From a plasmid, in sequence record NZ_CP020429.2: DNA of 64,000 nucleotides; one strand, given 5' to 3'. Below the pieces are notes generated by a model. The model was not told where the DNA came from, did not search any database, and saw nothing but the letters and a program-made list of their open reading frames with translations. Position 1 is the first letter of the stretch, and each line of letters begins with the position of its first letter. The position numbers and the translations under genes are program-made. Below are positions 1 through 64,000 of the stretch, in pieces.

Positions 1-1
1 T

Positions 2-184
2 GTGCCTATGGCTATTGAAGCTTATAATAAGAATGGTAGGGTTATTTTTAGAAAGTCAGATGCGGCTATCATTGAGTGGAGTGAAGGAACAACTAAAGAA
101 TTAAATTTAACAGTTTATGATCCAAATCATGAATTCAATGAAATCAAAGTATTGTTGGATGAAAAATATCTCCAATTTAGATAA
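2..184 (+). CDS. 3' end of unknown gene (partial, enters window)
   Basis: Open frame running from the window edge to a stop at 184; no motif recognised. Confidence 0.3.
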   Translation: MPMAIEAYNKNGRVIFRKSDAAIIEWSEGTTKELNLTVYDPNHEFNEIKVLLDEKYLQFR

Positions 185-268
185 ATCATTTTAGGTATTA
201 CTGTGAAACAAAAAAGAGGGGGGTGTCACTCCCTTTTTCTCCTATATAAATGATGCTATACTGGGCAT

Positions 269-859
269 ATGAAAAAAGATTCTAAGTACATTATTACTTT
301 GGTGGTCATTTTCCTCGCTCTTGGAGTCATGTTTTTGGTCTCTGCCTTAATGAAGAAAAATGAACCGAAGAAAAAAATAACACCCCCTAGCACCGAACAG
401 GTGATTGAAGATTCATCCTCGGAAGACATTCCAAAAGAAGATAAGTATGAGAGATGGTGTAATGAGGCACTTGCGACTTTAGAAACACAAATACCTGCAG
501 ATGATGCTGATACGCAAACTGTAAAGAATGCACTGAAAGAAATGTGTTCTTATGTTGAGACTGTTCAGAACGTAACCGATGTTAAGCCAGATTATCAAAA
601 TCATTTAACGATTACTGGCACTAAGATGCAGTATGAGCTTGTAGCGAAATTTATGCTTGGTTATAAGTATTCTGATGCTAAAACGCAAGTATTTAAAGCC
701 AAAGTAGACAATGTTCGTCAGTTTGTCCTTGAGATTGCTAACCCAGACGGAGCGAAACTCTATTTCTGTGGGAATTACGTTATGGGAACAACTCAAATAG
801 AAGTAACGTCAGTTCATGGAGTAGCTGAAGCTGATCATGCTGAACATGGACATGACTAA
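269..859 (+). CDS. hypothetical membrane-anchored protein
   Basis: ATG preceded by TATACT -10-like box; N-terminal hydrophobic segment LVVIFLALGVMFLVSAL followed by a soluble domain. Confidence 0.5.
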   Translation: MKKDSKYIITLVVIFLALGVMFLVSALMKKNEPKKKITPPSTEQVIEDSSSEDIPKEDKYERWCNEALATLETQIPADDADTQTVKNALKEMCSYVETVQNVTDVKPDYQNHLTITGTKMQYELVAKFMLGYKYSDAKTQVFKAKVDNVRQFVLEIANPDGAKLYFCGNYVMGTTQIEVTSVHGVAEADHAEHGHD

Positions 860-1063
860 ACGTAGTCAATCCGTCTTACATATCTTGTTTAGCTTCATCA
901 AGAGATGGAGCTTTTCTTCATCTATTTAACTCTAATAGAAATTTTTGTCCCTGTGTAGGTGCATATCTTCTTAATCCTTGATATAATAGTGCCATAGCAT
1001 AGGGATTAAAGAATTGGTGATAATAAGAGAATAGGATTAAAGAACGATTGGAGATGAGGAGTC

Positions 1064-1636
1064 ATGGAAAAAGAAACAAAGCGTCTTTTAAGGAAGTTGG
1101 TCAGATTATTTGACGGACAGACTAAGGATTATCTTTTAAAATATACTGATGATGTTTCTGAGTTAACTATTGAAGAACAAAATAAACTAGCTCAAGAGTT
1201 ACCGGCTAGACACTTAAGTGCTGAAATTTTAAGTGATATTCAACGAATTAAAAATGGTGAAGAGCCACGTTTCTTTACTAAAGATGGACAATATAAGGGA
1301 CTATGTGTTGAAGAATACAATCAGCGTGACTTTATGACACGTCAGCAACGATACGTTCTAAGTTGGGCGTTTGGAATGTTACTCTTTTTAGCAGTCTTTA
1401 CAATTGTTTCCTGGAACTTTGTTCCCAATGTTATCCAAAAAATGGAAACCAGTGCATCACTATTGAACTATACTGAGAACTATGGCACTCGTCCTGAACA
1501 GGTCTTTGCAATCGTTGTTTGTGGAGTCTTATTGATACTACTTTCGGTAGTTGTTTCACTATTATGTTTGAAGAGATATCGTAAATATGCTGAAGAACCT
1601 ATCAATGTCGTATTAACAGATGATTTGAGACTATAA
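1064..1636 (+). CDS. hypothetical membrane protein (two C-terminal TM helices)
   Basis: GGAG-rich SD upstream of ATG; two hydrophobic helices in the C-terminal half. Confidence 0.5.
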   Translation: MEKETKRLLRKLVRLFDGQTKDYLLKYTDDVSELTIEEQNKLAQELPARHLSAEILSDIQRIKNGEEPRFFTKDGQYKGLCVEEYNQRDFMTRQQRYVLSWAFGMLLFLAVFTIVSWNFVPNVIQKMETSASLLNYTENYGTRPEQVFAIVVCGVLLILLSVVVSLLCLKRYRKYAEEPINVVLTDDLRL

Positions 1637-2070
1637 AAGCTGAAGCTTAAGCTTTGGCTTTTTTGGTGTTTTTAAACTTGATCGCTACATGTTACTGGGA
1701 AAATGTAGAGTGTCATAATGGGACTTTACGGTACTTGATATTTCCTAATTAAATAAATATATAGCCAGATCATTTTCAATGTTACATAATAAAAAGATAA
1801 AAGTACATGTAACTCGCACTTTATTATTAATTTGTTTGTACATGATTGAATACAGGAACAGGTGCATTGTTAATGCGCTTGTTTTATATATCTATATTGA
1901 TAAAATATAATCATGAGATTAATAAAAAACTAAGGGAAAAGAATTCAGTATCATTTTGATTTAATAGTCTTTCTGTTTTATCTAGCAAAATAGGTATTTG
2001 GTTTAACTAGATAAAGTAATCAAGGACTTTTAGCATAATGTGACGAATTCGGAAATGAAAGGAAAAAGTA

Positions 2071-2295
2071 ATGTTTGATAAGTTAGATTATAGTATGAAG
2101 ATGATGGCTCGAGAAATTGAGGGCCTAGAATTTGTTGAAGGAAAATACCTTCTGGATCCTAATGACCCTAAAGCTTTCAATTCGATGGAGGAAATTGAGC
2201 TTTATAAGGAATTGGCGAAGAAGTCAGCTATTGAGTTTCTTAAGGAAGAACCAGAATATTCTTCAAATCCATTTGAAGAGCTTATGAAAGATTGA
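2071..2295 (+). CDS. small hypothetical protein
   Basis: 74-aa ORF with purine-rich SD; no recognisable domain. Confidence 0.35.
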   Translation: MFDKLDYSMKMMAREIEGLEFVEGKYLLDPNDPKAFNSMEEIELYKELAKKSAIEFLKEEPEYSSNPFEELMKD

Positions 2296-2420
2296 GGAGA
2301 AGTAGCATAGCCTAGGGCTCCATTACTAAAACTTCAAAACAATTTATTGACAAATGGATCACAGATGGAAAATCATCAATACTAGTTATTTATAGTTGTT
2401 AGTACATAGGAGGTAAAAAA

Positions 2421-3179
2421 ATGACTTCAGTGACAAACCGTATTAAATCAGTGAAACAACCTAGAGGTGGATACATACCATTGAAGCAGTTTTCAACGAT
2501 TACCTTAGATGACGGAAAAATTTTGAATTCAGATGAGTCGGTGTCGCCTGGACTTGTTGGTTCAGCTGTAGACTATCTATCACGTTTGATGAATGGTGCA
2601 CAACCCAAAGAAGCGTTTAAGATTTCTTTAAATGGAGCATATCTGGTGGGTGAATTTGATAAGGCTATTTCACTATTAGACCAAATTGTTGGACTAGATA
2701 ATCAATCAATTGCTGCTGCATGTATTCTGGTTGGTTATGATGTTGCTTTTAGAGCAGGAGCTGCTCGTTTTATGACAGTTGATACTATTCACGCTGATGA
2801 AACCACTATCGAAAATATTCGTATCATGGTACAGCGAAGTCTTCACTTCTTTGAAACCTATGGGCCAATTACTTTAGATGGATTTACATTCGGATCTGCA
2901 TATACGGATACAATCACATCAGGCGATGGAGATTTCTTAACCAAGGATACTCTTTGGGATTTCAAGGTCATAAAATCAAAACCGAATAAGGACTATACGC
3001 TACAGGTTCTTATATACTATTTAATGGGGATTCGTTCCAATCAACCAGAGTTCTTGAGTATATCAAAGCTAGGTTTCTTTAATCCACGACAAAATATAGT
3101 TTATCAGACGGCTATTGCTGATATTCCTAAGGAAGTTATTGAGACCGTTGAAAAAAATGTTATTGGCTATCCAGACTAG
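2421..3179 (+). CDS. hypothetical protein
   Basis: AGGAGG 7 nt upstream of ATG; 252 aa; no confident domain (weak D..D.K pattern GDGDFL...DFKVIK). Confidence 0.55.
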   Translation: MTSVTNRIKSVKQPRGGYIPLKQFSTITLDDGKILNSDESVSPGLVGSAVDYLSRLMNGAQPKEAFKISLNGAYLVGEFDKAISLLDQIVGLDNQSIAAACILVGYDVAFRAGAARFMTVDTIHADETTIENIRIMVQRSLHFFETYGPITLDGFTFGSAYTDTITSGDGDFLTKDTLWDFKVIKSKPNKDYTLQVLIYYLMGIRSNQPEFLSISKLGFFNPRQNIVYQTAIADIPKEVIETVEKNVIGYPD

Positions 3180-3449
3180 ATAGTCAGGATTATGGAGGTT
3201 TAACATGGAAATAGATCGTTACTGTAATAGTTGTCTTGGATAATATTCGTATGATATTGATGAAACAGATAATTACGAAAAGTGTCGTTGGTGTGGATCA
3301 GAAGATACTGAAGAAGCCTGAAGTTAAAGGTCTCCCAATACTATTTCCTCTCTTTACGTTCATATCAATAATGTCTGATAGAGAAGTACGGTATCAGATG
3401 TTCATTTGGAAGGTAGAGTTTTCAACACCAAATTTATCGCTTCATAGTA

Positions 3450-3499
3450 GGCTCTATAATTTCTGTAGTAGGCAAAACTACTGTAGAGATTATGGAGCT
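3450..3499 (+). repeat. structured about 50-nt repeat element, copy 1 (long imperfect hairpin followed by a T-tract)
   Basis: About 90% identical to 30222-30270; compensatory stem changes between the copies (AGTAG/CTACT versus AGTGG/CCACT). Confidence 0.5.
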
Positions 3500-4136
3500 A
3501 TTTTCTATTTTTGGGGAACAAATTACCAAAAAGCAGTTATCGAAAGAACATTAACCATATTTTTCCCTGAATACCAGTAGGAACAGACTACTAATATTAC
3601 TTAAGTAGGAGATGGAAGGTTTACAACGACAAGACGAGCCTTCACCCCGTAATTGGCAATTTATATTAAAGGATAGTGCGAGTGTACTTGATCGAGTGTT
3701 GGAAGAGAATGAGGCGAGGAAGTTTAATAATTTGCAAACTAAAAGCACTGTCACTTCGCACTTAGTGCCAGCAGAATAATATATAAATAAACACCTCGCC
3801 CCAAGAATAGTGCCTAACTTCAAGTAATGAGAACTGCTAAATGGGACATAGACGAGGGAGAGATTATCATTATCATGAAATAAAGCAAAGAGGAGGGGCA
3901 GCAGCAACTAGACGACCCCCTGTAACTTTTGGATCACTATAGACTGTATTAAAAACAAGAAAAAGGAATTAATCAAGTAAACCTTGAGGTTGATAAAACA
4001 ACGTCTAAAAAACAATTCATTTTAAATGACTTTTGAAAATTTAGGGCTCTCTGCGCTTGCTCTTATAATTTCCTCTGTGCTACACTAATCTTAGTTTAAG
4101 AAAAGACGATTCAAAAATCTATGAAAGGAGAAAATT

Positions 4137-4667
4137 ATGAATACACCTCGTATTAACCGATTTTTAGGTGAGTGGTTGGACAGACAGACTAGCCCAGACT
4201 TTTTTAAAAAAGGTTTGATTCTTCTGAATGCATATGACTTTCTCGACAGTAAGGCGGATGCCATTCCTGGTCTCATCGCTCATAAAAAAAGCCCTCTACA
4301 TCAGCAATTAGATGAAACTCTCGCTAGTCGTGGGTACTGTTATCTTAAGCCTATTGAAGTCAATGCTCAAAACTCCATTGAAGTAGAGAAGTACTATCGA
4401 TTTGAAGCTACACCTAAAGGTTCCAATGAAGCTATTACTTACTATGGTCTTGGTGCGTACTTTATTTGCCGTGCTATATTTAATAATGAATTCGATATTG
4501 ATTCAGGTTTTCAATATGATGACGAAAAACTCTTTTATGAAGACATTGGATTTGATGCTCTATTCCATAATAAACCTGTTTTTCTATTAGGAGACACTCC
4601 TTCTGATGATATGGAGGTATCTTGGCAAGAAATTGGGATCTCAATGCGTAGACGAGCTTTTAATTAG
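4137..4667 (+). CDS. hypothetical protein
   Basis: AAAGGAG SD upstream of ATG; 176 aa; no motif recognised. Confidence 0.5.
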   Translation: MNTPRINRFLGEWLDRQTSPDFFKKGLILLNAYDFLDSKADAIPGLIAHKKSPLHQQLDETLASRGYCYLKPIEVNAQNSIEVEKYYRFEATPKGSNEAITYYGLGAYFICRAIFNNEFDIDSGFQYDDEKLFYEDIGFDALFHNKPVFLLGDTPSDDMEVSWQEIGISMRRRAFN

Positions 4668-4695
4668 GCAACAATACAATCCATATTATATTACA

Positions 4696-4719
4696 AGAGA
4701 GCAGTATGCTCTTTTTTTG
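4696..4719 (+). terminator. putative intrinsic terminator
   Basis: AGAGC/GCTCT stem followed by T7 run after the stop of 4137-4667. Confidence 0.45.
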
Positions 4720-4807
4720 TGTTTTCATAGGGTGTCACTGGGTTTGAGTCAGGGATGACTTTTGCTATTATCTGATTGTAATTTTTTAGAAAGGAAATTG
4801 CTTATTT

Positions 4808-6187
4808 ATGGATAAAAACAAACGTTCAATGATCCTAAAATCTGGAGCTTTTTTAACAGCCCTTGTAGCAACAGGTTTGGTTAATAATGGGGTATCAGCA
4901 GACGAAACTGCCGCACCAACTGGACCAACAGATAATGCTACTGTTGCGACTGGACACTCCGATACACTTCTTCCTCCCGCTTCATCAACACCAGCGACAC
5001 CCGGTACCAATACCACAGATGTCCCAACTGCTGAAGCACCTAAAGTTGACACTCCTAAAAATGAAGGTGTAACAACTGAGACACCTAAAGTAACTGACGG
5101 TTCTACTGGTACCGGTGTAGCTACACCTACGACACCAAGTGTTACTACGCCAAGTCAAGACGAAGGGAAGACATCAGAAACTTCTGAGGCTACACTTACG
5201 ACTTCTGAAAATGCAAGTACAACTGCTGAAACGTCTACAGCTACCTCTGAAGGAAGTGAAGGAAACTCTACTTCTGATACAACTTCAACTGCATCAGAAA
5301 CACCTACCCCTTCAGAGCACACAGTAACTGAAACTCCCACTAAGCCTAACGTTACGGATACTGCTAATACTAACCATAATAGTGAAAATAACAATAGCAG
5401 TAGCAGTGAAAGTTCAACAAATACTGTTAATGATAAAGGGTCAACGGTTGCCACACCAACTCCAGCACCAACTGAAGGGAATAACGCTTCAAGTTCTGAA
5501 GCACCAAGTGGCTCATCAACTTCAGCTGAATCTTCTTCAACAAGTTCAGAAACACCAAAAGTATCTGATGGAACTTCTGGGACAGGTGTAAGTTTGCCAA
5601 GTAGCGAAGGAACAACATCTTCTGAGAAATCATCAACATCTCCAGAGCTGTCTGAAACTGCTACAAACACTCCTCATATTCTTGACGGAACCAATAGAAC
5701 TGGTGTCTCCACGCCATCTGAACATAAATCAGACAATCGTACAGAAGTAGCTTCACCTTCAGCAGCAACTTCAAACAAGGTAGTTGAGTCTCCTAAAACT
5801 GAAGAAACTCCTAAAGTTAGCGACACGAATGTTCAAGAAACACCTAAACCAGGAGACGTTTCTCCTTCAACAAAACAAGTTGTACTTAATGTGACTCCTA
5901 GTCAACCAGTCGTTACAAATACTGGTTATAAAGTTGTCTCAACAAACAATAGTGACCTTGTTGTACAAAACTTCGATGGTTCGGTAGCCTCAGTTCCAGC
6001 TTCACAGGCAGGAGGAGCAGTAAATGAGGATGGAACTGTCTCTGTTAAGACCGAGGCAGGAGAAATGGTAACACTTCCTGAAACAGGGGAAGCTGGAACA
6101 AAACTCGTTACCTTTGGATTCTTGATTTTGGCAGCACTTGGTCTTCAACGAACAGCTGTGAAACAAGATAAATGGTACTCAAACTAA
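4808..6187 (+). CDS. LPXTG-anchored Ser/Thr-rich surface protein
   Basis: Signal peptide MDKNKRSMILKSGAFLTALVATGLV; C-terminal LPETGE followed by a hydrophobic stretch and charged tail; low-complexity S/T/P-rich body. Confidence 0.8.
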   Translation: MDKNKRSMILKSGAFLTALVATGLVNNGVSADETAAPTGPTDNATVATGHSDTLLPPASSTPATPGTNTTDVPTAEAPKVDTPKNEGVTTETPKVTDGSTGTGVATPTTPSVTTPSQDEGKTSETSEATLTTSENASTTAETSTATSEGSEGNSTSDTTSTASETPTPSEHTVTETPTKPNVTDTANTNHNSENNNSSSSESSTNTVNDKGSTVATPTPAPTEGNNASSSEAPSGSSTSAESSSTSSETPKVSDGTSGTGVSLPSSEGTTSSEKSSTSPELSETATNTPHILDGTNRTGVSTPSEHKSDNRTEVASPSAATSNKVVESPKTEETPKVSDTNVQETPKPGDVSPSTKQVVLNVTPSQPVVTNTGYKVVSTNNSDLVVQNFDGSVASVPASQAGGAVNEDGTVSVKTEAGEMVTLPETGEAGTKLVTFGFLILAALGLQRTAVKQDKWYSN

Positions 6188-6205
6188 GAAAGGTAATTTT
6201 TAAAA

Positions 6206-8743
6206 ATGTTTAAAGACTCAAATAACACGAAAGGACATGGCTCTATTCGTAAAAATAAAGTCTATGGAGCTGTAGGTGTACTTGCACTTGGAGCTGCAGC
6301 AATCGTTGGAGGAACTTCTCAAGCATCCGCAGATGAAGTAACTGAGGCTCCTGTAAATTCAGAACCAGTGGCGACCTCTCAAGCAAACGCAGACAGTCTG
6401 ATGTCACAAGCTACAGCTGTTGCGACTTCAGATGTCTCTACTCCAACAACCACAGCGACTGCAACAAACACTACTGATTCACAACCTACTGAAACAGTAG
6501 CAGAAGTAGCTACTACACAACCAGTAAGCACTAATGATAATAATGCTTACGCAGAAAAAGCTAATACATCAACGGAAGCTGAAAAAGTTGCTATCGACAA
6601 CTCAGCTGTCACGGATGCAGTTGCTACCGCTAAAGATAGTGGGGTTAAAGTGACACAAGATGCTACTCAAGATAAAGGGACACCAACTACAAGTGAAGAA
6701 CTCGCATCAAAGCAAGCTGAAATCAAGGCTGACCAAAATGAACAAGTAGCCTCAATCAAACAAGCTACCCAGGACGCATCTGGTCGCCAATCAGCTTATA
6801 ATGCAGCTGACAAAGCTCACGACACACTTGAAACTCAAGTGGATAAAGCAGTTAAAGATAGTAATGGCCTTATTAAAGCTGAGACTACTGAAATCTCAAG
6901 TGGGGATGGTAAAAATGTAGGTGATTACAACACCTATACTGAGCAGGTTAATAAGCAGATTGCTTCGAACAAAGAAACCATCGACAAATTTAACAAAGAT
7001 TATGCTGCTATGAAGGATAATGCTAACGTTAATGTTGACGGACGTGTAACAACACAAAATGTTGACCAGTTGACTTATGGTAACTCTGTTCAAAATGGTA
7101 ATGTTAATCCGGACGGCACCTTCTCATTCACGCATGATATGAATGACTCAGCCAATGATAGCTTGGGTGTTTTGGGTACAGGTACCCTTAATGGTAAGGT
7201 TAATTTCACGTCTGCAGCTAACGGAGATGGTTCGACAACCGTAACACTTAATAGTCTCGATTTGTGGAACTATGCCTACACAAGTAACCGTCCGAACACT
7301 GGTGTTAACCAAAATCTTAACTACCACGTTTATACTGATGGCGAAGAAATTTATTCAGTAAACCACGATGGTAACTCAAGCTTTGCGGAAGATATCAATC
7401 GTAGTATTGCACTTAACAAGTCCTATGTCTTGAAACCAGGCGAAACTACTGGTATTATCCCAATTCTTAACATCGATGATAATTGGATTATCAATACTCA
7501 TGGTCAGCTAAGTCTCGATTTCACTAATCCAAACACTGTTCCATCAACTACAGTTAAAAAGGTTAATGAACCTGTTAAACCAGAAATTCCATCAGCAAGT
7601 TATCATGACTACAGTATGAATTATCAACCAACTGTAACTAAGACTGTCCTCAACAGCGACGGTGAAAATGTTAATGGTAAGATGATTCCTAAAAATGATG
7701 AACATACCTATGTTTTGAATAACGGAAATATCTTTGCCAATGCAAAGGTTGGCGATACTGTGACAACTCGTGATCCACTTGAATTCGGTGAAGTTCCAAA
7801 TATCGAAGCCAACAAGGCTGAAAATGAGGCTAAAGGTTGGAACGTTGATTATGATGAGGCTTCTAAGACCTACACATTTACTGCCAAATACGATGGTAAA
7901 GCTCTCGAAGCACCTACAATCAAGTTCGTAGCAACGGACGATAACGGTTTCTACGATAATACTTATAAAGCTGACCGTAACGGTTACGAAACCTTCTCTG
8001 ATACTGTCACTAACAAGACGCCAACAGCTCCTAAACCACATAAGTCAGTTACTGATTCAAAAGGAAATGACATCGATGGAAAAACTACTGACGATGACAA
8101 AGTAACCTTCCATTTGACAACTGATTATAGTCCATACAAAGATATGGCTGCATCTAAGAAAGCACTTGAATTTGAGCTCCTTGATGACGTGCAAGATGGT
8201 GCTTATACAGTAGATGAAGACGCTATTACTATTCGCGATAGCAATAACAAAGATGTCAAAGACCTTTTTGATATGTATCACGTGCTTTCAGATGAAGGAC
8301 GTACTGATGCCATCAACAAGATCCTAGAAAAATCTGGTCTTAACCCAACTGGTGAATTCTATCTTTGGGTAGCCAAAAATCCAGTTGATTATTACCAAAA
8401 CTACATTCTTAAGAACAATAATGTAACAGTTAACCTCCCTGCTACATTGAAAGTCCCTGCAGGTACTACTGTAGAAAATGATTTCTATCAGATTGATTTT
8501 GGTAATGCCTATAAATCAAATCTTGTTTCATTTGATACACCACCAGCAGCACCAGTGGGAGAGTCTGGCGGACCTACTACCCCAGTAACTCCAGTAGAAG
8601 AAGTGCCTGTTCAACAACAAGCTATCAAAGTTCTTCCTAACACTGGTGAAAAATCAACTTCAGCGATTGCTGCAGTAGGTACAGTTGTTCTAACTACTGC
8701 ACTAGGTATGCTTGGTTTCTCAAAACGTAGTAAAGAATGCTAA
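6206..8743 (+). CDS. antigen I/II-family (SspB/Pac-like C-terminal domain) LPXTG adhesin with YSIRK-type signal peptide
   Basis: GHGSIRKNKVYGAVGV YSIRK-like signal; C-terminal LPNTGEKS plus TM and RSKEC tail; segments KSVTDSKGNDIDGKT and FYQIDFGNAYKSNLV resemble conserved AgI/II C-domain blocks (recalled from memory). Confidence 0.85.
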   Translation: MFKDSNNTKGHGSIRKNKVYGAVGVLALGAAAIVGGTSQASADEVTEAPVNSEPVATSQANADSLMSQATAVATSDVSTPTTTATATNTTDSQPTETVAEVATTQPVSTNDNNAYAEKANTSTEAEKVAIDNSAVTDAVATAKDSGVKVTQDATQDKGTPTTSEELASKQAEIKADQNEQVASIKQATQDASGRQSAYNAADKAHDTLETQVDKAVKDSNGLIKAETTEISSGDGKNVGDYNTYTEQVNKQIASNKETIDKFNKDYAAMKDNANVNVDGRVTTQNVDQLTYGNSVQNGNVNPDGTFSFTHDMNDSANDSLGVLGTGTLNGKVNFTSAANGDGSTTVTLNSLDLWNYAYTSNRPNTGVNQNLNYHVYTDGEEIYSVNHDGNSSFAEDINRSIALNKSYVLKPGETTGIIPILNIDDNWIINTHGQLSLDFTNPNTVPSTTVKKVNEPVKPEIPSASYHDYSMNYQPTVTKTVLNSDGENVNGKMIPKNDEHTYVLNNGNIFANAKVGDTVTTRDPLEFGEVPNIEANKAENEAKGWNVDYDEASKTYTFTAKYDGKALEAPTIKFVATDDNGFYDNTYKADRNGYETFSDTVTNKTPTAPKPHKSVTDSKGNDIDGKTTDDDKVTFHLTTDYSPYKDMAASKKALEFELLDDVQDGAYTVDEDAITIRDSNNKDVKDLFDMYHVLSDEGRTDAINKILEKSGLNPTGEFYLWVAKNPVDYYQNYILKNNNVTVNLPATLKVPAGTTVENDFYQIDFGNAYKSNLVSFDTPPAAPVGESGGPTTPVTPVEEVPVQQQAIKVLPNTGEKSTSAIAAVGTVVLTTALGMLGFSKRSKEC

Positions 8744-8798
8744 GATACCACCCACTTCTTAAAAAATCCTTTTCCCTATTCTAAATTCATAATTCCCT

Positions 8799-8830
8799 AA
8801 AAGCACAGCTCACAAGAGTTGTGCTTTTTT
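8799..8830 (+). terminator. intrinsic terminator
   Basis: AAAAGCACA...TGTGCTTTTTT hairpin with T-tract. Confidence 0.7.
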
Positions 8831-8991
8831 AAGAGGTGTCACTGGGTTACAAATAGATATTTGTTTTCCTATAATAAAGAAGTACTTTAAAACAAACTAG
8901 GAAGGAAGTTGTTGCTTATATGAGAACTGATAATTTATATAATTATGAACTTATGAAATCAAGATCATATAGGTAGAAAGAAGGTATCTAT

Positions 8992-9645
8992 TTGAAAAAT
9001 AATAAATTAATGTTCATGTTGCTGATGAAATGGTTTGCTGAAAGTATTTATTTCCTTGAAATCATATTTATAACAGCCACTTCAGTTCTGTTATTAGCAA
9101 ACAATATTCTCAATGTTTCAACAAAGACGATTCATATTATCGCCCTGGTATTACTGGTAGTTTATGTATGTATTGGTTTGTTATTAGCTAATCGAAAAAA
9201 TAAATTTACGATGTCAGTTAATTACTTTAAATTGATAGGAGCATTGGCATATATCGTACTTATCACCACTCTAAAAGGTATTGTGTTTGATATTTTGACA
9301 CACCCACTGGTTACCTTAGAGATTGCACTTCCATATTTTTTAGCTATTGGCTTACGAAATTTCAGTAAGAGCCAGATAACAAAAATCATTTTTGATGACC
9401 GTCATAACGCAAATATCAGAGGACGATTTGATTCTGTAGAAAATATAAAGGATTCTATGCGTTCATCTATAGCTAGTAGCATTACTCCTGAATTTAAAGG
9501 ACTTATGGAAATCAGAGATGAAAAATTTAGGCAAGACACAAAGGGTAATGTAGCTGGAATGTTCAAGGTCTTACTAAAATCCGGATTTCTTGGGTTTAAA
9601 CATATCCCATTGACTAAAGTAACACTGACATTTAACTTAGAATAA
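8992..9645 (+). CDS. hypothetical polytopic membrane protein
   Basis: TTG start with upstream GAAAGAAGG; several hydrophobic helices; alternative ATG at 9011. Confidence 0.45.
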   Translation: MKNNKLMFMLLMKWFAESIYFLEIIFITATSVLLLANNILNVSTKTIHIIALVLLVVYVCIGLLLANRKNKFTMSVNYFKLIGALAYIVLITTLKGIVFDILTHPLVTLEIALPYFLAIGLRNFSKSQITKIIFDDRHNANIRGRFDSVENIKDSMRSSIASSITPEFKGLMEIRDEKFRQDTKGNVAGMFKVLLKSGFLGFKHIPLTKVTLTFNLE

Positions 9646-9657
9646 GAGGTAATCACG

Positions 9658-10227
9658 ATGAAGAAAAATATTTTAACAACGGAACAAGCAAGTTTTTTGA
9701 AGCAGTACAATTTCTCTCTATACCAGGAACGTTTTGAGGTATTATGTAAAGCTCAAAAAGCTGAAAAGGACGGGCAACTAAATTTTGCCTCGGACGATGA
9801 ATATAAAACATTTATTGATGCTGTAATGACTGGAGAATGGTCTGAAGAACTCTTTATGATCAACCTATCAAATCCTATTGGATGTGAACACTTCCTTGCA
9901 GCACGAGAAGATGGAAATGGCGGACTAATTTGGGATGTCGTCGATTATAGTGAGGGAGACCGCTTCACTAAAGAACAAATCCAGACGATTGTTCCAGAGG
10001 CATATCGATATAGTGCCTTTATGGTCTCTGAGATTGTTGCAGAAAAGGACTGGGGACCAGAAGCTCAACATCAACGGCTGGAACAAGCAAAAAAACAAGC
10101 TAAGGAACATGAAAAGCATATCGAGAACTTTCCAAAACCTCGTGTAATCACAGATGAAGAAAGACATGATGACTATACACAAAGTTCTATCAGAACAGTA
10201 GCAGCAACCTTGAGACCTGCACAATAA
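9658..10227 (+). CDS. hypothetical protein
   Basis: GAGG SD upstream; 189 aa; acidic; no motif. Confidence 0.5.
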   Translation: MKKNILTTEQASFLKQYNFSLYQERFEVLCKAQKAEKDGQLNFASDDEYKTFIDAVMTGEWSEELFMINLSNPIGCEHFLAAREDGNGGLIWDVVDYSEGDRFTKEQIQTIVPEAYRYSAFMVSEIVAEKDWGPEAQHQRLEQAKKQAKEHEKHIENFPKPRVITDEERHDDYTQSSIRTVAATLRPAQ

Positions 10228-10241
10228 TCATAGGACTAGCT

Positions 10242-10272
10242 AAGGATAGCATATAGTGATGCTATCCTTTTT
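10242..10272 (+). terminator. intrinsic terminator
   Basis: AGGATAGCA...TGCTATCCTTTTT hairpin. Confidence 0.7.
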
Positions 10273-10512
10273 GTATTGAATCATATACCACGCGCAACAC
10301 TTCACTTCACAACTCTAGTAATTTTCTTGAATAATAATCAAAAGACTACTTTAAAATGTGAGAACATTTAAGTATAAAAAAATAAACAATTTTTGCACTT
10401 TTTACTCATTAAAAATAAAGACATATTGGTTACAATATTTGTACAAAAATAATGAGTATTATTGTGACTTATATGACTCATACATGAATAAATATCAGGA
10501 GGAAGAGATAAA

Positions 10513-11250
10513 ATGAATCAATTAATATTGAAAGATGTTTGCAAAAAATATCCCAATCAACCAAATTATGCTCTAGACCATATCAATTTGACTGTCGGAA
10601 AAGGAGAATTTGTGGCTGTCATGGGGCGTAGCGGTAGTGGGAAAACGACACTTTTAAATGTTACTTCGATTATTGATAAAATTGATAGTGGGAGTATTTA
10701 TTGTGCAGATAGAGAAATTAGTGCATTTTCTGATAACGAGGCAACTAATTTTAGAAAAAATGATATTGGTTTTGTTTTTCAAGATTATATGCTTTTAGAC
10801 AGTCTAACCATTAGGGAGAATATTTCTGTTGCTTTGTCTCTAAAAAATGTTGATTCATCAAAGATTGATGATTTGATAAATAGCTATGCAAAAAGATTTA
10901 ATTTATATGAACAGTTGAAGAAATATCCTTATCAACTTTCTGGAGGTCAGAAACAGAGGGTCAGTATTATCAGAGCAATCATTAAAGAACCAGAGATTAT
11001 TTTTGCTGACGAACCAACAGGAGCACTTGACTTGAAATCTTCTGAGGAAACAATGATGATTTTGAGTGAAATCAATAAAACGGAAAAGGTAACTATTCTA
11101 ATGGTTACTCATGATGTTTTATCAGCTTCTTATGCCGACAGAGTTATACTCCTCAAAGATGGGAAACTTCACATGGAGATTGATAAAAAAGATTGTGGAG
11201 AGTCGTTTTACGATGTAATTAGTCAAGCTTTATCCGATAGAGGAGAGTAA
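10513..11250 (+). CDS. ABC transporter ATP-binding protein (BceA/MacB-like)
   Basis: Walker A GRSGSGKTT, ABC signature LSGGQKQRV, Walker B IIFADEPTGALD. Confidence 0.9.
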   Translation: MNQLILKDVCKKYPNQPNYALDHINLTVGKGEFVAVMGRSGSGKTTLLNVTSIIDKIDSGSIYCADREISAFSDNEATNFRKNDIGFVFQDYMLLDSLTIRENISVALSLKNVDSSKIDDLINSYAKRFNLYEQLKKYPYQLSGGQKQRVSIIRAIIKEPEIIFADEPTGALDLKSSEETMMILSEINKTEKVTILMVTHDVLSASYADRVILLKDGKLHMEIDKKDCGESFYDVISQALSDRGE

Positions 11251-11251
11251 T

Positions 11252-13159
11252 ATGATTTGGTCAATTACAAAATCTAACATTAAAAAGAATTTTCCGTTAT
11301 ATCGTATCTATTTTCTAGCTACGATCGGTTTATTAAGTATTTTTATAGCTTTTTTAAATTTTATTTCAGATAAAATCATCGCAGAAAAAATTGGGGATAG
11401 TGGTCAAGCTCTAGTTATCGCTAATGGTTCATTGTTATTTTTGATTGTATTTTTGGTGGTATTCTTAATCTACTTCAATAATTTCTTTGTAAAAAAACGC
11501 AGTCAAGACCTTGGAGTCTTAGCAATACTAGGGTTTTCAAAAAGAGAATTAACAAAATTACTAACTTTAGAAAATCTTGTTATTCTAGTTCTGAGTTACT
11601 TGGTAAGTTTATTGCTAGGACCTACTTTATATTTTTTAGCTGTACTGGTAATTACTCATCTATTGGATTTAACAATGGAAGTTCAGTGGTTTATTACAGT
11701 TAAAGAGATTATAGAGTCTTTAGGAATATTAGTCGTAGTTTTTCTGATTAATTTCATCACAAATGGAGTTATTATTGCTAAACAGTCATTGATTGAATTT
11801 GTTAATTTCTCAAAAAAGGCTGAGAAAAAAATCAGGATAAGAAAAGTCAGAGCTATTATTGCTATTACCGCATTGCTATTGTCATATGTTTTATGTTTGA
11901 CGACAGTGTTTTCATCCACACGAAAGATGCTATTAAGCGTAGGGATGGTACCAATTTCTCTTTTGATAATTATCTTAGTTATTTTAGGCTCAATTTTTAC
12001 AATCAGATATGGATTGACTTTTGTAATTTCTTTCTTAAAAGAAAAGAAAAAAAGGTTATATCGTCCTCTCTCTAATATTATCTATCCTAAATTTAACTAT
12101 CGTATTGCGACAAAAAATAAATTATTAACAGTCTTGGGGGGGCTTTTAACACTAACCGTTTCAGTTACTGGAATTATGGTAATGCTTTATGCTTATTCTC
12201 TTAATGGAATAGAAAGATTGACTCCATCTGCGATAGAATATAATGTTGAATCAGAAAATGGGCAAGTCAATGTTACAAATATTTTAGAGAATGGGCAAGT
12301 GAGTTTAGTTGATATTAACCTATTGAGATTGAACACTAACCCAGAAGTGACTATCACAGAATCTGGGCAAACAATTCCTTATTTTGATATAATTAATTAC
12401 AGTGATTATAAAGAGTTAATGAAAGCTCAAGGAAGAAAAAATTCTATTGAAGGTAGTGAGTCACTACCATTGTTAATAAATTATTTTCCAACAGAAATTA
12501 GCCTAGGGAAAACCTTTAATTTGGAAAATGCATACGATGTTACTGTAAAACAAGTATCAACGAATAATGTTTTTAGTTTTTCTACAAGTGTCACGACTCT
12601 GGTGGTTTCTGATAAATTATATGCTGAGCTTAGTTCTCGTTTTCCAGAGAAAAAAATGACAATTAGGACTTTTAATGGAGATTCAATTAGGTCAAGTGAA
12701 ACATTTTACAATCAGTTTAGTACGGTTCCTGATGTTATCAGTAGTTATAGTAGGGAACACACAGTAAAGACTGCTAATATTGCGACTTATATCTTTATAA
12801 CCTTCCTATCCATACTCTTTATTATTTGTACAGGTAGTATTCTATACTTTACAAGCCTCATAGAAATCATGGAAAATAAAGAAGAATATAGCTATCTGAG
12901 TAAGTTAGGTTATAGTAAAAAAATGATTAATCGGATTGTCGGATATGAAATAGGTATACTTTTCCTTATTCCTGTATTAATTGGGATAATAAATGGTAGT
13001 ATGTTGCTTATTTTCTATAAATATTTATTTATGGATACATTGGTTGCAGGCAATATTATAATGCTATCTTTGTTGCTTTTTCTGTTTTTCTTTTTGATAA
13101 TATATGGCACATTTTATTTATTGACATTGCGGTCAGTGAAATCAATAATAAACAATTAA
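11252..13159 (+). CDS. FtsX-family ABC permease (BceB-like, about 10 TM helices with a large extracellular loop)
   Basis: Starts 1 nt after the ATPase stop; 635 aa; TM clusters flank a 200-aa hydrophilic loop. Confidence 0.85.
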   Translation: MIWSITKSNIKKNFPLYRIYFLATIGLLSIFIAFLNFISDKIIAEKIGDSGQALVIANGSLLFLIVFLVVFLIYFNNFFVKKRSQDLGVLAILGFSKRELTKLLTLENLVILVLSYLVSLLLGPTLYFLAVLVITHLLDLTMEVQWFITVKEIIESLGILVVVFLINFITNGVIIAKQSLIEFVNFSKKAEKKIRIRKVRAIIAITALLLSYVLCLTTVFSSTRKMLLSVGMVPISLLIIILVILGSIFTIRYGLTFVISFLKEKKKRLYRPLSNIIYPKFNYRIATKNKLLTVLGGLLTLTVSVTGIMVMLYAYSLNGIERLTPSAIEYNVESENGQVNVTNILENGQVSLVDINLLRLNTNPEVTITESGQTIPYFDIINYSDYKELMKAQGRKNSIEGSESLPLLINYFPTEISLGKTFNLENAYDVTVKQVSTNNVFSFSTSVTTLVVSDKLYAELSSRFPEKKMTIRTFNGDSIRSSETFYNQFSTVPDVISSYSREHTVKTANIATYIFITFLSILFIICTGSILYFTSLIEIMENKEEYSYLSKLGYSKKMINRIVGYEIGILFLIPVLIGIINGSMLLIFYKYLFMDTLVAGNIIMLSLLLFLFFFLIIYGTFYLLTLRSVKSIINN

Positions 13160-13198
13160 TTCTAAAAACTTTTTAACTTTAACGATTTAGTAAATAAT

Positions 13199-14761
13199 AT
13201 GATGAGAATAGAAAAAATAGCAAAGAGTAAATTTTTGGGAATCACAATAATCTTGTTACAACAATTAATAGCCTTTTTGATTTTGGTCTATAATCGAGAA
13301 AACTTGTCTCTTCTTTTCTCTGAAAAAGTAGCTCTTGTAATGACTCTTATTGATACAGGTTTTATTTGGCTGGCAGCAATATTACGCCAAAAACAAGATG
13401 GGATTTTTAAAAAAATTATTTCTATCGTTTTCTTAACAATTTGGCAATACTTGGTATCTGTGCTATCAAGGGAAACTCCTCTCTTTTTTAGTAGTGGTCT
13501 GCAAATTATATTGCTCTATTGTTATACCGTTGAGATTACTGATTTAATATTATATGGGCAGAAACAGTTTAAAGATAAGCTAGACAAGAGCTTATTAATG
13601 AGCATTTTTGTTTCTATAATTAGCCTTTTAGTTAATAGAACTTTATTTAATTTCTTATTCTTAGTTGTTTTTACTATTTTACACCTTTATCCATTATTGG
13701 TTATAGTGCTATATTATAGGTATTTTAGGCAACAAATATCAGTTGTAAGACGTTCATTGATATTATTTTCTTTGCTTTTGCTAGCAATACTTGGTAGTGA
13801 ATTTTATGGAGAGATGCTAGATGTTAATCAAGCCTTTAATAATTTGGGGTGGTATCTGTTTCCCCTTATAATGAGTACAATATACTATTTTAAGGTCATA
13901 CATGATAAATTTAGTCTAGTTACTCGAAGATGGTTAGGTAATTACAAAACTCGTATAGAACTTTTATTTATACTTCTTATCATTTGTTGGGTAATACTTA
14001 TAAAGGTACTAGTTAAAGATTTTTTACTATTTTTTATAGTTGTTGATGCAAGCACGTTGTTTTGTCTAGTGGTAATTTCTTGTATCTTTTATTATTTAGA
14101 AAACTCTAAACAAAATTTTGACTATAAAAATAGAAGGCTGAACTATTTCATGAAATCAGAGGAAAACATGAGAGTGGAGTTCTCAAATTATTTGCATGAT
14201 GATGTCTTGCAAAATATCATAGCGATAAAAAACTTACTCTCACTAGAAAATAGTGATCTAACACATGGTTTCATTGTTAATGAGTTGAATGATTTAGTTT
14301 CTGGTATCAGGGATGAAATTGATACTTACCACCCAATAGTTCCTGCTAATCGAACAATGAAAGAAAATATACAGTCTCTTTTTGACGATGTCGTCAAAAG
14401 AAGGAAAAGTAATAAATTATTGTATTTCAACTGTTCGAATAGTACAATAATCCCACCTCCATATGGAGATATTGTTTACAGGTTTATAAAAGAGTTAATT
14501 AATAATGCTATAAAATATGGAGTTAGTAAAGATATCCATTTATCTTTAAAGGTTCAATCTGATATTATTATCATTGAGGAGAGTAATCATATAGTGGAAA
14601 AAGTTCAATCTATAAATTATGGTAGAGGTTTGAAATCATTTCAAGAAACACTAGCAGCTTTTGATGGGGATATGGAGCTACAAATAGATAATAAACAATT
14701 TAATATCAGAATATTACTTCCCATAGATTGGAAATTGTGCTATGAAGATTTTATTAATTGA
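13199..14761 (+). CDS. membrane sensor histidine kinase, HisKA_3 (NarL-partner) type
   Basis: Multi-TM N-terminal half; H-box EFSNYLHDDVLQNII; ATPase N-box LINNAIKYG. Confidence 0.8.
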   Translation: MMRIEKIAKSKFLGITIILLQQLIAFLILVYNRENLSLLFSEKVALVMTLIDTGFIWLAAILRQKQDGIFKKIISIVFLTIWQYLVSVLSRETPLFFSSGLQIILLYCYTVEITDLILYGQKQFKDKLDKSLLMSIFVSIISLLVNRTLFNFLFLVVFTILHLYPLLVIVLYYRYFRQQISVVRRSLILFSLLLLAILGSEFYGEMLDVNQAFNNLGWYLFPLIMSTIYYFKVIHDKFSLVTRRWLGNYKTRIELLFILLIICWVILIKVLVKDFLLFFIVVDASTLFCLVVISCIFYYLENSKQNFDYKNRRLNYFMKSEENMRVEFSNYLHDDVLQNIIAIKNLLSLENSDLTHGFIVNELNDLVSGIRDEIDTYHPIVPANRTMKENIQSLFDDVVKRRKSNKLLYFNCSNSTIIPPPYGDIVYRFIKELINNAIKYGVSKDIHLSLKVQSDIIIIEESNHIVEKVQSINYGRGLKSFQETLAAFDGDMELQIDNKQFNIRILLPIDWKLCYEDFIN

Positions 14762-15347
14762 TGACCATAAACTATTTGCGAAGAGTATCCAACTGTTATG
14801 CCAACAGTATGATGAAGTAGATGTCATAGATACGATTACTTCTAATTTTAACGATGTGACGATTGATTTGTCTAAGTATGATATTATATTACTTGATATT
14901 AATTTAACAAATATTTCTAAAGAGAATGGATTGGAGATAGCAGAGGAACTCATACAGTCTACTCCTAATTTGAAAGTTGTCATGCTGACAGGATATGTTA
15001 AGTCAATCTATGAAGAGAGAGCAAAAACAATAGGCGCATATGGTTTTATAGATAAAAATATAGACCCTAAACAACTCATTTCTATCTTAAAAAAAGTGGA
15101 TTCTGGGAAAAAGTATTTTGAACAAATTGAGTTTCAGGATTATGTTGAATCTTTAACTGAACGAGAAATAGCTATCTTAAATTTAAGTAAGAAAGGTCTC
15201 TCTATAAAAGAAATAGAGGAAACATTACAAATTAGTAGGAGAACAGTATTTAATCATTTGAATCACATCTATTCAAAGCTCTTAGTAAATAATAAGCAAG
15301 AGGCTATCTACAAAGCTGAGCAATTAGGATATTTTATGGATTTCTGA
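14742..15347 (+). CDS. response regulator, NarL/LuxR family
   Basis: Receiver MKILLIDDHKLF...DINLT; C-terminal LuxR HTH LTEREIAILNLSKKGLSIKEIEETLQISRRTV; overlaps the kinase stop. Confidence 0.85.
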   Translation: MKILLIDDHKLFAKSIQLLCQQYDEVDVIDTITSNFNDVTIDLSKYDIILLDINLTNISKENGLEIAEELIQSTPNLKVVMLTGYVKSIYEERAKTIGAYGFIDKNIDPKQLISILKKVDSGKKYFEQIEFQDYVESLTEREIAILNLSKKGLSIKEIEETLQISRRTVFNHLNHIYSKLLVNNKQEAIYKAEQLGYFMDF

Positions 15348-15486
15348 GTTATAGGTAATCAAACTACTTAAGTTCTATCTCCGTATTTGTTAGGAATTTT
15401 CTGTGAAATAAAAAGAAGGTAGCTGTGATAAATGCCGATATTAAGCTATTTTAAACCTAGATTTTATTCTTTAAATATATAACAGA

Positions 15487-15510
15487 AAGCCCTTGATATA
15501 GGGCTTTTTA
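15487..15510 (+). terminator. intrinsic terminator
   Basis: AAAGCCC...GGGCTTTTT hairpin. Confidence 0.7.
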
Positions 15511-15533
15511 GCTATATTTAAACTATAATAATA

Positions 15534-15659
15534 CTAACCAATGTGAATCGTAAGAGGTTTATTAAGAGCAACGGCGATTTTGCTCATGGTTTCGATGCTA
15601 GTGTTATTTCCACGCTCGATACGTGCAATGGTAGATTGTGGAACAGGGATGTTTTTTTA
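15534..15659 (-). pseudogene. remnant of an XRE-family HTH (HdiR/LexA-like?) gene, N-terminally truncated
   Basis: Minus-strand frame reads KNIPVPQSTIARIERGNNTSIETMSKIAVALNKPLTIHIG-stop, which is helix-3 and flank of an HTH_XRE; stops lie immediately upstream and there is no start codon. Confidence 0.35.
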
Positions 15660-15689
15660 CTATCAAATCTATTGGTAATATCGTATCGC

Positions 15690-15742
15690 TTGAAAACCTC
15701 ACCAAAATAGTCTATACTTTTTGTTAGTTTATAAACTAACAA
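15690..15742 (+). promoter_or_regulatory. umuC promoter (-35 TTGAAA, 17 nt, -10 TATACT) followed by a perfect 22-bp palindromic operator TTGTTAGTTTATAAACTAACAA
   Basis: Hexamers with 17-nt spacing; the palindrome 15721-15742 abuts the -10 and precedes the AGAGGTG SD. Confidence 0.55.
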
Positions 15743-15808
15743 AAGAGGTGGCACCTGGGATATTTTGATTATTCAAGAGAGCCAAGAAGCGATATCGCTT
15801 TTATCGAT

Positions 15809-17170
15809 ATGAAGTCTTTTTATGCTAGCGTAGAATGTGTTGAGAGAGGGTTACATCCTCTAAAAACTTCTCTATGTGTTATGAGTAGAGCTGATAACTC
15901 TGCAGGTCTTATCCTAGCTTCTTCACCGATATTTAAGAAAGTGTTTGGGAAATCAAACGTAGGAAGAGCATACGACCTCCCTTTTGATGTTCAAACAAGA
16001 AAGTTCTCGTATTACAATGCCAAGAAACAAGGATTGAGAACAGATCTAGAATACGTGCAATTCATTGAAGACTGGGCAAAAGTGACTTTCATCGTTCCTC
16101 CCAGAATGGACGAGTATATCGCAGTTAATATGGAAATCCAAGGCATTTTTCAAAACTATGGTAGCCCTAACGATATCTATCCTTATTCTATAGACGAGGG
16201 TTTTATCGACCTGTCTAGTTCTCTTAAATACTTCGTTCCAGATAAGCAGTTGTCACGAAAGCAAAAACTTGACCTTATTTCAGCAAGGATTCAAAGGGAC
16301 ATCTGGAGACAAACTGGTATCTATTCAACCGTTGGTATGTCCAATGCTAACCCTTTACTAGCTAAACTAGCCCTTGATAATGAAGCAAAGAAAACTTCCA
16401 CCATGAGAGCTAACTGGTCCTATGAGGATGTGGAGAATAAGGTATGGTCTATTCCTAAGATGACAGATTTCTGGGGTATCGGTAAAAGAATGGAGAAACG
16501 CTTCAACACGTTAGGTATCCACTCAATCAAAGACTTGGCAAATGCCAACCCAGATATCTTGAAGAAAGAACTAGGAGTAGCTGGCCTTCGTTTATGGTTT
16601 CATGCTAATGGTATTGATGAAAGTAACGTTCATAAGCCTTATAAACCAAAATCAAAAGGTCTAGGTAACTCCCAGGTTCTCCCTAGAGACTATTTTAGAC
16701 AACGTGATATTGAAATTGTCCTTAGAGAGATGGCCGAGCAAGTTGCTATCCGATTAAGAAAGATAGGCAAAAAAGCGACTGTTGTTTCAATACACCTTGG
16801 CTACTCTAAACATGAGAACAAACGTTCTATAAATACTCAAATGAAAATTGAACCAACGAATAACACCGACATGCTGACAAACTATGTGTTGAAGTTATTC
16901 CATAATAAATACACTTCAGGAGCAATCCGAAGTGTAGCTGTTAATTATTCTGGGTTTGTAGATGAATCTTTTGGATTAATCTCACTATTCGATGATGTCG
17001 AACAAATTGAAAAAGAAGAAAGGCTCCAGACAGCAATAGATTCTATCAGAGACCAATTTGGCTTTACCTCTCTACTAAAAGCTAATGCACTTGATAGTGC
17101 ATCAAGAAGTATTGCCAGAAGTAGGCTCATCGGAGGACATTCTGCTGGAGGATTGGATGGTTTAAAATGA
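15809..17170 (+). CDS. umuC: Y-family DNA polymerase (UmuC/ImpB/MucB family)
   Basis: The frame upstream of the annotated Met reads YFDYSREPRSDIAFIDMKSFYASVECVER, the typical UmuC N-terminus; the SD AAAGAGGTG at 15742-15750 implies a non-ATG start near 15755-15761. Confidence 0.9.
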   Translation: MKSFYASVECVERGLHPLKTSLCVMSRADNSAGLILASSPIFKKVFGKSNVGRAYDLPFDVQTRKFSYYNAKKQGLRTDLEYVQFIEDWAKVTFIVPPRMDEYIAVNMEIQGIFQNYGSPNDIYPYSIDEGFIDLSSSLKYFVPDKQLSRKQKLDLISARIQRDIWRQTGIYSTVGMSNANPLLAKLALDNEAKKTSTMRANWSYEDVENKVWSIPKMTDFWGIGKRMEKRFNTLGIHSIKDLANANPDILKKELGVAGLRLWFHANGIDESNVHKPYKPKSKGLGNSQVLPRDYFRQRDIEIVLREMAEQVAIRLRKIGKKATVVSIHLGYSKHENKRSINTQMKIEPTNNTDMLTNYVLKLFHNKYTSGAIRSVAVNYSGFVDESFGLISLFDDVEQIEKEERLQTAIDSIRDQFGFTSLLKANALDSASRSIARSRLIGGHSAGGLDGLK

Positions 17171-17520
17171 TTGATCGTTCTTATTTGCCATTTCAAGCAG
17201 CAAGAGAATACCAGGACCCTGGGATGCAGAAGTGGATGGGGTTCTTTCTGTCTGAGCATACCTCATCATTACATGCTGCTAAAAGTCGTGTTGACTTCTC
17301 AACAGACCTAAGTAATCCTCAGAAACTCTTATTACTTTCTCAACTCTATATCAACCAACTTAAAGGGCAGTTCACTATCAAACATCATGATAGAAAAATT
17401 ACTTTATTCGGCGAAGTGAGAGAACTGTCTCGTAAAGAAATATCAATAAAGACTAGTGAAGGGTATAGATTAGTCCAACTCGACAATATTCTTCAAATCG
17501 CACCAATTTTAAGAAGTTAG
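17167..17520 (+). CDS. YolD-like protein (umuC-associated)
   Basis: 117 aa; overlaps the umuC stop; KWMGFFLSEH motif resembles the YolD family, which sits downstream of Y-family polymerases in Firmicutes. Confidence 0.6.
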   Translation: MIDRSYLPFQAAREYQDPGMQKWMGFFLSEHTSSLHAAKSRVDFSTDLSNPQKLLLLSQLYINQLKGQFTIKHHDRKITLFGEVRELSRKEISIKTSEGYRLVQLDNILQIAPILRS

Positions 17521-17552
17521 ACAGATCATTTGCTAAGGCTAAGGCTGAGGCA

Positions 17553-17596
17553 AAAGTCAAGGTTTTTTTAAAAAAACCTTGACTTTATTTATTTTT
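17553..17596 (+). terminator. bidirectional intrinsic terminator
   Basis: AAGTCAAGGTTTTTTT/AAAAAAACCTTGACTT perfect hairpin followed by a T-rich run. Confidence 0.8.
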
Positions 17597-17661
17597 CTGA
17601 TATATTAAGTGTGATAATTTATATTTCTAAAAATTATATAATGTTCCTCTGGAGGTTTATT

Positions 17662-19827
17662 TTGTCTATTAATAAGTTTTCTAAATATGGAATTGTTTTA
17701 GTTGCAGCTATTACAGTTGCGACTGTAGCACAGTCCCAATTCGGTCAGTCGTCTTCAAAAGTGTATGCCGATGAAATTGCTAGTACGGCGCCAAAAACGA
17801 GTGAAGTCCCAAGCATAACACCTGCTACTAGCGAAAACGTTAGTACAATGCCAACGACGAGTGAAGCACCAGCAGTAGTTTTGGCTTCAGAAAATAGCGA
17901 AGCTCCTGAAACAAGTGCTTTATATTCAGAAGATGGAGGTCTTGCAGTAACTCCAACTGATATAGTTTCACCGACAAGTACAACGCCAAGTGAAAATTCA
18001 AGTGATAAGTCACTTTTCTTTCTTTATGTAGAGCATACAGATAGTGGTGTCGAACAATCGGGGACTGGTGTCTACGGCGCTAATGAAGATGGGCGCTTCG
18101 TTATTCCTGAGGGAACTGATTATAGGTATTCTTACTATACAATCACGTCAGATGATGGAAAGAGTTTTAAACCTGGAGATGTTATACCTTATGATAGTCC
18201 ACTTTTAAACCATCCTAATTTTGATGACAATCCTATAACATATACCTACTATAAAAATAAACCTTCTGTAGAAGGGAACATTATCGTGAACCCAGTCATT
18301 AGACCTTCATGGCATCATGGAGATTCTATTTCTTTTCATGTTCGTTATGGTGTTTTTGAGAGAAATAGTAAATATGGTGTTCCAGCAGTAATTGATATCG
18401 CACCTTATGACACTGTTGATGTACCTTTGGATAAGCAGGTAACAGTAAGCGCTAAAACTATACCAGGCTATACTTTAGATAGCGCTAATAAATACGAAAC
18501 TGGTTCTGATATTCCTAATAATACGTTGATGTTATCTTCCTCATATTTTGTTACTGATAATACTGGAACACCAATGGCCATGTTCCTTTATAAAAAGAAC
18601 AATAGTGAGACAGCATTTAAAGATAGTTTAACTCCATCTGCAAAACCATCATCTCAGTCTGAAGGTCCGTTAACCTATACTGTTATTTATCATTTTACTG
18701 GTGAGGATTCGCGTTCTGTAGAATATACGATAGAGCCTGGTGAGACAAAATATTTAAAACTTGGCGGTAAAGGTGCCGTAGCCTTTCCAGTCATTAGCGG
18801 TACACCATCCTTTTACGAAGTTAGCTATGACAGAGTAAAAGCTGGTAAAACGCTTTATGAATTTTGGCAGTATGACTACCATACTCATAACGGAGATGGT
18901 ACTCCTAAAGTGACCGATACATCTTCTACACCAGCGACCAGCACTACTCCGGCTACTAGTGAAGCTCCTGCAGTTAGCACAACACCTGCTACTAGTGAAG
19001 CTCCTGCAGTAAGCGCAACGCCAGCTACTAGTGAAACCCCTGCAGTTAGCACAGCACCTGCTACTAGTGAAGCTCCTGCGAACAGCACAACGCCAGCTAC
19101 TAGTGAAGCTCCTGCGGTTAGCACAGCACCTGCTACTAGTGAAACCCCTGCAGTTAGCACAACGCCAGCTACTAGTGAAACCCCTGCAGTTAGCACAACG
19201 CCAGCTACTAGTGAAGCTCCTGCGAACAGCACAACGCCAGCTACTAGTGAGACTCCTGCAGTTAGCACAACACCTGCTACTAGTGAAGCTCCTGCAGTTA
19301 GCACAACACCTGCTACTAGTGAAACCCCTGCAGTTAGCACAACGCCAGCTACTAGTGAAACCCCTGCAGTTAGCACAACGCCAGCTACTAGTGAAGCTCC
19401 TGCGAACAGCACAACGCCAGCTACTAGTGAAGCTCCTGCGGTTAGCACAGCACCTGCTACTAGTGAAACCCCTGCAGTTAGCACAACGCCAGCTACTAGT
19501 GAAACCCCTGCAGTTAGCACAACGCCAGCTACTAGTGAAGCTCCTGCGAACAGCACAACGCCAGCTACTAGTGAAGCTCCTGCGGTCAGCACAACACCTG
19601 CTACAAGTCTAGTTCCTACAAAAGACAATCATTCCATGAATTTTGTTACTCCTTCATATACACAAACACGTAGTGCAGGAATTAAATCAGAAACTGATGG
19701 AAAATTGACAAGTCAGGACTTACCAAAAACAGGGGATACAAACTCTAAAGTAGGTATGTTAGGTATGGTTTTGGTAGGACTTGGTTTGACAAGCTTCGTT
19801 TATAAAGGGCGTCACAGACGTTCATAA
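17662..19827 (+). CDS. LPXTG-anchored surface protein with about 19 tandem 12-aa TPATSE(A/T)PAVST repeats
   Basis: Likely TTG start at 17662 after a GGAGG SD (the ORF track starts at 17611); signal peptide; C-terminal LPKTGDTNS plus TM and RHRRS tail. Confidence 0.8.
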   Translation: MSINKFSKYGIVLVAAITVATVAQSQFGQSSSKVYADEIASTAPKTSEVPSITPATSENVSTMPTTSEAPAVVLASENSEAPETSALYSEDGGLAVTPTDIVSPTSTTPSENSSDKSLFFLYVEHTDSGVEQSGTGVYGANEDGRFVIPEGTDYRYSYYTITSDDGKSFKPGDVIPYDSPLLNHPNFDDNPITYTYYKNKPSVEGNIIVNPVIRPSWHHGDSISFHVRYGVFERNSKYGVPAVIDIAPYDTVDVPLDKQVTVSAKTIPGYTLDSANKYETGSDIPNNTLMLSSSYFVTDNTGTPMAMFLYKKNNSETAFKDSLTPSAKPSSQSEGPLTYTVIYHFTGEDSRSVEYTIEPGETKYLKLGGKGAVAFPVISGTPSFYEVSYDRVKAGKTLYEFWQYDYHTHNGDGTPKVTDTSSTPATSTTPATSEAPAVSTTPATSEAPAVSATPATSETPAVSTAPATSEAPANSTTPATSEAPAVSTAPATSETPAVSTTPATSETPAVSTTPATSEAPANSTTPATSETPAVSTTPATSEAPAVSTTPATSETPAVSTTPATSETPAVSTTPATSEAPANSTTPATSEAPAVSTAPATSETPAVSTTPATSETPAVSTTPATSEAPANSTTPATSEAPAVSTTPATSLVPTKDNHSMNFVTPSYTQTRSAGIKSETDGKLTSQDLPKTGDTNSKVGMLGMVLVGLGLTSFVYKGRHRRS
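18925..19610 (+). repeat. 36-bp tandem repeat array (about 19 units) inside the LPXTG gene
   Basis: Repeated ACGCCAGCTACTAGTGAAGCTCCTGCGGTTAGCACA units. Confidence 0.85.
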
Positions 19828-19900
19828 TAAACAATAACTAGAGGCAAACTTAAAGAACGAGACCATTGAAACAGTCGTCTCTAAATGTTAAATAGTAACG

Positions 19901-19946
19901 AAAAACGAGGAATCTCCTCCTATTTAAGGAGATTCCTCGTTTTTTC
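19901..19946 (+). terminator. intrinsic terminator
   Basis: AAACGAGGAATCTCCTCC...GGAGATTCCTCGTTTTTT. Confidence 0.8.
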
Positions 19947-20049
19947 TAACTTATCATAAACTGTGTTAACAATTTATAGTCTTCATTACCATATACATAG
20001 TTTATTTATTAACTATATATCGTGTATAATGTATTAACCATTAAATGAG

Positions 20050-21123
20050 TTATAAATCACTCAAAGCTTCCTTAGTTGTCTCTGCAGCTACGTGTGCATA
20101 TACCTCTACCATCGCAGTCCCCTTGTGTCCTAATTGTTGGGAGACTAGGAGGCTGTCTTTTGTTTGCTCATATAGACGTGTCGCAAGTGTGTGTCGCAAT
20201 TTGTGGGGAGTAGTGGGTTTACCATAGGCGGTAGATAACTTCTTCACCAAAAGCTCGACAGAACGTGTTCCAAGCCTTGCAGGCACTTTATTTTGAGTCG
20301 TTAAGAAGAATGCTTTATCTGAATCACTTGCTGCGTAGCGTCCCTTCCTAATTTCTAAGTAACGCTCAATATAAGGTATACCAAATGGAGCGATATTTAC
20401 AACGTCCTTTTTACCACCTTTTCGAATAACTGTAATCGTCCTTGTGGCTAGATTGACATCTTGCATATCTAGGTTCACTAGTTCAGATAAACGGACTCCA
20501 GTTGAGAGTAGAAGTGCTATAACAGCAAGATCACGCTCTTTATTTTTGACAAACGATACCTGGGCACGTTTTGAGATTTTCTTTTCGTGCTCATTGTCGA
20601 TATAATCTAGGAAAGACTGTGTATCGTTTAGAAAGAGTTTTTCTTTCATGTTATCTGCACGACTAGCTAAGGTATCTTTAGGTTTCTTGATTTTCACCTT
20701 AACCATGACATTTCGGTAGAAATAAGGCTCACCCTCGTCGTCCTCAGTTTCTTGAGTAAGATACTTAAACAAACTAGAGAGGGCATCTTTAGTTCGAATA
20801 ATACTGACTTCAGATATTGAACGACGCTCAGTATTTTCACGAAGGTAAACAAAGTAGCCTTCGATAACAGACTTTGGTAAATGGGCCAGCTCATCAATAT
20901 GAACATCAGCAATCGTATCATAGTCTGCATAACGTACAGTTTCACCCAATTTCTCATGATCGCTAATCAACCATTCAAAAAATCGTCTATATTCTTTTAA
21001 GTACTCATACAGTGTCTTGTAGCTATATGGAATAACGAGCTTTGCTTGATAATATTCCTTAACATACCAAGGCATAATTTCAAGCAACTCGTTTATATTT
21101 TTCATAAGTGTTTCTTGTTTCAT
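20050..21123 (-). CDS. xerS: XerS-type tyrosine recombinase (chromosome dimer resolution)
   Basis: 356 aa; the N-terminus IMPWYVKEYYQAKL...YEYLKEYRRFFEWL and C-terminus PHKLRHTLATRLY...VSQQLGHKG closely resemble streptococcal XerS as I recall it. Confidence 0.85.
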   Translation of the reverse strand: MKQETLMKNINELLEIMPWYVKEYYQAKLVIPYSYKTLYEYLKEYRRFFEWLISDHEKLGETVRYADYDTIADVHIDELAHLPKSVIEGYFVYLRENTERRSISEVSIIRTKDALSSLFKYLTQETEDDEGEPYFYRNVMVKVKIKKPKDTLASRADNMKEKLFLNDTQSFLDYIDNEHEKKISKRAQVSFVKNKERDLAVIALLLSTGVRLSELVNLDMQDVNLATRTITVIRKGGKKDVVNIAPFGIPYIERYLEIRKGRYAASDSDKAFFLTTQNKVPARLGTRSVELLVKKLSTAYGKPTTPHKLRHTLATRLYEQTKDSLLVSQQLGHKGTAMVEVYAHVAAETTKEALSDL

Positions 21124-21141
21124 ATTAGCCTCAAATCTAAC

Positions 21142-21215
21142 AATTTTCTTGTTAGTAGTAGTTTATCATAACTAATATGTGTATTCAACAAATACTTATT
21201 TTCCGAACATACACA
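21142..21215. other. candidate dif-like region upstream of xerS (uncertain)
   Basis: AATTTTCTTG (21142-21151) and TTATTTTCCGAA (21197-21208) resemble the right and left arms of difSL as I recall it, but they are not contiguous. Confidence 0.25.
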
Positions 21216-21245
21216 CATTGTTCCATAAATTTTTTCCAAAGCTAT

Positions 21246-21284
21246 AAAAAGGATAACATCTTCTAAAAAAATGTTATCCTTTTA
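21246..21284 (-). terminator. intrinsic terminator of the 21314-24997 gene
   Basis: AAAAAGGATAACAT...ATGTTATCCTTTT hairpin. Confidence 0.7.
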
Positions 21285-21313
21285 GTGAAAATTAATTACT
21301 TTTGTGGCTCACT

Positions 21314-24300
21314 CTATTTAAATTTTCTATCAGAGCGTTTAAATTTAATATCTTTATCAAGAAGTTGGAGCAATGGAGTCACATGCTCTGGATTAGAAAA
21401 TTTAGGTCCGAAAATAACTTGTTTTAATTGAACGGGCATATCACGTTCTAAATAAAGCTTCGCAACAGGACCACTATTATCAATTTTTATCTCATTATTA
21501 TCTGGAGTTAAGTCAGCATATCTCAAAATACGTAGCTCGGATTCATAGCTGTAGTCTGATACTTTAAAAAGATAACGTATTTCCTCGAGGCATTCCTCTA
21601 CAGCACTGTACAGTAGTGTATTTTCCTTTATCTCTCTCACAAGGGACTTAATAATTTTTAGGCAATAATTTATAATTTTTATTTCTGCTCCATTTAACAT
21701 CTTATTATTATCTTTTTTTACCGCTTTTAATCTACTGTTGTTTAATGATTTTTCATTAAGGTAACAAATTCGATAAAGTAAGTCTTTGTTTGTAGAATCT
21801 ATATTTTTTTTCAAATTTGGAGTAGCTTTTTTCTCTTTCAAATTTGGAGTAGCTTTTTTCTCTTTCATCCACTCTGCTTCAGCCATTGACTTAACAACTT
21901 TAAAACTATCTGGTTTAAACACCAGACAAACACCTTCCGCTCTAGCACCATATTGCGACCACATTGCTAAATCATCAATTGCAGTTGTTAAACTCATCAA
22001 AAACCAGGGGCTAGGTTTTAAAGAATCTTCTAAATTATCTGATTCACTTATACCTAGAAATTTATCTAAGATAGTTCCTTCCTCAGGATCATTCATATAC
22101 TTAACATTTCCTAAACGTGTCCGCCCCTCAATAGAATACTTTCTTTTATTATCGCTACTTTGTTTTAAGAGTATTTGTAAAACATCTCCTGAGGTATAGT
22201 GTCCAAATTTTTTTTCTGATAAATCTTTAATAGATAATTGATACTTAATTTTTTGTACTATCCAGTATATTCTAATTAGTTGATCTTTGTCAGAATCTTC
22301 TAAATCTTTTAGCAGTTCTATTAAAGGAGCATATCCTGGCAGTTTAAAACCATCTAATTCAATGATAGTATTAAACATTTTCTTAATAACTGGAACTACA
22401 TCACTATTAAACGAATCTGGATTATCATTAGAATAAAAAATATTACCTATAATATCTTCAGAGATTATATCTTCTAATAAATTTCTTATATTTGCCTTAT
22501 TAGAAAACTTTTTATAAATTTCAATCACTTTATCAAAAGTTTTCATTAAATCCTGTTCAGTATCCTGTCTACTTTCTAAATAAACTAATGCTTTTGCATA
22601 TACATATGCTACGGCTTCTGAGTCTGGAAACTTCTCGTAAATAACAGAAACTTTAGCTACCGTTGACTTTATGTCATCTAAGCTTTCCAACCTGCTGGCT
22701 AGAGTATATAGTGTACTTACATATTGGAACGCTACGGCTTCTGAATCAGAAAACCTCTCGTAAATAACAGAAGCTTTAGCTACCGTTAACTTTATGTCAT
22801 CTGAGCTTTCTAGCCTGCCTAGTAGAGTATTTAATATACTTACATAGAAATATGCTACGGCTTCTGCATCTGGAAACTTCTCGTAAACACCAGAAGCTTT
22901 AGCTTCCGTTGACTCTATGTCAGCTAGACTTTTCTGGATTCTTGCTAGAGTATCTAATGTACTTACATAGAGGAATGCTACTTTTTCTGAATCAGAAAAC
23001 CTCTCGTAAACACCAGAAGCTTTAGCTTCCGTTGACTCTATGTCATCTAGACTTTTCTGGATTCTTGCTAGAGTATCTAATGTACTTACATAGGGGAATG
23101 CTACGGCTTCTGAATCAGAAAACCTCTCGTAAACACCAGAAGCTTTAGCTTCCGTTGACTCTACGTCATCTAGACTTTTCTGGCTGCTTGCTAGAGTATC
23201 TAATGTACTTACATAGCGGAATGCTACTTCTTCTGAATCAGAAAACCTCTCGTAAATAACAGAAACTTTAGCTACCGTTGACTTTATGTCATCTAAGCTT
23301 TCCAACCTGCTTGCTAGAGTATATAGTGTACTTACATACTGGGATGCTACGGCTTCTGAATCTGGAAACTTCTCGTAAATAACAGAAGCTTTAGCTACCG
23401 TTGACTCTATGTCATCTAGACTTTTCTGGATTCTTGCTAGAGTATCTAATGTACTTACATAGCGGAATGCTACTTCTTCTGAATCAGAAAACCTCTCGTA
23501 AACACCAGAAGCTTTAGCTTCCGTTGACTCTACGTCAGCTAGACTATCCTGCGTTTCTGCTAGAGTATCTAGTGTCCTTACATACTGGGATGCTACTTCT
23601 TCTGAATCAGAAAACCTCTCGTAAACACCAGAAGCTTTAGCTTCCGTTGACTCTACGTCAGCTAGACTATCCTGCGTTTCTGCTAGAGTATCTAGTGTCC
23701 TTACATACTGGGATGCTACTTCTTCTGAATCAGAAAACCTCTCGTAAACACCATAAGCTTTAGCTACCGTTGACTTTATGTCATCTAAGCTTTCCAACCT
23801 GCTTGCTAGAGTATCTAATGTACTTACATAGCGGAATGCTACGGCTTCTGAGTCAGAAAACCTCTCGTAAACACCATAAGCTTTAGCTACCGTTGACTTT
23901 ATGTCATCTAAGCTTTCCAACCTGCTTGCTAGAGTATATAGTGTACTTACATATTGGAACGCTACCTCTTCTGAATCAAAAAACCTTTCGTAAACACCAT
24001 AAGCTTTAGCTACCGTTGACTTTATGTCATCTGAGCTTTCTAGCCTGCCTAGTAGAGTATTTAATATACTTATATAGAAATATGCTACTTCTTCTGAATC
24101 AGAAAACCTCTTGTAAACACCATAAGCTTTAGCTACCGTTGACTCTACGTCAGCTAGACTATCCTGCGTTTCAGCTAGACTATCTAGTGTCCTCACATAC
24201 TGGGATGCTAGTTCTTCTGAATCAGAAAACCTCTCGTAAACACCAGAAGCTTTAGCTTCCGTTGACTTTATGTCACCTAAGCTTTCCAACCTGCTTGCTA

Positions 24301-24997
24301 GAGTATCTAATGTACTTACATAGCGGAATGCTACGGCTTCTGAATCAGAAAACCTCTCGTAAACACCATAAGCTTTAGCTACCGTTGACTTTATGTCATC
24401 TAAGCTTTCCAACCTGCTTGCTAGAGTATATAGTGTACTTATATATTGGAACGCTACCTCTTCTGAATCAAGAAACCTTTCGTAAACACCAGAAGCTTTA
24501 GCTACCGTTGACTTTATGTCATCTGAGCTTTCTAGCCTGCCTAGTAGAGTATTTAATATACTTATATAGAAATATGCTACTTCTTCTGAATCAGAAAACC
24601 TCTCGTAAACACCAGAAGCTTTAGCTACCGTTGACTCTACGTCAGCTAGACTATCCTGCGTTTCAGCTAGACTATCTAGTGTCCTCACATACTGGGATGC
24701 TACTTCTTCTGAATCAGAAAACCTCTCGTAAACACCATAAGCTTTAGCTACCGTTGACTCTATGTCAGCTAGACTTTTCTGGCTGCTTGCTAGAGTATCT
24801 AATGTACTTACATAGCGGAATGCTACGGCTTCTGAATCTGGAAACTTCTTGTAAATATCATAAGCTTTAGCAACAGTATTATTAATATCTTTGATATCAG
24901 AAAAATTTGTTTTACTAATAATATCCTCAAGTTCTTTCAACGACTTTTGCATCGCTTCGAAATCCTTATTCTGATCATCATTCATAATTCTCTCCAA
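21314..24997 (-). CDS. large cytoplasmic protein with about 19 tandem 41-aa helical repeats and a DUF2971-like C-terminal domain
   Basis: No signal peptide; repeat unit STVAKAYGVYERFSDSEEVAFRYVSTLDTLASRLESLDDIK; C-terminal region carries a GNVKYMNDPEEG segment reminiscent of the DUF2971 NDP-E hallmark. Confidence 0.75.
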   Translation of the reverse strand: MERIMNDDQNKDFEAMQKSLKELEDIISKTNFSDIKDINNTVAKAYDIYKKFPDSEAVAFRYVSTLDTLASSQKSLADIESTVAKAYGVYERFSDSEEVASQYVRTLDSLAETQDSLADVESTVAKASGVYERFSDSEEVAYFYISILNTLLGRLESSDDIKSTVAKASGVYERFLDSEEVAFQYISTLYTLASRLESLDDIKSTVAKAYGVYERFSDSEAVAFRYVSTLDTLASRLESLGDIKSTEAKASGVYERFSDSEELASQYVRTLDSLAETQDSLADVESTVAKAYGVYKRFSDSEEVAYFYISILNTLLGRLESSDDIKSTVAKAYGVYERFFDSEEVAFQYVSTLYTLASRLESLDDIKSTVAKAYGVYERFSDSEAVAFRYVSTLDTLASRLESLDDIKSTVAKAYGVYERFSDSEEVASQYVRTLDTLAETQDSLADVESTEAKASGVYERFSDSEEVASQYVRTLDTLAETQDSLADVESTEAKASGVYERFSDSEEVAFRYVSTLDTLARIQKSLDDIESTVAKASVIYEKFPDSEAVASQYVSTLYTLASRLESLDDIKSTVAKVSVIYERFSDSEEVAFRYVSTLDTLASSQKSLDDVESTEAKASGVYERFSDSEAVAFPYVSTLDTLARIQKSLDDIESTEAKASGVYERFSDSEKVAFLYVSTLDTLARIQKSLADIESTEAKASGVYEKFPDAEAVAYFYVSILNTLLGRLESSDDIKLTVAKASVIYERFSDSEAVAFQYVSTLYTLASRLESLDDIKSTVAKVSVIYEKFPDSEAVAYVYAKALVYLESRQDTEQDLMKTFDKVIEIYKKFSNKANIRNLLEDIISEDIIGNIFYSNDNPDSFNSDVVPVIKKMFNTIIELDGFKLPGYAPLIELLKDLEDSDKDQLIRIYWIVQKIKYQLSIKDLSEKKFGHYTSGDVLQILLKQSSDNKRKYSIEGRTRLGNVKYMNDPEEGTILDKFLGISESDNLEDSLKPSPWFLMSLTTAIDDLAMWSQYGARAEGVCLVFKPDSFKVVKSMAEAEWMKEKKATPNLKEKKATPNLKKNIDSTNKDLLYRICYLNEKSLNNSRLKAVKKDNNKMLNGAEIKIINYCLKIIKSLVREIKENTLLYSAVEECLEEIRYLFKVSDYSYESELRILRYADLTPDNNEIKIDNSGPVAKLYLERDMPVQLKQVIFGPKFSNPEHVTPLLQLLDKDIKFKRSDRKFK
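22560..24880 (-). repeat. 123-bp tandem repeats (about 19 units) in the coding sequence
   Basis: Repeat boundaries atgctac... recur at 123-nt spacing, e.g. 23221 and 23344. Confidence 0.8.
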
Positions 24998-25154
24998 ATT
25001 CTCTTCATAAGATTGTAAAATAACATAATAATCACTAGGTTAGAGTTTTTATAGAAAGCCACTAGAGTTGACAAAACCATAGCAAATCAAAACCCTGCTC
25101 ATCAAACACGAGCAATTTAAAAACTTTATCATAACCAGAAATCATTAAACACTA

Positions 25155-25180
25155 AAAAAGCTGATTTCTCAGCTTTTAAA
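25155..25180. terminator. bidirectional terminator
   Basis: AAAAAGCTGA...TCAGCTTTT. Confidence 0.6.
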
Positions 25181-25193
25181 TCAATCATAGAGC

Positions 25194-25412
25194 TTAATTA
25201 CTTTTGAATTGCATCGCTTCATCACTCTGCACAAACTCTCGTTGAGCATCTGTTAATTCTTCAAGTTCATCACAACCAATAAGTCCAAAAGCCTCCATAC
25301 CATCTTTAGTACTTACGATGTATGCCTCAAGTTCCCTAGCTTTGTCAACGTCTGACACTAAGTAAATGTTTTGTTTAGTCATTACTTCATCGGCCATTTT
25401 TATCTCCTTCAA
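25194..25412 (-). CDS. small acidic hypothetical protein (last gene of the cro-side operon)
   Basis: 72 aa; GGAG SD; 12 nt after the upstream gene. Confidence 0.5.
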   Translation of the reverse strand: MKEIKMADEVMTKQNIYLVSDVDKARELEAYIVSTKDGMEAFGLIGCDELEELTDAQREFVQSDEAMQFKSN

Positions 25413-25426
25413 CCCCTTATTATTGT

Positions 25427-26419
25427 TTAATCTTCCCCAAATTTATCATGTTGGGTCCTGAAGGCGTATAATGGATCAAAATCTGAATCAAGTTTATTGT
25501 TGTCGTCAGCTTGTTCAGCCATCTTAGCATTTAAACTATTTTCCATCCTCCCAATACAATCCATTACCTTCCTTATCATTGTAAGGGTTTCAGAAGTAAT
25601 TTTCAAGACCTCACTTGAATTTTCGTTGTTTTTGATTTTATCTGAGCTTTTCATTTTCTGCTTTAGACGCTCTTCAATTTCGTCTAAACGTAGCTCTTTC
25701 ATGTTTTGTTGAGGTTCTGCAGTGGCTGATACTGGCTCTAAAGGTTTTATGCTCTCAACCGTTAAATCTTCAATTTTTGTGACGTTCATAATTACCTTAG
25801 CGCGTGATTCTTCTTTACCATTATGACCTGGTATATAGATATAGTTGTTGCTACCAAAAAAAGATTGTTGGGTAATATCATTCTTAGCTAAGCATTCAAA
25901 TAGTGAATCGTGTCCTTCTACCAAACTCTTAGCAAAATAAATATTTCTCGTGTCTCGGAAAAGTTGGGTATTGAAAATAAATGGTCTGTTCTTAGGGAAA
26001 TTATTGACGTGGGGAGAATGGAAAAAATGTTCTGTTGATAGGTAATGTACGTAAGGGACCTTGCTGAGTAGCTGAGACAAAGTATTCGTATCCATCTGAG
26101 CCTGCTCATCAAAGAGGAAGATATCTGTAATGTGGTTTGTTGAAGATGTTACTAACTCAATATCCTTTTTTAAATAGCCCGCTAGCAGAACGGCATGTTT
26201 TTTCTCATCCTCTAGGTCTGCATGATTGTGGGTAATCGTAATCTTAGCTTTATCTTCTAAATACGATAGAGCATTCCAAGAAATATGTGACTTAAACCCC
26301 ATAATAGCGACTCTGTGGTCTTTAGATTTAGCAAAATTAGTCAGCTTATGAAAAAAGGGAGAGGCTTCAAAAGGAGATAGGACGTAGGGATCAATATAGA
26401 TATTAAGCATCAGTATCAC
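25427..26419 (-). CDS. hypothetical protein
   Basis: 330 aa; start overlaps the stop of the upstream gene; C-terminal coiled-coil and acidic tail. Confidence 0.6.
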   Translation of the reverse strand: MILMLNIYIDPYVLSPFEASPFFHKLTNFAKSKDHRVAIMGFKSHISWNALSYLEDKAKITITHNHADLEDEKKHAVLLAGYLKKDIELVTSSTNHITDIFLFDEQAQMDTNTLSQLLSKVPYVHYLSTEHFFHSPHVNNFPKNRPFIFNTQLFRDTRNIYFAKSLVEGHDSLFECLAKNDITQQSFFGSNNYIYIPGHNGKEESRAKVIMNVTKIEDLTVESIKPLEPVSATAEPQQNMKELRLDEIEERLKQKMKSSDKIKNNENSSEVLKITSETLTMIRKVMDCIGRMENSLNAKMAEQADDNNKLDSDFDPLYAFRTQHDKFGED

Positions 26420-27854
26420 CTTCTTCTTGATTTAACTCTTCTAGTTCGACATCTTTGATTAGTGGACGCTCGTTAAACGCTTCATTCATTCTAAAAGGTA
26501 TGTATTTGGCTACACGACCACCATCAGTTGCATTTTGACTTCTGATAACAACAAGAGACTTATCAATCCCTTCTTCTGCAGCAAGCTCCAGATTGAGGAA
26601 AATAATGTTATTGAGGTTCTTATAGCCACCATTTTCAATAAGCATATACTTGTCTTCAATTTCTTGAATATCGTCAAAATTGTCAACGATAATCAATAGA
26701 TAACGTTTGCTGCCTTCTTCGTCAAAACCATCCTCAAAACGTCCAAAGTGTTTAAAGACATTAAGCAATTTATCAAGATCGCTGGTATCACCAACGTTAG
26801 TGATATAAGGATACACATCAAAAAGATTCTTTGTACCGTCACCTTCCTTTTTATTGAGAGCTAACTGACCGATAAAGAGATATCTAGGAACATGGACCGT
26901 ATATGTACGCTCTTTCTTCTTCGCCTTTTTAGCTTGTAATTCTGATTTTCGTTTCTCCATACCAGAAAGAGGACTTGTCCCCTCACTCTTTTCTTGTGTC
27001 TTTGTCACTGTATACGTGAACTTCTCCAGTTTTGACGTAGGAACAAAATAGGCATAGTTTTGATTAAATTTGAGGTTCTGATAAGCATCTACGACCTTCC
27101 AGTATCGAATAGGAGAGTAGTTATCTTCTTCCCGAAGAATGTCTTTCCATTTATATGTGAAGTTTCTGCTGATCTTATTTGCTAGTAAGAGCAACATTGT
27201 TCCATGGCTGTAAATAGAGTAACTTGTCGCAAGAGCCCCTGGAGTATCTTCACGTTCGAACTCCCACTCTTGAACTAAGTAAAACTCTCTGAGTCGTTTG
27301 AGATGTGGTTTGATTTTAGGAATCGGTAAACCAAACTCCCTTGTAATTTGAAGGAGTTGAACATTTCTGAATGTAGCTATAAATAGTAGGATATCCATAT
27401 CTAACTGGTTTAATTGCTTACTAATTAGCTCATAGTCCGTTTCTTGACTATAGTTGATTTGGATGATGTAATCTTCTTGAAGTTGCAAATGGAAAGGAAA
27501 GTCATTGTTTGGGTATACTTGTTTTAGTAATGGTATCGAGGCATACTTATTATAATAGTCGTCCGAAAATCGAGAAACAGTATTCAATGTTGCTTTTCCA
27601 TCGATTGTTCTTACCCCAAAACGACGTAGTCTTTCATTGAATTTTTTAACGAAGTCTTGATAGGCTTCCAGTGCTTCAGCAGAAGGCTTTTCTCCTGTTT
27701 CAGATAATCGGACTGTCCCATCAGGCATGAGAGTAACTTCTTCCCCATTAAATTTTTTCTTCGGATAAAGTGGGAGATTGATTTTCTTAGCAATATTTTG
27801 GAACCATTTTTTATTACCTGGTGTTCTTGTCATTTGTCTAGTCCTTCTCTTCAA
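26403..27854 (-). CDS. hypothetical protein with a basic N-terminus and putative winged-helix segment (possible replication or DNA-binding protein)
   Basis: 483 aa; MKRRTRQMTRTPGNKKW basic start; preceded by a promoter carrying the GGTGTCACTGGG motif. Confidence 0.6.
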   Translation of the reverse strand: MKRRTRQMTRTPGNKKWFQNIAKKINLPLYPKKKFNGEEVTLMPDGTVRLSETGEKPSAEALEAYQDFVKKFNERLRRFGVRTIDGKATLNTVSRFSDDYYNKYASIPLLKQVYPNNDFPFHLQLQEDYIIQINYSQETDYELISKQLNQLDMDILLFIATFRNVQLLQITREFGLPIPKIKPHLKRLREFYLVQEWEFEREDTPGALATSYSIYSHGTMLLLLANKISRNFTYKWKDILREEDNYSPIRYWKVVDAYQNLKFNQNYAYFVPTSKLEKFTYTVTKTQEKSEGTSPLSGMEKRKSELQAKKAKKKERTYTVHVPRYLFIGQLALNKKEGDGTKNLFDVYPYITNVGDTSDLDKLLNVFKHFGRFEDGFDEEGSKRYLLIIVDNFDDIQEIEDKYMLIENGGYKNLNNIIFLNLELAAEEGIDKSLVVIRSQNATDGGRVAKYIPFRMNEAFNERPLIKDVELEELNQEEGDTDA

Positions 27855-27990
27855 TTTTTTGGAACCATTATACTAAACCTCATATACCTTCTATAACCCA
27901 GTGACACCCACCTTGTTTATGAAGACACAAAAAAAGGATATGTTTTTATATCCTTTTCCCCTTTATTCATTCTATATTCAATTCTAAAAT

Positions 27991-28719
27991 CTACTTAAAT
28001 ACTACACTTTCTGAGTTGTATAATAGTTTACCGCTAGAGAAACGAAGTTGAGAACTCCTTAAAAATCTTTTTTCAATCACTTCATCTACTGCAGCATCGT
28101 CAAAATGGATGACCTCTCCGACTTTTTTCAAACATCCCGCTTCACTTGAATCAAGCAAGCTGAAGATTTTCGCTAAATCTGGAACTTCTCCGACACCAGC
28201 GTATTTAAACAATTCGGCTAAGGGAATGTAATTTGTCAGTGTCTTAAGTGGTAAATTCTGAATGTATTCCCTGCAACCTTTCATGAAGGCTAATTTTTTC
28301 ACTTCATTTTGTTGACGATTATTTGTCAAACTAGAAATCCTTACTTGGACTTCTTTAGAAGCTAACTTATTTTGTCCCGCAAGCAACATATCAAATAACA
28401 TATATTGATAATACGTTGATATCACATCTTTAGCTATGGCTTTAGCTTCAGTCTCTGATTTTTCCTCTTCGATTAATTTTCTCCAGAGTTTATCAGATAT
28501 ATCTCTGGTTGCCTGATAAAACCACGGTGATCCAAATTTCTTATATCGAGTAATTGCAAATGGCCCTTCTGAGTCAATCATATACTCAATAATGGTTCGA
28601 CATAAGTCATCACTAAATACATGGATGAATGATTCTAGCTTTTCTTCTAGGTCTTCTAAAGTTATTTTTTTAGGGTTAGTGATTGCTGTTGTCATTGTCC
28701 CTCCCTTATCTTCCATCAT
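27991..28719 (-). CDS. hypothetical protein
   Basis: 242 aa; follows the cro-like gene. Confidence 0.55.
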   Translation of the reverse strand: MMEDKGGTMTTAITNPKKITLEDLEEKLESFIHVFSDDLCRTIIEYMIDSEGPFAITRYKKFGSPWFYQATRDISDKLWRKLIEEEKSETEAKAIAKDVISTYYQYMLFDMLLAGQNKLASKEVQVRISSLTNNRQQNEVKKLAFMKGCREYIQNLPLKTLTNYIPLAELFKYAGVGEVPDLAKIFSLLDSSEAGCLKKVGEVIHFDDAAVDEVIEKRFLRSSQLRFSSGKLLYNSESVVFK

Positions 28720-28764
28720 AAAACGCTGCGTAATATTTTAGATGCCAAAGATTAGTAATTAGTG

Positions 28765-28953
28765 CTATCTTATTCCTAAAATATCGTCAGTAGAAACACC
28801 AAAGTATTCAGCTAAGGCTACAACGTTTTCCATACGAATATTAGCTCCATTTTCCCATTTGTCGATAGTCCCTGCATCAACATTAAGATTATGAGCTAAC
28901 GCTTTCTTTGAGAGCTTCTTTCGTCGTCTCAATTCTGAAATAATGTTTCCCAT
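28765..28953 (-). CDS. Cro-like XRE-family HTH regulator
   Basis: 62 aa; LSKKALAHNLNVDAGTIDKWENG is the HTH_XRE signature; divergent from the cI-like gene. Confidence 0.8.
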   Translation of the reverse strand: MGNIISELRRRKKLSKKALAHNLNVDAGTIDKWENGANIRMENVVALAEYFGVSTDDILGIR

Positions 28954-29305
28954 GTATATATATAACCTGCCTAATCTTTATGTTTCTGAATTGATTTTAC
29001 TATTTTTGTGTCAAACAATCAAGAGAATTTCATAATTTAATTACACCTTACTCACATTATTTTAATCATTCAATTGTTTAATAGATAATAAACATGCCTT
29101 TATCATCATTTTCCTTTAACACATCATGGGTTTTTGTTTTACTTTTTATTGATTAAATAAAATAACGCTTATACTAATTTATACAGTATATATACTGTAT
29201 AACGTATTATTTTTCTGTATTTGTTTATTGTTTCTAAAACTGCTATAATGATTTTGATTATAAAAAATTATAATTTTTTTAGGAAGACGTGTGTAGGGAA
29301 GATAC
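28954..29305. promoter_or_regulatory. AT-rich divergent promoter/operator region between the cro-like and cI-like genes
   Basis: 352-bp AT-rich intergenic region with multiple TATAAT-like boxes between divergent regulators. Confidence 0.4.
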
Positions 29306-39133: not shown

Positions 39134-39579
39134 AACGATTAGATAATCAGCATATCTCTAAAGAAATCAGAGAAAAAGACCATAGAAAACAAATAGTTGG
39201 ACAAGATGAACGACCAACCAAAAGAGTCAGTATTTATGCTAGAGTCGATGCACAAGGGTTTGAACTATCAGAGGTCCCAGTCGACTGTCTTGATTACCCA
39301 GTGCCTATTCCGGTATATGATATTGAGTCTAAAGTTGTTGGCGATTCACTTCAACCTAGTTTTTTTGATGATGAAGTAATGTTTGTCATCAATGACTCCA
39401 TCCTTCGAACAGGTGATATCTGCATCGTGCAGCTAAATTGTCAGTACTACGTAATGAAGGTGAGTCAAAATAGAGATAATGGTGACATTCTTCTAAACTC
39501 ACTAAATTCTAGCGAGGTACCAAATACCCTTTCTGAAAAGGACGACTTCACCATCTTTGGTAAGGTTGTACTTATGTAG
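39134..39579 (+). pseudogene. truncated paralogue of the cI-like repressor (S24-domain half only, no HTH and no start)
   Basis: About 85% nucleotide identity to 29651-30100; the ORF track gives only the 92-aa C-terminal frame. Confidence 0.7.
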
Positions 39580-39653
39580 CTTTGGTTTTATTGCGATTAT
39601 ATTTATTGCTCAATGAACAACAAAAAGACTAACCTATGGTTAATCTCAGACTA

Positions 39654-39696
39654 AAAAAGAAGCTCTCGGAAGTTTTTCTTCTAAGAGCTTCTTTTG
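39654..39696 (+). terminator. intrinsic terminator
   Basis: AAGAAGCTCT...AGAGCTTCTTTT. Confidence 0.6.
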
Positions 39697-40105
39697 CATT
39701 ATAAGAATAAAAAGTTTCTGTTCTATTCGGCTTTACCAGTGAAATTATAAACATAATTTGCTGATTAAAGAATATTCTTTTCGTTTATCAAGAAAAGATG
39801 ACATTATAATAGACACAGCCACTAAGACTATTGAAGCAATAAAGAAAAGAGTTAATGTAAAATTTGCTTGTAACTTAAATCTTCTGGAAAGTAAAATGAA
39901 TGAATTTAAAAAATAAAACAGGGGTCGGCGTATGCTGATCCACCGTTTTTATTTATTCTATTTATATCTCTAAAATGGTACTAGACTACGAATTTTTATA
40001 CTGGTAGAGCGATTTTGAGCGTTTTTCAGATTCACAGATTGATAAGGATAAACAAGAAAAGCTTACAACCGCAATGGTTTTTGGGATTTTTCTTATGTTT
40101 TACTA

Positions 40106-40137
40106 TTTTCCGAAAAAAAAGAACAATTTTTCGGAAA
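40106..40137. other. perfect 11-bp inverted repeat TTTCCGAAAAA/TTTTTCGGAAA, either a terminator of 40143-40472 or a dif-like Xer site
   Basis: The left arm TATTTTCCGAAAAA resembles the XerS-binding arm of difSL as recalled; it sits at the island/element junction. Confidence 0.4.
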
Positions 40138-40142
40138 GTCAT

Positions 40143-40472
40143 TTATTTATCAAAATATGGAAAGACCCGTGATTGTAACTCTTTTAAGAGGAGAGCATAT
40201 TCTTCAAGCTGGCTAGGTGTATATTTCTTAATGACCCAATAATCACGTGAATATTTTTTGTCAGTAAAATCATTTCTCCAAATTTCTTTTAGACCATCTG
40301 GAGCTAAATCAATTGTAGTCGCACCTTGTCCAATCTTTTCAAGCGCTTCTTCCGTTGCTTCTTTTGTCCAAGTATCACGAACGTGATAACGCCAAGCAGT
40401 TTGACCACAATCCGAAAATATTGAGACTTGTAATTCTCCAACCTCTTTGAGTAGTTGTTCTTTTGTTGTCAT
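40143..40472 (-). CDS. hypothetical protein
   Basis: 109 aa; no motif. Confidence 0.5.
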   Translation of the reverse strand: MTTKEQLLKEVGELQVSIFSDCGQTAWRYHVRDTWTKEATEEALEKIGQGATTIDLAPDGLKEIWRNDFTDKKYSRDYWVIKKYTPSQLEEYALLLKELQSRVFPYFDK

Positions 40473-40619
40473 GGTAAATTACCTATAGGTTGAAAACCTG
40501 TCCTTTCTAAATATTTTATACTACTAGTATAAGGCTTTTGAATATAAAAAACTAACCAAATTGTTAATAATTTAAAATTAAAAAACCTTGTTTTGTAACG
40601 CTTTTTAGCATAAAATATA

Positions 40620-41423
40620 ATGAAAACTAACCAAATTGGAGACTTTATGGAACTTACATTTGATTTGAATAGAATAGTAAGCGGAGATATTAGGGTATTA
40701 GTTCCATCTGATTACTTGAAATTACATAACGACCCCACAAGAAAAAATTGGGAACTTTTTTTTAAGCCACATCAATTAGAAAAAGTGTTCCATTCATCTT
40801 TCTCTGTTACCTCATCGCAATTACGGAAATTTTTGAAGGATACATTTGGCATTCCATTTAAAGTGGAGGATACGGGAAATAATTCAAACCGAAATAGATT
40901 AAACGAAATGATAAAAGAAGTAGCTCCTACACATAGAGGAAAAACAACTACGTTAAATTTCTACCAATATCGAAAACTAATTCTATCTGATAAATTTAAC
41001 CGATTCATATTGAGTAAACACAATGAATGGGTAGTAGACGACCAAGTGAAAATGTACAATGAAATAATGTACCTACAAGTCAATAAATTCAAAGAATCAG
41101 CCTTATACCAAGAACAAAAAAAGAAAGACATTATATACTATGCCAATGCTTTATCCCTAATAGAGGGATTTGACCAAGTTCTAAAAGAATATTACTCTAT
41201 GTTCTTAGACCTATGTCATAATCAAGAAGTCTACTATGGAGACATCTACGCACCAGATGAAGTAAAACAAATGCTAGATATTATTTCTTATCGTTTTAGA
41301 CAAAAATCTCCATTAGTTTACAAGTTTGATTCTCATGATGATGTGTACAGTACAGATAAAAATAAGATTATTGAATGGTTTTTGCAAGATGTCGACAGAT
41401 GGGCAAATGATGAAATAAAATAG
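40620..41423 (+). CDS. hypothetical protein
   Basis: 267 aa; no motif. Confidence 0.5.
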   Translation: MKTNQIGDFMELTFDLNRIVSGDIRVLVPSDYLKLHNDPTRKNWELFFKPHQLEKVFHSSFSVTSSQLRKFLKDTFGIPFKVEDTGNNSNRNRLNEMIKEVAPTHRGKTTTLNFYQYRKLILSDKFNRFILSKHNEWVVDDQVKMYNEIMYLQVNKFKESALYQEQKKKDIIYYANALSLIEGFDQVLKEYYSMFLDLCHNQEVYYGDIYAPDEVKQMLDIISYRFRQKSPLVYKFDSHDDVYSTDKNKIIEWFLQDVDRWANDEIK

Positions 41424-41485
41424 GCGATACTGATCGCCTATTTTTCTTATTAAAAATTGTAGTCATCCTCAAACTTATACTAAAG

Positions 41486-41509
41486 TATAGCAAAAAACAC
41501 CCTATTTTC
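41486..41509. repeat. 24-bp direct repeat TATAGCAAAAAACACCCTATTTTC, copy 1 (3' flank of the TIR-NTPase gene)
   Basis: Identical to 44241-44264. Confidence 0.6.
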
Positions 41510-41665
41510 TAGTTTACCAGATTTCAACAGGAAAGTTTTCTTGTGTCTCATTTTATGGGTGCAGTGCCATGAATCTAAGAGATTTTTTTATACCATTTAT
41601 AGCTATTTTGCTATCCAACCTATGGCATCGATAGGTGGATTCAAAAATTTTTAACTTGTTATATA

Positions 41666-44206
41666 TTATCTGTTTTCTATTGATTTTATGTGTTGTTCTC
41701 GTTTAAGGAGTGAATTAGGTTTAAACCCAAATCTTTTTTCTATTCTAGCTTTTTCTTGATAGCTAAAGGAATGCCGTGATACATGATTAACAACCATTAA
41801 ATTCAATATGGTACGAGCTACGTGTGACATATTTTTATTATTTCTATCATTTAAGATAGATTTTTCCGAGAATTGTTTTTCATATTGTAGTTCTAATCCC
41901 CTTTTTATTAATATATAGCTAGGATTAATATTGCTATTTTCCACCATTTCTGAAAAATAATAAGAAATAGGTTCTGAACCAATTGATGAAACAGTTTTCA
42001 TAATTAGTGAATATATAGTAGCAAAATTCATACTCACAAGTATGTCATGAATATCTTTTCTTAGTTTATCCTCATTTAGGTTTTCTGTATCAACTTCTTT
42101 TGAAATAAAGTTCTCTAGAAAAAGTATAAAATCTTTATCGGAGACAATCTGAATAAAAGAGTTAAGAAGTCTTAAATTAGCATCAACTGTATTTTTTAGT
42201 ATTTTATTAAATTCTTTGTTTTTTATTGACCCGTATCTGTTCTTAAGAATTACTCCAATTACTTCTACAGTTTGAATTGCATTTCTAACTTGATTTTGTC
42301 TATGAGCTTGTTTTTTTTCAATTATCTCTGAGTTATCTCTTTCTGAGTATGTATTTTCCTCTAATCTGTCTCGATGCTTCAATTCGGATTTTCGTTTTTC
42401 GTCGAAGTTCTCTATCCTGTAATCAATATTATTAGATAAGTCATTAACTTGTTTATCAAAATCACCCAACTCTACAGAATCAAGTGTTGCTTCTGTATAA
42501 TCACTAAATGTATTCTCTAAGCTAGAGTTTAACATTTCTATTAATCGTTGATCTTTACAATGATGCGCTAGAAAAATACTTATGTGGCCATTCTGTTCTA
42601 AGTCCAGATTCAAAATAATGTCTTTTATGTCATCAAGATGTTCATTAAAGTTATCAGATAGATATTGCCCTAAAAAGTAATAATATAGATACTCATAGCA
42701 AAAACTATAGTTAGAAGAGTTGCTTTTTTTCAACAATCCAGTTTTCATTAGTAAACTTAGATACTCTTCTAGGTCAAAGATTTTATAATCATTTTGATAA
42801 TCTTCTAAAAATAAATTGAATTCCTTATTTGATACTTCTAAGACTTCTTTTTTAAAAAGATACATAGAAAAATAAGACAAAAAGTTTATATAAGACACAA
42901 TCCGATCATTACTTACTCCACAATTTTGAAAAGCTAACTGAATTAGTAAATTATAACAATGACCGTGTGAAGATATAGGAGTATCAAATCTATTGTTAAC
43001 ATCAATTGAAGAACCTAGGATAATTAAAATATACAGAGGAAATGCGGGGATAATACCATTCTTATATCCTCTATCTAAACCCAAACTGATATCAATAAGA
43101 TTTGAATTCTCATCAATTTTCTTTAATTTATCATTTGTGTTTAAATCCCTATAGAGTGATTTTGATTCTATAAACTTTGTTATAAGCTCATTTCTTAAAG
43201 AAGGTTTGAAAGGTTGTATTGTGAATCTTGTTACTGTGAAGTCATTCGAACTAATATCATAAATATCATCAACAAACATAATTAATCCTGCGTACTTGTC
43301 AATTTTTTTAACAGTATTTTGTAATTTTGTCGAAAGTTTATGAAAATCATCAATTATAACAACTATATTTTCTGCTTTATTTTTATGGATAGTTTTATAT
43401 GTTGAAATATATTTGTTGCGAACTGCCTTTTCTATATTTTGAGAATTAATCTCTTTACTTTCTAAATAGATAGGTTGAAAACCGTCACTATATATATCTA
43501 AAAATAATTTTTTTGCAAAAGATGTTTTTCCACTTTGTCTATCGCCTACTATAAAAAATTTATCTAAATAATATTTACTATTCAGTAACTTTTCTGCTGA
43601 AAGATAACTTATATTTTCTTTTCTATCTATTCTTAGTTCTGGATAAGTATACAAATCTGAAAGCTTTAATGTGGAATTAAGAACATTAGAAATTAAACCA
43701 ATCGAATCAAGTTGCGAATGAACTTCTTCTTTTAATTTATCTTGAGGCCAGAGCTCTTCTTTTGAGAGCTTTTCAGATAATCTTATAAAAAGAGAATTTA
43801 ATTGTTCGGATGAATCAAACGACATTTCCTCAAATTCTTTACAGAAAGATTCGTAAGGTAATGTACCAAATTTGTAAGGCAAATCATCTGTTGAGATTTT
43901 GATAGGTATTACTTTATCTAAGAATTTATGTTCTGTTATTTCTTTTATTTCGAAACTCACACCCGAATCGTCTATTTCAGATTTTTCTAAATACGCCTTG
44001 TCACAAATAGATAAAATAACATCGCAATTTCTAATATTTTCAATCATGAATTGATTTAAAGTATTTTTGTTAACAGTATTATCATCATAAATAACTTCTA
44101 AATTTTTTTCTTCTAGTTCGAGCTCAAGTTTACGTATAAAGTCTAATTGTCTCTGACTATAATTCTCATCATCTGACCAGGCATGTGCAATAAAAATTTT
44201 ACTCAT
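41666..44206 (-). CDS. TIR-like domain / P-loop NTPase (STAND-like) protein with a long helical C-terminal region; candidate antiphage NLR-like protein
   Basis: N-terminus KIFIAHAWSDDENYSQRQLDFIRKLE...CDVILSICDKAYLEKS fits the TIR/DUF1863 fold; Walker A GDRQSGKTS; Walker B IVVIIDDFH; about 500-aa C-terminal helical region. Confidence 0.8.
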   Translation of the reverse strand: MSKIFIAHAWSDDENYSQRQLDFIRKLELELEEKNLEVIYDDNTVNKNTLNQFMIENIRNCDVILSICDKAYLEKSEIDDSGVSFEIKEITEHKFLDKVIPIKISTDDLPYKFGTLPYESFCKEFEEMSFDSSEQLNSLFIRLSEKLSKEELWPQDKLKEEVHSQLDSIGLISNVLNSTLKLSDLYTYPELRIDRKENISYLSAEKLLNSKYYLDKFFIVGDRQSGKTSFAKKLFLDIYSDGFQPIYLESKEINSQNIEKAVRNKYISTYKTIHKNKAENIVVIIDDFHKLSTKLQNTVKKIDKYAGLIMFVDDIYDISSNDFTVTRFTIQPFKPSLRNELITKFIESKSLYRDLNTNDKLKKIDENSNLIDISLGLDRGYKNGIIPAFPLYILIILGSSIDVNNRFDTPISSHGHCYNLLIQLAFQNCGVSNDRIVSYINFLSYFSMYLFKKEVLEVSNKEFNLFLEDYQNDYKIFDLEEYLSLLMKTGLLKKSNSSNYSFCYEYLYYYFLGQYLSDNFNEHLDDIKDIILNLDLEQNGHISIFLAHHCKDQRLIEMLNSSLENTFSDYTEATLDSVELGDFDKQVNDLSNNIDYRIENFDEKRKSELKHRDRLEENTYSERDNSEIIEKKQAHRQNQVRNAIQTVEVIGVILKNRYGSIKNKEFNKILKNTVDANLRLLNSFIQIVSDKDFILFLENFISKEVDTENLNEDKLRKDIHDILVSMNFATIYSLIMKTVSSIGSEPISYYFSEMVENSNINPSYILIKRGLELQYEKQFSEKSILNDRNNKNMSHVARTILNLMVVNHVSRHSFSYQEKARIEKRFGFKPNSLLKREQHIKSIENR

Positions 44207-44240
44207 TTCATTCCCCTTTTGATAAAGTTCTTTATTTTAT

Positions 44241-44264
44241 TATAGCAAAAAACACCCTATTTTC
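44241..44264. repeat. 24-bp direct repeat, copy 2 (inside the terminator of the helicase gene)
   Basis: Forms part of the AAACACC...GGTGTTTT hairpin 3' of 44314-45723. Confidence 0.6.
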
Positions 44265-44313
44265 ATAAGGTGTTTTCATGCTGCAAAAGTGATATAACAA
44301 TACCCTTCGCATT

Positions 44314-45723
44314 TTAAACAAAGTCAAATAGTGAAATTTCTTCGTAAACTTCTACTTCTTCTACCTCATTAACAGAGGTTTCAGAAACTATTTCCGTAGC
44401 AACATTGTCATTATGTTCTTCAGTCATTCCAAAGAGTTCAGAAATACTTTCTAGGAAGTCATCAGCCATATCAAGAACTTCTTGTGAAACAACAACATGA
44501 GTCGTTTCTTCAACGGTTTCTTGTGCAACTACTTCTTCGTCCTCGAAGGCAGCTTCTGCTTCATCTACTGACTCATCGATAACTTCAACAAGTTCGCTTT
44601 CTTCATCAGGATCATAGCTAGCACTATATTCCTCAGTGATTGAGCTAACTTTTACATCAGAGTCTTCATCCATTTCTGGATGGTCTGCCTTATACTGCAA
44701 TTCAAAAGCATTAATAGCCTCTTCAATTTGTTCTACAGTAGGCTTTTTAGACTCATCTTCGACTTCGATAAGAGGATTAACAATGGCACGTTTAGCTGAT
44801 ACATAGTCAAGACGAGCTTGGTCTGCAAAAACATCTGCAGCTTCTCCTCGCTTAATAGTATCTGCACAACGGTCAATGTTTTCCTGCAAAAGTTTGGCTT
44901 GTTTATCCATACCATCAATAACATTGTTGATACGCTGGATAGTCCCAATACCACTCGCAAAATCTAGACGAACAGCATAGCTATTTTGACCGATAATATG
45001 TAAATCAAGCATGCGTTCTGGTTGCCAAGCTGATTTTTGTTCCAACGCACGAAGGACAAAACCACGATAATGAGCAAGGGTTGTCATTTTCATATGGAGT
45101 GGATCAGAGGCAACATTCATCTGCATAGCATAGTTCAGTTGATTTCCAGCAACATCTTTCTTAGTTGCTTCGTATCCATCTGGTTCAAATGTCATAACAA
45201 ATGGGTTATGTTCGACCTCATATTTCTTACCATCTTCTTTTTCAACCACTTCTTTCCAAGGTCTTGTCTTTTCCGCAAGCTCTTTATCCTGGACTAATAG
45301 AGAAAGTTTCTTCTCGTAATTTTCCTTATCTTTAAGGGCTTGCTTAATACGTTTTTGAGACAAAGCAATATCACGTTTCCAAGCCTTACGACGATTAGAC
45401 AACAACTCAAATTCGTTATCAAGTTCCATCTTAAGTTTAAGATATGGATTGCCTGTTGCAATGGCTTTAAATTCAGAGGCTGAGAGTGTTTGCTCATCAA
45501 TATCCTCTGAAGCTCGCATCGGTGTACGACTGGTCATGATTTGCGTAATATAACGGAGCTTTGTTTCTTGAATCTGCCAAAGGTAGTTATCAAAACTTCC
45601 CTTGGTGATATAGTGGAAAATATTTACCTTTCGATAGATATTTCCTTGACGAACCAAGCGTCCATTACGTTGGATAATATCAGACGGTTTCCAAGGCACA
45701 TCGAGATGATGAACAGCTTTCAT
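44314..45723 (-). CDS. C-terminal fragment of the MTase-SNF2 helicase gene (helicase motif VI plus an acidic tail), separated by a frameshift
   Basis: Begins VPWKPSDIIQRNGRLVRQGN, which is helicase motif VI; reading across the junction with one extra G restores STEKGGTGLNVQRRMKAVHH, motif V. Confidence 0.8.
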   Translation of the reverse strand: MKAVHHLDVPWKPSDIIQRNGRLVRQGNIYRKVNIFHYITKGSFDNYLWQIQETKLRYITQIMTSRTPMRASEDIDEQTLSASEFKAIATGNPYLKLKMELDNEFELLSNRRKAWKRDIALSQKRIKQALKDKENYEKKLSLLVQDKELAEKTRPWKEVVEKEDGKKYEVEHNPFVMTFEPDGYEATKKDVAGNQLNYAMQMNVASDPLHMKMTTLAHYRGFVLRALEQKSAWQPERMLDLHIIGQNSYAVRLDFASGIGTIQRINNVIDGMDKQAKLLQENIDRCADTIKRGEAADVFADQARLDYVSAKRAIVNPLIEVEDESKKPTVEQIEEAINAFELQYKADHPEMDEDSDVKVSSITEEYSASYDPDEESELVEVIDESVDEAEAAFEDEEVVAQETVEETTHVVVSQEVLDMADDFLESISELFGMTEEHNDNVATEIVSETSVNEVEEVEVYEEISLFDFV

Positions 45724-48700
45724 ACGACGTTGTACGTTAAGACCGGTTCCCCTTTTTCCGTTGAAGCCATGAGAATACGAATCTCACCAGCATTCATTTG
45801 ACGTTGAAGTTGGAGCTTAGCCTTTTTGTTAGCAGCATCGTGAATAAAAGCAATCTCTTCTTCTGGAATTCCTCGTTCAACAAGCAAATCTTTCAACTCT
45901 TGATAAACAGAGAAACCCTTGCCATTAGGAGTTCCAAGGTCAGAGAAAATCATTTGTGTCCCTTTATGCTTAGCCTCCATGTGATAAATCTTATCCACTC
46001 TCTCAACCACTTGCATGAGTTTATCTGCATCAGCTCTTACATAGAACTCCGCATCCAGCAAACGCATGTCTAAAGCCAACTTTCTGGCTTCACTAGTGAT
46101 TTTGAGCATGTTATCTTCACTAGGATCTACACTCCCATTTTTAACTCGATCTGAGCGTTCTACAAGCTCATCCAAATAAACCTTTTGGTTATCCGTCAAC
46201 TGACTTTCAACCGCTACCTTTTCTACCATAGGAACTGGAAGATTAAGGTCTTCAGTCATTTGAATATCTGCGGTCTGACGATAAATCGCCATCAGCTCAG
46301 GGAGATTCATAAATTTAGCAAAGCGTTTACGTGAAATATACTTGTCTCCAGTAGGGTTAAGTTCAAGACTATTCTCAACAATCCCAAACGCACCAACCCA
46401 AGCATCAAAGAAACTTACACCGAAGTGTTCCATGACATCTGGTTGAAGATAATTCATCATCGTATACATTTCGCTAATAGAGTTGGAAACTGGTGTTCCA
46501 GTCGCAAAGACAACGTGACGTGTATCATGCTCTTCTTGAAGCACGCGCACCTTCATTTCCATATCCATATTCTTTTTTGAGGTACGGTTGGTAATACCAG
46601 CAACGTTCCCCAAACGTGTCATAGGACGGACATTCTTGTACCCGTGGGCTTCATCAACAAAGAGCATATCAATACCAAGGCTTTCAAAGTTGATAAACTC
46701 ATCAATACCAGTCTTATTTTCAAGCAACGTTTCTAAGTTTGCCTCAAGACTTCTACGCATCGATTGTGCTTGCTTAAAAGTAATTTTGTCGTCATTAGCT
46801 TTTGCGTAACCAATGATCTCATCAAGCTCATCAATCTTTTCAGAAATAAAGGCTTGTTCACGTTCTTGTGAGACACGAACTTTCTCAAATTGAGAATGTC
46901 CAATCACAATTCCATCATAGTCGCTGGTTAGAATACGAGAAACGAACAAGCGACGTCGTGACTTTTCAAAATCCTGCTCAGTCGTAACAAACACTTTCTT
47001 GGTAGGGTAGAAACGCATAATTTCTTGACCAAATTGTGCTGTTAGACTAGACGGAACCACAAACAATGGTTTATGAATAAGCCCAAGCTCTTTCATCTTG
47101 AAAGCTGCTGAAATCATGGTTAGTGTCTTACCAGTACCCACTTCGTGAGCGAGGAGTGCACGTCTCTCTTCAAGAATACGTTGTACCGCATTTTTTTGGT
47201 GAGGGCGAAGCTCTACTCCTTTAGCCAAGCCATCAAATTCCAAGAGACTTCCATCATATTGACGTGTCACATAGCGATTAAAGACTTCATTGTAGGTATC
47301 TTCAATCACTTCTTGGACTGTTGGGTTTTCATGAATAAAGTTCTTAAAGCTTTCTTGTAGAACACGCTCACACTCACGTAGGTTTGCTGTAGCCACTTCA
47401 TCAACCTTACGTATCGGGTTTTCAGTCGTACCAAAGTTACGCATGATTGTTGGTTGATTACTTGTAAGCAAGTGAGCAACAATATCTGTTGCGTGTGAGT
47501 AGCTTTTATTGTACTCATCACGTAGACCTAAACGAAGGTTAGATTGACGACTCATATAGCAGTTTAACAAGCGTTCGTTGAAACCTCGTCCGATTCTGGA
47601 TGTCACTAATAGTGATTTAGCTTCTTCAGAATGCAGACCAACTTTTTCATCCAACAATTCACTAAACACCCATTGAGAAACGACGTTACTAGGAATCCAG
47701 CTAGAACCAATGCTGAAATCAATATCAGATAAGACAACTGGTTCTGGTACAACAGATAAAATCAATTCCAAATAACGTTCCCAATCCGCTTGTGTATCTC
47801 CGTCTTCAATGAGAGAGTTAATACAATCACGTTTGGCTAGAACATCACCTGAAAGGAATTTATCCTTAGTAACATAGTGTACAGTCTTATCATCAATATA
47901 GCGTTCCACATCAATCATTACTGTCTCACCTAGTTCTGAAATCATCATATCTTCTGAAACATCTGGATAGACAGAACTCATGAGGTTCAAATCAACGCCA
48001 CGACCTTCCGAAAGCGACACATTCAAGGCTTCTACTGCTGACATCACTTGATGAAGGTGTTTTTTAGGACGAATGGTTGGCTTTTTAAAAGCATCTGACT
48101 TCACAAAGACTACCTTTGAGCTGTCATTCTCGTCCAACTCCTCTAACTCAAGACTAGCGATAAGAGGATAACGATCATCTCGGTCAAAGAGGCGAGCATT
48201 CACCGCTTGATTGATATAACCATACTTCTTCTTGAAAGTATCGTAGGCTTGATTAAGTGTTGCAAGCAGTTGTTTGAATTTCCCTTCATCATAGTCTGTC
48301 GTCATTTGAATATCAATAATGGCTTGATACGCATTTTTGATAGCAACCATGCCACGGATACGCTTGTTTTCTGTATCCGTAAGGGGTGTTTCATAGAAAT
48401 AAATACCTTTGTAAAGCCCTTTACTTTTAGCTGCTTTAGAAGGTGTTTGACTTACCCATGTATTCGTAACAATATTAGGGTCTGCTTCTACTGCTGCTTC
48501 AAAGTCTAAAATGGCTTCTTCTTTGTATTTATCATCATATTTTACGAACTGTCCTTGTTCGTCTTGATAAAAAATCATCTCAGCTGCTCGTGAGCTAGGA
48601 CGGATAGACGTGTTATCACGATAATAGACATGCCCATTTTTATCACAAGCATACTCGTTCAATCGAATATCAAGTGAAGCAAGTAAGTCTTGGTCAAGAT

Positions 48701-49826
48701 GATTCACTTCTTCTTTAAGGATAATATCACGAGGTTCTAGTCTCTCCACTTCGAAAGGCACTGTTACTTTTGATAGTGCTTCTTGAAGCTCTGAAGCTAA
48801 GTCAAAGGAGCTATCTACCACAAGATCCAGTGTTCCACCATTGAAATGACGTACCTGATAATCACCTAGAACACAAGGATTTTTACAAATAGCATCCTGG
48901 AAGAAATAGGGATTGAGTGAGACACGTTTATCAAAGGGGAGTTTATTTCTATCTGAAGACCAGAAGTCGATATTAGTATCGGGAACAGGGATAAAAGCTC
49001 CTTTTTGGAAAAAGAGGATATCTGTTACCACTCGTGTTCCAGCATCTTTAAAAGCAGTATTTGGTAAGCGGACACCACCTAAAAACTGAGTTCCACTACG
49101 ACGGAGTTCTGGCAGAATTGAACCAGCACTCTTATCTGCAGTACCAGTTGAAGTGATAGCTGCAACCATCCCATGATAGGGTACCAAATCGATAGCTTTC
49201 TTAAAGAAGTAATCATGAATACGATAAGGTTTATTATCATAAGCCTTATCGACAATGCGAACATCCGCAAACGGAACATTCGTAATGACCAAGTCAAATG
49301 GTGTCCCTTCAAAGTTTACTGTTTCAAATCCTTGGACTAAAACAGTAGCATCTTGATGAAGGTGTTTAGCAATAGCACCTGTAACGGTATCAAGTTCAAT
49401 TCCATAAAGAGTAGAATTCTTCTTGATATCCTCTGGCATTGTTTCAAAGAAGATACCAGTACCCATTGATGGATCAAGAATATTACCTCCTTTAAAACCA
49501 CTTTCTACAATCTTATCCCACATTGCAGTAGCAATCTCTGGACTTGTGTAGTAAGCCGTTAAGGAGCTCATTTCCATCGCACGATATTCTTCTTTAGTGA
49601 CAAGACTTTTTAGCTCATCACGTTCTTTTGCAAAACGATTAATCTTACTATCAAAGAAATCGTTAGCAAGTCCTCCCCAACCAACATAGTTAGAGAGAAT
49701 TTCTTGTTCGGCACTGTCAGCTAGACGGTTATCTGATTCTAGTGCTTTCACAAGTTTAATGGCAGAAAGGTTAGCTTGAACCTTTTCTGCTTTAGTCATT
49801 GTTTTATTTTGTTTTTGTTCTTCCAT
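45720..49826 (-). CDS. N6-adenine DNA methyltransferase fused to an SNF2-family helicase (N-terminal 1368 aa of a roughly 1830-aa protein); frameshifted
   Basis: MTase motif I ILDPSMGTGIFF; motif IV ITNVPFADV; helicase motif I LAHEVGTGKTLT; DEAH box MLFVDEAHGYKN; SNF2 motif III ATGTPVSNS. Confidence 0.85.
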   Translation of the reverse strand: MEEQKQNKTMTKAEKVQANLSAIKLVKALESDNRLADSAEQEILSNYVGWGGLANDFFDSKINRFAKERDELKSLVTKEEYRAMEMSSLTAYYTSPEIATAMWDKIVESGFKGGNILDPSMGTGIFFETMPEDIKKNSTLYGIELDTVTGAIAKHLHQDATVLVQGFETVNFEGTPFDLVITNVPFADVRIVDKAYDNKPYRIHDYFFKKAIDLVPYHGMVAAITSTGTADKSAGSILPELRRSGTQFLGGVRLPNTAFKDAGTRVVTDILFFQKGAFIPVPDTNIDFWSSDRNKLPFDKRVSLNPYFFQDAICKNPCVLGDYQVRHFNGGTLDLVVDSSFDLASELQEALSKVTVPFEVERLEPRDIILKEEVNHLDQDLLASLDIRLNEYACDKNGHVYYRDNTSIRPSSRAAEMIFYQDEQGQFVKYDDKYKEEAILDFEAAVEADPNIVTNTWVSQTPSKAAKSKGLYKGIYFYETPLTDTENKRIRGMVAIKNAYQAIIDIQMTTDYDEGKFKQLLATLNQAYDTFKKKYGYINQAVNARLFDRDDRYPLIASLELEELDENDSSKVVFVKSDAFKKPTIRPKKHLHQVMSAVEALNVSLSEGRGVDLNLMSSVYPDVSEDMMISELGETVMIDVERYIDDKTVHYVTKDKFLSGDVLAKRDCINSLIEDGDTQADWERYLELILSVVPEPVVLSDIDFSIGSSWIPSNVVSQWVFSELLDEKVGLHSEEAKSLLVTSRIGRGFNERLLNCYMSRQSNLRLGLRDEYNKSYSHATDIVAHLLTSNQPTIMRNFGTTENPIRKVDEVATANLRECERVLQESFKNFIHENPTVQEVIEDTYNEVFNRYVTRQYDGSLLEFDGLAKGVELRPHQKNAVQRILEERRALLAHEVGTGKTLTMISAAFKMKELGLIHKPLFVVPSSLTAQFGQEIMRFYPTKKVFVTTEQDFEKSRRRLFVSRILTSDYDGIVIGHSQFEKVRVSQEREQAFISEKIDELDEIIGYAKANDDKITFKQAQSMRRSLEANLETLLENKTGIDEFINFESLGIDMLFVDEAHGYKNVRPMTRLGNVAGITNRTSKKNMDMEMKVRVLQEEHDTRHVVFATGTPVSNSISEMYTMMNYLQPDVMEHFGVSFFDAWVGAFGIVENSLELNPTGDKYISRKRFAKFMNLPELMAIYRQTADIQMTEDLNLPVPMVEKVAVESQLTDNQKVYLDELVERSDRVKNGSVDPSEDNMLKITSEARKLALDMRLLDAEFYVRADADKLMQVVERVDKIYHMEAKHKGTQMIFSDLGTPNGKGFSVYQELKDLLVERGIPEEEIAFIHDAANKKAKLQLQRQMNAGEIRILMASTEKGEPVLTYNVV

Positions 49827-49883
49827 TGTTGTTCTTTCTCCTTAAAACTAAAAAAGACCTGGTATAATACCAAGTCTTTCTTT

Positions 49884-50579
49884 TTAGTTGTAGTATTTGT
49901 TTATACGACTCAAAAATATGTGAGCCTCTCGTGTTTTCCTGTTTTTGAGGAACTCAATAAAACTATCTTGAATGTCAAAAGAGAATGTTCCAGCCAGTTC
50001 ACATTGCTTATCAAAGCTTTTGCTGACTGTCATAGCTTTACTCTTACGAATAGCTACATGCGTGGGCATTGTTCTGGGAAAGGTAACTCCTAGAGAGTAA
50101 CCAAAATCAAACAAAGTTAATAGATATGGCGGTTCATCTTTAGAAAAGATAATCCCAAAGTTATTCCAGTGTCTATCAACATTTAAGGTTAAGCGATCAA
50201 TCTCAAAGAGTCTGGCAAATATCGAATCAAGCTCAGCTTCTGAAAAACCAATCTCAGCCAACTCTTTTTTCAAAAAGTTATACTGCTCTTGAGGTTGTTT
50301 CTTGGCTATTTGTTCGATATCTGATTCCGTATACCCCCTTTGTTGCAGCAAACGAAACATCGTAACGAAGCTTCCACCTTCTGGTATGAAATTTTGTGAA
50401 CGACAAAGATCACTACCTACTTTTTCGTAAGGTACATAATCTTTAATCCCACAACTTTTCAAAAACTCAGATACTAGAAACTCAGCTTCAGCTTCTCCAC
50501 CAAAAAAGTCTCTCTTATAGAAATAGTCATCTTTCAACCATTTCTCTTGAGTTCCTTTGCTAGAAGTAAATACAGTCAT
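49884..50579 (-). CDS. HipA-family Ser/Thr kinase core (C-terminal domain only)
   Basis: SSKGTQEKW resembles the HipA P-loop S.aGaQ.K; VDRHWNNFGIIF fits the catalytic D.H.KNfS loop; LFDFGYS is the DFG-like motif. Confidence 0.55.
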   Translation of the reverse strand: MTVFTSSKGTQEKWLKDDYFYKRDFFGGEAEAEFLVSEFLKSCGIKDYVPYEKVGSDLCRSQNFIPEGGSFVTMFRLLQQRGYTESDIEQIAKKQPQEQYNFLKKELAEIGFSEAELDSIFARLFEIDRLTLNVDRHWNNFGIIFSKDEPPYLLTLFDFGYSLGVTFPRTMPTHVAIRKSKAMTVSKSFDKQCELAGTFSFDIQDSFIEFLKNRKTREAHIFLSRINKYYN

Positions 50580-50589
50580 AGTATCTCTC

Positions 50590-51033
50590 CTATTTTCTAC
50601 TTAAATTAGGATGATGATCTTCTAAAACAAATGGCTCATCATTGAGTTCTGGTATTGATACCCAATAAAAATCATCAGTATCAAAACCGTGTGTCATAGC
50701 AATTTCGTGCCAGACATCGGGAGCTGTATAGGTATAACCTAAAAGTTCCTTTCGGTTTTTTCGTCCAAAATCAATTTGACGCCCTTTTAGAAAATCTACC
50801 ATACGTTCATAGGTGAATTCTGTGTTCAACAAAAAATCATCTTTCCTTTCAAACGTATCTAAGGTTTTACTGATTGTATCAACCAGGTATTTTCCAATCA
50901 TCTTTTTATTATTATAAAGAACAATAGTCAACTTCATGACGCTTCTCCCTGAATTATACATGAAATCACGTATAGTGTTATCTCTAGTATAACATGAAAA
51001 CGCAGTTGACTCATAATGAGTTCTCAGTTTCAT
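50590..51033 (-). CDS. hypothetical protein immediately upstream of the HipA-like core (possible HipS-like N-subdomain partner)
   Basis: 147 aa; 10-nt gap to the kinase gene; role inferred only from the split-HipA (HipBST) analogy. Confidence 0.4.
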   Translation of the reverse strand: MKLRTHYESTAFSCYTRDNTIRDFMYNSGRSVMKLTIVLYNNKKMIGKYLVDTISKTLDTFERKDDFLLNTEFTYERMVDFLKGRQIDFGRKNRKELLGYTYTAPDVWHEIAMTHGFDTDDFYWVSIPELNDEPFVLEDHHPNLSRK

Positions 51034-51348
51034 TTTTTCTCCTTTTATCTAAAACTCAATTTTAAGCTTTCCACAATGGGCTAAGAAAAGTTCTGCTTCT
51101 TTCTTTGCCTCTTCATCTGCAGCCTTGTTCCTTTCTCCTTTCAGTTGAATGATCCTATTGTTTTTCAATTCAAGAGTATAGAGAGGGGTTTCTCTGTGTG
51201 CCTTATCACGAACAAAGACAATAATAGAAGTTCCGTAGACAAAGTGTTTTTTTGCATAACTTCCAACACAATGATGTAGGTTTTTGCCTTCTTTGACAAT
51301 TTCACTTTCGTCTTTAGGAAAGATAAAAGCATACTTGTCAAATGCGGT

Positions 51349-52596
51349 CTAAGCCTTCATCATGTTTGTCAAACGTTTAGCTGTTTCAACCCTCAACTTC
51401 GCCTCTTTCTTTTCGTCCTCAAGGCGTTGTTTCTCTGCTCTCAAATCTCTGACAGCATTAGTTACACGTAAATATGTACCACGTGCTTGTTGATTCTCGA
51501 GAAGAGCTGAATAATTTTCTACGATCTCTGTATGTTTATTTTCCCAATTTTTGGGGATAACTACATAATCTCCATCAAATGGAATTCCCAGAGCTTCTAC
51601 CATTTCTTGATAGTCCTCATAATCACGAAGGGAGATATTGTTTTTCATCATCCAGTTAATAAAACGAATTGGTTTCACAGTGGATGGTATGATACTTTCC
51701 AAACGATTAATTAGTGGCTTCTTGTCAGAAATCATAGCGTTTATAATCAACTCATATAACCCCTCGAAGGTTCGACCATATCGTCTACGCAAATCTTCCT
51801 CGAAAAATGCCTTTTCAACATTTATATCCGTATTTTTTAGATACTGTTTATTCCTTCTGAGAAAATTCATAGTAACCTTACCCATATTTGCATGCTTATG
51901 TCCAAGACTACATGAGTAATAAGACCTATAAAACGTAGTACCTACCAATTCTTTGACGACTCCACGCGCCTTTATTTTTTGAGCGAATTCAATACGTTCT
52001 CGATATTTATAGATATGAGGTAGCACTGAGCTTATCTCGAAATTTTCTTTAATCACTTCATCAAAATCTAAGTATCTCAACTCAGATTTTGTTTGTAACT
52101 TTTCAATAAGATTTTCCATACCACCATAAAGCGTATAGACACTAAATGCACCAGAGCCAAAAAAGAGAGCATTTCTCTGATTTTGGAATCCAGTACTATA
52201 GGCTTCTTTACCTTCTTTAGCTGAAAAATATGGATCCCAGTGTGCTTTTACCATCTTATTGTTGGCAAGCTGATAAAAGTTATAAAGGCTGACGTCAAAC
52301 TTTTCTTTTCCTTCTTCAAATGATTGAGTCACTGCATACATTTGCATTTCAATGCGCTTCTTTGTGACTCCCATCCAGACAAAGTAAAAAGTATCTCCTA
52401 CAAAGGTTAAACGGCTGTTAAGTGATAAGCGTTTTGTAACCTTTTCCGAGAATTTTTTTCGGTCAGAAGAGATAATTGTCTTAGACTTATTTGACCATTC
52501 ATAGATAGGAAAATTATTCTTCGCCCATTTGAAAAATCCGTTAGGAACTTTTAAACGATTATCTACGATTTCTTGAATATTCTCTGCTTTTGTCAT
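51349..52596 (-). CDS. hypothetical protein, possibly PcfJ-like; the same frame continues past an in-frame TAG to about 51049
   Basis: After the amber codon at 51349-51351 the frame reads ...EGKNLHHCVGSYAKKHFVYGTSIIVFVRD..., resembling the conserved C-terminal block of PcfJ-like proteins (recalled from memory). Confidence 0.5.
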   Translation of the reverse strand: MTKAENIQEIVDNRLKVPNGFFKWAKNNFPIYEWSNKSKTIISSDRKKFSEKVTKRLSLNSRLTFVGDTFYFVWMGVTKKRIEMQMYAVTQSFEEGKEKFDVSLYNFYQLANNKMVKAHWDPYFSAKEGKEAYSTGFQNQRNALFFGSGAFSVYTLYGGMENLIEKLQTKSELRYLDFDEVIKENFEISSVLPHIYKYRERIEFAQKIKARGVVKELVGTTFYRSYYSCSLGHKHANMGKVTMNFLRRNKQYLKNTDINVEKAFFEEDLRRRYGRTFEGLYELIINAMISDKKPLINRLESIIPSTVKPIRFINWMMKNNISLRDYEDYQEMVEALGIPFDGDYVVIPKNWENKHTEIVENYSALLENQQARGTYLRVTNAVRDLRAEKQRLEDEKKEAKLRVETAKRLTNMMKA

Positions 52597-52654
52597 TGTT
52601 TTTCTCCTTAATTAATAAAAAATGGCCCTAGGACCATTTTTCTATTTATTGTTG

Positions 52655-53161
52655 TTAAAATTCGCCTTCTTCAACAGATAAATCTGAAAAAAGATCTAAC
52701 TGTTTCTCATCCTTTTCAGGAGTTTTCTTAGTTGGGATTTTCTTTTTAGTTTCTGTTTTAGTTAGGCTCTTATTCTGTTTCTTTTTTGGCTTCTTAGTTG
52801 GTTGCTTGGTTGATTTCTTACTACCAGTAGTCATTTTTCCTACAACTGATTTAGTCTCAACTTTTTCAGCAGTAAAATACTCCTTAACCCAAGAAAAGAC
52901 TGTAGCATCATCAACCATAGCACCTTGACCATTTCTATAGTCAGATTTACTGGCTTTTCTGATACAGTAACCCATAGCATCCTTAATCGTACGATCAAGA
53001 TGTTTGAGAATTCCAGCAATCAGCTCATCATCCTCTTGATGATCAACTATCCAATTATGAATAGCATCCTCAGTCGGTGTGTGAGCTTCTGCCATTTCAT
53101 CATCAAAATGGCTTACTGCCATGAAGCGGTCAAAAGCATCAATCTTAATTTTATCTGTCAT
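52655..53161 (-). CDS. hypothetical protein with a lysine-rich C-terminal tail
   Basis: 168 aa; acidic N-terminal domain plus K/T-rich tail. Confidence 0.5.
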   Translation of the reverse strand: MTDKIKIDAFDRFMAVSHFDDEMAEAHTPTEDAIHNWIVDHQEDDELIAGILKHLDRTIKDAMGYCIRKASKSDYRNGQGAMVDDATVFSWVKEYFTAEKVETKSVVGKMTTGSKKSTKQPTKKPKKKQNKSLTKTETKKKIPTKKTPEKDEKQLDLFSDLSVEEGEF

Positions 53162-53176
53162 TGTTTTTCTCCTCTT

Positions 53177-53989
53177 TTATTTAACCAAAGCTACGTTTCG
53201 TTTCCCATCTTGTCCTTGTTTCATTTCTAAAACATCATGTGGGATTGAAAAGTCATCTTGATAGGCTGTTGTAACAACACTTAATCCTGCAGAAACAGCC
53301 TTAAGTACTGCTTCTACTTCTTCTCGTGTATTAGCTTCACCAATAAACAAGACATTAGGATTAAAGCGTGGGACTAAAGTGACCAGAGCATCATAGTCCA
53401 TACGGTTAACCTCATTGACTTGTAGCTGGCTAAAAGATACATCCTTAATTTCGACATGTCTTTCGATTGTTATTACTTTACCTTCTTTAAAAGCCTCAGA
53501 AAGTAACAAGTAAGCTAAAGTCGTTTTGCCAACACCTGCACAACCAGTAATGACGTGCAATCCTGGAATACGTACTTGTTCAATCACATTTTCCAAACCA
53601 CTATCAACATCAAAGTCACGCAAAGAGATTCGATGCTCCTCTCCATTGATGCAAGTTTTAGGATAATCTAAAAGTCGGATAGACATCGTTTCTAGGCCTT
53701 GAAAATTACCTATCGTCGATATCCTTATGGCGATAACTCTACCATCATCCAACTGATAGTCACAAGTTCCTAGCTGACCACGACGTTTTTCAATCACATT
53801 CATATCCGCTAGGCATTTCATATGACTAAATAGAGCATCCGCATCTTCTGATGAAATGTGGTCATAGACCTGTTTAACATCAGCTTTTCTAAATGCCACT
53901 TCGTAATCTTCACCATGCGGGAAGAAGGTAATATCTTGAGCTCCGTTATTAATAGCTTCTTTTAGTACCATTTTAATGTAAGTAATCAT
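53177..53989 (-). CDS. ComGA/GspE/PilT-family secretion/competence ATPase homologue (compact, orphan)
   Basis: AQDITFFPHGEDYEVAFR, CLADMNVIEKRRGQLGTCDYQL and IAIRISTIGNFQGLETMSIRLL match ComGA/GspE N-terminal blocks; Walker A GCAGVGKTT; QLQVNE...LFIGE fits the Asp/His box region. Confidence 0.8.
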   Translation of the reverse strand: MITYIKMVLKEAINNGAQDITFFPHGEDYEVAFRKADVKQVYDHISSEDADALFSHMKCLADMNVIEKRRGQLGTCDYQLDDGRVIAIRISTIGNFQGLETMSIRLLDYPKTCINGEEHRISLRDFDVDSGLENVIEQVRIPGLHVITGCAGVGKTTLAYLLLSEAFKEGKVITIERHVEIKDVSFSQLQVNEVNRMDYDALVTLVPRFNPNVLFIGEANTREEVEAVLKAVSAGLSVVTTAYQDDFSIPHDVLEMKQGQDGKRNVALVK

Positions 53990-54390
53990 TGTTTTTCTCC
54001 TTGTTCCGTTTCTAGTAACAGCTTTAACTCTGCAGCTTCTTTCTGCAATTCACGAATCGTACTCAACAACTCGTAACGTTTGGAAAGAACCTTATCTCTA
54101 TCAAGAATGGTAGTTTTATTGATAAGGTCAACCTTATCAATTTTATACAGTTTACAGAGCTTAGAAAATTGTGGTTCTTTAGGAATAGACCGTCCTTTTT
54201 CATAATTATTGACAGTTCCTTTAAAAACCCCAATTCTATTTGCAACGTCTTGAAGAGATAGAGGTCTATCTAATTCTTTCCTAGCTGTTTCTAGTATTGA
54301 ACCTAATGCCACTCTATCTAAAGTGTAAAAAGGTTCCAAATATTTCTTGACCGTCATTTCAGTCATTGTTTTTCTCCTCTCAGAACTCAA
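53986..54390 (-). CDS. XRE-family HTH protein
   Basis: LQDVANRIGVFKGTVNNYEKGRSIP is an HTH_XRE; overlaps the neighbouring genes (operon). Confidence 0.7.
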   Translation of the reverse strand: MSSERRKTMTEMTVKKYLEPFYTLDRVALGSILETARKELDRPLSLQDVANRIGVFKGTVNNYEKGRSIPKEPQFSKLCKLYKIDKVDLINKTTILDRDKVLSKRYELLSTIRELQKEAAELKLLLETEQGEKQ

Positions 54391-55864
54391 ACAAGCTTAA
54401 CTGTTCTCCTTCAGTTGTTGGTTTATCTTCAAGTGGCTTTCGACAAGCTACTAGTGTTTTTGGCTCCTTCTCAACCTTATAAATAGGTTGCATTGCACGA
54501 TAGTTCTCAAAGAACGTGTCAAAAAATGCAAACAAAAGGTGTCGACATTGCCTCAAAGCTCTATACTCTAATCGAGTATAGTAAGTAGCTTCATCAGATA
54601 GCAGTTCTGAATCTTTGGTATAAGTTTCAAAAACCCACCATTCAAAGCCACGTGCAAACACTTCAGTCGGGGTCAAATAATAATCCAACTTCTTCTTAAT
54701 ATGAACAGCTTGAGCTAAGTCCGTTCTGGTTTCCTCTGCTATTTGAATAAGTTTCAGCAAGCTAGCCTTGTAGATATAACGAATATCTTTAAAGCTATGA
54801 GACGTAGAACTAATGATTCCAGCTTTATCATACGTATAGTCTAAATAATGACCATACTCATGGATGAAGGATGAGGAATCTCTTACATCAACTGCCATGA
54901 TATTTAACCCTGGCACATAAAGTCCGCTTGCTTTATGTTTTCCTAGCTTTCGGAATTTGAGTTCGGGCTCTACAGTAGAATGAGGTAAGTGATTACACAA
55001 CTTCTCCCATTCTTTCTCTAGAACCCTGAATTTCTCCTTGTCAAAATCACGACCTCGATAACGCTCGGTATCTACTTCGACCTTTGAAAACCCTAAATCA
55101 AGAAATGTCGTGTTACTGTTCATTTCATGATCTTGAAAGATTTTATCCTCACGCACACTGGCTATCGTCTTAGTTGACTGATTAACATATTGTGCATTTA
55201 GGTTTGCTGCAAGTGCATCTTCATACTCTCTTTTTAGAACGTTAGCTATTTTTTGGATATTTCCATAATAACTACATTCCTTGTAGATCCCTTCACTATG
55301 GATAGACATCAACTCAAGAAAGCTAAAAGATACTAGTCCATACCTCGTTTGAGAACTACTCTCTCTCCAAAAGCTTAGGTTTTTCTTCAAAGGTACTCTA
55401 ACCTTTGAATCGTCGACAATGAGAAGATACAAAGTGCGTTTGGTATCTTCTGCACTTTTAGTAGCAGGTAATCTACTCCCATGGAGTGTGAGAAGAATCT
55501 GTTCACCGAAAAGGTATTCCTGATTTTCTTCATCCCTCAAGCTCATGCCCTCGAACAGTCTTTTTAGTTTATTCGAAAAATGTGCTTGATCATAACCAAT
55601 GGTTTCAATATCAGCCATGATGTCTTTGACTTTATAGGCTGTATAGACATTATCTTGTCCGAATACCTCTACTGCTAGTGCTCCGACTTCTTGAGATAAA
55701 AGTTCATGACATTGATATCTGCGGATATTCGCATAGTAAGTACAAAACTTTCTCACGATATCTGCAGCTTTATCAGTCTCTTTTATCTTAGGAAAAGTGA
55801 CTTTTTTAGTCGTTTGTTGTGCTACTGCTAGTAAATTTGCCATTGTTTTTCTCCTTAATAGCAA
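54380..55864 (-). CDS. hypothetical protein with an HExxH zinc-metallopeptidase motif
   Basis: FIHEYGHYLDY motif; 494 aa. Confidence 0.6.
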   Translation of the reverse strand: MLLRRKTMANLLAVAQQTTKKVTFPKIKETDKAADIVRKFCTYYANIRRYQCHELLSQEVGALAVEVFGQDNVYTAYKVKDIMADIETIGYDQAHFSNKLKRLFEGMSLRDEENQEYLFGEQILLTLHGSRLPATKSAEDTKRTLYLLIVDDSKVRVPLKKNLSFWRESSSQTRYGLVSFSFLELMSIHSEGIYKECSYYGNIQKIANVLKREYEDALAANLNAQYVNQSTKTIASVREDKIFQDHEMNSNTTFLDLGFSKVEVDTERYRGRDFDKEKFRVLEKEWEKLCNHLPHSTVEPELKFRKLGKHKASGLYVPGLNIMAVDVRDSSSFIHEYGHYLDYTYDKAGIISSTSHSFKDIRYIYKASLLKLIQIAEETRTDLAQAVHIKKKLDYYLTPTEVFARGFEWWVFETYTKDSELLSDEATYYTRLEYRALRQCRHLLFAFFDTFFENYRAMQPIYKVEKEPKTLVACRKPLEDKPTTEGEQLSLFEF

Positions 55865-55980
55865 AAAGGAAGGTAAAGCTTAAAGCTACTACCTTCCTCT
55901 TTCTCTTATATGTACTATGTACGATACACTATGAACTATACATAGTATGACATACAATTTATTGCGTAAAAAAAGGAAAC

Positions 55981-56553
55981 CTAATTATTGTTATCAAGTT
56001 TCCTTGCATAATCTCGTTTGTGACTCTCTATATTTCGAAAAATATCATTCTTATCCCAGATTTGTAATTCCCAAGGATAATAGAAATGACTCTTGTTTTT
56101 AAAGTAGAGATGGATGCCTGTATAGTCTTCAGTATCTTTTAAATACCAATTTTTAAGACCGTATTCTTCCTTCCAATCATCTAAACAATCCATCACTTCA
56201 GTAATGACAGATGTTGGCAAAATGACACGTGCTCCAAAAATATCATTTAAAACCGAATTTACTGGATACCCTTCTGCTCTTTTAGTAAAACGCTCAATCT
56301 TATCTAAAATAGATTCAGATGTCTTCACTCGATAGAAGTAACTAATATCGCTGACATCTGCTACCATCAAATAATCGTTGATAGATTCGTGCAGATTCAA
56401 ACGATATTTTAGAATCTCATCAACTGGCACCTTCGCAAAAGTGTGATTAAGATTGACTTTAGCAAGTTTACCACTTTCAAAATACTCTTCTGAATACTTT
56501 ATATGAATGGTGTTGATTTCAAAGATCAGTCGCTCTACTTTCTTGATATTCAA
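55981..56553 (-). CDS. RelA/SpoT-domain nucleotidyltransferase (small alarmone synthetase-like; candidate toxSAS)
   Basis: RVKTSESILDKIER, NDIFGARVIL (D..G.R), YTGIHLYFK and WELQIWD...HKRDYARK align with SAS/RelQ synthetase blocks as I recall them. Confidence 0.55.
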   Translation of the reverse strand: MNIKKVERLIFEINTIHIKYSEEYFESGKLAKVNLNHTFAKVPVDEILKYRLNLHESINDYLMVADVSDISYFYRVKTSESILDKIERFTKRAEGYPVNSVLNDIFGARVILPTSVITEVMDCLDDWKEEYGLKNWYLKDTEDYTGIHLYFKNKSHFYYPWELQIWDKNDIFRNIESHKRDYARKLDNNN

Positions 56554-56584
56554 CCCTTATACGTCTCCAAATAATTTTTCTTCA

Positions 56585-64000: not shown

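Follow-up and report, generated by a model that had tools for sequence, protein, structure and literature searches.

We show here that a plasmid of S. salivarius carries, between two copies of a 24-bp sequence, a gene for an NLR-like protein. Taken as a whole, the evidence is best explained by an antiphage sensor that was captured from a streptococcal chromosome by two joins in microhomologies, and we regard this explanation as probably correct. The window, by which we mean the whole 64-kb stretch of DNA that was analysed, had been described from its letters as a plasmid-like element, and its comparison with other sequences identifies it as part of an S. salivarius megaplasmid. The gene lies at 41666-44206 on the minus strand (open reading frame list and translation; matches in Pfam, PADLOC and NCBIfam), and its 846-aa product is identical to WP_080610178.1 / ARC21719.1 by exact sequence look-up. 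A SEFIR/TIR-like domain is followed by a STAND NTPase and a helical sensor region, and the protein motifs listed in an earlier reading of the DNA (the sequence-only reading), KIFIAHAWSDD, DVILSICDKAYLEKS, GDRQSGKTS and IVVIIDDFH, are all found in the translation. The gene type is already known, with WP_080610178.1 deposited at NCBI, and is a tidy rather than a surprising find.

The 24-mer TATAGCAAAAAACACCCTATTTTC is present in exactly two copies in the 64-kb window, at 41486-41509 and 44241-44264, both on the plus strand, in agreement with the earlier statement that the same 24 bp lie on both sides of the gene. No extra copy is found in the window at up to 3 mismatches, none of 100 shuffles matched, and the repeat is exactly 24 bp long because the flanking bases differ on both sides of the copies. 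The copy that had been called upstream does exist, but because this gene and that of the helicase are both read from the minus strand, it is the copy at higher coordinates. On the gene strand this copy (R1, 44241-44264) reads GAAAATAGGGTGTTTTTTGCTATA and comprises the loop, the 3' arm and the T-tract of the terminator of an N6-methylase/SNF2-helicase gene, together with most of an extended -10 box. RNA folding places the complete intrinsic-terminator hairpin of that gene at 44244-44282 (minus strand), 3' of the helicase stop codon, with a 13-bp core stem and a GAAA loop (-20.1 kcal/mol, z = -4.06). The other copy (R2, 41486-41509) is the original 3' half of the terminator/promoter, lacks a 5' arm of its own and is still attached to the plasmid-type flank CTTTA (41481-41485). 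A promoter-like site for the captured gene is located at 44239-44266 (minus strand; ATGAAA, 16 nt, TG-n-TATAAT); it is a consensus match only, with 10 of 12 consensus positions plus the extended TG in a consensus scan. Alignment of the junction assigns its -35 element, spacer and TGCTATA to R1 and its last AT to the chromosomal insert.

In 18 of 19 contigs with the cassette, a distance of 2755 bp separates the two copies. Comparison with related elements lacking the cassette, which had been suggested as a check, supports an insertion: cassette-free megaplasmid contigs have the terminator and a single copy of the repeat behind the SNF2-methylase gene, and then CTTTA as at R2. The insertion adjoins the helicase terminator as proposed, but it did not occur between the helicase gene and its terminator, since the full hairpin still stands behind that gene, and what recurs beyond the insert is no more than its loop and 3' half. 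The repeat had further been contrasted as either an insertion scar or an ordinary conserved terminator, and both descriptions hold: it is a conserved terminator/promoter of the plasmid family and an insertion scar. The same terminator is found behind at least one other gene (L040, L048, L073), and R2 together with an IS-derived arm folds into a weak chimeric hairpin (-15.4 kcal/mol, z = -1.8). Both observations would suit two independent instances of a common terminator without any insertion signal; this reading is, however, scarcely credible in view of the absent 5' arm of R2, the different terminator used by chromosomal copies of the gene, the sharp end of the identity at 24 nt on either side and the one copy in cassette-free contigs.

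The methylase-SNF2 gene (44314-49826, minus strand) belongs to the megaplasmid backbone according to Pfam, relatives and alignment, and is situated beside PcfJ, AcrIIA9 and T4SS genes. It is broken here into 1368 and 469 aa, a G5 run near 45749 having lost one G (a 1-nt alignment gap); most relatives have one open reading frame of 1836-1838 aa. At the other end, R2 is abutted by a module at 40463-41474 (plus strand) that is about 82% identical to the S. thermophilus plasmid pSt0 and contains a 267-aa open reading frame of unknown function and its own terminator (41417-41444). The match of sister megaplasmids to the window ends at 44265 or 44314, beyond which they carry other cargo, and Abi genes occupy the equivalent slot in sister plasmids. 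The proposed defence-island setting had counted in the methylase-SNF2 gene, which is a backbone gene and not shown as a defence gene.

A chromosomal origin of the insert is indicated by its 97.4% identity to chromosomal contigs, which extends over 44255-41569 only (BLAST; locus L005) and reaches 15 nt into R1. Homologues with 51-97% identity are located directly downstream of valS in S. mitis, S. cristatus and S. thoraltensis. The 5' leader with the ribosome-binding site (44207-44240, minus strand; ATAAAATAAAGAAC...AAAGGGGAATGAA) came with the chromosomal segment, the identity to L005 running from 44255 downward. The 3' untranslated chromosomal DNA (41569-41665, minus strand) breaks off directly after AAAAATCTCTTAGATTCA (BLAST end 41569; alignment to L005 and L011): the chromosomal gene copies have another terminator, AAAAATCTCTTAGAT...TCTAAGAGATTTTT, and the plasmid version stops inside its loop. 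There follow the first 59 nt, the left end, of an IS3-family element that we call IS-X (41510-41568, minus strand; TGGCACTGCACCCATAAAATGAGACAC...GGTAAACTA). By comparison with complete copies in S. oralis, S. australis and S. pseudopneumoniae, all genomes of the mitis group, these 59 nt are identical to the left ends of the element except for 2 positions, at which the window has CTT and IS-X has CAC in an arm of the internal hairpin. The IS fragment meets the repeat by its interior (nt 59) and not by its tip. Both junctions are located in microhomologies at hairpin-forming sequences, GTGTTTTTTGnTATA and GAAA (14/15 nt and 4 nt), and the 24-nt offset between the junctions accounts for the 24-bp duplication. 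None of the sampled chromosomes had a donor arrangement of valS, gene and IS-X, nor was an empty site with the exact pSt0-like flank of the window plasmid found among the contigs examined.

These junctions suggest a route of capture. The home of the gene would be the streptococcal chromosome, directly downstream of valS, and a 2.7-kb piece of it may have been copied into the terminator/promoter behind the methylase-SNF2 gene of an S. salivarius megaplasmid. The copied piece would have run from the promoter-proximal leader through the gene into its terminator, of which the 5' arm and the loop were included, and on into the first 59 nt of an IS3-family element residing in that loop. The join from plasmid to chromosome likely took place within GTGTTTTTTG(C/A)TATA, a T-tract plus extended -10 box common to both partners, and the join from IS to plasmid within GAAA, which is shared by the plasmid terminator loop and the loop of a terminator-like hairpin inside the IS. 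Re-entry 24 nt upstream of the exit point would leave these 24 nt flanking the insert on either side, and the upstream copy would keep the helicase terminator intact and provide the captured gene with a rebuilt putative promoter. Microhomology-mediated template switching or illegitimate recombination can leave a duplication flanking an insert. The case described here resembles such events in its short-homology joins and in the duplicated overlap of exit and re-entry, although the mechanism is read from its product and insertion of a circle by homology would give the same sequence. Template switching in replication or repair seems the simplest route, with circle integration through the 24-nt homology as the alternative. 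In the latter case the insert would have arrived by homologous recombination as a circle bearing one 24-mer, a difference in route only: a crossover at the 15-nt microhomology and subsequent recombination of GAAA with GAAA could release a 2755-bp circle, and its reinsertion would create the observed structure. We consider this rather unlikely, because three rare events are needed instead of two, because 24 bp is at the lower limit for RecA-type recombination and because the contigs examined showed neither a circle junction nor a cointegrate.

Template switching also has to be weighed against the action of a mobile-element enzyme, in which case the repeat would be a target-site duplication or an att-type core and the gene a true mobile cassette. 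Direct repeats around an insert are what such an event classically leaves behind, and IS3-family elements take the repeat sequence itself as target. One plasmid (L018/L028) has a complete IS in each repeat copy, giving it the look of a composite transposon, and 17 other metagenome contigs have an IS in the same terminator loop. However, 24 bp far exceeds the 3-bp duplications of the local IS elements, and the IS copies of L018 have such duplications of their own (TTT, TCA), so that they are later, independent insertions into pre-existing repeats. An interior end of the IS fragment facing the repeat is likewise at odds with transposition. The window has no recombinase or transposase gene inside or beside the cassette; the open reading frame list and Pfam gave no transposase gene in 41486-44264, and Pfam found no recombinase domain in the neighbouring open reading frames tested. 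Both joins lie in microhomology between plasmid and donor, with chromosomal identity continuing into the repeat, and instead of the pattern of att- or integron-type cassettes, other megaplasmid contigs have a single site and unrelated cargo without a second copy. Judged by these features of the sequence, the 24-bp repeat is neither a transposase footprint nor an att site, and we hold an enzymatic origin of this kind to be highly improbable.

The SNF2 terminator/promoter might also serve gene capture more generally, as a docking point that repeatedly recruits chromosomal defence genes by microhomology-driven template switching, with IS elements supplying one of the homologies. The idea comes from the resemblance of the module to other terminator-plus-promoter junctions and to the terminator-like hairpin in the left end of IS3-family elements that seek out terminators, and it is tentative and rather doubtful. 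If true, conjugative plasmids would have a recombinase-free route to sample the defence genes of neighbouring species. The terminator loop is a repeated target of IS3-family elements, and the junctions provide an unusually complete record of a putative chromosomal defence gene reaching a plasmid without a dedicated recombinase. One allele, on the S. salivarius megaplasmid, is widespread in metagenomes of the human mouth and gut. This megaplasmid type is carried by probiotic strains, and the capture has a bearing on their phage sensitivity and on the movement of immune genes between species.

The N-terminal domain of the protein, codons 1-150 (43757-44206, minus strand), is assigned to a SEFIR-type branch of the TIR superfamily by Pfam TIR_2, phmmer, Foldseek and conservation. 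A TIR-like N-terminus had been predicted, and membership of the superfamily follows from a TIR_2 match above the gathering cutoff (residues 16-126, E = 1.2e-8, 35.9 bits against 28) and from the TIR-type fold of the domain model (pLDDT 89). The suggested TIR/DUF1863-like fold needs refining in that, by sequence and by predicted fold, the domain appears closest to prokaryotic SEFIR domains. The B. cereus SEFIR structure 5Y8E/5Y8F is the sole PDB sequence match (phmmer, E = 2e-6 over residues 3-111) and also the best Foldseek match (TM 0.63-0.67), with NADase TIR domains next; the model also resembles the TIR domains of SPARTA TIR-APAZ, TIR-STING, RPS4, ThsB and SARM1. The assignment to SEFIR rather than TIR rests on these PDB comparisons, because Pfam SEFIR gives nothing at E <= 0.01 for the 846-aa protein. 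Homologue alignments show conservation of F5, D41, Y72, E86 and P101. D41 is invariant and aligns with the Asp of the SEFIR 'ILD' motif, and E86, at least 90% conserved, stands opposite the Glu of GVGTE in the B. cereus SEFIR. In a MAFFT alignment the Glu of the canonical TIR 'C..E' motif of distant TIR_2 homologues falls opposite D80 and not E86, and E86 as the catalytic residue is an uncertain assignment.

The P-loop NTPase core spans codons ~215-345 (43172-43564, minus strand) and is recognised by partial Pfam matches (AAA_14, AAA, nSTAND3), conservation and an NLR-type fold. Walker A is GDRQSGKT (221-228) and Walker B IVVIIDDFH (280-288); among 30 homologues G221, G226, K227 and D286 are invariant and D287 nearly so. 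The winged-helix part of the NOD module, codons 457-512 (42671-42838, minus strand), bears the nSTAND_NTPase4 signature (PF24406, E = 1.1e-10, 41.8 bits against a cutoff of 27). In the full-length AlphaFold2 model (pLDDT 83, pTM 0.74) Foldseek finds NOD2, NLRC4, NAIP5, RPP1, NLRP3 and EfAvs5 with E = 1e-7 to 1e-4 and probability 1.00, the global TM-scores against NLRs being low (0.2-0.36), as expected of multidomain proteins. The conserved Walker motifs and the NOD-module fold of the model place the protein among the STAND/NLR NTPases, and the P-loop NTPase of the sequence-only reading is thereby confirmed. Its helical C-terminal region is likewise seen in the AlphaFold2 secondary structure. 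This presumed sensor, codons ~520-846 (41669-42649, minus strand), is covered by the PDC-S60 and DS8_antiphage alignments up to 827-831, and the Pfam scan recognised no TPR or LRR repeats in it. Most likely, the C-terminal region would recognise a phage component, the NTPase module would then drive ATP-dependent oligomerisation, and the clustered SEFIR/TIR domains would hydrolyse NAD+ and abort infection.

A defence function and NAD+ depletion of the 846-aa protein are inferred by homology only. Experiments on SEFIR-domain defence proteins have demonstrated protection against phage and loss of NAD+, and in the SEFIR defence protein it is the N-terminal domain that brings about this loss. The protein could instead be a signalling or scaffolding STAND ATPase, or a plasmid addiction or exclusion factor, rather than an immune NADase: eukaryotic SEFIR domains are adaptors, the bacterial SEFIR was first proposed as a general interaction domain, and the doubt about E86 fits such a role. 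We consider this very unlikely, given the antiphage SEFIR proteins, the homology of NTPase and sensor to the validated DS-8, and relatives with other toxic effectors, metallophosphatase and caspase-like, in the same position. On the S. thoraltensis chromosome the neighbouring genes encode a DNA methylase and a Cas3-like helicase; these, like the Abi genes of the sister plasmids, argue in the same direction.

An Avs/bNACHT-type sensor had been proposed, and the NLR-like layout stands: the logic of effector, NOD-type NTPase and sensor is that of Avs/AVAST, bNACHT and animal and plant NLRs. The family assignment does not, since the PADLOC matches are PDC-S60 and bSEFIR and the NCBIfam match is DS8_antiphage; the Avs and bNACHT models of PADLOC and the Pfam NACHT and NB-ARC models gave no match at E <= 0.01. 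With bSEFIR (Millman et al., 2022) the protein shares an N-terminal SEFIR-type domain followed by an ATPase in one gene. In that study, a SEFIR match stronger than the TIR match in HHsearch defined bSEFIR; here, phmmer and Foldseek against the PDB favour SEFIR, whereas Pfam reports TIR_2 and not SEFIR. The weak PADLOC bSEFIR match is limited to residues 3-363 (E = 6.6e-9, 34 bits), and similarity to this family does not extend over the full length; the remainder of the protein goes with PDC-S60 and DS-8. PDC-S60, a candidate entry in the PADLOC database of known and candidate systems, is the best defence-database match (residues 158-831 against positions 192-891 of 906, E = 5.4e-42), the N-terminal part of that model being unmatched. 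DS-8 (DefensePredictor system 8; NCBIfam NF053861, DS8_antiphage) is a single-protein metallophosphatase-NACHT defence validated in E. coli that needs the NACHT ATPase residue. Residues 157-827 align with positions 309-993 of 994 of its model (E = 3.7e-117), beginning after the metallophosphatase, and PF00149 is absent from the 846-aa protein in the Pfam scan; the different effector keeps the score, at 392 bits, under the equivalog threshold of 790. Distant homologues likewise retain the NTPase and sensor and have swapped the N-terminal effector, for example for a metallophosphatase or a caspase-like domain. Both DS-8 and the gene described here are single-gene systems with a homologous NTPase and whole C-terminal region, but the effector is a metallophosphatase in DS-8 and SEFIR/TIR-like here, and the host here is a Gram-positive coccus. 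From this homology to DS-8 and PDC-S60 the protein is judged to be an effector-swapped relative of a known type. The cassette leaves the current view of NLR-like defence unchanged and adds a SEFIR/TIR-effector version to the DS-8 sensor family, which is common in oral streptococci and lactococci.

The gene is an open reading frame of 846 codons on the minus strand (41666-44206, from the ORF list and its translation), and all motifs quoted in the sequence-only reading are present in the encoded protein. Its description there as a TIR-like protein with a STAND NTPase is borne out by profile searches, in which Pfam TIR_2 (residues 16-126, 35.9 bits, cutoff 28) and nSTAND_NTPase4 (residues 457-512, 41.8 bits, cutoff 27) both score above their cutoffs, and the P-loop gives partial AAA-type matches. 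PADLOC models matching the protein include PDC-S60 (residues 158-831, E = 5e-42) and bSEFIR (residues 3-363, E = 7e-9). A kinship with Avs/bNACHT proteins had been proposed as well, but neither the Avs nor the bNACHT models matched in the PADLOC scan, and the nearest relatives are DS-8, PDC-S60 and nSTAND4; a literature search for the latter gave nothing. The NCBIfam model DS8_antiphage aligns residues 157-827 with model positions 309-993 (E = 4e-117) and scores 392 bits; owing to its different N-terminus, the protein does not reach the equivalog cutoff of 790. Of the TIR effector suggested earlier, the membership in the TIR superfamily stands, but the precise type probably does not. A sequence search against solved structures matched a single one, the prokaryotic SEFIR domain of Bacillus cereus (5Y8E/5Y8F, E = 2e-6, residues 3-111), and the same entries are the best Foldseek matches (TM 0.63-0.67) of a model of residues 1-160 (pLDDT 89), followed by the NADase TIR domains of SPARTA, TIR-STING, ThsB and SARM1. 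Sequence match and model both favour SEFIR as the probable type of the effector domain. Modelled in full with AlphaFold2 (pLDDT 83, pTM 0.74), the protein resembles NOD2, NLRC4, NAIP5, RPP1, NLRP3 and EfAvs5 in Foldseek. Variation among homologues is absent or rare at the residues of Walker A (GDRQSGKT) and Walker B (IVVIIDDFH). Within the effector domain, F5, D41, Y72 and P101 do not vary at all and E86 does so rarely. E86 aligns opposite the Glu of GVGTE in the B. cereus SEFIR domain and D80 opposite the canonical TIR glutamate of distant homologues; either residue is an uncertain candidate for the catalytic position.

An exhaustive search places the protein in a family of about 2000 clusters at 50% identity, most of which align only from about residue 175 onward, and distant members carry metallophosphatase or caspase-like N-termini. 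This is the modular effector swapping typical for STAND defence proteins. Relatives are found in S. mitis, S. suis, S. mutans, S. anginosus, S. parasanguinis and Lactococcus. A SEFIR system has been assayed in S. thermophilus (PMC12322248); a link of the gene to that system was tried and dropped, and the homologue clusters contain no S. thermophilus member. By exact sequence look-up, the protein has an NCBI entry, WP_080610178.1, under the name 'TIR domain-containing protein' or 'NACHT domain-containing protein'. The gene is another representative of an established type, annotated in public databases beforehand.

The plasmid setting assumed earlier is confirmed by DNA matches to sister plasmids, which place the window in a family of S. 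salivarius megaplasmids. The relatives pSAL813, pIKMIN-B501 and the ATCC 25975 plasmid are 95-97% identical over the helicase gene (44314-49826, minus strand), and what had been called a methyltransferase-helicase is, by Pfam and comparison with relatives, a backbone gene encoding an N6-methylase/SNF2 fusion. It is a single ORF of 1836-1838 aa in most relatives and is split into 1368 and 469 aa in the window, because one G is lost from a GGGGG run near 45749 (45745-45755). The split may reflect a true pseudogene or phase variant, but could also be a sequencing error in the homopolymer. The match to the sister plasmids breaks off at 44265 or 44314, right at the repeat or shortly ahead of it; the G+C content is 27% between the repeat copies compared to 39-40% in the adjoining helicase gene. 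Past this point the cargo differs plasmid by plasmid: pIKMIN-B501 carries AbiGI/AbiGII, the ATCC 25975 plasmid an IS, a GtrA gene and an Abi-family gene, and pSAL813 a DUF4238 gene. The site is therefore a variable slot, often with abortive-infection genes, which agrees with the defence setting claimed for it. Cassette-free contigs (among L038-L082, e.g. L038, L041, L045, L064 and L078) have a gene for a multi-pass membrane protein directly after the helicase terminator. This highly variable protein (350-640 aa) keeps the motif YPQY(S/L)L at its N-terminus while its C-terminus diverges, and it may be a candidate defence or exclusion protein; Pfam and PADLOC gave nothing significant for the genes filling the slot in other plasmids, this one included. 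Plasmids with the cassette are frequent: the index of the assembly collection has 171 blocks with the exact protein and 133 with a near-identical variant, and among the 23-24 longest contigs of each look-up all were in megaplasmid context. On the far side, a module at 40463-41474 with about 82% identity to the small S. thermophilus plasmids pSt0 and CP049054 adjoins the repeat copy at 41486-41509 and marks a second recombination junction at most 12 nt from it. Its 267-aa ORF (40620-41423, plus strand) has no significant family in Pfam, NCBIfam or PADLOC, apart from one marginal PADLOC match to Csm2 (E = 0.007). Further along, 31965-38126 on the minus strand encode a YSIRK/LPXTG surface protein of 2053 aa that has FctA-type domains and includes tandem units of about 672 bp; across plasmids its length ranges widely, from 1157 to 2053 aa. 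ORFs of 66 aa lie on the plus strand of this region at 33900, 34572 and 35244.

Chromosomal contigs carry the nearest non-plasmid relatives of the protein (96% and 87% amino-acid identity), with valS on one side and a LiaR-type two-component/ABC operon on the other. Homologues at 51-76% identity follow valS directly in S. cristatus and S. thoraltensis, as does a 97%-DNA-identical allele in S. mitis. This repeated position identifies the chromosome as the long-term home of the gene. Two chromosomal alleles are mosaic in the protein alignment: P0002 hardly differs from the window protein beyond about residue 215 but has a strongly divergent effector domain, and P0007 combines an effector domain of the P0002 type with a different C-terminal part. 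Such a pattern suggests recombination among alleles at the valS locus. Directly past the stop codon, the 3' UTR contains a putative hairpin-like sequence, CCACCTATCGATGCCATAGGTTGG (41600-41650, minus strand), that is kept with sequence changes in the chromosomal loci.

The window has exactly two copies of the 24-mer TATAGCAAAAAACACCCTATTTTC, at 41486-41509 (far copy) and 44241-44264 (copy at the helicase terminator), as had been noticed. No further copy exists in the 64 kb at up to three mismatches, 100 shuffles gave 0 matches, and the bases flanking the two copies differ on either side. A scan of metagenome contigs with the repeat core recovered many related megaplasmid contigs without the cassette. 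On the gene strand, these have one copy of the helicase terminator, GAAAAC(A/G)CCCTATGAAAATAGGGTGTTTTTTGCTATACTTTAAGG, followed directly by a ribosome-binding site and another gene; therefore, the 24-mer is part of a terminator/promoter. Its 24 nt make up the terminator's loop, 3' arm and T-tract together with TG-n-TATA of the promoter, both united in one conserved element. An Rfam scan of 41300-44450 gave only sub-threshold sraA-like matches, on the neighbouring terminator. The copy at the helicase gene still completes the helicase hairpin, so that the terminator is intact and the proposed insertion between the helicase gene and its terminator does not hold. Insertion as one unit does, and so does the repeat as a by-product of insertion, yet it lies within an ordinary conserved element. 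In 18 of the 19 contigs with the cassette, 2755 bp separate the two copies. Ahead of the gene, a consensus scan shows that the copy at the helicase terminator plus the first two inserted bases gives ATGAAA, 16 nt and TGCTATAAT, with TATAAT at 44239-44244, a good match to the consensus and a candidate extended -10 promoter for the gene.

DNA identity to the best chromosomal locus is 97.4% and covers 44255-41569 only. On the gene strand, the chromosome reads ...ACTGTGTTTTTTGATATAATAAAATAAAG upstream, the 3' end of the valS terminator with an extended -10 box, and the plasmid reads ...ATAGGGTGTTTTTTGCTATAATAAAATAAAG; the join thus lies inside a 15-nt stretch with 14 identical positions. Downstream, chromosomal identity stops in the loop of the gene's own terminator, between AAAAATCTCTTAGAT and CCATTTCTAAGAGATTTTT, and 41568-41510 are the first 59 nt of an IS3-family element (IS-X), beginning TGGCACTGCACCCATAAAATGAGACAC. 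Complete copies of IS-X occur in S. oralis, S. australis and S. pseudopneumoniae. Past the fragment, the full IS reads ...GGTAAACTAGAAACAGGAGTGTTTTGTTATGG and the plasmid ...GGTAAACTAGAAAATAGGGTGTTTTTTGCTATAC, so that the return to plasmid DNA falls within GAAA, which is the loop of the plasmid terminator and also of a terminator-like hairpin inside the IS. The far copy of the 24-mer lacks the 5' arm but keeps the plasmid-type continuation CTTTA; together with the completed helicase hairpin, this argues for exit and re-entry points that overlap by 24 nt. The plasmid would have been read through the end of the 24-mer before a switch to the chromosome, and a return at the start of the same 24-mer would leave the overlap as the duplication. 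Its sequence fits template switching at microhomologies, or a circle inserted via the 24-nt homology, whereas a transposase footprint or att core does not fit the junction structure. The predicted donor junction, TCTCTTAGAT[CT]CATGGCACTGCACCC, is the gene's terminator loop carrying IS-X; IS-X is absent from all chromosomal loci compared, and seven genome loci with IS-X have flanks other than the gene. The predicted empty site with the window plasmid's own flank, ACTAAAGTATAGCAAAAAACACCCTATTTTCATAAGG (pSt0-like flank, single 24-mer and terminator arm), had 0 matches in the metagenome collection, where the empty-like sites found carry different downstream cargo. The best DNA match, NZ_CP020430 (L001; Streptococcus sp. 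FDAARGOS_192 plasmid unnamed2, 20.5 kb, 99.6%), was set aside, because an inverted duplicate of the repeat and of the gene's truncated 5' portion (NZ_CP020430.1, 6995-9042) suggests that assembly of a megaplasmid fragment produced an artificial palindrome. The reconstructed capture is neat, yet to be expected.

A second IS3-family element (orfA 178 aa, orfB 279 aa), a relative of IS-X, occupies the helicase terminator loop in the ATCC 25975 plasmid and, in both orientations, in 17 metagenome contigs (among L038-L082), always at the same 2-3 nt of the loop, directly after CCCTATTTT. One copy is at 4590-5941 of L002. These recurrent insertions make the terminator loop an insertion hot spot, and in the donor IS-X would likewise have entered a terminator loop. 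Two contigs (L057, L066) have a shortened derivative whose two inverted-repeat ends abut each other. In L018/L028 (GCA_977063585.1), one copy in each repeat (6946-8297 and 11120-12471 of L018) brackets the defence gene and gives the appearance of a composite transposon. Arrival by this route is ruled out, since each IS has a separate 3-bp duplication inside an otherwise intact repeat copy; two later, independent insertions account for the picture.

Avs-type NLR-like STAND proteins oligomerise once their sensor binds a phage component. Likewise, oligomerisation upon binding of a phage component by the sensor is cited for DS-8, and single-gene SEFIR-domain systems have been described to protect from phages and to deplete NAD+ via the N-terminal domain. 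By homology to these systems, the helical C-terminal region of the window protein may act as sensor, followed by ATP-dependent assembly and clustering of the SEFIR/TIR domains, which would then hydrolyse NAD+ and lead to abortive infection. DS-8, a metallophosphatase-NACHT protein, protected E. coli from phages, and protection required the phosphatase residues and the NACHT ATPase residue. The NTPase and C-terminal region of DS-8 and of the window protein are alike, while the N-terminus is a metallophosphatase in DS-8 and SEFIR/TIR-like in the window protein.
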